Shown here piece by piece: positions 1-42,744 of a stretch of DNA of 42,744 nt. Position 1 is the stretch's first letter. Each line of letters begins with the position of its first letter. Both the position numbers and the translations under genes were made by a program. The notes under the pieces were generated by a model, which was not told the DNA's origin, made no database searches, and saw only the letters and a program-made list of their open reading frames with translations. This DNA is from a virus (Duplodnaviria; Caudoviricetes), in the IMG/VR virus record IMGVR_UViG_3300032116_000438, positions 1-42,744 of that record; one strand, 5' to 3'.

Positions 1-84
1 CATTACCCAAAGGATAATAGCTGTGATGAATGCGCCGAGGCAGAAAAGTTCGAATATGTCGATGAAGAATTCAGTCATTGTCAT
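1..84 (-). CDS. Small hydrophobic phage protein, runs off the left edge (not in ORF track)
   Basis: Reads MTMTEFFIDIFELFCLGAFITAIILWVM... AGGAGC RBS at 85-90; the true start may be the second ATG at 78. Confidence 0.6.
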   Translation of the reverse strand, partial: MTMTEFFIDIFELFCLGAFITAIILWVM

Positions 85-88
85 GCTC

Positions 89-316
89 CTAGTAAAAGAG
101 GTCAAGTGCTGTGTCGAGATTTACACCTTCAGGGGTGTGCTCGTAGAGTGTCGCTTGAGGCCGCGATACGCCGTTGCAGTGCAGGTTTATCGTGTGTGTG
201 GGATCGACCTTGGTAGCCCAGAGCCAGATGTCCCACTCCAGATGGCCTTGATGTTCGAGCATGGATGTCGCACCTTCCGCGAACATGGTTGCATTGTGGA
301 TGTCATTGTTCCGCAT
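89..316 (-). CDS. Hypothetical early phage protein
   Basis: 75-aa ORF with AGGAG RBS, tightly packed in the minus-strand early operon. Confidence 0.7.
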   Translation of the reverse strand: MRNNDIHNATMFAEGATSMLEHQGHLEWDIWLWATKVDPTHTINLHCNGVSRPQATLYEHTPEGVNLDTALDLFY

Positions 317-327
317 TGTCTTGCTCC

Positions 328-552
328 TTACAGCATTGATTTAAGTTCAGCCTTGCACCGCTTGGCTGTGTCACCGCGATACGTTGCGGCATTGGCGAGG
401 AAGTACCGAACGATTGACCGTGCGTCATCGTACCCATAGTGCTCGTCGATACTTGACAGTTCCGACATTGCCCGTAGGTATGGAACAGCCCCAAAGTAAG
501 GCTTCGCCCAGTCAGTGCGTATTTCTTTTGCGATTGCGTTGAGCGTTCTCAT
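328..552 (-). CDS. Conserved small phage hypothetical protein
   Basis: IAKEIRTDW..PYFGAVPYL.AM..L......YGYD.ARSIV.YFL.NA..YRG..AK..K.ELK pattern, recognisable from diverse phages; GGAG RBS. Confidence 0.8.
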   Translation of the reverse strand: MRTLNAIAKEIRTDWAKPYFGAVPYLRAMSELSSIDEHYGYDDARSIVRYFLANAATYRGDTAKRCKAELKSML

Positions 553-556
553 TGTC

Positions 557-901
557 TCATACTCCGTGGAATTGTGCTTCGAGGGTGTGGATCAGCGGGT
601 CAAGTGTTTCGATCATCTCGTTTAAGCTCAACGAATGATCCGCGATGACATCGTATCCGTCATTGCCGTACACGAGGAAAACCCATGACATTTTTGGGTT
701 ATCGGGGTGCACGAAAAACATATGCTCTTCGTCAGTCTGCCGGATCGACGCCATCACCTCTTTGGTGTCGGTGCAGGTGATCTGTTCTTCGTCGTCGCCG
801 CCATTGTCGATGATGATTTTTGTAAAGCCCCGTTTAAACGCCTCGGTCACGAGTGCCTTGATGATCTGCCGTTCCATGCTTTCGATAATGTGCATTGTCA
901 T
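557..901 (-). CDS. Hypothetical early phage protein
   Basis: 114-aa ORF (start may be 895) containing WVFLVYGNDGYDVIAD; coupled to its neighbours. Confidence 0.75.
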   Translation of the reverse strand: MTMHIIESMERQIIKALVTEAFKRGFTKIIIDNGGDDEEQITCTDTKEVMASIRQTDEEHMFFVHPDNPKMSWVFLVYGNDGYDVIADHSLSLNEMIETLDPLIHTLEAQFHGV

Positions 902-1224
902 GCTCCGATTGTGATGATTTCGACAGTGCCGTCGAGGACGACATACATTGCCTGTTGACCTGCCAAGATGCCATATTTTCTAGCGATGCGCGACACGATG
1001 ATGTCTGTTGTCAGACCTTTGCTTTCGCTCGTGGATGCTACCGTGTACCGGATGGATGGCTCCTCAAACATTTGGCCTTTGTCGTTGACCCAACCGCCCG
1101 TCTGTGCCGTTGCAGAATAACCCTCGAACACATAGATCAGTTCACGTTTCAGCCTGTTATGCAGTGTCGCAAGGCAGGTGCCGTCATTGTCATGGGTAGG
1201 AAGTACGATTGAATATTCACGCAT
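898..1224 (-). CDS. Hypothetical early phage protein (weakly DUF3574-like)
   Basis: Start chosen at 1224 (GGAGAACTAAAATG). Has a G.S.....GGW....G....E...Q..MYV pattern. Its stop overlaps the next start. Confidence 0.7.
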   Translation of the reverse strand: MREYSIVLPTHDNDGTCLATLHNRLKRELIYVFEGYSATAQTGGWVNDKGQMFEEPSIRYTVASTSESKGLTTDIIVSRIARKYGILAGQQAMYVVLDGTVEIITIGA

Positions 1225-1249
1225 TTTAGTTCTCCGTTGTTTTGATGGA

Positions 1250-1438
1250 TTATTTGCCAATTTTCATGTCGCTAAAACGCCAGACAGGTTCGTTTAAACT
1301 ACGCTGACGCAGTTCGTTGTCATGTTGTTCGAGCCAACCTTCTCCGTGTTCTTCGTCTGCCGCCTGACGAAATCTTACAAGCCGCGCCTTCGCTTCGAGT
1401 TCTTCGAGTTCGTTTATTTCGTCCCAATTCATTGTCAT
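1250..1438 (-). CDS. Small acidic hypothetical protein, first gene of the early operon
   Basis: Reads MTMNWDEINELEELEAKARL...; GGAGCGACGACAATG start context at 1436-1450. Confidence 0.65.
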   Translation of the reverse strand: MTMNWDEINELEELEAKARLVRFRQAADEEHGEGWLEQHDNELRQRSLNEPVWRFSDMKIGK

Positions 1439-1507
1439 TGTCGTCGCTCCAGTTGAAAAATTGCAGTTGAAAATTGCCAAACGCCGCGCCCTGCCCGACA
1501 ATCAATC

Positions 1508-1890
1508 AGGCGGGAGGCGGCAATAAATGTTTCTTGAACCCTTGCTATCGGGGTAGGTTTTATCTTCTCCCGACTAGCCTGACTGGCTCGGAGACGGCGA
1601 CTTCAATGTCGGCCCATGCTCCGCGAGTGTTTTGATGGGCGGGTTGGGAAACCCGTTAGGCACTGCCGGACTATCACCTCCGGTGCGACCCCCATTCCGT
1701 CCCCGCTCCGACTATCCAGACGTGTGTCCATCCATTGGGATGGGCCGGATAGGGCGTAGGCCAGACCCACTCTTACCGTGGGATGCACGATGTTACGCTC
1801 GTGAGGCGTAGGCTGTCTTGGCTTGGGGGTTAGGGACTTTCAAGACCCCAAGGGGTCAGGGAGTTTCAGAACCTTGCCGCCGCCGACGAC
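1508..1890 (-). ncRNA. Candidate ~380-nt structured RNA or 5' leader of the early operon
   Basis: GC-rich with at least 8 hairpins. The 5' end GGCGGCAA (1874-1881) is complementary to UUGCCGCC (1516-1523). A G-U pair favours the minus strand. A promoter-like sequence lies just upstream. Confidence 0.5.
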
Positions 1891-1893
1891 CAA

Positions 1894-1922
1894 AGCAATA
1901 AACGTTTTTTCAGGCATTGCAA
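1894..1922 (-). promoter_or_regulatory. Putative sigma70 promoter for the leftward early transcript
   Basis: Minus strand reads TTGCAA-N16-TATTGCT, with an AT-rich UP-like region upstream. Confidence 0.4.
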
Positions 1923-1944
1923 ATTAAAAATAACGTAGTGTTTG

Positions 1945-2351
1945 CAATGACTTAGAACGTAAGGTGCGGAAGGTAATAGCAATTTGTATAACGATTACAA
2001 TGACTTAGCTGATTCGTTTCTTGATATGCGTTTAAGGAATACGTCCTATGCAAAAAACGCATGGCTTCCTGTATATTATAATGAGTATATGGCAGAACTA
2101 GAAAAGCTCAATGATTTCAATGGGTTAGGTTGTAATGCCGTGTAGCAGATCGGGGTGAATGGAAAAAACCTAGCAATAACAATGACTTAGTATCCGAATA
2201 AGAATTTATTCCTATGAATTCAGCACCGAAGCCTAAAATAACGACAGCAAATGTGCAACGATTACAATGACTTACAGTATCGATTGACTGAGCCATTGAA
2301 AACATTGAGAAAAATAACGAATACGATTGTTCAATGATTACAATGACTTAG
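1945..2351. repeat. Array of CAATGACTTAG (IHF-site-like) motifs, six direct and one inverted
   Basis: Cores at 1945, 1998, 2118 (CAATGGGTTAG), 2180, 2265 (CAATGACTTAC) and 2341; inverted degenerate copy at about 2288-2309. Confidence 0.8.
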
Positions 2352-2522
2352 CCGAAAAAATTTTGGCAGCTCTAAAGTTGTGCTCGAAGTGAGTAAAACT
2401 TTTCATGAGAATACATTCCTATCTGGCGGGAAAGCATCGCAATGAAGTATTGTATAGTATAAGCAAGATGTGTTAAGTATTCGCATAGCAGATTAACACA
2501 GTATTCATAGAATAGGTGGACA

Positions 2523-3107
2523 ATGGATAAGCCAAAGCATGGTGGTGACAGGAAAAGTATAGTTGGCAGGATAGGAATGTTACGTAGCGAAGTAGCAGAA
2601 ACAGCCAATAAAAGCGAAGCAATATTGTATCTTGCCGCGAAGGAAGAGCGGTTTGCACAAGCAATTGCAAGGGGAAGATCACAAACTGATGCGGCAATTG
2701 ATGCAGGATATGCAGTGTTGTCTGCACATGTCCAAGGGTCAAGGCTGATGAAGAAGGACAAGATCAAAGCAAGAGTAGTACAGTTATGTAGTGGTACATC
2801 AGCGACTACTTCAGACGTTAGGGAAGAGCATCTAGCACAGTTGATATCATTAAGGGAAGCCGCGATGAGTAAGGGTCAAATAAGCGCGGCAATCAAAGCA
2901 GAAGAGCTACGAGGGAAAGTATTGGGGTTGTATATTGAGCAGACGGTGACAGCTGATATAAGTACCCACTCGTCACTAGACGATGCTAATCCTACGGAAC
3001 TCAGGTCTGCAATACAGTCAGCCATAGATAAACTTGGACTGATCAAGACTATCAATACTATCGATGTAGTCCCGAACAGTAATAATGTTCACGAACTAAT
3101 GAATTGA
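2523..3107 (+). CDS. terS: Terminase small subunit
   Basis: FAQAIARGRSQTDAAIDAGY...A..QGSRLMK...IKARV HTH typical of TerS, plus C-terminal SAAIKAEELRGKVLGLY. Confidence 0.8.
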   Translation: MDKPKHGGDRKSIVGRIGMLRSEVAETANKSEAILYLAAKEERFAQAIARGRSQTDAAIDAGYAVLSAHVQGSRLMKKDKIKARVVQLCSGTSATTSDVREEHLAQLISLREAAMSKGQISAAIKAEELRGKVLGLYIEQTVTADISTHSSLDDANPTELRSAIQSAIDKLGLIKTINTIDVVPNSNNVHELMN

Positions 3108-3268
3108 TTTGAACTATACTTGCGACACATAATTATATTCTATGCCAATGCTTGGACTATACTTGCATAAATGCAATGTGTTGTTGTTGTAACGTAGAGT
3201 AATGCTGTCGAACTCTACGGCAATAGTATAATGAGTGGCAATTCCTGCATTCGTCTGTTTAAACGTGA

Positions 3269-3290
3269 CCCCCACCCCCCCCTCCCGCCC
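3269..3290 (-). other. G-tract with G-quadruplex-forming potential
   Basis: Minus strand reads GGG-C-GGG-A-G8-T-G5. Confidence 0.5.
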
Positions 3291-3482
3291 GTAGCTCCGC
3301 TACTAGCACTACCCCTCTACATATGTGTATAATTCTAGGGGACCACCCACTTTTCATTAGATGGCCCCCTAAAAAATTTTTATATAATCACAACCCGTAG
3401 CGGTCCTGCTGCATATACCGTCTGTGTTATGCGTTGCTGTCTGCCTATCTCCCACACAGGAACCCACATCAGTCTGTATAGT

Positions 3483-3791
3483 TTATGCCGCGTGATTATC
3501 GTGATCGTATTGTCTCGCATCGTTATGTGCATACGGTATACTCTTTGTATCTTTAGACACGATGTTGAAGTTCTCTCTTGGTGTATCTGCATATAGCACC
3601 TCTAGATCCATCCCCAGAGCGTTGAGGACAGCCATAGTTGCCTTTATGCTTGGGTTACAGTCCACAGTCTCCATATTCTTAACGGTGCTCAGTGGTACTC
3701 CGCTAATCGCCGATAGTTTATTGAAAGAGTATCCTTTCTTCGTGCGTTCCTCGAAGATGATCTCTCCTAGCCAAGCTGTGCTATTACGCAT
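3483..3791 (-). CDS. XRE/Cro-family HTH transcriptional regulator
   Basis: LGEII.EERTKKGYSFNKLSAISGVPLSTVKNME....NPSIK....VLNALG is a classic HTH_3 pattern. Confidence 0.85.
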   Translation of the reverse strand: MRNSTAWLGEIIFEERTKKGYSFNKLSAISGVPLSTVKNMETVDCNPSIKATMAVLNALGMDLEVLYADTPRENFNIVSKDTKSIPYAHNDARQYDHDNHAA

Positions 3792-3987
3792 CTTTGCTAC
3801 TCCTCTGTATCATACGCGCAAGATATTCTATCTCTGAATTATATGTGCTGTTGAGTTTCTCAAGGTTTTTTATCTGTGACTTGAGATTCTCACACTCCAT
3901 AACACGCTTGGACATCGACGCTTCCCGCTCACGTGACAGGTCCAGCATGAATTCCAAGTGTCTTATCCGTTCTTCATAATCTTCCAT
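3784..3987 (-). CDS. Small coiled-coil hypothetical protein
   Basis: 67-aa heptad-rich ORF overlapping both neighbours. Confidence 0.7.
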   Translation of the reverse strand: MEDYEERIRHLEFMLDLSREREASMSKRVMECENLKSQIKNLEKLNSTYNSEIEYLARMIQRSSKDA

Positions 3988-4439
3988 TACGATGTAGCTC
4001 CATGTGCATCATCATCGGTGAATACACCACGGTATGAAGCACCAACGAGCATATCTTCAGGATCGAAGTACTCAACGAAGTGCTCCATTACTGTACGTGC
4101 ATTAAATGGCTTACACGAGAAGATATCGATATACGCACCACCATTGAGATCTACGAAGTGTCCATTGATGGCTGAAGTCTCAATCATCTGCACGAGTGTG
4201 TAACCTGCTTTGAGTGGGTCATGCTTCGCGAAGTGTTCAACCATAGGCTTACCATATGCAACCATGTCGATCAGTTCTACAAGTTCCTGAACCCACGCAG
4301 TAAGAGCATCTCCGCTTTTAATGTTATCGTTACACCCACAAGCGTCAATAATGAGATGGTAACCCCAAGCATCTGGGTTTTCTTGAAACACTTCACCAGC
4401 TATAGTACCACGCAATACATTTGTGTCTTCCATATTCAT
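3987..4439 (-). CDS. speD: Pyruvoyl-dependent S-adenosylmethionine decarboxylase family proenzyme (substrate uncertain)
   Basis: WGYHLIIDA.GC, G.T..Q.IET/S.I.GH cleavage region and YIDIFSCKPF (catalytic Cys); AAAGGA RBS. Confidence 0.85.
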   Translation of the reverse strand: MNMEDTNVLRGTIAGEVFQENPDAWGYHLIIDACGCNDNIKSGDALTAWVQELVELIDMVAYGKPMVEHFAKHDPLKAGYTLVQMIETSAINGHFVDLNGGAYIDIFSCKPFNARTVMEHFVEYFDPEDMLVGASYRGVFTDDDAHGATS

Positions 4440-4587
4440 TATCCTTTCACTGCAGCGTCAGTGCTGCTGTAGTATGGCTACTACCGTAATTGCGTTACGG
4501 CAAGTGGTTATCTAAGTTATCCACACTCTGTCGCACATTTTGGCTAACGGCGTGAGCCGGGCTGTAACCCTTATTCTATATGGTGTC

Positions 4588-4623
4588 TTGCATTTTTGCA
4601 AAGTACTGTTTGCATTTTTGCAA
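4588..4623. promoter_or_regulatory. Tandem palindromic operator-like sites TTGCATTTTTGCAA (two copies)
   Basis: Exact copies at 4588-4601 and 4610-4623 (22-bp period) between divergent units; related TTGCATAAATGCAA at 3163-3176. Confidence 0.6.
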
Positions 4624-4634
4624 TTCTATGGGGT

Positions 4635-4664
4635 CTTGACAAGCACCCCCATTTAGCCCCATAT
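4635..4664 (+). promoter_or_regulatory. Putative RpoH/sigma32-like (or alphaproteobacterial RpoD) promoter
   Basis: CTTGAC-N16-CCCCATAT. Confidence 0.5.
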
Positions 4665-4841
4665 GGGGGGGGAGGGGGGGTAAGAACCCCCGCCGCAACT
4701 AAAGTTGCTGGTTATAGAAACTCTCTTTTCTAAGGTACACGAAGAAAGAATGTGTGTTTGGGTTAAGGTGATAAGAGAAACGGAATTAAGCTTTACAGAT
4801 AAATTAAGGATAGTTGCGCCTTTTTTAGGGATTGTACGGTA

Positions 4842-5003
4842 ATGAAGATAGTTAAAAAGTTCTGGGAGAAAAAGTCCCCTGTAAAGAAGTCTACTCCGTT
4901 GACACCTGATCAAAAAGCATTTGCCAAAGCTAGGGCGAAGAAAGCTGGTCGTGTGTATCCTAACCTTGTAGATAACGCTGCAGCTTCTAGGAAGTCGAAG
5001 TAA
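4842..5003 (+). CDS. Small basic conserved phage protein (not in ORF track)
   Basis: MKIVKKFWEKKSPVKKSTPLTPDQKAFAKARAKKAGRVYPNLVDNAAASRKSK, 53 aa. The AKARAK.AGR.YPNLVDN motif is recognisable from related phages. TAATG overlap with the HNH gene. Confidence 0.75.
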   Translation: MKIVKKFWEKKSPVKKSTPLTPDQKAFAKARAKKAGRVYPNLVDNAAASRKSK

Positions 5004-5269
5004 TGCAAAAACGCAATCCTGTTACACACAGAACTCCGGCACAGACCAAGAAGCACAATAATACATATGGTGCTACTAAGAAGGCTATAGCCAAGCGCGT
5101 GAAGAATAACGCAGCTAGACGTGTTATGCTGAAAGAAGGTGGTGTTGCAAAGGGTGATGGTATGGACGTAGATCATATCAAGCCACTTCGCAAAGGCGGC
5201 TCTAACAAACGTTCCAATCTTCGCGTCGTCTCCAAGGAGCGAAATCGCGGTTGGCGAGATGGAGTATAG
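5003..5269 (+). CDS. Small HNH endonuclease
   Basis: DVDHIKPLRKGGSN...NLRVVS...NR HNH motif. Confidence 0.85.
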   Translation: MQKRNPVTHRTPAQTKKHNNTYGATKKAIAKRVKNNAARRVMLKEGGVAKGDGMDVDHIKPLRKGGSNKRSNLRVVSKERNRGWRDGV

Positions 5270-5276
5270 TTATATA

Positions 5277-5564
5277 ATGAGAAAACTTATTATCCTCGTG
5301 GGATTACTGTTCTCTACTGCAGTGTATGGACAAGCAGCCTGTTCAGACGCTGTAAAGACACATGAGGAAATTGCAAAGAAGTATGGTGAAAAACCATTCT
5401 TTGATATGCACGAACAGCAGACAAGACAGCTTATATTGTATATGAACCCACAAACTGGTACGTGGACGGTATTCGCTTATAAGCCAGAACTCAATCAGCT
5501 TTGTGCAGTTACTGCTGGTGATGGTTTCAAACCTGCCGTGGCACGGTTTGATCCATCTTTGTAA
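5277..5564 (+). CDS. Exported/periplasmic hypothetical protein
   Basis: Signal peptide MRKLIILVGLLFSTAVYG-QA; C...KYGE...NP.TGTWTV...C...G pattern. Confidence 0.75.
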   Translation: MRKLIILVGLLFSTAVYGQAACSDAVKTHEEIAKKYGEKPFFDMHEQQTRQLILYMNPQTGTWTVFAYKPELNQLCAVTAGDGFKPAVARFDPSL

Positions 5565-5569
5565 TTAAG

Positions 5570-5795
5570 AGAGGTTCGTGGTTCTCACCTCCGGGTGATC
5601 CACAACTTTTGGTCTATGTGTATGGAAACATAGACCTCCCAACCGTGCTGGTAACCGTCACGGAATATAAATTGGCCTTTGTTTAACACTGGCTGGGTCA
5701 ACAAATACGGGGTCCATATCCGGTATTGGCTAACGGATTTTCTTTCAACGCTGTTGCTACGGCAGCAGTTCCCACGGGTTCCGGCCCGTGGTTTT
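5570..5795 (+). ncRNA. Candidate structured ncRNA ending in an intrinsic terminator
   Basis: Seven consecutive hairpins, including a perfect 9-bp GGTCTATGT/ACATAGACC stem, a cUACGg tetraloop stem, and CCACGGG/CCCGTGG followed by TTTT. Confidence 0.45.
5772..5795 (+). terminator. Intrinsic terminator
   Basis: CCACGGG-TTCCGG-CCCGTGG-TTTT. Confidence 0.55.
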
Positions 5796-5804
5796 CATTG
5801 CCTA

Positions 5805-5832
5805 TTGTATTCCAAAAAAAGTAGTGTATTAT
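5805..5832 (+). promoter_or_regulatory. Putative sigma70 promoter upstream of nrdJ
   Basis: TTGTAT-N16-TATTAT. Confidence 0.4.
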
Positions 5833-5875
5833 CGTAAGTCCGGGGTTGTTGAAGCCTCGGACTTCATTATACATA

Positions 5876-5920
5876 GTACCTGTCGCTCACGTGTCTTTAT
5901 GCGTGACAGGTGCTTTTTTT
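5876..5920 (+). terminator. Terminator/attenuator-like hairpin in the nrdJ leader
   Basis: AGTACCTGTCGC...GTGACAGGTGCT followed by a T run, 17 nt before the nrdJ start. Confidence 0.6.
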
Positions 5921-5937
5921 GTCTCGAAAGGTAGTCG

Positions 5938-7617
5938 ATGTTTAAATCTAACTCAAATCCAATGTTTCGTTCTTCCTTTAGCGAGAGTATTTTCAATCAT
6001 AAATACGCTCACGAAGGTGCTGAGACGTGGGCAGAACTTGCAGTTACTCTTGTAAAAGATGTATGTGGTGATCTTCTGTCGCCAGATGACAATGATCATT
6101 TGGTTCGTGCCATCACTGAACTCAAGTTCATTCCCGGTGGACGCTACCTGTACTACGCTGGTCGTCCTAACAAATTCTTCAACAACTGTTACTTGCTTCG
6201 CGCAGAAGAAGACTCCCGCGAAGATTGGGCTAATCTTTCTTGGAAGGCAGAGTCTTGCCTTATGACAGGTGGTGGTATTGGCGTTGATTATTCTGTTTAC
6301 AGGCCGTCTGGTTCTATTATTAATAAAACTGGTGGTTTTGCGTCTGGCCCGATCCCGAAGATGGAAATGATCAACGAAATTGGTCGGCGAGTTATGCAAG
6401 GTGGTTCTAGGAGATCTGCAATTTATGCATCACTGAACTGGCAGCATGACGACGCACAGGCATTTCTTGCAGCCAAGGATTGGCACTCTATGCCAGTTGG
6501 TAAGACTGGTAAGTCTCTCTGGGATATCAAGCAGGATGACTTCAACTTCCCTGCTCCTCTGGACATGACGAACATCAGCCTGAACTACGACACAGCTTGG
6601 CTGGAGAATTACAAAACGACTGGCGATTCTGGTGCTACGTTTAAACAGAACGTGAGACAGGCAATGGAGTCTGGTGAGCCGGGCTTTAGTTTCAACTTCT
6701 ATGAGCAAGAAAACGAAACACTACGCAACGCATGTACAGAGGTGACCAGTGCTGATGATTCTGATGTTTGCAATCTTGGTAGCATTAATCTTGGACGCAT
6801 AGAGTCTTTGGATGAGTTTCGTGCTATAGTAGAACTTGGAACCAAATTCCTAATTTGCGGAACTTTGAAAGCCAAATTGCCATACTCCAAGATCTATGAA
6901 ACACGAGAGAAGAACCGTCGTCTCGGCCTTGGTCTGATGGGTATGCATGAGTGGCTCATCAAGCGCGGATATAAGTACGAAGTTGTTCCTGAACTTCATC
7001 AATGGTTAGCTTCTTACAAGGAGTTGTCAGATAAAGCGTCAAGAAGTACGGCTGATCGTTTTGGGGTGTCTCGCCCTGTTGCTAATAGAGCTATTGCCCC
7101 AACAGGTAGTATCGGCATTCTCGCGGGTACTTCTACAGGCATTGAGCCAATATTTGCAGTAGCATATAAGCGCAGATACCTCGTTGGCGAGTCAACGTGG
7201 AAGTATCAGTATGTGATCGACAGCGCAGCACAGGAAATGATTGACCTTTACGGCACAAATCCTGAAGACATTGAGTCTGCGATTGATCTTTCTGTTGACT
7301 ATGAGCGTCGTATTAAGTTCCAATACGATGTTCAGAGCTACGTAGACATGTCTATATCATCGACCATTAACCTTCCTTCGTGGGGTTCAGAGCATAATAA
7401 CGAGGATAAAGTGCCCTTAATGGCTGAAACACTCGCTAAGTATGCTCACGGGCTACGTGGATTTACGTGTTACCCAGATGGATCACGTGGTGGTCAACCA
7501 CTCACGTCAGTGCCGTATCATCTTGCGATCCAACACTTGGGTGATGAATTCGAAGAAGCTGTTGGAACTCACGATATCTGTGATATTTCTGGAAAAGGCG
7601 GCTCTTGCGGTGTATAA
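5938..7617 (+). CDS. nrdJ: Ribonucleotide reductase, class II (adenosylcobalamin-dependent) type
   Basis: PGGRYLY..G...NNC, GG.RRSA, RNACTE (NPCxE-like active site), CNLGSINL, RRLGLG, APTGS...GIEP, SISSTINLP and a C-terminal Cys pair; no nrdB nearby. Confidence 0.88.
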   Translation: MFKSNSNPMFRSSFSESIFNHKYAHEGAETWAELAVTLVKDVCGDLLSPDDNDHLVRAITELKFIPGGRYLYYAGRPNKFFNNCYLLRAEEDSREDWANLSWKAESCLMTGGGIGVDYSVYRPSGSIINKTGGFASGPIPKMEMINEIGRRVMQGGSRRSAIYASLNWQHDDAQAFLAAKDWHSMPVGKTGKSLWDIKQDDFNFPAPLDMTNISLNYDTAWLENYKTTGDSGATFKQNVRQAMESGEPGFSFNFYEQENETLRNACTEVTSADDSDVCNLGSINLGRIESLDEFRAIVELGTKFLICGTLKAKLPYSKIYETREKNRRLGLGLMGMHEWLIKRGYKYEVVPELHQWLASYKELSDKASRSTADRFGVSRPVANRAIAPTGSIGILAGTSTGIEPIFAVAYKRRYLVGESTWKYQYVIDSAAQEMIDLYGTNPEDIESAIDLSVDYERRIKFQYDVQSYVDMSISSTINLPSWGSEHNNEDKVPLMAETLAKYAHGLRGFTCYPDGSRGGQPLTSVPYHLAIQHLGDEFEEAVGTHDICDISGKGGSCGV

Positions 7618-7645
7618 CACACTTGCATTATATAACGAATCAGTC

Positions 7646-7682
7646 TACGGAGTAGAGTGTATATAAACCACTCTCTTCCGTA
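7646..7682 (+). other. Intergenic stem-loop
   Basis: TACGGA-GT-AGAGTG ... CACTCT-CT-TCCGTA, directly before the AGGA RBS of the next gene. Confidence 0.45.
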
Positions 7683-7692
7683 GGACTTTAAC

Positions 7693-8481
7693 ATGGACGT
7701 AGTAAATAATCCGAAGCACTACGCTTCTGGTAGGAAATATGAGCCAATTGATATATTGGAAGCATATTTCCCTCAAGAGCCACTTCTGTGGCAGGTTATA
7801 AAGTATTGCTCTAGGTTCAACCGTAAGTCAGATCCACTTATTGACCTTAAGAAGGCAGAGTGGTATTTGTCTCGCAAGATAAACAAGATTCACGCTGGTG
7901 AAGAATATATTCACTACGTAAGTCCTGTTGTTATGGTTGATGTAGTAATAAGCGACTGGTTTGACTCTTATGGTCAAGATCCAGTGGCAAGACATGTATC
8001 TGAAGTAACACGTCGTCTTATGGCGTGTGTACATCATATGCACGAAGATGGTGATATCTTTGAACTTTCTTTGGCTCTGACAGAGCTTAAGTTTGCGATT
8101 GATATGCTCAGTCAACAAAGTTTTTCAAAGAAGTATGATATTGAAGATACTTCTCTGACGTTTGATGAATATCAAGACGATGCTTTGTTGACCGCTATCT
8201 ATTCAAAAGATATCGCTTTAATGTATCCTGCTTTGGGACTATGCGGTGAAGCAGGTGAAGTAGCTGAAAAAGTCAAGAAACTTTATCGTGACAACGATGG
8301 AGTAATTACACCTGAGTTTAAGAACTCATTATGCAAGGAGTTAGGTGATGTTCTTTGGTATGTTTCGGCCCTTAGTAAAGATGTTGGACTCAGCCTCAAT
8401 GAAGTTGCGTTCGGAAATCTTGCAAAGTTGGCAGATCGACAGTCACGAGGTAAACTTAAAGGAGACGGTGATGAACGCTGA
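7693..8481 (+). CDS. DUF3310 (T7 gp1.7/SaV-like) domain fused to MazG-like NTP pyrophosphohydrolase
   Basis: N-terminal VNNPKHY.SG..EPID...IKY..R...K.....DLKKAEWYL; C-terminal YPALGL.GEAGEVAEKVKK..RD...KELGDVLWYV...N..KL.DR..RG.L.G.GD.R. Confidence 0.85.
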   Translation: MDVVNNPKHYASGRKYEPIDILEAYFPQEPLLWQVIKYCSRFNRKSDPLIDLKKAEWYLSRKINKIHAGEEYIHYVSPVVMVDVVISDWFDSYGQDPVARHVSEVTRRLMACVHHMHEDGDIFELSLALTELKFAIDMLSQQSFSKKYDIEDTSLTFDEYQDDALLTAIYSKDIALMYPALGLCGEAGEVAEKVKKLYRDNDGVITPEFKNSLCKELGDVLWYVSALSKDVGLSLNEVAFGNLAKLADRQSRGKLKGDGDER

Positions 8482-8734
8482 AACAAGTATTAATATCGAT
8501 ATCTTCCCAGAACTCGACGATGAAGGTATTTCATTGGTCATGGTTTTCCCTGATGATGGCAGCACTGCTGAATTCTTCTCGTGGGATGATATCATTGAAG
8601 ACATGTTTGAAATGTCTTCGCTTGAAAACGATGGTAAGATTCCAGACGCGGATAAGGAATATCTTATGAGTGTTGCAGCGTCTATGACTGATGCTGCTAA
8701 CACAATTCGGACTCGTGTAATTGAATCAATTTAA
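8471..8734 (+). CDS. Acidic hypothetical protein
   Basis: Start at 8471 after GGAG; 87 aa, very D/E rich; overlaps the terL start. Confidence 0.7.
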   Translation: MNAETSINIDIFPELDDEGISLVMVFPDDGSTAEFFSWDDIIEDMFEMSSLENDGKIPDADKEYLMSVAASMTDAANTIRTRVIESI

Positions 8735-10184
8735 TATCAATAGTCTACAAGAACTACACCGGGCTATTGAGATTCTGCAGCGTAAAGAGCAGGTCGAAGC
8801 AGCCCGGTCAAGTCTTGTAGAATATTGCAAGTTACAATACGACGGATATAAAGATCCACCACACATTAAGCTATTGGCTGAAAAGCTTGAAGCTGTAGAG
8901 CGTGGTGAAATCAAACGACTAGCAATTTCATTGCCACCAAGGCATGGAAAGTCTGCTCTTACTTCAGAGAACTTCCCAGCTTGGTACATGGGTAGGAATC
9001 CTAGCAAGTACGTAATCTTCGCGACATACGCGCAAGAACTAGCGGATGACTTTGGACGTAAAGTACGTAACCAAATCCGAGATGAAGAGTTATACCAGAA
9101 GATATTCCCCGGAACATTTCTAAGCGGTGACTCTCAATCCGCTAGACGCTTCATGCTCAACGACGGTGGTACATACTTCGCCGTTGGTGCTGGTGGTCCA
9201 ATCACTGGTCGTGGTGCTCATCTTCTGGTTATTGATGACATTATTAAAGGTCGTGAAGACGCAGACTCATCTGCCATTCGTAGACAGGTTATTGATTGGT
9301 ATAAGTCAGTAGCATATACTCGTCTTATGCCCGGTGGTGCAATTATTATTATTGGCACAAGATGGCACGAGGAAGATCTAATTGGTTGGGTTATTGCTAA
9401 TTCACCTCATGAACAATGGGATGTCGTCAACTTACCAGCCATCGCAGAGGACGATGATGTCCTTGGTCGAGAAGAAGGCGAAGCTCTTTGGAAAGAGTCT
9501 TATCCTGTTGAGCGTCTGCTTGAAATTAAAAACACAGTTGGAAGCAGAGAGTGGTCTGCGCTATTTCAGCAGAGTCCTACAGCGGAAGATGGAAATATCT
9601 TCAAGCGCGAATGGTGGCAGTGGTGGGACAAGTCTCAACCGCCAGACTGTGAATATGTAATCCAATCATACGATACTGCTTTCTCTATAAAGACATCAGC
9701 AGATCCAACATCAATACAAACTTGGGGCATCTTTCTTAAGGACGACGGACCACACGCAATACTTCTGCATCGTTTAAACAGACGAATGGAGTTCCCTCAG
9801 CTACGTTCGGAAGCTCAACAGTTGTATAAGGATTGGAAACCTGATAATGTAATCATTGAGAAGAAAGCTTCAGGTCAATCTCTCATACAAGATCTTCGTC
9901 GTGCTGGTATTCCCATTAACGAGTATTCTCCAGACAGGGATAAAGTTTCACGAGCACATAGCGTCGCACCACTTGTCGAGTCTGGTAGAGTTTGGATTCC
10001 AAAAAAAGCTTGGGCTGAAGATTTTATTAACCAACTTACATCATTTCCTAACGGTCGTAATGACGACGATGTAGATGCATTTACACAAGCCATGATCAGG
10101 CTTAAGTCTGGGTGGTTCTTACAACACCCAGAAGACCCGGAAGAAGCAGACTACGAGATTCCTACTAGGAAAGCTTACTGGTAG
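8721..10184 (+). CDS. terL: Terminase large subunit
   Basis: Walker A PPRHGKS, G.GG.ITGRGA.L..IDD, TRWH.EDL, SYDTAF, IEKKASG..LIQ, FPNG.NDD.VDA nuclease motifs; TTG start. Confidence 0.95.
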   Translation: MNQFNINSLQELHRAIEILQRKEQVEAARSSLVEYCKLQYDGYKDPPHIKLLAEKLEAVERGEIKRLAISLPPRHGKSALTSENFPAWYMGRNPSKYVIFATYAQELADDFGRKVRNQIRDEELYQKIFPGTFLSGDSQSARRFMLNDGGTYFAVGAGGPITGRGAHLLVIDDIIKGREDADSSAIRRQVIDWYKSVAYTRLMPGGAIIIIGTRWHEEDLIGWVIANSPHEQWDVVNLPAIAEDDDVLGREEGEALWKESYPVERLLEIKNTVGSREWSALFQQSPTAEDGNIFKREWWQWWDKSQPPDCEYVIQSYDTAFSIKTSADPTSIQTWGIFLKDDGPHAILLHRLNRRMEFPQLRSEAQQLYKDWKPDNVIIEKKASGQSLIQDLRRAGIPINEYSPDRDKVSRAHSVAPLVESGRVWIPKKAWAEDFINQLTSFPNGRNDDDVDAFTQAMIRLKSGWFLQHPEDPEEADYEIPTRKAYW

Positions 10185-10193
10185 CACATTTCG

Positions 10194-10222
10194 TTGACGT
10201 TTTGTAAGTTACATGTTATAGA
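10194..10222 (+). promoter_or_regulatory. sigma70-type promoter for the head genes
   Basis: TTGACG-N17-TATAGA with extended -10 TG at 10214-10215. Confidence 0.65.
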
Positions 10223-10274
10223 ATACTTATTGTGCCGTGTTTAAACATACGGTGTTTATGGAAAAATCTTTCAA

Positions 10275-12659
10275 ATGGTAGATACAGCCGTAGTGCTTAA
10301 TGATATTGATGAGAATCAAGAGACTGAAATCATTATGGAGCCAGATGGTTCTGTAATTATTAACGTTGGCCCAGAAGACTCTGAAGAGCCTGAGTTTAGT
10401 GAAAATCTTATTGAATACATGGAATCTGAGGATGTTGAAGAAATTGCATCTGACCTTATCGATGGATTTAAGAACGACCTAGAATCCCGCAAGGATTGGG
10501 AAGCTACATATAAAGAGGGTATTCAGATCCTCGGTCTTAAGCTTGAAGATGTAGACTATCCATTTCCGGGAGCGTGTGCCGCACATCACCCAATGATGCT
10601 TGAGGCAGCACTGCAGTTCCAAGCACGGGCAATTTCTGAACTATTCCCCGCTGGTGGACCAGTAAAATCAAAACTTATGGGTACTGCGTCACCTGAAACC
10701 TTGTCTCAGGCTGATCGTGTTCGTGATTACATGAACTATCAACTCACAGAAGAAATGGAAGAGTATTTTGATGAACTTGACACGATGTTGTTCCATCTAC
10801 CGCTCTCTGGTAGCACGTTTAAAAAGACTTATTACGATTATCACTTTGAACGTCCAGTCTCTAAGTATGTTCCTGCAGAAGATTTTGTAATTTCTTACCA
10901 TACAACGGATCTTAAAACCTCCCCAAGGTTCTGTCACATCATTCGTATGGATGAAAATGAAGTCCGTAGGCATCAAGTCAGCGGTTTCTATGTAGATATT
11001 GATCTTGGTGAGCCAAAGAATGACAAAGACAACGAAGTACGCGAAGCAAAAGAAGAAATTATTGGTATTAAGAGGTTTGAATCCAAGGGAACACGTAAAC
11101 TCCTTGAATTTCATGTAGATCTTGACATTGAAGGCTTTGAAGACCTTGATGACGAAGGTGAACCTACCGGAATTAAGCTTCCATATGTAGTTACAATTGA
11201 CGAATCTACCGAAGAAGTGCTGTCAATTCGTCGTAATTATGAAGAAAATGACCCTAAAAAGCAGAAACTAATGTGGTTTACACATTACAAGTTCCTTCCG
11301 GGGCTTGGTTTCTATGGCATGGGTTTGCCACACATTCTAGGCAATTTGCAGAAGACCTCAACTGCTATTTTGCGTTCTTTGGTCGATGCTGGTCAATTTG
11401 CCAACCTTCCAGCAGGATTTAAGGCTCGTGGAGTTCGTATCGATGGTGGTGATACACCGTTGTCGTTCGGCGAATTCCGTGATGTGGAAGGCTACGGGGA
11501 CGATCTGAACAAGGCTATCATAACGATACCCGTAAAAGAGCCATCTCAGACCCTGTTCCTTTTGCTTGGTCGTATCATTGATGACTCTCGCCGTCTTGCG
11601 TCAGTCGCTGATATGAATGTCTCTGACATGAATAGTGAAGCACCAGTTGGTACTACACTTGCCATGATGGAGCAGGGCGTAAAGGTGATGTCTGCTATTC
11701 ACAAGCGTCTTCATCGCGCACAGCGTATGGAATTCAAGATTCTTTCACGTATTAACCGTGACTTCCTACCAGAAGAGTATCCATACGACGTTGAAGGCGG
11801 TGAGAGAACTATCTTCAAGGCAGACTTTGACAGCCGTGTAGACGTTCTGCCTGTGTCAGATCCTAACACTTTCTCTGAGTCTCAACGTATCTTGAGAGCA
11901 CAGACACAGTTGCAGTTGGCTACGCAACTTCCACAGCAGCATGATCTTCGTGTAGCTGTCAGGCGTATGCACGAAGCACTTGGTACTTTGAACATTGAAG
12001 AAGTACTCGCTCCAGAACGTGGAGCCAAGCCAATGGACCCTGCGACAGAGCTATTCACGGTCATGAACGGTAATCCTATCAAGGCTTATGCGTATCAGGA
12101 TCATAATGCTCATGCACAGTCTCATATGGCACAGCTACAGATTGTGCAGGGAATGGCAATGCAGAATCCTGCACTGCAACAGGTAATACCAATGCTCTTG
12201 GCACACGTCGCAGAGCACCAAGCTTACATGATTCGTCAACAGGTAGAAGCAGTTTCCAACATAAATCTTAACCCTGCTCCTGACTACGATAAGTCTAATC
12301 CTTCGAAGGATGATGAATACGTTACTCTTAATCCTGAAGTCGAGACGTTCATTGCACAGAAACAAGCTTTGGCAATGCAACAGTTGGCTCAACAGGCTGC
12401 ACAAATGGCTCAGATGCAGCAGCAGCAACAGGCTGCACAAGATCCAGCAATGCAAATGGCACAAGCAAAACTGCAGTTAGATGGTGCTAAGTTACAAGCA
12501 GACGTACAAAATGATCAGCAGAAACTAGCTCAGAAGAATCAGGAACATCAAGACAAGCTTTCCATTGAAGTTGCAAAGCTGCAGCAAAAAGGACAGCTTG
12601 ATCGTGAGCAGATGAGGGCAGACCTAGCAACTGTTATAGCAAATAGAGGAACTCAATAA
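10275..12659 (+). CDS. Portal protein (P22-like podovirus type)
   Basis: SRKDWE..Y..G...LG, PF.GAC...HP...EA..QFQA, LPLSGSTFKK.YYD, HYKFLPGLGFYG.G, APVGTTLA..E; Q-rich coiled-coil tail; follows terL. Confidence 0.92.
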   Translation: MVDTAVVLNDIDENQETEIIMEPDGSVIINVGPEDSEEPEFSENLIEYMESEDVEEIASDLIDGFKNDLESRKDWEATYKEGIQILGLKLEDVDYPFPGACAAHHPMMLEAALQFQARAISELFPAGGPVKSKLMGTASPETLSQADRVRDYMNYQLTEEMEEYFDELDTMLFHLPLSGSTFKKTYYDYHFERPVSKYVPAEDFVISYHTTDLKTSPRFCHIIRMDENEVRRHQVSGFYVDIDLGEPKNDKDNEVREAKEEIIGIKRFESKGTRKLLEFHVDLDIEGFEDLDDEGEPTGIKLPYVVTIDESTEEVLSIRRNYEENDPKKQKLMWFTHYKFLPGLGFYGMGLPHILGNLQKTSTAILRSLVDAGQFANLPAGFKARGVRIDGGDTPLSFGEFRDVEGYGDDLNKAIITIPVKEPSQTLFLLLGRIIDDSRRLASVADMNVSDMNSEAPVGTTLAMMEQGVKVMSAIHKRLHRAQRMEFKILSRINRDFLPEEYPYDVEGGERTIFKADFDSRVDVLPVSDPNTFSESQRILRAQTQLQLATQLPQQHDLRVAVRRMHEALGTLNIEEVLAPERGAKPMDPATELFTVMNGNPIKAYAYQDHNAHAQSHMAQLQIVQGMAMQNPALQQVIPMLLAHVAEHQAYMIRQQVEAVSNINLNPAPDYDKSNPSKDDEYVTLNPEVETFIAQKQALAMQQLAQQAAQMAQMQQQQQAAQDPAMQMAQAKLQLDGAKLQADVQNDQQKLAQKNQEHQDKLSIEVAKLQQKGQLDREQMRADLATVIANRGTQ

Positions 12660-13444
12660 TGAGTATTGCACCAGCATCTATTACTAAAACAGGTAAAACA
12701 GAGCCGTTTGAGCTTCAAGTAGCTCGTGGTCAAATCCCGTGGCATCAAAGCTATGTTGTCTTTGGTTATAACTCTGACCTAGACACTGATCTTGAAACAG
12801 TGTGGCCTCATGGTGGAATTCTTGCATTTCCAGCAGCAGCATTACAATTATCAGTAAGTTCAAGTAGTACTGATGATTCATCTAATGGAACTGGTGCAAG
12901 AACCGTTTATCTTGAAGGACTGGATACAAATCACAATGTAATTTCAGAAACTGTGACACTAAATGGTCAAACTGCTGTCACAACTACAAATTCATATCTG
13001 CATATAAATAACTGCTATGTTGTTACTGCTGGATCTTTGGATTCTGCTGCCGGAACTATTTATTTTGGTACTGGCACTGTGACAGCGGGTGTCCCAGCAA
13101 CAGTTTATGACGTTATTCAATTTAATTATAACTCTCGTATCACAGGAAGTTTTACAGTTCCAGCAGGATATACCGCTTATATAACACAGGGATTATTCTC
13201 GTCTGGTCAAGCATCAGGAACAGGTCCAGTAACAGGTCGTTTAATGACTCGCGGAACAGATGATATCCGTCGCACTGCTGCTGTTACTACTGTGAATAAC
13301 AGTGTAGCAGACTACGTTTTTGAGTTTCCACTTGCTGTCCCGGAAAAGACTACATTGGAAGCACAGGCTACAGGCACTGGAAATAATAACGCTTGTTCAA
13401 GTATGTTTATCTTTGTTCTTATTAAAAATACCGCAGGTGACTAA
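12659..13444 (+). CDS. Putative virion structural protein
   Basis: EPFELQVARGQI..H....FGYN...ETVW; Thr/Gly-rich beta protein commonly found in this head module. Confidence 0.7.
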   Translation: MSIAPASITKTGKTEPFELQVARGQIPWHQSYVVFGYNSDLDTDLETVWPHGGILAFPAAALQLSVSSSSTDDSSNGTGARTVYLEGLDTNHNVISETVTLNGQTAVTTTNSYLHINNCYVVTAGSLDSAAGTIYFGTGTVTAGVPATVYDVIQFNYNSRITGSFTVPAGYTAYITQGLFSSGQASGTGPVTGRLMTRGTDDIRRTAAVTTVNNSVADYVFEFPLAVPEKTTLEAQATGTGNNNACSSMFIFVLIKNTAGD

Positions 13445-13728
13445 TGCGTAAAAAGGGAATGGGTATTAAGACATCAGTTAAGTCTGGTAATTTCCTTCCT
13501 ACGAAGTCTGGTGCGGGTATGACTGAGAAGGGTGTTAAAGCATATCGTCGTGCTAACCCCGGATCTAAACTAAAAACTGCCGTAACTGAATCTGATCCAA
13601 GTCCTGCTCGTGCAAAACGTAGGAAGTCTTATTGCGCTAGATCTGCTGGTCAGATGCGCGACTTTCCAGAAGCAGCAAACAATCCGAATAGTCGTCTTAG
13701 ACAAGCTCGTAAAAGATGGAAGTGCTAA
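13444..13728 (+). CDS. Small basic conserved phage protein (DUF6321-like)
   Basis: GMT.KGV.AYRR.NPGSKLK...RRKS.CAR...NSRL..AR.RW.C. Confidence 0.8.
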   Translation: MRKKGMGIKTSVKSGNFLPTKSGAGMTEKGVKAYRRANPGSKLKTAVTESDPSPARAKRRKSYCARSAGQMRDFPEAANNPNSRLRQARKRWKC

Positions 13729-13767
13729 TCGTGATAAATCGTAGTTTAAATATTTTAGGGGAATAAT

Positions 13768-14097
13768 ATGAGAATAGCTGATCCAAGAATGGTTGCAAAT
13801 ATGCCTCCACGCTCTCCAATGCCTCCACGTGCTGGTGCTGGTGGTGCTGGTTTTAGTGGCTTTGGGGGTAGTGGGTCTGGTAATCCTGTAAAGGGTGGTA
13901 TGGCTGGTATGATTGGTGCTGGGCTTAATACATTTCCGGCGAGTGGTCCACGTCCAGCTATGCCAATGCCGGGTTCTGGTGCACTAGGTAGTGGTATGGG
14001 TGGTCCACGTCCACCAATGCGCGGCTTTAAAAAGGGCGGCTCTGTTAAAGGTAAATCTGTACCACAGTCTCAAAAGAAGAATCGTAAAAAAGGCTAA
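13768..14097 (+). CDS. Low-complexity Gly/Pro/Met-rich protein with FKKGGSV motif
   Basis: ORF with GGGGA RBS, in operon. Confidence 0.65.
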   Translation: MRIADPRMVANMPPRSPMPPRAGAGGAGFSGFGGSGSGNPVKGGMAGMIGAGLNTFPASGPRPAMPMPGSGALGSGMGGPRPPMRGFKKGGSVKGKSVPQSQKKNRKKG

Positions 14098-14099
14098 CG

Positions 14100-14432
14100 A
14101 TGATCAATCGTAGTTCAATGTCTCATCAAATCGAAAAGGGAGTACGTAAAGTGCGTGGAATGGGTAAAGCAATGAAGGGTGGCGGTTGCGTCACTGGTAA
14201 GGGTTACAAGCGTGGCGGTATGGTTGCCAACGCCGACGACAGTATGATGGTCGCAGGTAAGGCAGGGATGGCTGCTAAGACGGGTAAAGCACCAAAGACA
14301 CTCCGTGGTAAGGCTCGTCCTGCAATGGCTCCTAAGCCCATGCAGAAGGCTATGTCGCCACAGATGCCAATGCCTCCAATGTCGGATCAGATGATGCGTT
14401 ATGGCGGTATGGTTAAGGGAAAGATGAAATAA
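14100..14432 (+). CDS. Basic Met/Gly-rich protein with repeated xxGGxV motifs
   Basis: Contains MKGGGCV, YKRGGMV and MRYGGMV. The start could instead be GTG at 14151, after GGAG. Confidence 0.65.
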   Translation: MINRSSMSHQIEKGVRKVRGMGKAMKGGGCVTGKGYKRGGMVANADDSMMVAGKAGMAAKTGKAPKTLRGKARPAMAPKPMQKAMSPQMPMPPMSDQMMRYGGMVKGKMK

Positions 14433-14587
14433 TGCCCTTGGGTAAAGATGTATCTAAAAACATCAGGGAACTGATGCGCGATAATCAGAAGACTGGCAAA
14501 GAACGTGGCATGGGTGGAAAGCCTCGGTCACGTAAGCAAATGGTTGCTATCGCACTACAAGCTGCTGGTAAGAAGAAAAAGCGTTAA
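14432..14587 (+). CDS. Small basic phage protein (not in ORF track)
   Basis: MPLGKDVSKNIRELMRDNQKTGKERGMGGKPRSRKQMVAIALQAAGKKKKR, 51 aa; S.NI.EL...KQ.VAIAL motif; TAATG overlap. Confidence 0.75.
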   Translation: MPLGKDVSKNIRELMRDNQKTGKERGMGGKPRSRKQMVAIALQAAGKKKKR

Positions 14588-14673
14588 TACAGTATATACT
14601 TTCGTTAGCCAAAGTATTGCGTTTAAAATACTATATGATTACTTGATATATAGTGTTAAAACGTGAGAACAAA

Positions 14674-14940
14674 ATGACGGATACTGTAATTCAACTTAAA
14701 GTAGTTCCAAAAGAAGAGCCTAAGACAGAACAAGAGAACCATGAAAAGATCAAGGAAGATCTTATTAAGGGTTTAGACTCTGTTGGTCCTGTTAGCTGGA
14801 TAGTCGGCATAGCCCGTACTACAGAAGGTAATCTAATAAACTTTGGTTCTACTGTTGACCTAAAGGAATACGTATTTGGAATTAGTGTGCTTCAACATCT
14901 GATGCACCAAGCAATAAATGATTCTATTTCAGATGAATAA
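14674..14940 (+). CDS. Hypothetical protein
   Basis: ATG at 14674 after GAG; overlaps the next gene. Confidence 0.65.
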   Translation: MTDTVIQLKVVPKEEPKTEQENHEKIKEDLIKGLDSVGPVSWIVGIARTTEGNLINFGSTVDLKEYVFGISVLQHLMHQAINDSISDE

Positions 14941-15139
14941 AAATACTGACGTAGAGACATTTGTTTATTACTTGCTTGAAAGAATTCGCAAAGACATTAT
15001 TGGTCAGCAAGAGTCTGTTTATTCAGGAAATGTTTCCTCAATGGAAGATTACAGGTTCAGAATTGGCGTTCTCAAGGGTTTAAACATGTCGATAGACTCG
15101 ATTAAATCTCTAGTCAAGGTGAACGAAGAAGATGAGTAA
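14933..15139 (+). CDS. Conserved small protein preceding GroES
   Basis: G...SMEDYR..IG..KGL pattern typical of this head module. Confidence 0.75.
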   Translation: MNKNTDVETFVYYLLERIRKDIIGQQESVYSGNVSSMEDYRFRIGVLKGLNMSIDSIKSLVKVNEEDE

Positions 15140-15476
15140 AGAACTTTTACCTACGCCATGTGGTTGGCGTATTCTTATTGAGGTTTCTGACATCCAGAAT
15201 GTCACTGCTGGTGGAATCCATATCCCTGATATGGCTAAATCAAATGAGCGAAACCTTACAAGTGTTGGAAAGATCGTAAGGCTAGGAAGTCTTGCCTACA
15301 ATCGTCCAGACCTTGGTATGAATGATCCTTGGGCAGCAGTTGGTGATCACGTAATCTTTGGTCGTTATGCTGGTTCACGCATCGAACTTGATGGCAAGGA
15401 ATATCGTCTCATGAATGACGAAGAAATTCTTGCAGTCATTCCAGAAGAAATCAAGGCAAAGATCAAGCGGGTATAA
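15132..15476 (+). CDS. groES: Co-chaperonin GroES (Cpn10)
   Basis: P.GWRILI, TAGGI.IPD, G.IV..G, VGD.V.FGRYAG..I..DG.EYRLMNDEEILAVI. Confidence 0.9.
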   Translation: MSKELLPTPCGWRILIEVSDIQNVTAGGIHIPDMAKSNERNLTSVGKIVRLGSLAYNRPDLGMNDPWAAVGDHVIFGRYAGSRIELDGKEYRLMNDEEILAVIPEEIKAKIKRV

Positions 15477-15512
15477 CGTTACCTCTTGCAATTTTATCAC
15501 ATGGGGAGTACC

Positions 15513-16415
15513 ATGCAGTTAGAAACTGACACAGAAGACACTATTATTGAGCTTGACGACAAGGCTCCGTTTCTCGAAACAGAACCACTTCGCGACAAGC
15601 TATCTAAGATAGAGCCAGAAGACAAAGAAGAAGTAAAGCAGGAAGATAAGAAACCTGCGGATACTTCAGACGAAGATTCTGACAATGAAGATCTCGACGA
15701 GTACGGTGAACGTGTTCGTAAGCGTATTTCAAAAGAAGTTTGGAAACGTCGAGAGGCTGAACGTAAGAACAAAGAACTAGAAGACCGTTTAAACGAAGTC
15801 ATGGGATCTTATAAAGAAACCCATACTAATTTGATCAGGTCTAACGAGGCTGCACTTTCTGCTCGTGAAGAGGCCATTAAGTCTGAGTTTGAGAAAATCC
15901 AGACTACTTACAAGAACTCTTATGACAGTGGTGACACTGATGAGATGTTCAGGGCTACTGACCGACTTACAGATCTCAAGGCAGAGCTTCGTGACATTGA
16001 GGGATTTAAGGGTCGTCTTAAGCGGGAAGCCGCTGTAGAAGAGCCTGTACAGAGGCCAAGATCAAACGGACCAGATGAACGTGCCGTTGATTGGGCTTCA
16101 AAGAATGAATGGTTTGGTAAGGATGTCGCAAAGACAGGTGCTGCCTATGCCATTGATGCGAGTCTGAAGTCGGAAGGTTTTGATCCTTCTTCAGATGACT
16201 ATTACGAGGAACTTAATAATCGGCTTTATAAAGAGTTTCCTTCCCTTGCAAAGAAGGAAGCACCTAAGACTGCCGCAGTTAAATCATCCTCGCAGCAAGT
16301 AGCTGGGGTTTCGCGTGGCTCCACTAGCCGCCAGATTAAGCTTTCTCCATCACAAGTACAGATGGCAAATAAGCTTGGCGTTCCACTTGCCGAATATGCG
16401 CGTTATTTAAAATAA
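15513..16415 (+). CDS. Capsid scaffolding protein (putative)
   Basis: Acidic coiled coil, D.RA..WA.KN.WFG, and C-terminal KLSPSQV.MA.KLGVPL.EYA; lies upstream of the capsid genes; GGGGAG RBS. Confidence 0.75.
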   Translation: MQLETDTEDTIIELDDKAPFLETEPLRDKLSKIEPEDKEEVKQEDKKPADTSDEDSDNEDLDEYGERVRKRISKEVWKRREAERKNKELEDRLNEVMGSYKETHTNLIRSNEAALSAREEAIKSEFEKIQTTYKNSYDSGDTDEMFRATDRLTDLKAELRDIEGFKGRLKREAAVEEPVQRPRSNGPDERAVDWASKNEWFGKDVAKTGAAYAIDASLKSEGFDPSSDDYYEELNNRLYKEFPSLAKKEAPKTAAVKSSSQQVAGVSRGSTSRQIKLSPSQVQMANKLGVPLAEYARYLK

Positions 16416-16426
16416 GGGATATTGAA

Positions 16427-16879
16427 ATGCAACCAGCCCGTAAAACACGAGATGAGATTTCTCGCAAGAAGACTTACCGTCCACCTTCCGTCCTTGATAT
16501 GCCTACACCTAACAGTGACGATGTTGAATATCGTTGGATTCGAGTAGCAATTCGAAACGAAGATGACGCTAAGAATTTATCCAGCCGTCGCCGGGAAGGC
16601 TGGGTTCCTGTTATGCAGGACGAACATTCCGGTTTTGATGGTCCTTCTGTAGGGGATGGAAAGTACACTGGAGCAATTGGTATCGGTGATTTGGTTCTCA
16701 TGAAGAACAGCTTTGAGAATAATGAATCTCGTAGAGATTATTATGCTGGAAAGACTAGTACTCAAGAAGAAGCAGTTGACAACGATATGATGCGCGAACA
16801 GCACCCTTCTATGCCTTTATTGAGGGAGCGTAAATCAACCTCAACTCGTGGCACTCGGAAAAATAAATTTGATGATTAA
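16427..16879 (+). CDS. Conserved head-module protein
   Basis: YRWIR...REGW.PV...IG.G.L.LMK...R..YY motif. Confidence 0.75.
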   Translation: MQPARKTRDEISRKKTYRPPSVLDMPTPNSDDVEYRWIRVAIRNEDDAKNLSSRRREGWVPVMQDEHSGFDGPSVGDGKYTGAIGIGDLVLMKNSFENNESRRDYYAGKTSTQEEAVDNDMMREQHPSMPLLRERKSTSTRGTRKNKFDD

Positions 16880-16916
16880 TTTAATTTCGGGGCCACAGCT
16901 AACTAGGAGTTAAAAA

Positions 16917-17459
16917 ATGGCTGCTTATGGCTTTAAGCCCCACCGCCACCTTTCGGGTGGTGTAATTCGCGCACAGGAATACCTTATTTCTGCTGCGTAC
17001 ACGACTAAAATCCACACTGGTGCTCCAGTAAAAATCGTTTCGGGTTATATCAACCTTGCAGCGGCTGGTGACACTATGGTTGGTATCTTCGGAGGTGTCT
17101 CTTATGTCAACTCCGCAGGTGAGACGAAGTTCTCTCGCTATTGGACTGGTGAAGCAAGTGCAACAAACATCAAGGCTTTTGTCTATGATGATCCTGATAT
17201 CTTGTTCTCCTGCTATGACGATGGTGTTTCAGACTACTTGACACAGGCTGATGTTGGCACGACTGGCGATCATGTCGCTGGTACTGCAAGTGACATCACT
17301 GGCGTGTCTGGTGCGATGCTTGATACATCCACTGTCGGCACTGACGCTGGGTTCCGTTTGATTGGTCTTGTACCAGCACCGGGAGCCGCTTTTGGAACAG
17401 CAAATGGTACACAGGCAGAAGTGATCGTCTTGATCAACGAACACCTGTATGCTCGTTAA
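16917..17459 (+). CDS. Putative capsid decoration/cement protein
   Basis: YGFKP...G.F.G..Y...A.VYDDP...F...V.INEH; immediately before the major capsid gene. Confidence 0.7.
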   Translation: MAAYGFKPHRHLSGGVIRAQEYLISAAYTTKIHTGAPVKIVSGYINLAAAGDTMVGIFGGVSYVNSAGETKFSRYWTGEASATNIKAFVYDDPDILFSCYDDGVSDYLTQADVGTTGDHVAGTASDITGVSGAMLDTSTVGTDAGFRLIGLVPAPGAAFGTANGTQAEVIVLINEHLYAR

Positions 17460-17474
17460 TAGGGAGAATGAACA

Positions 17475-18377
17475 ATGATTAATCGCGCACAAATCCTCCG
17501 GGAACTTGAACCCGGCCTCCATGCTCTCTTTGGCATTGAGTATAAGCGTTACGAGAATCAACACGCTGCGATTTTCGACGCAATGACCTCTGATCGTGCT
17601 TTTGAAGAAGAAGTGTTGATCGTCGGTTTTGGTGCTGCTCCTACGAAGGCAGAAGGTCAGGGAATTTCCTATGACGAAGCTGCTGAATCGTGGGTGTCTC
17701 GCTACAACCATGAGACGATTGCCCTCGGCTTCCAGATCACGGAAGAGGCAATGGAAGATAATCTCTATGATTCTCTTGCAACTCGCTACACGAAGGCTCT
17801 TGCCCGTTCTATGGCCCATTCGAAGCAGGTTAAGGCAGCATCTGTGCTGAACAACGCCTTCGCTGCGTCTGGCTACACGGGTGGCGATGGTAAGACTCTC
17901 TGCGCCACTGATCACCCTCTCTGGGGTGGTGGTACACTGTCGAACCGCGCTGCTGCAGACATCTCTGAAACGGCACTGGAAAATGCTTTGATCTCAATCG
18001 GCGATTTCGTCGATGATCGTGGCCTTCCAATCGCTCTTCAGGCTTCCCGTCTGATCATTCCTAATGAATTGACGTTCGTTGCAGAGCGTCTCCTCAAGAC
18101 GGAATATCGTCCGGGTTCTGCAGACAATGATGTCAACGCAATCGTTTCGACTGGCGTTATTGGTGGTGGCTACACCGTCAACAACTACCTCACCGATCCA
18201 GATGCGTGGTTCATCAAGACTGACTGCCCAGACGGCATGAAGATGTTCCAGCGTCGTGCGCTTAAGACGGCAATGGAAGGTGACTTTGAGTCGGGCAACG
18301 TGCGTTACAAGGCTTCTGAGCGGTATTCGTTCGGTTGGTCTAACCCACGTGCCGTCTACGGTTCGCCGGGCGTCTAA
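17475..18377 (+). CDS. Major capsid protein (HK97 fold, Mu gpT-like family)
   Basis: RAQ..RELEPGL.ALFG.EY, SDRAFEEEV, HETIALGF.ITEEA.EDNLY, YLTDPDAWF.KTD, GDF..GNVRYKA.ERYSFG; strong RBS; followed by a terminator. Confidence 0.93.
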   Translation: MINRAQILRELEPGLHALFGIEYKRYENQHAAIFDAMTSDRAFEEEVLIVGFGAAPTKAEGQGISYDEAAESWVSRYNHETIALGFQITEEAMEDNLYDSLATRYTKALARSMAHSKQVKAASVLNNAFAASGYTGGDGKTLCATDHPLWGGGTLSNRAAADISETALENALISIGDFVDDRGLPIALQASRLIIPNELTFVAERLLKTEYRPGSADNDVNAIVSTGVIGGGYTVNNYLTDPDAWFIKTDCPDGMKMFQRRALKTAMEGDFESGNVRYKASERYSFGWSNPRAVYGSPGV

Positions 18378-18385
18378 TAGGCTAC

Positions 18386-18415
18386 AGGGGGAGGGAAAAA
18401 TCTCTCCCCCTTTTT
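18386..18415 (+). terminator. Intrinsic terminator after the major capsid gene
   Basis: AGGGGGAGGGA-AAAA-TCTCTCCCCCT-TTTT. Confidence 0.85.
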
Positions 18416-18419
18416 CAAC

Positions 18420-18470
18420 TTGTACTGACAGCCTTGGCTGACTTTGCGAGACAGTACAATTTAACGCAAT
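18420..18470 (+). ncRNA. Structured element downstream of the capsid gene (Mu-gpT-DE-like)
   Basis: Outer stem TTGTACTG/CAGTACAA, inner hairpin CAGC-CTTG-GCTG, and TTGCG (18444-18448) complementary to CGCAA (18465-18469) next to the RBS. Confidence 0.55.
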
Positions 18471-18481
18471 AGGAGACTACA

Positions 18482-18958
18482 ATGGGTTCGACTACTTTTT
18501 CAGGTCCAGTTACATCTAAGGCTGGATTTATTACAGGCACTGACGCAAATATTTTGACGGAAGCCGCTACTCTTGATGTTACGCAGGAATCACATAGCGG
18601 TCGTATTATCAATCTTGGTGTTGCTTCAGGCACGACTGTTACTCTTCCTGCAGCAACTGGTACAAATGCTATGTATCGTTTCCTTGTAACAGTTAGCGTA
18701 ACAAGCAACAGTGATATCATTAAGGTGGCAAATGCCACTGACGTTATGGTTGGAACAGCAAGTGTTGCTGGTACGACTGGCGTTAACTTCGGTACGCTTC
18801 CAGCATCTGACACGCTTACAATGAACGGTTCTACGCAGGGTGGCCTTGCTGGTTCGTACATTGAGGTAACCGATGTCGCTTCTGGTATCTTTGTGGTTCG
18901 TGCTAACTTGCTCGGTTCGGGCAGTGTTATTACGCCATTCAGTGCTGCAGTTTCGTAA
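18482..18958 (+). CDS. Minor capsid/virion protein
   Basis: N-terminal TTFSGPV.S..GF, typical of the gene after the capsid gene in this group; TLPAATG. Confidence 0.75.
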   Translation: MGSTTFSGPVTSKAGFITGTDANILTEAATLDVTQESHSGRIINLGVASGTTVTLPAATGTNAMYRFLVTVSVTSNSDIIKVANATDVMVGTASVAGTTGVNFGTLPASDTLTMNGSTQGGLAGSYIEVTDVASGIFVVRANLLGSGSVITPFSAAVS

Positions 18959-18977
18959 TATAAGATAGGAAAACAAA

Positions 18978-19361
18978 ATGGCAGATGCAGTAACTTCTCA
19001 AGTTATCTTTGATAGCAAGACACGTCTCATTATGAAATTCACCAATATCTCTGATGGTGTTGGTGAAGCCGCCGTGACAAAGGTTACTGCATCTACCTAT
19101 CTTTGCGACGAATTGTACATTGAACGAGTCGATTTTATGAATCAGGGTATGGGTGTAGATATTCTTTTTGATGCAACTACGCCTGTAGTAGCTCTCACAT
19201 TGCCAGACAACAACATGAATTTTGACTTTACACGTTTTGGTGGAATTAAGAATAATGCTGGTGCTGGAAAGAATGGTAACATTAAGTTTACCACCGTTGG
19301 TGCTGCATCTGGTGACCGTTATACGATTATCCTCGAAATGAGGAAAGTCAACTCTCAATAA
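18978..19361 (+). CDS. Conserved virion protein
   Basis: MADAVTSQ...D.....MKFTNISDG.GE..V.KV...DF..FGG..NNAG.G..G.I.FTT. Confidence 0.75.
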   Translation: MADAVTSQVIFDSKTRLIMKFTNISDGVGEAAVTKVTASTYLCDELYIERVDFMNQGMGVDILFDATTPVVALTLPDNNMNFDFTRFGGIKNNAGAGKNGNIKFTTVGAASGDRYTIILEMRKVNSQ

Positions 19362-19371
19362 GGAATTTTAA

Positions 19372-20037
19372 ATGGCGACTTCAGGAACATCTACATTCAA
19401 TCTTACTGTGGATGACATTATTGCTGAAGCCTATGAGCCACTTGGAGTCCTTACACCAACTGGTCATGAGCTTAAATCAGCGCGTAGAAGTTTAAACCTT
19501 CTGTTCAGAGAATTCTCTAATAGAAATCTCTTTGCATTTATTTCTGAGAAGGATTCAATTTCTACTGTGGCGTCTACCGCTACATATGTATTAGATGCAA
19601 ACGCACTTGATATTATGAATGTGACTGTTACAGTAAGCTCTACTGATATTGAGCTAACTCGTTATTCATATAGTGATTATGCTGTAATTCCAGACAAAAC
19701 ATCAACAGGTACTCCGTCTACTTATTATGTAGATAAGCAAAGAGACGCAATTGTTCTGTATCTATGGCCCGTTCCTGATGCTGTATATACAGTTAAGTTT
19801 GAAAAGAAGCGTAAGATCCAAGACGTTGGTGACTATACCAACACTATCGATGTTCCTGATCAGCTTCTTCCAGCTATTATTTCAGGTCTGACATATAAGT
19901 TGGCACTTAAGAAACCAGCATCTGCACCAGCTTGGCCTTCGTTCCTTGCAGAGTTTGATCGTAATATGAACTATGCAATGGAAGGGGATCGTGATCGTAC
20001 TAGTACATTTATGTATCCATCCATGCGGCGTAGGTAA
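19372..20037 (+). CDS. Head-tail adaptor/neck protein (putative)
   Basis: MATSGT..FNL...II.EAY, L.SARRSLNLLF, Y..IP.K...G.PS.YY, LYLWPVPD. Confidence 0.75.
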   Translation: MATSGTSTFNLTVDDIIAEAYEPLGVLTPTGHELKSARRSLNLLFREFSNRNLFAFISEKDSISTVASTATYVLDANALDIMNVTVTVSSTDIELTRYSYSDYAVIPDKTSTGTPSTYYVDKQRDAIVLYLWPVPDAVYTVKFEKKRKIQDVGDYTNTIDVPDQLLPAIISGLTYKLALKKPASAPAWPSFLAEFDRNMNYAMEGDRDRTSTFMYPSMRRR

Positions 20038-20039
20038 TT

Positions 20040-20303
20040 ATGAGTTCTATTAGCAACATGTATCTTGGTATCTGTGATCGTTGCGGATTGCAGTATAAGA
20101 AGGTCACTCTCAAGAAGGAGTGGACAAACATGGTTGTGTGCGAATCATGCTATGAGGAAAAGCATCCTCAGTTAGAACCTAGACATAAAGATCTTGGAGA
20201 TCCTAAGCCTCTAAGAGATCCGCGTAAAGATACACCAATACAGACATCAAGTAATGCAGCATATACTGCAGCATTTCCGCACACAGCAGGTGGTAGACCA
20301 TGA
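20040..20303 (+). CDS. Small CxxC-CxxC protein of the neck module
   Basis: CDRCG..Y....L.KEW....VC..C.E.KHPQL...PR.D. Confidence 0.75.
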   Translation: MSSISNMYLGICDRCGLQYKKVTLKKEWTNMVVCESCYEEKHPQLEPRHKDLGDPKPLRDPRKDTPIQTSSNAAYTAAFPHTAGGRP

Positions 20304-20908
20304 ACTATACAACTTTAAAAGCTGGTATTGTAAGCTGGTTGAACAACGAGTCTACGGAACTTGCCGCGAATTTAGATCAAATCATTAAAAATGCAGAAAA
20401 TCGGATTCTTCGTGAGTCCGATCTTCGCCTGTTTAGAAAACACGCAACTGCCAATCTTATCGCATCTGATCCATATCTTGGATTACCAACAGACTGTCTG
20501 GTTGTAAGATATATCCGTTTAAACACAGGAGACTTTCTTGAACTTCGTGCAGAAAGCTTTATTCGCGAATACACACCTAATTCTGCAACTACAGGTACAC
20601 CAAAATACTATGCTCATTGGGATGCTAATACTATATTCCTAGCACCAACACCGTCTGCTGCGTCTGCTGTTGAAATTTCATACACGTATAGCCCTGCCTC
20701 TATTGTTACAGCAGCAACTACGTGGCTTGGAACAAACGCAGAAGATGTACTATTTGCTGCGTGTGTGTACGAAGGAGCTATTTATCTTCAAGCCGCGCCA
20801 GACCTTTTAACTATGTACAAAACAAGTTATACTGAGGCAATGCAGCGTTTGCAACTTATGGAAACAAGAAACTCATCTGACGAGTTTAAAACTAAGGGTC
20901 TTATCTAA
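20300..20908 (+). CDS. Neck/tail tubular-type protein (putative)
   Basis: MNY..LK..I, I.NAE.RI.R, G.PKYYA.W......APTP, TTWL...A...L. Confidence 0.75.
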   Translation: MNYTTLKAGIVSWLNNESTELAANLDQIIKNAENRILRESDLRLFRKHATANLIASDPYLGLPTDCLVVRYIRLNTGDFLELRAESFIREYTPNSATTGTPKYYAHWDANTIFLAPTPSAASAVEISYTYSPASIVTAATTWLGTNAEDVLFAACVYEGAIYLQAAPDLLTMYKTSYTEAMQRLQLMETRNSSDEFKTKGLI

Positions 20909-21327
20909 TGGCGAGTGCAGTTTGTAATTCATTTAAAACAGAAGTCCTTGGTGGGACTCACGATCTTGACACTGATGTAATTAAGTTGGCACTTTATACA
21001 AGTGCAGCTTCTCTATCAGCATCAACTACGGCTTATAGTTCTACTAATGAAGTATCTAGTAGCGGAACTAATTATACTGCTGGTGGTAATACATTGGCTG
21101 GTGCTGTAATTTCCCTTGATAGTTCAACTGCAATTGTAGACTTTACGGATACAGCTTGGACAACAGCAACATTTACTGCTCGTTATGGTTTAATTTATAA
21201 TTCTTCAAAAACAAATAAAGCAATTGCAGTATTAGACTTTACGACTGATCAGACAGCAACGAATGGAACATTTACTGTGGTATTCCCAGCAGCAGCAGCA
21301 GCGACGGCTATTATTAGGTTGGCATAA
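20908..21327 (+). CDS. Conserved tail/virion protein
   Basis: C.SFK.E.L...HD....KLALYT, Y.AGG..L, VDF.D..W, AR..LIYN, AIAVLDF, FP......AIIR. Confidence 0.75.
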   Translation: MASAVCNSFKTEVLGGTHDLDTDVIKLALYTSAASLSASTTAYSSTNEVSSSGTNYTAGGNTLAGAVISLDSSTAIVDFTDTAWTTATFTARYGLIYNSSKTNKAIAVLDFTTDQTATNGTFTVVFPAAAAATAIIRLA

Positions 21328-23141
21328 TGGCAATATCACTAAAACATGCATTTAATTCAGGAAAGTCAGACGGTGTTGACGCAACACTTGTACAGCCTTC
21401 TAATTGGAACGCTGAACATACGTTGCAGTTGGCAACTGGTAAGCTTGTAGGTAGGACTACAGCAAGTACAGGTGCTGCTGAAGAAATTGCTGTTTCTGGT
21501 GATCTTCTATTGTCCAGTGGTACGCTTGGTATAAATACAAGTGTAGCTACACTTACTGACACGCAAACACTTACAAATAAAACACTTACGTCACCAACCA
21601 TTGCAACGCCAACTATTACTACCTCTGCAACTGTTCCTGCTGTTATTGGTGGCACGGCAGTTTCTTCAGCGTTGACTTTGCAATCAACATCGGGCGTCGG
21701 TACGTCCGACAGCATTGCGCTGAAGGTTGGCAATAACGGTGCGACTACGGCGATGACGATTAATACGTCGGGTGAGATTGGGATTGGGACAACATCACAG
21801 TCTGGTAATACTATACGGGTATCAAAAAACCTAACTAGTAGTACCACTAATGCTTTTGGAATCCAATTAGACGGGCAAATTCAATCAAGTATAACTGGTG
21901 CTGCGTTTTATTTTGCATCGAATGCCAGCGCGGCATCTGGTACTTTGGGTGAGCTACACCACTTTCGCGCTTTTCAGTCTGGACTAGGGACTGCTACATT
22001 TACAAAGCAGTATGGGTTTAATGCAAGATCCAGCCTAATCGGGGCCACTAACAATTACGGACATTTCGCTGACGACACCGCCGCAGTAACGGCGGGTAAA
22101 ACGGCTTACGGGTTCTACTCTGGAATAAACACCGCCACGGGCGGCGGCACTACGTATGGATTCTACGCTGCCGGGACTGCGCCAAACTATTTTGGTGGAA
22201 CAGTAACATCTGCAACATCTACAACAACGCCGCTTCTTATTGGTGGAACGACTGCGTCTTCATCCCTCACGCTTCAATCAACAAGTGGTGTCGGCACGTC
22301 CGACAGCATCGCGTTCAAGGTTGGCAATAACGGTGCGACTACGGCGATGACCGCCAATACGAGCGGGAATATTGAATTTAGGGCAGGTACTGCGGCTCTC
22401 CCAGCAATTACCACAACTGGCGACACCAACACGGGCATCTTCTTCCCTGCCGCTGATACGATTGCCTTCACTGAGGGCGGTGCGGAGGCTATGCGTATCG
22501 ACTCGTCTGGCAATGTCGGGATTGGGACAACGACGCCAAGCACTAAACTTCACGTAGCTGGGGAACTCACTCTTGGCCCTGTGTCTACAGAGGGTGGACA
22601 GGTTACATTCCATAACCCAGACGCATCAACTGGGTTGGTTATTGATGTAAGCGCCGCGAATAATGCTCGTATATTTAACACAACAAATAATTTTAATTTA
22701 CAAATTGGTCAAATTGTCGGCACTGGCGGGACTATTGACTTTTATACTAATGCTACTTCACGGGCGGTGATTAATTCAAGCGGAGATTTCGCATTCAACT
22801 CCGGCTACGGCTCGGCAGCAAGGGCATACGGCTGTCGTGCGTGGGTTAATTTTAATGGCACGACCAACACGGCTGGGTTCTGTACTATCCGTGGCAGTGG
22901 CGGTGTTACAAGTGTTGCTGACAATGGTGTTGGATTGTACGGTATTAATTTGGCATTTGCGATGCCGGATGTAAATTATTCAACAGTATTGACCCCAATG
23001 CAACAAGCCGCAGGAACAAACGGATTAACAGCAACTAATATATTAACTCAAACTACGGTTGCAATAACAATTAGTAACGGTGACACTAGCGGAAATTCAT
23101 ACAACGACAGTTCAATTATTTGTGCCGCGATATTTAGGTAA
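21327..23141 (+). CDS. Tail fibre protein
   Basis: N-terminal DATLVQPSNWNAEH, TQTLTNKTLTSP, GDTNTGIFFPAADTIAF..GG.E.MRIDSSGNVGIGTT, and a C-terminal RAWVNFNG tip; internal repeat. Confidence 0.88.
   Translation: MAISLKHAFNSGKSDGVDATLVQPSNWNAEHTLQLATGKLVGRTTASTGAAEEIAVSGDLLLSSGTLGINTSVATLTDTQTLTNKTLTSPTIATPTITTSATVPAVIGGTAVSSALTLQSTSGVGTSDSIALKVGNNGATTAMTINTSGEIGIGTTSQSGNTIRVSKNLTSSTTNAFGIQLDGQIQSSITGAAFYFASNASAASGTLGELHHFRAFQSGLGTATFTKQYGFNARSSLIGATNNYGHFADDTAAVTAGKTAYGFYSGINTATGGGTTYGFYAAGTAPNYFGGTVTSATSTTTPLLIGGTTASSSLTLQSTSGVGTSDSIAFKVGNNGATTAMTANTSGNIEFRAGTAALPAITTTGDTNTGIFFPAADTIAFTEGGAEAMRIDSSGNVGIGTTTPSTKLHVAGELTLGPVSTEGGQVTFHNPDASTGLVIDVSAANNARIFNTTNNFNLQIGQIVGTGGTIDFYTNATSRAVINSSGDFAFNSGYGSAARAYGCRAWVNFNGTTNTAGFCTIRGSGGVTSVADNGVGLYGINLAFAMPDVNYSTVLTPMQQAAGTNGLTATNILTQTTVAITISNGDTSGNSYNDSSIICAAIFR
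21723..22351 (+). repeat. 35-bp exact direct repeat inside the tail fibre gene (21723-21757 and 22317-22351)
   Basis: AAGGTTGGCAATAACGGTGCGACTACGGCGATGAC occurs twice, 594 bp (198 codons) apart, within a longer ~35-aa repeat. Confidence 0.9.
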
Positions 23142-23150
23142 GGACACACA

Positions 23151-23414
23151 ATGAACCGTATTATTTACCCAAACGACGACGGTGGAGTATCCATCCTCAT
23201 CCCCGCTCCAGAGGCTCTTGAGACGATGACCATTGAGGAAATTGCTGCCAAGGACGTACCTGCTGGTAAGCCATTTAAGATCGTAGACGTGTCCGACATT
23301 CCATCTGACCGCACGTTCCGCAATGCGTGGGAGGCAGATATGTCATCGCCTGATGGGACGGGTATGGGGCATGAGGCATGGTTTGCCGCACAGAATACCG
23401 GAGACGAAGCATGA
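23151..23414 (+). CDS. Tail fibre assembly/chaperone-like protein, part 1
   Basis: IIY...GGV.ILIP....EIAAKDVP.G.P.KIV...DIPSDRTFRNAW; follows the fibre gene. Confidence 0.75.
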   Translation: MNRIIYPNDDGGVSILIPAPEALETMTIEEIAAKDVPAGKPFKIVDVSDIPSDRTFRNAWEADMSSPDGTGMGHEAWFAAQNTGDEA

Positions 23415-23632
23415 TCACGATCAACATCGCCAAGGCCAAGGACATCACGAAGGACCGTCTACGGGCAGAGCGTGAGCCACTACTCGCCGCGCAGGACGTA
23501 GCGTTCCAACGTGCATTAGAGAGCAATGCAGATACCGCAGCCATTGTCGCAGAGAAGCAGCGGCTGCGCGACATCACCAAGGTCGTGGATACGTGCTCGA
23601 CGGTGGAAGAGCTAAAAGCACTTGAGGTGTAA
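23411..23632 (+). CDS. Tail fibre assembly/chaperone-like protein, part 2
   Basis: MITINIAKAK.I.K..LR..R.PLL...DV.F.RALE.......I...KQ.LRD.T; ATGA overlap. Confidence 0.75.
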   Translation: MITINIAKAKDITKDRLRAEREPLLAAQDVAFQRALESNADTAAIVAEKQRLRDITKVVDTCSTVEELKALEV

Positions 23633-24408
23633 TGGCATTAGCATTTGAATCATCAGCATTTGAGACTACTGCTTTTGAAGCAGGAAATCCAAGTGCTACT
23701 GTATTTCCATCTTTAGATAGCCTACTATCATTTGTCGGAACACCAGTTGTTACCGCAAGTGCTTCAGTTCTGCCTATTAATTCAGGCATGACAATAAATA
23801 CTGGTTCCGTTGTAATAACAGGTGCTGCAAATATATTCGCGTCTGGTTTAAGCGCATCATTCTCTGTTGGTTCTAGCACTATACAGGGAACAGCAAATGT
23901 ATTGCCAACTTCCGTAAGTGGAACATTAAACTTAGGTACACCTGTAATAACTGCAGGTGCTACTGTGCTTCCTATAAATACTGGATTAAGTATCAATATT
24001 GGTACAGTTGTACTAACTGCTGACGCTAATAAGTCTGTTACTTGCAATGGAATTGTTATTAGTGTAGGATCACCTACAATAGAACTCGCCATTCAAGTTG
24101 ATGTACTTGGTGTTTCTGCTTCATTTGATAATGGTACAGTAGTCGTAAACGCTGCTGCGAATGTAATTCCATCTGGTGTACAGTTAAATATTGTATGTAA
24201 CAATGTTGTAACATGGGGTTTATTGTCTACTGGTGATAGTGAATCTTGGTCTGCTACGTCAAGCGGTGGAACAGAATCTTGGACTGAAGTAGTCCTAACT
24301 GATACAGAGACATGGAATCCTATAAGTGCGGGTTCATCTGAATCTTGGATTGACATTACATCTTCTGGGTCAGAAGCTTGGTTAGAAAAAAATGCACAGG
24401 GTGATTAA
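23632..24408 (+). CDS. Repetitive beta-rich virion protein with C-terminal W repeats
   Basis: FE..AF N-terminus, ~24-aa V/T/G repeats, and repeated E.W motifs. Confidence 0.65.
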   Translation: MALAFESSAFETTAFEAGNPSATVFPSLDSLLSFVGTPVVTASASVLPINSGMTINTGSVVITGAANIFASGLSASFSVGSSTIQGTANVLPTSVSGTLNLGTPVITAGATVLPINTGLSINIGTVVLTADANKSVTCNGIVISVGSPTIELAIQVDVLGVSASFDNGTVVVNAAANVIPSGVQLNIVCNNVVTWGLLSTGDSESWSATSSGGTESWTEVVLTDTETWNPISAGSSESWIDITSSGSEAWLEKNAQGD

Positions 24409-24419
24409 GGATTTAAAAA

Positions 24420-25829
24420 ATGGCTAGTACGCAGTCTACACCATTAAGAATGGAATTGATGGCAGTTGGTGAAAATTCCAATGCTTGGGGTGACATCACT
24501 AATGAAAACCTTCAAATGCTCGAAGGTGCTACTACTTCCTATTTGGAAATATCCGACACATCTACACCACAGACATTAACTGTAACTGATTATACTCTTG
24601 GCTCTTATCATAACCTAGTTTATAAATTTACTGGCTCTGCTGGAGCAGCTATTACATATAACGTACCAGCATATGAGCGTCCTTATATTATTCATAACTC
24701 GTGTGGTCAAACTATTACAGTCAAGGTATCAGGACAGACTGGTGTTGATGTAGCAACAGGAACAAAAGCTTATGTTTACTGTGATGGAACTGATATTCGC
24801 GAATTAGTCAATAACCCTGCGTCGATAACAGCAACACAAACTCTCACGAATAAAACACTTACTGCACCTAGATTTTCTGATGGTGGATTTATTGCTGACG
24901 CCAATGGCAATGAGCTTATTGTCATGGACACTGTTACAAGCGCAGTGAATGAATTAACCGTATCAAACGCAGCATCTCCTGCAGTAACTGCAACGATGAC
25001 AATTGCAGCACCTGCTGTTGTCACTGTCGCTGCAACACCGCCATCTGGTACTCCAGTTGTGTTTACATCTACTGGTACACTGCCAACAGGTGTTGTTTCT
25101 GGTACTACATATTTTGTAAAGTACATTAATGCGACTACATTTAATATTGCTGCAACTACCAATGGTACATCAATAACAACTACTGGATCACAGAGCGGTA
25201 CACACACGGCTACATTTACTGGTGTTCCAATTGTTGCTGCTAGTGGTGGCGGCACAAACGTGTCTGTAAATATTGCTTCAAAAGGATCTGGGATTGTACA
25301 GGCCAATGGTGTTGAAGTTGTAACTCTTACTGGTACACAAACTCTTACAAGCAAGACGCTTACAAGCCCAACAATCACAAGCGCAACAATTGATACTGTA
25401 GGCATAACAGGAAACACCACAACAGCAGCTTTGAAGATTCCTAATATTGTTGAAGACGGCACGTATGGTACAGTTACGTGGGCATCCACGATGAACTATG
25501 ACGTTTTAACGCAGTCTGTATGGTATGTTACGACAACAACTGCAAATAATTGGACTCTTAACATTCGTGGTAGTGCCACAGCTACATTGGCATCACTAAT
25601 GGCAGTTGGTGATATAATTACTGTCACTATGGTAGTTAATAATGGTGCTACAGCATATTATAACACTGCTGTACAAATTGATGGAGCAGCAGTTACGCCG
25701 AAATGGCAAGGCGGCACAGCACCCACTGCTGGAAGTGAAAGTGCTAATGACTCATATTCTTATACCATTATTAAAGCAACTTCTGCCCCTACATATGTAG
25801 TACTCGCGTCACAAGTGAAGTTTGATTAA
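24420..25829 (+). CDS. Tail fibre/tail spike-like protein
   Basis: MAS..S..L..ELM..GEN...WG..TN.NL anchor; TQTLTNKTLT repeats; C-terminal TPKWQGG.APTAG...D.YSYTIIK...VLASQ..F. Confidence 0.8.
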   Translation: MASTQSTPLRMELMAVGENSNAWGDITNENLQMLEGATTSYLEISDTSTPQTLTVTDYTLGSYHNLVYKFTGSAGAAITYNVPAYERPYIIHNSCGQTITVKVSGQTGVDVATGTKAYVYCDGTDIRELVNNPASITATQTLTNKTLTAPRFSDGGFIADANGNELIVMDTVTSAVNELTVSNAASPAVTATMTIAAPAVVTVAATPPSGTPVVFTSTGTLPTGVVSGTTYFVKYINATTFNIAATTNGTSITTTGSQSGTHTATFTGVPIVAASGGGTNVSVNIASKGSGIVQANGVEVVTLTGTQTLTSKTLTSPTITSATIDTVGITGNTTTAALKIPNIVEDGTYGTVTWASTMNYDVLTQSVWYVTTTTANNWTLNIRGSATATLASLMAVGDIITVTMVVNNGATAYYNTAVQIDGAAVTPKWQGGTAPTAGSESANDSYSYTIIKATSAPTYVVLASQVKFD

Positions 25830-25830
25830 A

Positions 25831-26559
25831 ATGCCATTATTAGGATCATTTGGAGCAGCTTCAGCTAGAGGATTTGGTCATAATGCATTGGTGTTGCCTG
25901 ATCCAACGTATAAAGAAGGCTTTATTGGTAATATTGCAAGTGGGGCAACAGCAACACTAACTCTTACTACACCACCGTCACCATATCGTTGGATGATCGT
26001 TTCCGCTAGAAACAGTGATGCATCTACTGGAACTCAGTATCCAAATACAATTTATGTAAATAATTCTACTACATACTTAGGAAATACTACAAATTATAAA
26101 GCAAGTAATGGTGTATCAAATGACGGAAATGCATCTGCATATTCGGTAACAGACCATACTGTTTGTAGAATTCCTACAGGAACAACTGTAGATGTTAAAT
26201 TTACAAACGGCAGGAATGAAAATGAAATATATAATGTCGCTATTGTTTTGCTGCCGTGGCTTAATTTAACATTTAACTCTACGGCTGGAGGTGATGCTGG
26301 TGCAGCTAATGATGTTTTCTCAATCAATCAAGTCAAAGGTGGCCTTGCAGTTGGTTCATTCAATGGTTCTTATGGAACATGGGAAGCTGTTACATGGAGT
26401 GGATTAACAAAAATGCCAGTTAAAAACTTCCAAGGAACTAACGCAGTTACAAGTCTTGCATATAATTTTTCAACAACAACTGCAACTACTAGCGTGTCAG
26501 TGGCTCATACGTCTACAGATGGAAGAGTTGTTGTATATTCCTCTTGGTCACCTAGTTAG
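25831..26559 (+). CDS. Fibre-associated protein (putative receptor-binding)
   Basis: MPLLGSFGAASARGFG N-terminus, typical of genes after this fibre type; T/S/N-rich. Confidence 0.65.
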   Translation: MPLLGSFGAASARGFGHNALVLPDPTYKEGFIGNIASGATATLTLTTPPSPYRWMIVSARNSDASTGTQYPNTIYVNNSTTYLGNTTNYKASNGVSNDGNASAYSVTDHTVCRIPTGTTVDVKFTNGRNENEIYNVAIVLLPWLNLTFNSTAGGDAGAANDVFSINQVKGGLAVGSFNGSYGTWEAVTWSGLTKMPVKNFQGTNAVTSLAYNFSTTTATTSVSVAHTSTDGRVVVYSSWSPS

Positions 26560-26570
26560 GGCTTATAAAC

Positions 26571-26804
26571 ATGGATCTACAAACTCTAATTAACTTTTCA
26601 GGTGGTTTAGTGTTGGCTGGACTTGGTTGGTTTGCACATGAATTATGGTCCGCGATGAAAGAACTACGCAGTGATGTACACAGACTCGAAGTGGTATTAC
26701 CAACACAATACATTCGTCGCGATGAATTCACTGAAGGCATGAAGGAAATCAAAGATATTTGTAGGCAAATTTTTGACCGTTTAGATAACAAGGCAGATAA
26801 ATAA
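26571..26804 (+). CDS. Small membrane protein (N-terminal TM plus coiled coil), lysis module
   Basis: TM GGLVLAGLGWFA, then LP..Y.RRDEF...IFD.LD.KADK. Confidence 0.7.
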   Translation: MDLQTLINFSGGLVLAGLGWFAHELWSAMKELRSDVHRLEVVLPTQYIRRDEFTEGMKEIKDICRQIFDRLDNKADK

Positions 26805-27274
26805 TGGACCCATTTACCCTCATTGCTGGTGCAACTGCTTTATATAATGGCATCAAGGGTGCGGTAGATTCAGGTCACGAGATGCTCGACGTTGCCGAGA
26901 AGGTTGGTAGCTTGTTCGGGCGAATTGCCCAGATTACACAATTAACTTCGGGTAAGCGTAAGAAAAAGCTATTTCAAAGCCAAGCAGAGTATGAAGCCGA
27001 AGCAATTAAGCTTTATACTTTAAAGGCAAAAGCACAGCAATTACAGTTAGATACACGTAACCTGTTTGTTGGAGCATATGGTATTGCAGCGTGGACTAGT
27101 ATACAAAAAGAAGTAACAGAGATGCGTAAGGAAGCAGCACGTGCCGCAGCAGCAGCGATGCGTGAAGCCGAAGAAACCCGCCAAGACTTAATCATGGGTG
27201 CTTGGTTGATTGGTGCTGTTATTATATTTGCCACATGCATTGCAATTGGAATTGTATTGTTTACTCACAAATGA
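26804..27274 (+). CDS. Membrane protein with C-terminal TM
   Basis: MDP.T..A.A...Y..IK N-terminus, coiled coil, C-terminal hydrophobic helix. Confidence 0.7.
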   Translation: MDPFTLIAGATALYNGIKGAVDSGHEMLDVAEKVGSLFGRIAQITQLTSGKRKKKLFQSQAEYEAEAIKLYTLKAKAQQLQLDTRNLFVGAYGIAAWTSIQKEVTEMRKEAARAAAAAMREAEETRQDLIMGAWLIGAVIIFATCIAIGIVLFTHK

Positions 27275-27453
27275 AGTACATCGTTATAGCCATGTTGATT
27301 TTTTTAGTTGGATGCGAGGACCGCTACCGATACCCATGTCAAGACCCTAAAAATTGGGATTCCGCTGAGTGCAACCCACCCATTTGTACGGCCTCTGGCA
27401 CTTGTTCCGCAGATACTTTAAAACAAGACCCATGTGGAGCCGTAGCGCGATGA
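27271..27453 (+). CDS. Small Cys-rich lipoprotein
   Basis: Lipobox MKYIVIAMLIFLVG-C; mature CEDRYRYPCQDP.NW...EC.PP.C...GTC. Confidence 0.75.
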   Translation: MKYIVIAMLIFLVGCEDRYRYPCQDPKNWDSAECNPPICTASGTCSADTLKQDPCGAVAR

Positions 27454-27704
27454 CGATTAAGGAAGATGAACTACACGCTCTTTTGCAGTTTATTATTGGC
27501 ATCAGCCTGTGTTTGACGCTGACGGGAACTGTCTTTGCGGTGCTATATAGTTTGATTTTTGTTGTACAGCCGATTGATGGACAAGCACCAAATGATCAAG
27601 AGTTCTTTAAACTAATTGCACCAATTGCTACATTCCTAACAGGGACTCTATCGGGTATTATGTTAGGATCAAAATCAACCGGAGGAAAAGATGGATCTGC
27701 TTAA
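27450..27704 (+). CDS. Two-TM membrane protein
   Basis: TM, QP...QAPND..F...I.PIATFLTG.L.G, TM; ATGA overlap with the lipoprotein gene. Confidence 0.7.
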   Translation: MTIKEDELHALLQFIIGISLCLTLTGTVFAVLYSLIFVVQPIDGQAPNDQEFFKLIAPIATFLTGTLSGIMLGSKSTGGKDGSA

Positions 27705-28218
27705 AACATTCGGGCCACTACTTGGATCTATTGCACCTAGCATCGCCACGGCTCTAGGAGGCCCACTGGCTGGACTTGCTACGAAAGCACTGTCTCAGGC
27801 ACTGCTTGGTACAGAAGACTCAACAGAAGCTGAATTAAAGGCTGCAATGGCCTCTGCAACTCCAGAACAACTTGCTGCGATTAAGAAGATTGATACAGAC
27901 TTTAAAGTACAAATGAAATCTTTGGACATTGATCTGGAACGTATTTCAGCAGACGATAGGAAGTCAGCGCGTGACTTTCAAAAAGAAACACGTGACTGGA
28001 TTCCTCGTGCATTGGCAGTATCAGTGACTGTTGGATTCTTTGCTATTTTGCTATATATGTTAGTCTATGGTTTACCAACATCTGGCAACGAGGCATTGTT
28101 GTTACTGCTTGGAGCTTTACAGACTGCATGGGGCGGTATCATTGCATTTTACTTTGGTAGCTCTTCTGGTTCTCAGAAGAAGGACGCCATGATCTACAAC
28201 TCGACACCAAAGGATTGA
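27691..28218 (+). CDS. Holin-like protein (3TM/GTA-holin-like)
   Basis: AP.IATALGGPLAG.A, DR.SAR, two TMs, and I..FYFGSS.GS..K; precedes the endolysin. Confidence 0.75.
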   Translation: MDLLKTFGPLLGSIAPSIATALGGPLAGLATKALSQALLGTEDSTEAELKAAMASATPEQLAAIKKIDTDFKVQMKSLDIDLERISADDRKSARDFQKETRDWIPRALAVSVTVGFFAILLYMLVYGLPTSGNEALLLLLGALQTAWGGIIAFYFGSSSGSQKKDAMIYNSTPKD

Positions 28219-28221
28219 TTT

Positions 28222-28818
28222 ATGAATGGATTTAAAGGTTCTGCTGCACGTTTAAACGACTTCGATGTAGCACAAGTAGCTGGTACTATGGAAGTAGAAG
28301 TAGCTGCTCTTCGTGCCGTACTTGCCGTTGAGTCGGCTGGTGATGGATTCGATAAAGCTGGTAGACCAAAGGCGTTGTTTGAGCGTCACTTGTTCTATAG
28401 GATCTTAAAAGACAAACCTGCAGAACTGGCAGAAGCTATTGCTGCTGGTCTTGCTTATCCTAAGTGGGGTGAGAAGCCATATCCAAAGGGATCAGACGCT
28501 GTATACAAAGAGATTGAAACAGCGTATAATATAGCACCAAAGGAAGCTCTAATGGCTACGTCTTGGGGTCTTGGTCAAGTTCTAGGATCTAATCACGTAG
28601 CTGCTGGTGCAGAGTCTCCAGAAGCAATGGTTGAACAGGCGATGGCTTCAGAGTTGTATCAGTTGCAACACATGGCAAATTTCATCTCTAACAATAACCT
28701 ACTAAAGCACGTTAAGAGTAAAGATTGGGCTTCATTCGCGAAGGGTTACAATGGCCCTGCTTATGCAAAAAACAAGTACGATACGAAATTACAAGAAGCT
28801 TACAATAGGTTTGCATAG
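28222..28818 (+). CDS. Endolysin, N-acetylmuramidase (DUF3380 family)
   Basis: AV..VES.G.GF...GRPK.LFERH.F, SWGLGQV.G.N, W..FAKGYNGP.Y..N.YD.KL..AY. Confidence 0.92.
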   Translation: MNGFKGSAARLNDFDVAQVAGTMEVEVAALRAVLAVESAGDGFDKAGRPKALFERHLFYRILKDKPAELAEAIAAGLAYPKWGEKPYPKGSDAVYKEIETAYNIAPKEALMATSWGLGQVLGSNHVAAGAESPEAMVEQAMASELYQLQHMANFISNNNLLKHVKSKDWASFAKGYNGPAYAKNKYDTKLQEAYNRFA

Positions 28819-30620
28819 TGCTTAAAAAACTACCCGCATCGGCTGGTATCTTTAAAGATTCTCCATCTCTGACTTCAGAAGGTTTCTGGTCGGATGGTAA
28901 AAACGTGCGGTTTTTCCGTGGTAAGCCAGAGAAGATTGGTGGTTGGACAAAGTTTAGTACGTCATCTATAACTGGCAAGGGTCGTACATTAATATCATTT
29001 TCTGATACTACTGGTAAAAAGTTTCTTTCAATAGGAACAAACAAGAAACTTTACATTGCTGATACATCAGATACTGTAACAAACATTACACCGTTGGATA
29101 GTACTGGTACGCTTACAGCTACAACACTTGCAGCTACAAATGGATCTCCTATTGTTACTATTACTCATAATAGTCATGGTCGATCAGTTGGCGATACGGT
29201 TATACTTTCTGCTCAATCTGCTTCTATCGGTGGTATTACACTAAGTGGTACATATTTAGTTACCGCAGTACCAACGGTTAATACATATACAGTTACACAC
29301 ACATCTAATGCTACTAGTACAGAAAGTGCGTCAAGAGATATTACCTATCAATATGAACTTTCAATTGGTGCTGAATATGGTTCTTACCAATTTGGTTGGG
29401 GTGTCGGTGGTTGGGGTTTATCTACTTGGGGAACTGCTCGAACTGCATCTTCTATTACATCAAATCCACGTACTTGGTCCATATCTAGGTTTGGTAGTTA
29501 TGTAGTTGCAAATCCTTATGCTGGAAAGTTGTATGTATGGGATGGTGTTATAGCAAATAGGGCAACGTATATATCAACTGGTCCTGATAGAAGTGACTAT
29601 AGTTTTGTAACGCCTGAAAGATTTGTTGTTTGTCTTGGTACTCATGATTATGGAACCAATACATATTCACCTACTCTTGTAAGGTGGTCTGATCAAGAAG
29701 ACTACGCAAACTGGACTCCTGCAGCAACTAATCTTTCGGGTGAATTTCCGTTGCAGTCTGGATCTGTCATCATGGGTGGCGGTGTTTCACGTGTGCAGAA
29801 TTTGATCTGGACTGATACATCTCTCTACGCCATGCGTTATCTTGGAGATATTGAGTTAGTATACGGATTCAATATCCTTGGTACAAACTGTGGCTTGATT
29901 GGTAGTAAGGCATGGGCAGAAATAGACGGCGTTACTTTCTGGATGTCAAATAACAACAAGTTTTATATGTATGACGGTTCTGCACCTAAAGAACTAGCAT
30001 GTACTGTTAGCAGATATGTATTCGAGGATCTTGAAAAGTCTGGTAACCCAATTGTTACTTGTGCTGTGAACTCAAGATTCAATGAAGTTACTTGGTATTA
30101 TCCAAGTATAAATACAACAAGTGCAGAAATTGATAGATATGTCACATATAATTATGTAGAAAATACATGGTACATTGGTGATATTGTAAGGACTGCTTGG
30201 GTTGACGGTAGCATCTTTAACTACCCAATCGGTATTGGTGGATATACTGCACACGGCGATACGGGCTATATCTACTTCCATGAAGATGGTTATAATGATG
30301 ATGGTGCAGCAATTGACTGTTATCTTGAAAGTGCTCAGTTCGACGTGGATGATGGCGAGAACGTAGTAAACATTTCTCGTATTGTTCCAGACGTTTCATT
30401 CGAGTCTGGCTCTACTCTTAACATGGAAATCAAAACACGAAGGTGGGCTAATTCACCTGACGAACAAGTGAAAACTTTGACTTTTGATGAGTCTTCAGAT
30501 AAGGTTGACACTCGTGCTCAAGGTCGAGTCGCTACTATTAAGCTTTCATCAAATGCTGTAGATAACTGGTGGCGTGTTGGTGACATTCGTGTTGATATAT
30601 CTGGAGTTGGTCGTAGATGA
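28818..30620 (+). CDS. Tail nozzle/DNA-stabilisation protein (P22 gp10 or T7 gp12-like)
   Basis: W.DG..VRF..G.PEKIGGW, VRWSDQE....W.P..TN..G, LIWTD..LY.M, NCGLI, F.EV.W.YP, RI.PD, TR..GR, WR.G..R.D....GRR; GTG start. Confidence 0.85.
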   Translation: MLKKLPASAGIFKDSPSLTSEGFWSDGKNVRFFRGKPEKIGGWTKFSTSSITGKGRTLISFSDTTGKKFLSIGTNKKLYIADTSDTVTNITPLDSTGTLTATTLAATNGSPIVTITHNSHGRSVGDTVILSAQSASIGGITLSGTYLVTAVPTVNTYTVTHTSNATSTESASRDITYQYELSIGAEYGSYQFGWGVGGWGLSTWGTARTASSITSNPRTWSISRFGSYVVANPYAGKLYVWDGVIANRATYISTGPDRSDYSFVTPERFVVCLGTHDYGTNTYSPTLVRWSDQEDYANWTPAATNLSGEFPLQSGSVIMGGGVSRVQNLIWTDTSLYAMRYLGDIELVYGFNILGTNCGLIGSKAWAEIDGVTFWMSNNNKFYMYDGSAPKELACTVSRYVFEDLEKSGNPIVTCAVNSRFNEVTWYYPSINTTSAEIDRYVTYNYVENTWYIGDIVRTAWVDGSIFNYPIGIGGYTAHGDTGYIYFHEDGYNDDGAAIDCYLESAQFDVDDGENVVNISRIVPDVSFESGSTLNMEIKTRRWANSPDEQVKTLTFDESSDKVDTRAQGRVATIKLSSNAVDNWWRVGDIRVDISGVGRR

Positions 30621-30889
30621 GATTAGCTAACTTACTTAGTCCTGACAGTGTAGTTGCGTGGGCGAATGAGAGTGTTCGTATCCTAGAGTCAACGATTGAC
30701 GTTATAGAACGCACGAAACAGACAAAGGGTGCTATTGCACGGGTATCTTCTTTTGTGAAGACAGATCTTCCTAGTGCTGCTCAACCCGGTGAAATTATCT
30801 ATGTGTCGAATGAAACTGGCGGTGCAGTACTTGCCTTTTCAGATGGTACAAATTGGCGTCGTGTAACAGATAGAGCGGTGGTGGCATAA
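30617..30889 (+). CDS. Small tail-associated protein
   Basis: LPSA...G.IIYVSNE.GGAV.AFSDGTNWRRVTDRAVV. Confidence 0.75.
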   Translation: MRLANLLSPDSVVAWANESVRILESTIDVIERTKQTKGAIARVSSFVKTDLPSAAQPGEIIYVSNETGGAVLAFSDGTNWRRVTDRAVVA

Positions 30890-32721
30890 TGTGTGGTGGT
30901 AGTGAATCTAGTGGTGGTAATGGTAGCCCCGGAGCCAGTGGTGGTGATTCCTATGTTGACAGGTTAACTAGGACTATTGAAGCTAACCTAGCTAGGAATA
31001 ATGCCGGGCCTGTTAGCGGCGGTGGATCACTTTATGGTGATCGTGCTCCTGCATTTCGTAGTGAAGCTGCGAGTGGTGGTGGTGGATATCCTACAAACGG
31101 CGGCCCTGATCGTGATCGTAGCACTGGCGGCGGTAGTGGTATGGGCCGTGGCGGTGAAGATGTAGGTCGTCCCATCGGTGGTGGCAGCGGTATGGGTGGC
31201 GGTGGGGAAGATGTAGGTCGTTCCATCGGCGGCGGTGGTATAAGTATGCTTCCGGGTGGAATTCCGTCGAATGTTTATGATCCTAATGAAAGAAACTATC
31301 TTAGAAGTATTCCAGCCCCAATGCCAACTAGTGGTTCAACTGGTATGGGTGCAGGTTCTGGTACTCCTTTTAAAAGAGAAATTACAGATATTGATAAAGA
31401 TTATATGGCTCGTACCATTATAGGAGAGGCGGCTGGAGAACCAATAGAAGGTTGGAATGCCGTTGGTAATTCAATCTTAAATAGATTTTTAGCTGGTACA
31501 TATGGAAAATCTATTAAGGATATCACTCAAAGTGAGAATCAGTATAGTCCGTGGAATACAGAGGAAGGTACACAAAAACTTTTAAATATCTCTACAGATA
31601 GCCCACAATATAAAAAGGCTATGGATGTTGTTAACGAGGTAATGTCAGGTAAAAATGATATTACAGGTGGAGCAGTAAATTTTGCCAATGTAGATACTGT
31701 TCTTGGTCCGTATTCTGAAGCATCAGAAAAAACCAAAGCACGTGTTATTGAAGAGTCTGCAAGAGACGATGCTGTTAAGATTGGTCGCCATACCTTTACA
31801 AGCCCTGTTGGGTCAGAAGAAACAAAACCAGTACAATCTAGCTTTATAGATGGTTTAATTGATTCTGGAAAGAAACTATTTACTGGAAATTCAACAGACA
31901 ATCGTTCATTCGGTGACAAGGCTTTAGATTATGGAATCAATACAGCAGTAGGTGTTGCTTCTCCACCGCTTGGTCTTGCAAGTTTGGTATCTTCAATTTT
32001 TGGTGGTCCTACACCTGCTAGTTTATTGAGAAAAGGTTTGACTAGTGCAAGTTCTGCCGCACAAAAGGAATTTAATCGCGACAAGCAAATGACTTCTGAT
32101 GAAGTTGATTTAGCTTCAAGGTCAACTTATGGACCATATGGTAACTTAACTCGTGATCAATACCGTGAACAGTATGGTAACGGTGGCGGTGGGGGTGCTG
32201 ATAGACCTAAGAAAAAGAAAGCTGCAACTGAGCCTGTCGCTCCTGTAGCAGCACCTGCGGCAATACCAACGATTGTTCCTCAGTCTACAACGACTCCCGT
32301 AGCACCGGGTACTACACCTAATACTCGTAAGCTATCAGATGAAGAATATGCCGCATTGTCGCCTCTTGAGAAGGCTTACTATGACATGGGTATTTCTACA
32401 TATGGTACGTTTACGCCAGAGTATAACTACTTCCCTAACAGACAGCCTATCTTACTTCGTGAACCTGTTATTGCACCAGACGAGAAGAACAAGAAGCGTA
32501 ACGGTGGTCTTGTAAAGGGTCCGGGTACAGAAACGTCAGATAGTGTCCCAGCTTTGATTGGTGGTAAGACACCAGCAGCACTGTCAGATGGAGAGTTTGT
32601 ATTCACGGGCCGTGCAGTGCGCGGCATGGGAAATGGTGATAGGATGGAAGGTGCTCGTAAACTACACCAGATGATGAAGAAGGCCGAAGGCAATGCAAGT
32701 AAAGGTGGCCCAAGAAAATAA
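30889..32721 (+). CDS. Internal virion protein with SleB/Hydrolase_2 cell-wall hydrolase domain
   Basis: D.MARTIIGEA.GE..EG..AV...ILNR...QYSPWN...DITGGA..F...KIGRH.F (about 31390-31800); C-terminal GG.V.GPGT.TSDS.PA.....LSDGEFV; MCGG start. Confidence 0.85.
   Translation: MCGGSESSGGNGSPGASGGDSYVDRLTRTIEANLARNNAGPVSGGGSLYGDRAPAFRSEAASGGGGYPTNGGPDRDRSTGGGSGMGRGGEDVGRPIGGGSGMGGGGEDVGRSIGGGGISMLPGGIPSNVYDPNERNYLRSIPAPMPTSGSTGMGAGSGTPFKREITDIDKDYMARTIIGEAAGEPIEGWNAVGNSILNRFLAGTYGKSIKDITQSENQYSPWNTEEGTQKLLNISTDSPQYKKAMDVVNEVMSGKNDITGGAVNFANVDTVLGPYSEASEKTKARVIEESARDDAVKIGRHTFTSPVGSEETKPVQSSFIDGLIDSGKKLFTGNSTDNRSFGDKALDYGINTAVGVASPPLGLASLVSSIFGGPTPASLLRKGLTSASSAAQKEFNRDKQMTSDEVDLASRSTYGPYGNLTRDQYREQYGNGGGGGADRPKKKKAATEPVAPVAAPAAIPTIVPQSTTTPVAPGTTPNTRKLSDEEYAALSPLEKAYYDMGISTYGTFTPEYNYFPNRQPILLREPVIAPDEKNKKRNGGLVKGPGTETSDSVPALIGGKTPAALSDGEFVFTGRAVRGMGNGDRMEGARKLHQMMKKAEGNASKGGPRK
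31126..31236 (+). repeat. Tandem 51-nt (17-aa) coding repeat
   Basis: GGGSGMG.GGEDVGR.I occurs twice; GAAGATGTAGGTCGT at 31156 and 31207. Confidence 0.8.
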
Positions 32722-33130
32722 CATACTAGATATCACGAGGTTCTTAATAGATGAATTTCATGGTAGTTATATCGATACCTTTCCAAAAGTAGACTTTGAC
32801 AAGACTTTACTATATGTATGTAGACATGTGATCGAAGGTGTGGTATTTTTCATAGAGAAAGACCATAAGATTATTGGTGTAATTGCTGGGATTGAAGCTG
32901 AATACTGGTATTCGAAAGAAAAGTTTATTTCAGAGGGTTTCTTCTTCGTGCATCCTGACCACAGGAAATCACGCATAGCTTTTAAGCTGATACAAGAATT
33001 AAAGAAGTACGCGAAGAACCTTGATCTTCGACTCATATGCGGAGTCTCCAGTGGAGATGATGTTGAGAGAAAAGATAGGTTCTTTGAGTTTAATGGTTTA
33101 AACCGCATAGGCGGTATATACATATGCTAG
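32693..33130 (+). CDS. GNAT-family acetyltransferase (virion-module type)
   Basis: IIGVIAG....WYS.......FFFVHPDHRKS.IA.KLI...K.YA...FF...G...IGG. Confidence 0.85.
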   Translation: MQVKVAQENNILDITRFLIDEFHGSYIDTFPKVDFDKTLLYVCRHVIEGVVFFIEKDHKIIGVIAGIEAEYWYSKEKFISEGFFFVHPDHRKSRIAFKLIQELKKYAKNLDLRLICGVSSGDDVERKDRFFEFNGLNRIGGIYIC

Positions 33131-33139
33131 GAGTTTAAT

Positions 33140-34060
33140 ATGTGCTGTGGCGGTGCGAGTCAAACGATTCAAAAAACAGAAGTACCTAAATGGTTAGAGG
33201 ACTTCTATAAGAAAAATATTGCTGAGACAGAAAGTGTCTACGGCGCAGCAAAAGATCTTTATACCCAGAATCAAAATCAGCCTCAGTATGGTGGTCAGCG
33301 TATCCAAGGGTTTACGCCAGATCAGCTTAAGGCTATGGAAATGGCTCGTGGCTCTGCTGGTACTGGCCTTGCATCATTGCAAAAGGGTCAGGCTCTCGCT
33401 GAACAGTCTGGTCAGGCAATTACACCTGAGCAGATTCAGCAATACATGAATCCATATACTCAGCAGGTTCTTGACCCAGCTTTGCGTGAATCGGCAAAGG
33501 CTAATGAACAGCTTCGTCTTTCACAGCAGGGTAAAGCTGCACAGATGGGTGCGTTTGGTGGTTCTCGTGGTGCTATTCAGGCTTCAGAACGTGAACGTGG
33601 TTACACGCAGAACGTTGGTGATCTAACGTCGAAAGCCTACAGTAGCGCATTCACAGGGGCTATGGGACAGGCTAACGCTGATCGGGCAAGGCAGCTACAG
33701 GCTGGTCAGTTGTTGGGTCAGCAGGGTGTTCAGGAACAGGCTATGGGTGTGCAGGATATCAATACCATGCTTGGTACTGGTGCGATGCAACAGACTCAGG
33801 GACAGCGTGGACTTGATCTTGCGTATGGTAATTTTGTTGAACAACGTGAACAGCCATATCAGAACCTTGCTAGACTACAGGCTGGGCTTAAAGGTTCTTA
33901 CTATCAACCGGGTCCAACAAGCAGCACGACAACTACAACTGCTCCACAAGCAAATCCATTCTCGCAAATTGCTGGTGCTGGTCTTGCAGGTTTGTCGCTC
34001 TACGGTGGCTATGGTGGATTTTCACCGGGTGGTTTCGGCAGTATGACTCCAAGATATTGA
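33140..34060 (+). CDS. DNA ejection/pilot protein (putative)
   Basis: MCCGG..T....E.P.W, YGG.RI.GFTPDQ..A, YMNPY...V, GAFGGSR, G..QQ...Q..LD; Q/G/A rich. Confidence 0.8.
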   Translation: MCCGGASQTIQKTEVPKWLEDFYKKNIAETESVYGAAKDLYTQNQNQPQYGGQRIQGFTPDQLKAMEMARGSAGTGLASLQKGQALAEQSGQAITPEQIQQYMNPYTQQVLDPALRESAKANEQLRLSQQGKAAQMGAFGGSRGAIQASERERGYTQNVGDLTSKAYSSAFTGAMGQANADRARQLQAGQLLGQQGVQEQAMGVQDINTMLGTGAMQQTQGQRGLDLAYGNFVEQREQPYQNLARLQAGLKGSYYQPGPTSSTTTTTAPQANPFSQIAGAGLAGLSLYGGYGGFSPGGFGSMTPRY

Positions 34061-34074
34061 ACAAGGTAAAATAA

Positions 34075-36264
34075 ATGAGCATTGCTTCTCTGTTTAAACC
34101 AGTAGATTCTTCAAAGACACGTCTTCCAAGGACTGACGTACTGGAACGTGTTGCCAAATATGCTGATGGTAAATCAGTTGTGTCAAACTACTTTGACATC
34201 TCCACTGAAGAGCTTATCGATATGCTTCGTAAGGATTTAGTTCCAGCATCAGAAATAGAGTATGTCTCGGATATTGTGAGAACTCGTCTGTCTGGTGAGA
34301 CTACTGCTGCACCAAAGAAAAGTGTTGGCGAAACTATTAAGAATACTGCTAAGGAGTTTACAGTCTCTGATCCCACGAAGGATTTTATTACACCTGAATC
34401 AGTGGTTAATAGTGCCAAAGGTTTTATTGACGCATCTTCGGCTCCAAGTGGTTTTGAACGTGGCAATTACCTTGAGTCATTGATTGGTAGTGGTGAAACT
34501 GGTGGTGCTCCGCAGCGTGGGTCACCCGCCAAGGACAAGGATTATACTGATCCACTCAATGCTCGTCCAGATGCACCACCAGCACGTCTTGGGCTAGAGG
34601 GACTAACTCCGGGTCGTAGACCTTCCGGTGGTATGAGTTATACGCCTGAAGCACCAGAAGAAAATAGACCTAAACAAGATTACTTTGCAAGATTAAGATC
34701 TGGTGGTGCTCGTCCTGAAGGGGAAGCGTCTGGGTTTCCTGTTGCTATTGCTCCGGGTGGTGCTCGTCCTGAAGGAGAAGCGTCTGGGTTTCCTGCAGCA
34801 TCTCAATCTCAAATTGATGCATATAAGTTAAAGCCAGACGCAGACCGTGTTGCTCGTGGTCTTGATAGTCTGCAGAGTCTTAAAGATTCTCGTACTGCAT
34901 CTATTATGGCTGAAAATCTTGGCGGTTCTGATGCTATTAAAGTAGACCAAGTTAAATCTGCTAATAAACCCGGAGAAGATACTGCAGCAACATCAGAACT
35001 TACTCGTATGTCGAGTCCAGACCCAAGAAACTTAGAAAATACTGGATTAATTGATACACTTAAAAGGTATTTGGGACCAACTCCAGTTCAGCAATATAAA
35101 AAAGAAGTTAATCAAGATATTATAGAGAAGGATAAGGCAGCAAGAAGGGATGACCAAATACAGAGTCAACGCCTTGGTCTTGGCATGGCTCCTCCTCCTA
35201 GTGGTCCAGTTTATCCTGTAAAAAAAGGAACATCATTTACAGAGTTTCTTTATGGTAGACCTGAAGCACAAAGGATGGAAGAAGAGGCAATAGCAACTGC
35301 CGCCTCCGAGGCCGCTGATAAAGCAACCACAGATCGAATGAATGCTAGAGAGGCTGGTATCTCTGCCCTTTCATCAAATGTTGGTACTGCAACTGATCAG
35401 TCAGGTGGTATTGTTCCTCGCGGTGTTGATCCTACTGGTATCGGTAGGGATTCTACTCCTACTCCTGCCTTTGTCGCGGGTACTGATCCTACTAGGGTAA
35501 CTTCGGCTCCTTCGACTTCTTCGCAGCCTTCGGTTACTCCTCCTGCATTTCGTAGTGGATTGGATGATAAACCTACTAAGGACGACAAAAAGGCCATTCA
35601 GGAAACTGCAACAGAAGTAGCAAAGAATCCATCTGTTGGTGGTATTCAGTCGTTGTTTGAACAAGCTGGTTTCAGTGACGCTTTACTGCAGCTTGGTCTT
35701 GGCATGATGGCATCTAAGAATCCAGACTTCCTTGGTGCTCTTGGTGAGTCTGGACAGGGTGCTGTTGCTCTTATGGCAAAGCAACGCGAAGAGGCTAAGA
35801 AGGCAAAGCTAGAAGCAGATAAATTGGATCTTGAAAAGCAACGTAATGCCATTTATGGAAGGTCTGTTGATAACGCTGCTACAACAGATAAACGTCCAGC
35901 AATAGTGCAGACTTCAGAAGCATATTCAACAGCAATTAAAACGGCTAAAGAACAAGCAAAAAACAATGAGTTTGATACCACTGAACAGTTTATGGCACGT
36001 GACTATGCTTCTAAGCTTCTTGTTCCTGCTGCTCAAGAAGCTGCACAAAAGGCTGCAATTGCATGGGATAAAATATATGACGGTCTTTTGTCTTCTAAAA
36101 AGAAGGAGTATGAAGAGAAAAACCCTAAAGATGCTTATGTGAATAAAGCATATCAAGCATCACTTCAGCAAAACCCAACACTGTATAAGCTACTTAATAT
36201 AGGGGTTCCTACTGAGGAAAATACAGTTAAAAAGTTTAATCTTGCTACTGGTACTATAAATTAA
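34075..36264 (+). CDS. Internal virion/ejection protein
   Basis: 729 aa, largely low complexity; LLQLGLGMMAS..P.FLGALG..G hydrophobic segment followed by a coiled coil. Confidence 0.75.
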   Translation: MSIASLFKPVDSSKTRLPRTDVLERVAKYADGKSVVSNYFDISTEELIDMLRKDLVPASEIEYVSDIVRTRLSGETTAAPKKSVGETIKNTAKEFTVSDPTKDFITPESVVNSAKGFIDASSAPSGFERGNYLESLIGSGETGGAPQRGSPAKDKDYTDPLNARPDAPPARLGLEGLTPGRRPSGGMSYTPEAPEENRPKQDYFARLRSGGARPEGEASGFPVAIAPGGARPEGEASGFPAASQSQIDAYKLKPDADRVARGLDSLQSLKDSRTASIMAENLGGSDAIKVDQVKSANKPGEDTAATSELTRMSSPDPRNLENTGLIDTLKRYLGPTPVQQYKKEVNQDIIEKDKAARRDDQIQSQRLGLGMAPPPSGPVYPVKKGTSFTEFLYGRPEAQRMEEEAIATAASEAADKATTDRMNAREAGISALSSNVGTATDQSGGIVPRGVDPTGIGRDSTPTPAFVAGTDPTRVTSAPSTSSQPSVTPPAFRSGLDDKPTKDDKKAIQETATEVAKNPSVGGIQSLFEQAGFSDALLQLGLGMMASKNPDFLGALGESGQGAVALMAKQREEAKKAKLEADKLDLEKQRNAIYGRSVDNAATTDKRPAIVQTSEAYSTAIKTAKEQAKNNEFDTTEQFMARDYASKLLVPAAQEAAQKAAIAWDKIYDGLLSSKKKEYEEKNPKDAYVNKAYQASLQQNPTLYKLLNIGVPTEENTVKKFNLATGTIN
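34702..34795 (+). repeat. 40-bp near-exact direct repeat (54-nt period)
   Basis: 34702-34741 and 34756-34795 match at 39/40 and encode GGARPEGEASGFP. Confidence 0.85.
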
Positions 36265-36286
36265 ATAACTCTCATTAGGAAATAGT

Positions 36287-39200
36287 ATGCCAACACAAGT
36301 TGATATTCCGGGAATTGGTATTGTTGAATTCCCTGATGGGATGACTGATGATCAGATTTCTCTTGCTATTAAAAGAGATATCTTAAAGCAAGAACCAACT
36401 CCTGTAGTTGCTCCACAAGCAGCACCAGAACCTCCTGCTGAAGGTTTTGTAGCGCGTACCACTACGGCTCTTGGAGATGTCCCAGAAGCTATTGCTCGTG
36501 GCTACTATGGTGCAAAGACTGGACTAAATGTTCTTGGTCTTGAGACTGGACTTCTAACCCCTGAAGAAGCTGCTGCTAATATTGCTGCTAGTACTGAAGC
36601 TGCAAAGCAATATGCTATGCCCGAATCAGTTCGTAAGGGTATGGAAGAGATTCAAAACGCTCAAGGGTGGAAAGAGACAGGTCTTGCACTTGCAAGAAAC
36701 CTTGACGTAATTCCTTCTGTCCTTGGTGAAAGTATTCCTGCATCTGCAACATCAATTGGTACTGGTCTTATTGGTGGTTTGCTTGGTGCTGTTGCTGGAC
36801 CTGTTGGTGCAACTGCTGGTCTTTCTACTGGTGTTGGTGTTGGTTCTGCCGCGACAGAATATGCAAGTTCTCTTAATCAATTTCTTACGTCTAAAGGCGT
36901 TAACACGTCTGACCCAGATCAGTTAAAGGCAGCTTTCTCTAATCCAGACCTAATGTCAGAAGCACGTAATGATGCCGCAACTCGTGGTATTGCTGTTGGT
37001 GCATTTGATGCTCTATCTGCTGGTATTGCTGGACGGTTATTTGCTCCAGTTAAGGGAGCATTGGGTGACAAGGCTCTTGGTACTGTTGCTGGAACTGGTG
37101 CAGAAATTATTAGCCAAGCTGGTGCTGGTGCTGGTGGTGAAGCTGCTGCACAATTAGCAACAGAAGGTAAAATTACATCTCCCGGAGCAGTTGCTCTTGA
37201 AGCAGTGGGTGAAATTGTTCCCGGTATTGCTGAGGCTGCTATCAGCAAGGCAACTGGTGCTCGTACTACTGCAGAGTCACCTATTCCCCCACCATCTTCT
37301 CTTCGCGAACAAGCACTAGTTGAGTTCTATAAAACACCCGGTGCAACAGAAGTTGCTACTGAGGCTGACCGTATTTCCACTGAACAACTCGCGGCTCAAG
37401 ACAAAGCATATAATGATAGTCTTGCTGCTGCGACACCTACTGCGGTAGTTCCACCTACTACAACAGAATATGGTGCTGCTGCCGTATCTACGGCTGTACC
37501 TACTACAGAACAACCTGCTGCTACACCAATTCCACAAACTACAACAGAGTTTGGTGCTGCTACTACTCCTACTGCTAAAGAACCTGCTGCTCCAGCAGTG
37601 CAGAGTGATTCAGTTAAACTGGCAAATATCTACATTGACAAGTTGACAGAGCAGAATCGCCCTGAGTTGGTTAACAAGGTTCGTGCTATCATTGCTACCA
37701 ACGATGATACCATTATTAACACTGGTCTTAGTGCTGTAGATACTGTCTATGACATGATCAAGAGTGGTACGTTAGATCCAAAGTTTGTTTCTCAAGGAAA
37801 GATTACTGACTCTCAAGGAAACGAAGTCGCTGGTGGTTATATGCCATCAACGCAGACTATCCGTTTAAACAACCTTGACTCTACCAGTGCATACTTTGAT
37901 CCTATCACCACTGCAGCACACGAAGCAGTTCATCATCTTGACAATCTAGCAACTGGTACAGACTTCGCTCGTGTCAGTGAGTCGATCTTTTCTCCTATTG
38001 CTTCAAAGTGGCAGGGCGGCAAGGATCTTTTGTCTTTGCTTCCTCGTTCTGTAAAGTCACAATACGGCAAGGCTGGATTAGAATACCTAGAAAACCAACT
38101 TGCAAATATACCAGAAGGTGAGAAAAACCCATACGAGGTTCGTGCTTATCTTATCGGTGCTCGTACACACGACAGAATGTATGGAACGACTCCAAAGAAT
38201 AGAAACTTTATTGGTAAGGTTCTTGACTTTGGGGCTGAGTTCGTGGAGCGTTTCGCGAATAAGATTTCTGGCGTTGGCTGGACATCTGCAGGTGACACAC
38301 TCAATGCTATTTCCTCTGGCAAGTTGAGTCAGGGACTGATGAACCTTGGTATCGTAGCCAACCCACAGGCTACCGCCCAGAAGCCTCCAGCAGCCCCACC
38401 GAAGCCTCCAGCAGCACTAGCAGATGCAACTGCACCTACTGTAGAAGAAGCCGCTGTACAGCCTCCTGTGGAAGAGGTTATTCCACCTAAACCTAAAGGT
38501 AAGAAAAAGTCAAAAGCTGCACCTACTGTTGATGAAAATGCTCCTATTACAGAATACGATAATGAGCCATATGTTTCGCCATATGGTTTAAAACCCCCTG
38601 CTCCTCCTGTTGTTGAACCTAAAACTGAATCTGATGAAACTCGCATTGCTGCGGCGATTGATGCGGGGGAATATTTTTCTCGTGCATCATTTGCTAAAGA
38701 TACGAAGATTCCTAATAGTCGTAATGGTGAGTTCTTTGGAAAAGGAATCACGAATGAAGAGGCTATGTCTCTTACGAGGAGATTAGGAACAGGTATTAAG
38801 CCGGGTCGTATTTATCTTCCTGAAGGGGATGATACAAGAGGCAGAGCACATATTGAAAAACAAGGTCATATCCCAGAATTGCAAGACATTGGCTTTAATG
38901 GAATAGTAGACGCTCTCGAATATGTTACTTCAAAAAGAGAAAATAACGACTTCAATATTGGAGGTGGAACTAGCTATGTCATTTCTGCAATTAAGAAGGT
39001 CAACGGCAAGGATGTAAAAATTTTTGCTGCTATTGCACCAGATCTTAATGACACGTCAAAACACTCTGTTATTACCTTGTATCCTAGCACTGGTAAAAAA
39101 CCATCTGAGCGCGGTGCTACTCAAGTCGATAGGGGTACGTCTGAGCGTATGAAGTCTCTTACACCTGAACAACGCCGTGCAATGATTATGAACAAGGAAC

Positions 39201-42200
39201 AGTTCTCTCGTGCTGCTGCTCAGACAAGTGCAAACGTTGAAGAGTTCAAGAGTTGGTGGAAGCGAAGCAAAGCTGTAGACACCAATGGTGAACCAAAACG
39301 CTTCTATACTGGAAAAGCAACTACCCGCTTGGATAAAGATGGTAAGCCATTCAAGTCCTTTACTAGGGCTGGATCTGGTGTAATGTTGGATGCGATGGGT
39401 AAGCCTATTCCGGGTATGAAAGGGCCATTCTACTTTAGTCCTGATGCACCTTTTGCTGATCAGTTTGCGATGCGGCGATTGTCTCAAAACGACTTTAAGG
39501 AAAATAAGGTTAATCAAGCGAATGACGGTGGTAGGATGATTCCAGTCTTCCTGTCAGTACAAAATCCGTTTGACTTTGACAATCCAGAGCACGTTGCTCG
39601 GATCATGCAAGATCAAATATTAAAGTCTGATGTGCTGAGAGGTCGTATTCAGAAGCGTCTTATTGAAGATGGCTTCTGGAAAGAGATTGAAAAAACAGCC
39701 GTTCAAGGTGCAATTAGACGCTCTGGTTTTGACGGGTTCTATCTTACAGAAACAATCCCTGAATACAACGACAACAACGAGCCTACAGGCAAAGAGATCA
39801 CTTCAAAAAACCTAGCCGTTTATAATCCTAAGCAAATCAAGGGTGTATTCAACGAATTCGCTCCCGGAACAGCAGAGTCAGAACAATTCTCTCGTGCTCG
39901 TGCTACTGGTGATCAATTCAGCACTGACATGAAGTCTAGATCAGATAGGAAGTTTGGTGTTTATCCTTACTTGAGAGCATTTACTAACGTTTTATTTGAT
40001 CATAAGCGCAAGATCATGGCTGGTGTAAATCCAAACAATGCCGCTTTACAGATTCAATACTTAAACGAACTAGAGCGTAACTATCCTAACCCACTGGTCG
40101 ATGCTGAGACATTTACAACAATGGCTTCTGATGCATTTGGCTCTGCTGTAGTAGATAGTTCTGTTCCACTTCCTCCATATAACGCTATTCGGATGGTTCA
40201 AGATCCTACCATTATCGAACAACAAATTGGTAGAATGAGTCCAAGTCAGCGACAGATGGCTGAAGATGGATTTAAACTTGGTAAGCGTGTCAAGGCAGCG
40301 TATGTAAATGGTAAGATGACTCCAAGTCATACCGCAAAGTTAGTACTTTGGGGTATATTGAGCCGTGGTGTTAGCCCGTTCATTCAAGAAAGTGCTTTCC
40401 TTGATGTAGTAACAGAACGTGGTAACAAGGCTGGTATTGGATATTTTATTGAATCTGCTCTTAATGGTGAGTTCAATAAACGGGAATACCTTGATTGGTC
40501 CAACATGATTATGCCTGAGTCATCTCCGGGCAATTCAACAAAGCATAACCTTAATGGCTTTGGTGACTCACTTATGAAGTTATCTGAGACTCTTCCATCT
40601 GGAAAGACACTGCTTCAAGAGTTGCATGATATGATTGCTGACTATAGATTGTCAGGTAAAGAAATTCGTCGTCGGTTCCATAGCATTAATACTGGTATTG
40701 GAATTAATAACAAAGTTCTTTCATTCGTGCTTTTGGTTTCTGGTCGTACTGATGTTGTTGTTTTGGATCGTGTGCAAATGCGTAATCTATTCAATGACGG
40801 TCGTTTTGATTCTTATAATCTTTACGATGGCGAAAAAATACCAAAGATGGTGAAGAACCAAAAGACAGGCAAGACTGCCCTCAAGGATGTTCAAGATGTT
40901 GGTACAAACATGAACAAACTTGGTGATGATATGGTTGGTCTGATGTATTACGAAGCCATTGAACGTGGTATGAAAGATGCCATCAAGACGGCTTATAATA
41001 ATCTTGGTCGTGGTGATGGGTCACCGGGGCAATTCCATTGGGAAAGTTGGGTTGCTACTTCTGCACAGGAAGTCGATCATGGTAGCATCGAAGGTATTCT
41101 CCGCGATGCTCTTGGTGTGGTAGATCCATACTATAATATTAATACACGTCAAGGAAAGTATGACGAGTTTTCATCTGGTATGATATATGGCTATGATAAA
41201 AACGCAGCACCATATGTTGACCTTCCAGATGGATTAGGAAACTTCTTTAGGTTTACACCATCAGATGGTAAAGAAGTTCTTGATCAAGTAAAGAAACCAG
41301 CGAATGGTATAGTCCCTGAAAACTTTAAGGTGAGTCAAAATGTCGAAGGACCGTGGTACAACAACAAACAAGTCAACAAAGCCAAGCTTAACCAACTATA
41401 CTCCGAAAGAGGAACCTTGGTTTACGGAGATAATGCAGGACTTGGCAAAGCTGACACCGATGTCATCGGACGCAGAAACACAGCAGCCGCCACCGCCTCC
41501 GCAGTAGAACGTGCAATTGCTAGGTCTGGTGAGCAATTCTCTCGTGCTGCTGCACAGACAGGTGAGAACGTTGAAGAATTTAATACATGGGGAAGAAATG
41601 CAATAGTATCTAACGATATTGGAGAACCGCGTCGGTATTATACCGGAACGTCAAAAGATACTATTTTTAAAAAGTTCAAAGTTGAACGACATGGTGCTTG
41701 GTTTGCTTCTGATCCTGAAACAGCATCTATGTATGCTGAACGAAATGATAGCCAAGGATATAAATACGATATTGAGCGAGGGTTCTTTGAAATAAACACC
41801 GCAAGTCGTGTCATACCTGCGTTTTTAAGAGCCGAAAATCCATATACAGGTGATTTACCTTCAGAAGCAAAGAAAGATAATTATAAAAAGGCTCAGTCTG
41901 ATTGGTTTGATAGTCTTCGTAGGCAGGGATATGACGCTTGGATTCCAGAAAGCATCAATGGGAACCTTGTTGTTATATTAAAAGATCCAAATCAAATCAA
42001 AGGTGCGTTTAACGAATTTGCACCGGGAACCGCAAAGTCGGAACAGTTCTCTCGTGCAAATCAACGACAGAAGGATATCCTTAAAAGTATGATGGCTCCA
42101 CCTAATAATAAGGGTGGCATTGAAAAGTTTGCGTCAGAAGTGTATGTAAAGGATGGTAGCCTTGGCAGTGGTCTTGGTGGACTAAAGGTTAGGTTCATTC

Positions 42201-42744
42201 AGGGTCTGTTTGATTATCTCGCACCACTAAAGCTTATTGCACCAAATGCATATAAGAAGTTCCGCATTGCCAATAACTCAGCAAGTATTGCTCTAAGTGT
42301 TATAGCAAACGGACCTATTGAGCGTTTCAAGGGTGGCTACAGGACTATTCCCGGTGCAAAGTCCCTTACTGCTATTATTGATGGTATTGGTAAAAAGTAC
42401 GGCCCAGAGGGTGTTCATCTCTGGACTGGTTACATGGCTGCTAAAAGGTCAAAGCGTCTTATCCTCGAAGGAAGAGAGTCGTTGATGACACAGGCAGACA
42501 TTGATGAGATGCTTGATCTCATTAATCAATACCCTGAATTCGAGACAGCACGAAAAGAATGGATAGAGTTCAATGACAAAAATGTTGACTTTGCTCGTGC
42601 AAATGGAACTCTTACTGCAAGAGAAGCAGCTTCTTGGAAGGCAAATGGTGATTACATTCCTTTCTATCGTGCTCTTGATGATGACGGTGGTCTTGTCGCT
42701 CCGGGTGTAGGAACACTTGCAAGACAGTCTGATGTATCCAAGAA
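36287..42744 (+). CDS. Giant polyvalent internal virion protein (>2150 aa, 3' partial): HExxH peptidase, BECR-type nuclease, ART, HhH-GPD glycosylase-like, ART, conserved C-terminal region
   Basis: Translated by hand with no stop from ATG 36287 (AGGA RBS) to the window end. N-terminal VEFPDGMTD.QI; Gly/Ala hydrophobic stretches; HEAVH at 37919; two ART-PolyVal-like domains; GIGINNK...LDR; DYIPFYR near the end, as in LPD38-type proteins. Confidence 0.9.
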   Translation, partial: MPTQVDIPGIGIVEFPDGMTDDQISLAIKRDILKQEPTPVVAPQAAPEPPAEGFVARTTTALGDVPEAIARGYYGAKTGLNVLGLETGLLTPEEAAANIAASTEAAKQYAMPESVRKGMEEIQNAQGWKETGLALARNLDVIPSVLGESIPASATSIGTGLIGGLLGAVAGPVGATAGLSTGVGVGSAATEYASSLNQFLTSKGVNTSDPDQLKAAFSNPDLMSEARNDAATRGIAVGAFDALSAGIAGRLFAPVKGALGDKALGTVAGTGAEIISQAGAGAGGEAAAQLATEGKITSPGAVALEAVGEIVPGIAEAAISKATGARTTAESPIPPPSSLREQALVEFYKTPGATEVATEADRISTEQLAAQDKAYNDSLAAATPTAVVPPTTTEYGAAAVSTAVPTTEQPAATPIPQTTTEFGAATTPTAKEPAAPAVQSDSVKLANIYIDKLTEQNRPELVNKVRAIIATNDDTIINTGLSAVDTVYDMIKSGTLDPKFVSQGKITDSQGNEVAGGYMPSTQTIRLNNLDSTSAYFDPITTAAHEAVHHLDNLATGTDFARVSESIFSPIASKWQGGKDLLSLLPRSVKSQYGKAGLEYLENQLANIPEGEKNPYEVRAYLIGARTHDRMYGTTPKNRNFIGKVLDFGAEFVERFANKISGVGWTSAGDTLNAISSGKLSQGLMNLGIVANPQATAQKPPAAPPKPPAALADATAPTVEEAAVQPPVEEVIPPKPKGKKKSKAAPTVDENAPITEYDNEPYVSPYGLKPPAPPVVEPKTESDETRIAAAIDAGEYFSRASFAKDTKIPNSRNGEFFGKGITNEEAMSLTRRLGTGIKPGRIYLPEGDDTRGRAHIEKQGHIPELQDIGFNGIVDALEYVTSKRENNDFNIGGGTSYVISAIKKVNGKDVKIFAAIAPDLNDTSKHSVITLYPSTGKKPSERGATQVDRGTSERMKSLTPEQRRAMIMNKEQFSRAAAQTSANVEEFKSWWKRSKAVDTNGEPKRFYTGKATTRLDKDGKPFKSFTRAGSGVMLDAMGKPIPGMKGPFYFSPDAPFADQFAMRRLSQNDFKENKVNQANDGGRMIPVFLSVQNPFDFDNPEHVARIMQDQILKSDVLRGRIQKRLIEDGFWKEIEKTAVQGAIRRSGFDGFYLTETIPEYNDNNEPTGKEITSKNLAVYNPKQIKGVFNEFAPGTAESEQFSRARATGDQFSTDMKSRSDRKFGVYPYLRAFTNVLFDHKRKIMAGVNPNNAALQIQYLNELERNYPNPLVDAETFTTMASDAFGSAVVDSSVPLPPYNAIRMVQDPTIIEQQIGRMSPSQRQMAEDGFKLGKRVKAAYVNGKMTPSHTAKLVLWGILSRGVSPFIQESAFLDVVTERGNKAGIGYFIESALNGEFNKREYLDWSNMIMPESSPGNSTKHNLNGFGDSLMKLSETLPSGKTLLQELHDMIADYRLSGKEIRRRFHSINTGIGINNKVLSFVLLVSGRTDVVVLDRVQMRNLFNDGRFDSYNLYDGEKIPKMVKNQKTGKTALKDVQDVGTNMNKLGDDMVGLMYYEAIERGMKDAIKTAYNNLGRGDGSPGQFHWESWVATSAQEVDHGSIEGILRDALGVVDPYYNINTRQGKYDEFSSGMIYGYDKNAAPYVDLPDGLGNFFRFTPSDGKEVLDQVKKPANGIVPENFKVSQNVEGPWYNNKQVNKAKLNQLYSERGTLVYGDNAGLGKADTDVIGRRNTAAATASAVERAIARSGEQFSRAAAQTGENVEEFNTWGRNAIVSNDIGEPRRYYTGTSKDTIFKKFKVERHGAWFASDPETASMYAERNDSQGYKYDIERGFFEINTASRVIPAFLRAENPYTGDLPSEAKKDNYKKAQSDWFDSLRRQGYDAWIPESINGNLVVILKDPNQIKGAFNEFAPGTAKSEQFSRANQRQKDILKSMMAPPNNKGGIEKFASEVYVKDGSLGSGLGGLKVRFIQGLFDYLAPLKLIAPNAYKKFRIANNSASIALSVIANGPIERFKGGYRTIPGAKSLTAIIDGIGKKYGPEGVHLWTGYMAAKRSKRLILEGRESLMTQADIDEMLDLINQYPEFETARKEWIEFNDKNVDFARANGTLTAREAASWKANGDYIPFYRALDDDGGLVAPGVGTLARQSDVSK
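38669..42058 (+). repeat. Five E(Q/Y)FSRA domain-delimiting repeats
   Basis: At 38669-38686 (EYFSRA), 39197-39214, 39881-39898, 41531-41548 and 42041-42058; DNA core TTYTCTCGTGCW in all five. Confidence 0.9.

Follow-up and report, generated by a model that had tools for sequence, protein, structure and literature searches.

How can a single phage gene carry several unrelated payload domains, exchange them without losing its reading frame, and possibly release them as separate proteins? The window analyzed here, 42,744 nucleotides of DNA from an uncultured phage of the Caudoviricetes (IMG/VR record IMGVR_UViG_3300032116_000438), raises this question through a giant open reading frame (ORF) at its 3' end (36287..42742, plus strand) that contains 2152 open codons and reaches the contig end. 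The first-pass annotation had described an uninterrupted ORF of more than 2150 aa that was absent from the ordinary ORF list, and this proved correct; the ORF is missing from that list because its reading frame runs off the contig. The full-length protein of 2833 aa was obtained from a second contig, with identity over all 6458 common bases. Independent contigs, identical or related, rule out that the ORF arose from a frameshift or fusion artefact. The protein is composed of a hydrophobic N-terminus, a zincin-like domain, four payloads and a conserved C-terminal module, arranged as follows.

33140..36264, plus strand: two upstream genes, the first matching a DNA ejection protein family (PHROG 4287, E 1e-22)
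36287..42744, plus strand: giant polyvalent-protein ORF, first 2152 of 2833 codons, with the 3' end past the contig
36734..37246, plus strand: Gly/Ala-rich hydrophobic stretches (aa 150-320; hydropathy 1.2-1.6)
37613..38365, plus strand: zincin-like metallopeptidase domain (aa 443-693)
37919-37933, plus strand: HEAVH (aa 545), the sole HExxH in the ORF
38135-38137, plus strand: putative third zinc ligand, E617 (E of EVRA)
38366..38668, plus strand: Pro/Ala/Glu-rich linker, of varying length among relatives
38669..38686, plus strand: junction 1, EYFSRA
38675..39202, plus strand: cassette 1 (176 aa), PBECR1-like predicted RNase fold, a lead only
39197..39214, plus strand: junction 2, EQFSRA
39203..39886, plus strand: cassette 2 (228 aa), ART-PolyVal (Pfam E 4e-11)
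39881..39898, plus strand: junction 3, EQFSRA
39887..41536, plus strand: cassette 3 (550 aa), likely helix-hairpin-helix (HhH) glycosylase-like; homologues elsewhere span query residues 24-548
41531..41548, plus strand: junction 4, EQFSRA
41537..42046, plus strand: cassette 4 (170 aa), second ART-PolyVal (Pfam E 8e-13)
42041..42058, plus strand: junction 5, EQFSRA
42047..42744, plus strand: first 232 aa of the C-terminal module; the whole conserved module has 913 aa and contains LPD38

Assignment of the giant protein to the LPD38-type phage polyvalent proteins is supported. Disparate domains share one chain (two ART-PolyVal domains, LPD38 and the zincin motif, with HD_4 in relatives), and the ART-PolyVal and LPD38 matches exceed the Pfam gathering cut-offs. 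The conserved C-terminal region noted on first reading corresponds to the LPD38 match in the full-length protein, and the polyvalent assignment made at that time agrees with both the Pfam matches and the gene context. The phage is of the terminase-portal type, and the ORF sits with its late virion genes: those for terminase, portal, capsid, tail and ejection lie 5' of it, and the upstream pair, whose second member is without a match, puts it last in the virion/ejection block. From this context, and by analogy with gp47 of phage phi24B, the protein is likely packaged and injected with the phage DNA. Residues 150-320 are predicted to serve as a membrane or conduit part.

A short tag, FSRA, marks every payload border in the window protein. 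Its F residue is found at aa 797, 973, 1201, 1751 and 1921 (nt 38675, 39203, 39887, 41537 and 42047), leaving inter-tag segments of 176, 228, 550 and 170 aa, and the five copies compare with 0.03 expected from composition. No further FSRA was detected in the window when all six frames were scanned, and the DNA string TTYTCTCGTGC occurs in the window at the five junctions only. FSRA is found in none of the 35 other window ORFs, and FSR in one. The earlier claim that E(Q/Y)FSRA stands at every effector border and nowhere else in the ORF is thereby confirmed.

The payloads themselves are assigned with differing strength. Cassette 1, which is missing from three of nine full-length relatives, scores 0.90-0.91 against PBECR1 clusters in Atlas language-model features but has no Pfam match, making its BECR-like label weaker than the first-pass annotation implied. 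For the two proposed ART segments, membership of the fold family stands. However, in both copies Thr (YTG) replaces the catalytic strand-1 His of this H-Y-D clade, present as YHG in the relative P0007, and judging from these residues their enzymatic activity is uncertain. Among close relatives, cassette 4 occurs in the window arrangement only. HhH DNA glycosylases are characterized by a catalytic pattern of an HhH motif with Lys and a downstream Asp. Cassette 3 is likely glycosylase-like, as a lead, given that G272, I273, K276, D294 and R295 (a GI..K / D-R pattern) are invariant in 18/18 members, although the match to Ogg-HhH is sub-threshold (E 0.26) and found in two of these 18. Searches of the PDB with the cassette 3 sequence returned nothing significant, and its single-sequence model (pLDDT 33) was unusable. 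In some relatives its place is taken by a 743-aa cassette.

Payload content differs sharply among close relatives. Nine full-length proteins display seven different payload strings built from 13 cassette types, with two to seven payloads each, while their N- and C-terminal parts are constant. Orthologue borders, on which the first-pass proposal could have failed, left it unrefuted: DNA identity between close relatives switches at the tag in 15 of 18 junction pairs. In all seven clean pairs sharing the left-hand side, identity drops from 0.85-1.00 to 0.15-0.39 at the tag, and the exact match stops 11-12 nt past the start of the F codon; eight pairs sharing the right-hand side are the mirror image. 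Single lake metagenomes contain alternative joins side by side, and in metagenome contigs the tag was found at 4/4 loose ends and 3/3 joints in one set of contigs and at 4/10 loose ends and 4/6 joints in another. Depth differences between cassettes are contig-level figures and were left out of the argument. Close relatives and metagenome contigs together strongly bear out the suggestion that the tag is a joint for payload swapping. The tag is absent from some insertions in relatives, namely an approximately 100-aa linker insert in P0006 and P0008, and the 743-aa cassette has a two-domain look without an inner tag.

Inside the giant gene is the only place where the 11-bp core of the tag turned up in the window, in the genome G001 (54% complete) and in 10 of 12 close loci; two loci lack it altogether. 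None of this DNA, from partial genomes, yielded a silent cassette bearing the core. A search of IMG/VR with a 17-base pattern returned 37 matching stretches. Matches outside the lineage were single copies without similarity to the cassettes and were set aside; a recurring HEQFSRAC context among the matches represents another gene family.

Conservation of the tag could reflect its DNA, its peptide, or both. Within the window lineage, the F, S and R codons are each fixed in 26-27 of 28 copies, forming the 11-bp core, and TTC TCT CGT is used in 16 of 18 distinct junction types versus 0.08 expected per junction. Because these codons are nearly fixed, the tag is likely a recombination joint. It could be a recombination scar only, with the peptide a by-product of an in-frame 11-bp joint; the fixed codons, the crossovers that map to the core and an ERF gene approximately 1.1 kb downstream in the relative L018 all fit such a scar. 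We consider this quite unlikely, as the E and Q of the tag are kept in the lineage while their codons wobble at the gene-average rate, and distant genes keep the peptide despite differing codons. The wobble in the E and Q codons also led us to reject, by inspection, a palindromic recombinase site. In distant lineages, borders carry [FY]-S-[R/L/K/A], encoded by mixed codons and varying from lineage to lineage. In six of 11 distant genes chosen by hand, the gene's own tag copies use both TCN and AGY serine codons, and the same Ser codon is used in only 10 of 38 within-gene tag pairs.

Other comparisons point the same way, with limits on how widely the tag extends. [FY]SR precedes the C-terminal module by 20-75 aa in 13 of 68 distant clusters versus 1.3 expected, and none of eight control patterns is enriched there; 46 of the 68 are without even the wider [FY]S[RLKA] at this position. 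Only 9 of 82 clusters, two of them the window lineage, show significant repetition of [FY]S-x (controls 0-4). ART domains tagged on both sides have the same third residue in seven of eight rows (permutation p 0.001), and the variants repeated within single proteins (FSRA, FSAAP, FSKL, YSL and ESRR) are each lineage-specific. Judged from these sequences, the tag is also constrained as protein, beyond the DNA level. A candidate second tag, 70-120 aa before the zincin motif, was dropped (9/124 versus 6.7 expected).

Zincin-like metallopeptidases (MPTases) are defined by an HExxH helix and a downstream Glu that follows a three-stranded sheet. Consistent with this, HEAVH is located at aa 545 and the E of EVRA at aa 617, much as the first-pass annotation had placed them, and the predicted structure of the domain (pLDDT 76; strands, then helices) agrees with the helix and downstream Glu. 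Residues H103, E104, H107 and E175, the zinc ligands among them, are invariant in 10/10 aligned homologues; homologue searches with the domain yielded 7 and 9 proteins only. The domain has no Pfam match above cut-off and no PDB sequence match, and its best Foldseek E value is 0.012. In whole-domain fold comparisons it comes closest to zinc endopeptidases, some of them sequence-specific, with Z of 6.3-7.8, all below 8, the highest being VIA (Z 7.8, rmsd 4.7, 163 aligned). Modelled as a complex with zinc and a junction peptide of 34 aa, the domain scored 0.65, versus 0.86 for a control, which weighs neither for nor against cleavage. Because of the protein-level constraint, the invariant zinc ligands and the fold likeness to sequence-specific zinc endopeptidases, cleavage at the tag by the built-in zincin is plausible and is the best reading of these sequences and models. 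On balance, the tag is probably both a short-homology DNA joint and the cut site of this predicted zinc peptidase.

Tagged or untagged, 53 of 57 clusters have a zincin motif, and therefore its presence or absence gives no contrast. Moreover, FSR accompanies several unrelated zincin clades and persists where the zincin is altered (the active-site motifs of P0022 and P0029) or undetected (P0031), as would be expected if the tag were cut by a protease of the host or some other protein of the phage and the zincin acted on another target, such as the cell wall or a host protein. Some polyvalent peptidases may indeed target host proteins, according to Iyer et al. (PMC5512222), and the phi24B authors propose peptidoglycan degradation. 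Such outside cutting seems unlikely: lineage-specific variants recurring inside a single protein suit a private enzyme better than a conserved host one, the scanned window ORFs gave no call for a separate protease, and FSRA is confined to the giant gene. It is similarly improbable that the tag is left uncut, docking linkers on the C-terminal module or marking packing or ejection pauses in a chain that works intact. Protein-level constraint alone does not imply cleavage, the tag is wider than any single zincin clade while all share the C-terminal module, and N4 virion RNA polymerase, ArdC and TraC1 travel full length; the N4 enzyme is packaged whole despite its HExxH domain (PMC5512222; PMC13434306). 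Against an intact chain stand up to seven payloads with different likely targets, the tags on both sides of each payload, as release requires, and the invariant zinc ligands.

If the tag is both joint and cut site, payloads would be exchanged by crossover within the 11-bp core, perhaps aided by an ERF annealing protein such as that encoded downstream in a relative. A crossover there would keep the frame and leave a tag on either side of the newcomer. The chain would be threaded into the cell alongside the DNA, and the zincin would then fold in the cytoplasm and cut within or beside F-S-R. The freed modules (ART-like, RNase-like, glycosylase-like, HD or GNAT-like) may act on host defence or metabolism during the first minutes. 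More tentatively, phage polyvalent proteins in general may possess such dual-coded junctions, in which one short sequence is both zinc-peptidase cut site and payload crossover point and each lineage has its own dialect; any recombined-in domain would therefore already be in frame and releasable. These proteins would then be plug-and-play injection magazines, reshuffling inside living phage populations.

For the self-processing hypothesis of 2017, the window gene supplies an exact candidate site present five times, a candidate peptidase that is intact, and a fragment small enough to test. With the tag as a guide, uncharacterised payloads (13 types in the window lineage) can also be excised computationally from giant phage proteins, which opens a way to new anti-defence effectors. 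Payload arsenals reshuffle at base precision within one population. Cleavage, if confirmed, would add a family of sequence-specific proteases and a natural, modular chassis for delivering proteins into bacteria.

The closest known proteins are the polyvalent proteins of Iyer et al. (PMC5512222), which resemble the window protein in size, domain set (zincin MPTase, ART-PolyVal, PBECR, LPD38), late-virion-gene position, mosaicism and proposed self-processing by the MPTase. Their accessible text names no cleavage site or junction motif, nor did the literature searched name a cleavage site for polyvalent-protein self-processing; the window protein differs in its exact tag at every border and its base-precise payload exchange among coexisting strains. 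Related LPD38 proteins occur in virions (10.64898/2026.04.10.717836) and are required for infection (10.1101/2023.09.18.558157); phi24B gp47 is an LPD38 giant protein of the virion, and PTXU04_00025 of E. coli phage PTXU04 is one that infection requires. Both giant proteins have payloads unlike those of the window protein, with processing unreported in the accessible text. Over the C-terminal module PTXU04_00025 has 28% identity to the window protein; its zincin is of the HExxxH form, and it has a single candidate tag, QYSA, at aa 1297.

In prohead-protease maturation of the giant phage SPN3US (gp245, AXE motif; PMC10052503), a short motif likewise directs cutting of head and ejection proteins, but there the cutting is done by a separate protease, which removes propeptides from many head proteins. 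In the window the tag is confined to one gene and separates domains, with no separate protease called in the ORFs scanned, arguing against maturation of the T4/SPN3US type. MARTX toxins (PMC2900308) work in a similar manner, with constant ends, variable central effectors and a built-in inter-effector protease. The full-length window protein has no RTX repeats or cysteine protease domain in Pfam, and cutting, proven in MARTX, is here predicted for a zinc peptidase delivered by phage into bacteria. Polymorphic toxin systems, in which silent cassettes and immunity genes accompany the main gene, also recombine payloads at a conserved joint, but at one C-terminal tip, whereas the window protein offers several internal slots.

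The giant gene, a polyvalent-protein ORF of LPD38 type, starts at 36287 and stays open up to the contig end, the window being the entire record. The uninterrupted frame claimed by the first-pass annotation is completed by an independent contig, identical across 6458/6458 shared bases, which gives a full protein of 2833 aa. Genes for terminase, portal, capsid, tail and DNA ejection proteins lie 5′ of it, and public runs with the region carry freshwater or fungus metagenome labels. The FSRA core of the EQFSRA/EYFSRA tag occurs five times in the ORF against 0.03 expected (F at aa 797, 973, 1201, 1751 and 1921). The tag falls at every payload border, as had been noted for the effector borders. These are the sole copies in the six frames of the window, and the DNA core TTYTCTCGTGC is likewise confined to them. 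The tag-bordered payload architecture is a real feature, with these assigned parts:

aa 443-693: zincin-like domain, HEAVH and E617 invariant in 10/10 aligned homologues
window 39203-39886 and 41537-42046: cassettes 2 and 4, ART-PolyVal
final 913 aa: C-terminal module, includes LPD38

Elsewhere in the window, a 180-aa ORF before the capsid gene (16917-17459) contains ETKFSRY, the sole FSR among 35 other ORFs and probably a chance occurrence. Immediately ahead of the ejection genes, 30889-33130 contains a 610-aa gene, whose product includes the cell-wall hydrolase domain Hydrolase_2, and then a GNAT acetyltransferase gene. Outside the window, an unrelated viral gene family (loci L109, L116, L118, L129, L131, L142) has a single-copy HEQFSRAC with the same 17-base pattern.

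Twelve close sequences (7 proteins and 5 loci; C-terminal module identity 92–100%) were split at the tag and typed. The nine full-length relatives carry between 2 and 7 cassettes each, arranged in 7 different payload strings and drawn from 13 types, including HD_4 and others that resemble GNAT, ParB or ART by eye. DNA identity changes over at the tag in 15/18 junction pairs. When the left cassette is the same (n = 7), 54-nt identity falls from 0.85–1.00 to 0.15–0.39 across the tag, and the last exactly matching base lies 11–12 nt past the start of the F codon; when the right part is the same (n = 8), identity is 0.17–0.41 on the left and 0.61–0.94 on the right. The 3 exceptions are one pair each with shared left-side ART homology, differing linker ends, and intermediate identity on both sides. 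In lake metagenome assemblies, 4/4 loose ends and 3/3 joints touch the tag at 92% likeness, and 4/10 and 4/6 do so at 88%, where joints with short sides, in either set, may derive from other organisms. In metagenome run X7, one contig matches the window through junctions 4 and 5 (the last two tag copies), and a second departs at 41547 into a 275-aa cassette found in L006/L007; because these contigs diverge there, alternative payloads coexist in one sample. The tag is thus well supported as a payload exchange joint by relatives' junction pairs and metagenome contigs, in line with the proposal that the core may serve for swapping payloads. Crossover at the 11-bp core would be the cause of exchange.

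Among the payloads of locus L003 (176-3958) and proteins P0004 and P0008 are an HD_4 hydrolase (178–185 aa), a 743-aa two-part module, by-eye ParB-like (181 aa), ART-like (159 aa) and GNAT-like (143 aa) cassettes, and an unlabelled 275-aa cassette. In L018, a 62.5-kb relative, a gene for a single-strand annealing protein of the ERF family (13866-14594, − strand) lies some 1.1 kb 3′ of the giant gene. ERF-type proteins promote short-homology recombination. In P0006 and P0008, the Pro-rich linker contains an insert of ~100 aa whose flanks are direct repeats, short and Pro-rich, in place of the tag; this may represent a second insertion route.

Of the two ART domains proposed earlier, the family match held in cassettes 2 and 4, but Thr replaces the strand-1 His of the ART-PolyVal H-Y-D triad in both (one relative keeps His). 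Their activity is therefore uncertain, and these copies may be inactive, NAD-binding or chemically altered. The BECR-like domain proposed for cassette 1 is a lead, PBECR1-like only in its language-model features. Cassette 3 has 18 homologues within other proteins, with matches confined to query residues 24–548 and an invariant GI..K / D-R pattern. Its Ogg-HhH match fell below threshold, and a glycosylase-like cassette 3 is a lead, based partly on reading the invariant pattern as the presumed catalytic motif. The cassette opens FSRARATGDQFSTD (window 39887-39930), with a second, degenerate QFST nine residues past the tag that may be left over from the junction of the donor.

Upstream of the payloads, aa 150–320 are mildly hydrophobic and rich in Gly/Ala. 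The peptidase-domain model is of fair quality (pLDDT 76), and Foldseek with this model returned no match below E 0.001. In whole-domain comparison with VIA, zinc endopeptidases related to lethal factor and to Pro-Pro-endopeptidase score best (Z 7.8, 7.1 and 6.3), and a zinc-endopeptidase fold likeness of aa 443–693 has no more than moderate support from these matches. Before this domain, at aa about 392–427 (window 37460-37570), lies a loosely tag-like twin, TTTEYGAAA / TTTEFGAAT, that may reflect a duplicated linker or mark an N-side site.

To gauge how general the tag is, 120 proteins and 94 of the 105 loci, those whose frames are long, were grouped into 85 clusters. Of 68 distant clusters that could be anchored, 13 have [FY]SR at 20–75 aa before the C-terminal module (1.3 expected), a range fixed after inspecting the data, and 22 have [FY]S[RLKA] there (4.6 expected). 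FSR is the top tripeptide there without prior choice, and 8 control patterns in the same clusters showed no enrichment. The other 46/68 have no [FY]S[RLKA] before the module, with looser forms in many. Both flanks carry [FY]S-x in 9/27 ART rows and, leaving out this lineage's duplicate, the third residue is common to both in 7/8 (p 0.001). Tag dialects are also repeated inside single proteins (FSAAP, FSKL, YSL, ESRR, KFSR).

Does the tag matter as DNA, as peptide, or as both? Across 28 mutually non-independent junction copies from 7 loci, the F-S-R codons are TTC, TCT and CGT in 26, 27 and 26 copies, respectively; 16/18 distinct junction types have this combination, against 0.08 per junction expected from gene-wide codon use. 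The tag's E and Q codons wobble at gene-average level. The core may be uniform among such copies because crossovers within it would keep it so, which would suit a tag that is purely a DNA scar. On the other side, in 11 distant genes chosen by hand for their repeated tags, the Ser codon is common to only 10/38 within-gene pairs, and 6/11, from four lineages, mix TCN and AGY Ser codons; the tag peptide is therefore selected separately from DNA. Judged by codons, the tag is constrained at both levels, and a pure scar is quite improbable.

As for the peptide, we somewhat favor the tag as the cut site of the built-in zincin: the chain would be packaged and injected, and the zincin would cleave it after entry. 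The peptidases nearest to the window's (P0009, P0010, P0122, P0123) accompany [FY]SRA. Against this, several zincin clades accompany FSR, P0031 carries tags with no zincin detected, and P0022 and P0029 have HDxxxH and EExxxH instead of HExxxH in their polyvalent zincin domains. These cases leave room for cutting by another protease, which we consider unlikely. Other observations on the opposing side are these: the zincin motif is present in 53/57 clusters, tags or no tags; just 9/82 clusters show significant repetition of [FY]S-x (2 of this lineage; controls 0–4); the P0006/P0008 linker insert is untagged; and N4 virion RNA polymerase is packaged whole despite an HExxH domain (PMC5512222; PMC13434306). 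The tag could also be a docking motif that stays uncut, a reading we likewise consider unlikely.

Cleavage by the built-in zincin would give a site to a process already proposed. Phage polyvalent proteins were defined, and their self-processing suggested, in PMC5512222, where the sections consulted name no cleavage site; the motif may show in its supplementary alignments. Other sources describe PTXU04_00025 as required for infection (10.1101/2023.09.18.558157) and phi24B gp47 as present in virions (10.64898/2026.04.10.717836); the literature consulted also took in PMC9503650, PMC10386132, PMC10052503 and PMC2900308. A junction motif in phage polyvalent proteins was absent from the literature searched, whose coverage left out most subscription papers. 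The giant ORF product is a member of this class; it works similarly to MARTX, as a payload magazine, yet is not a MARTX member. Beside the well-supported exchange joint, the tag as cut site is a specific prediction that is cheap to test.
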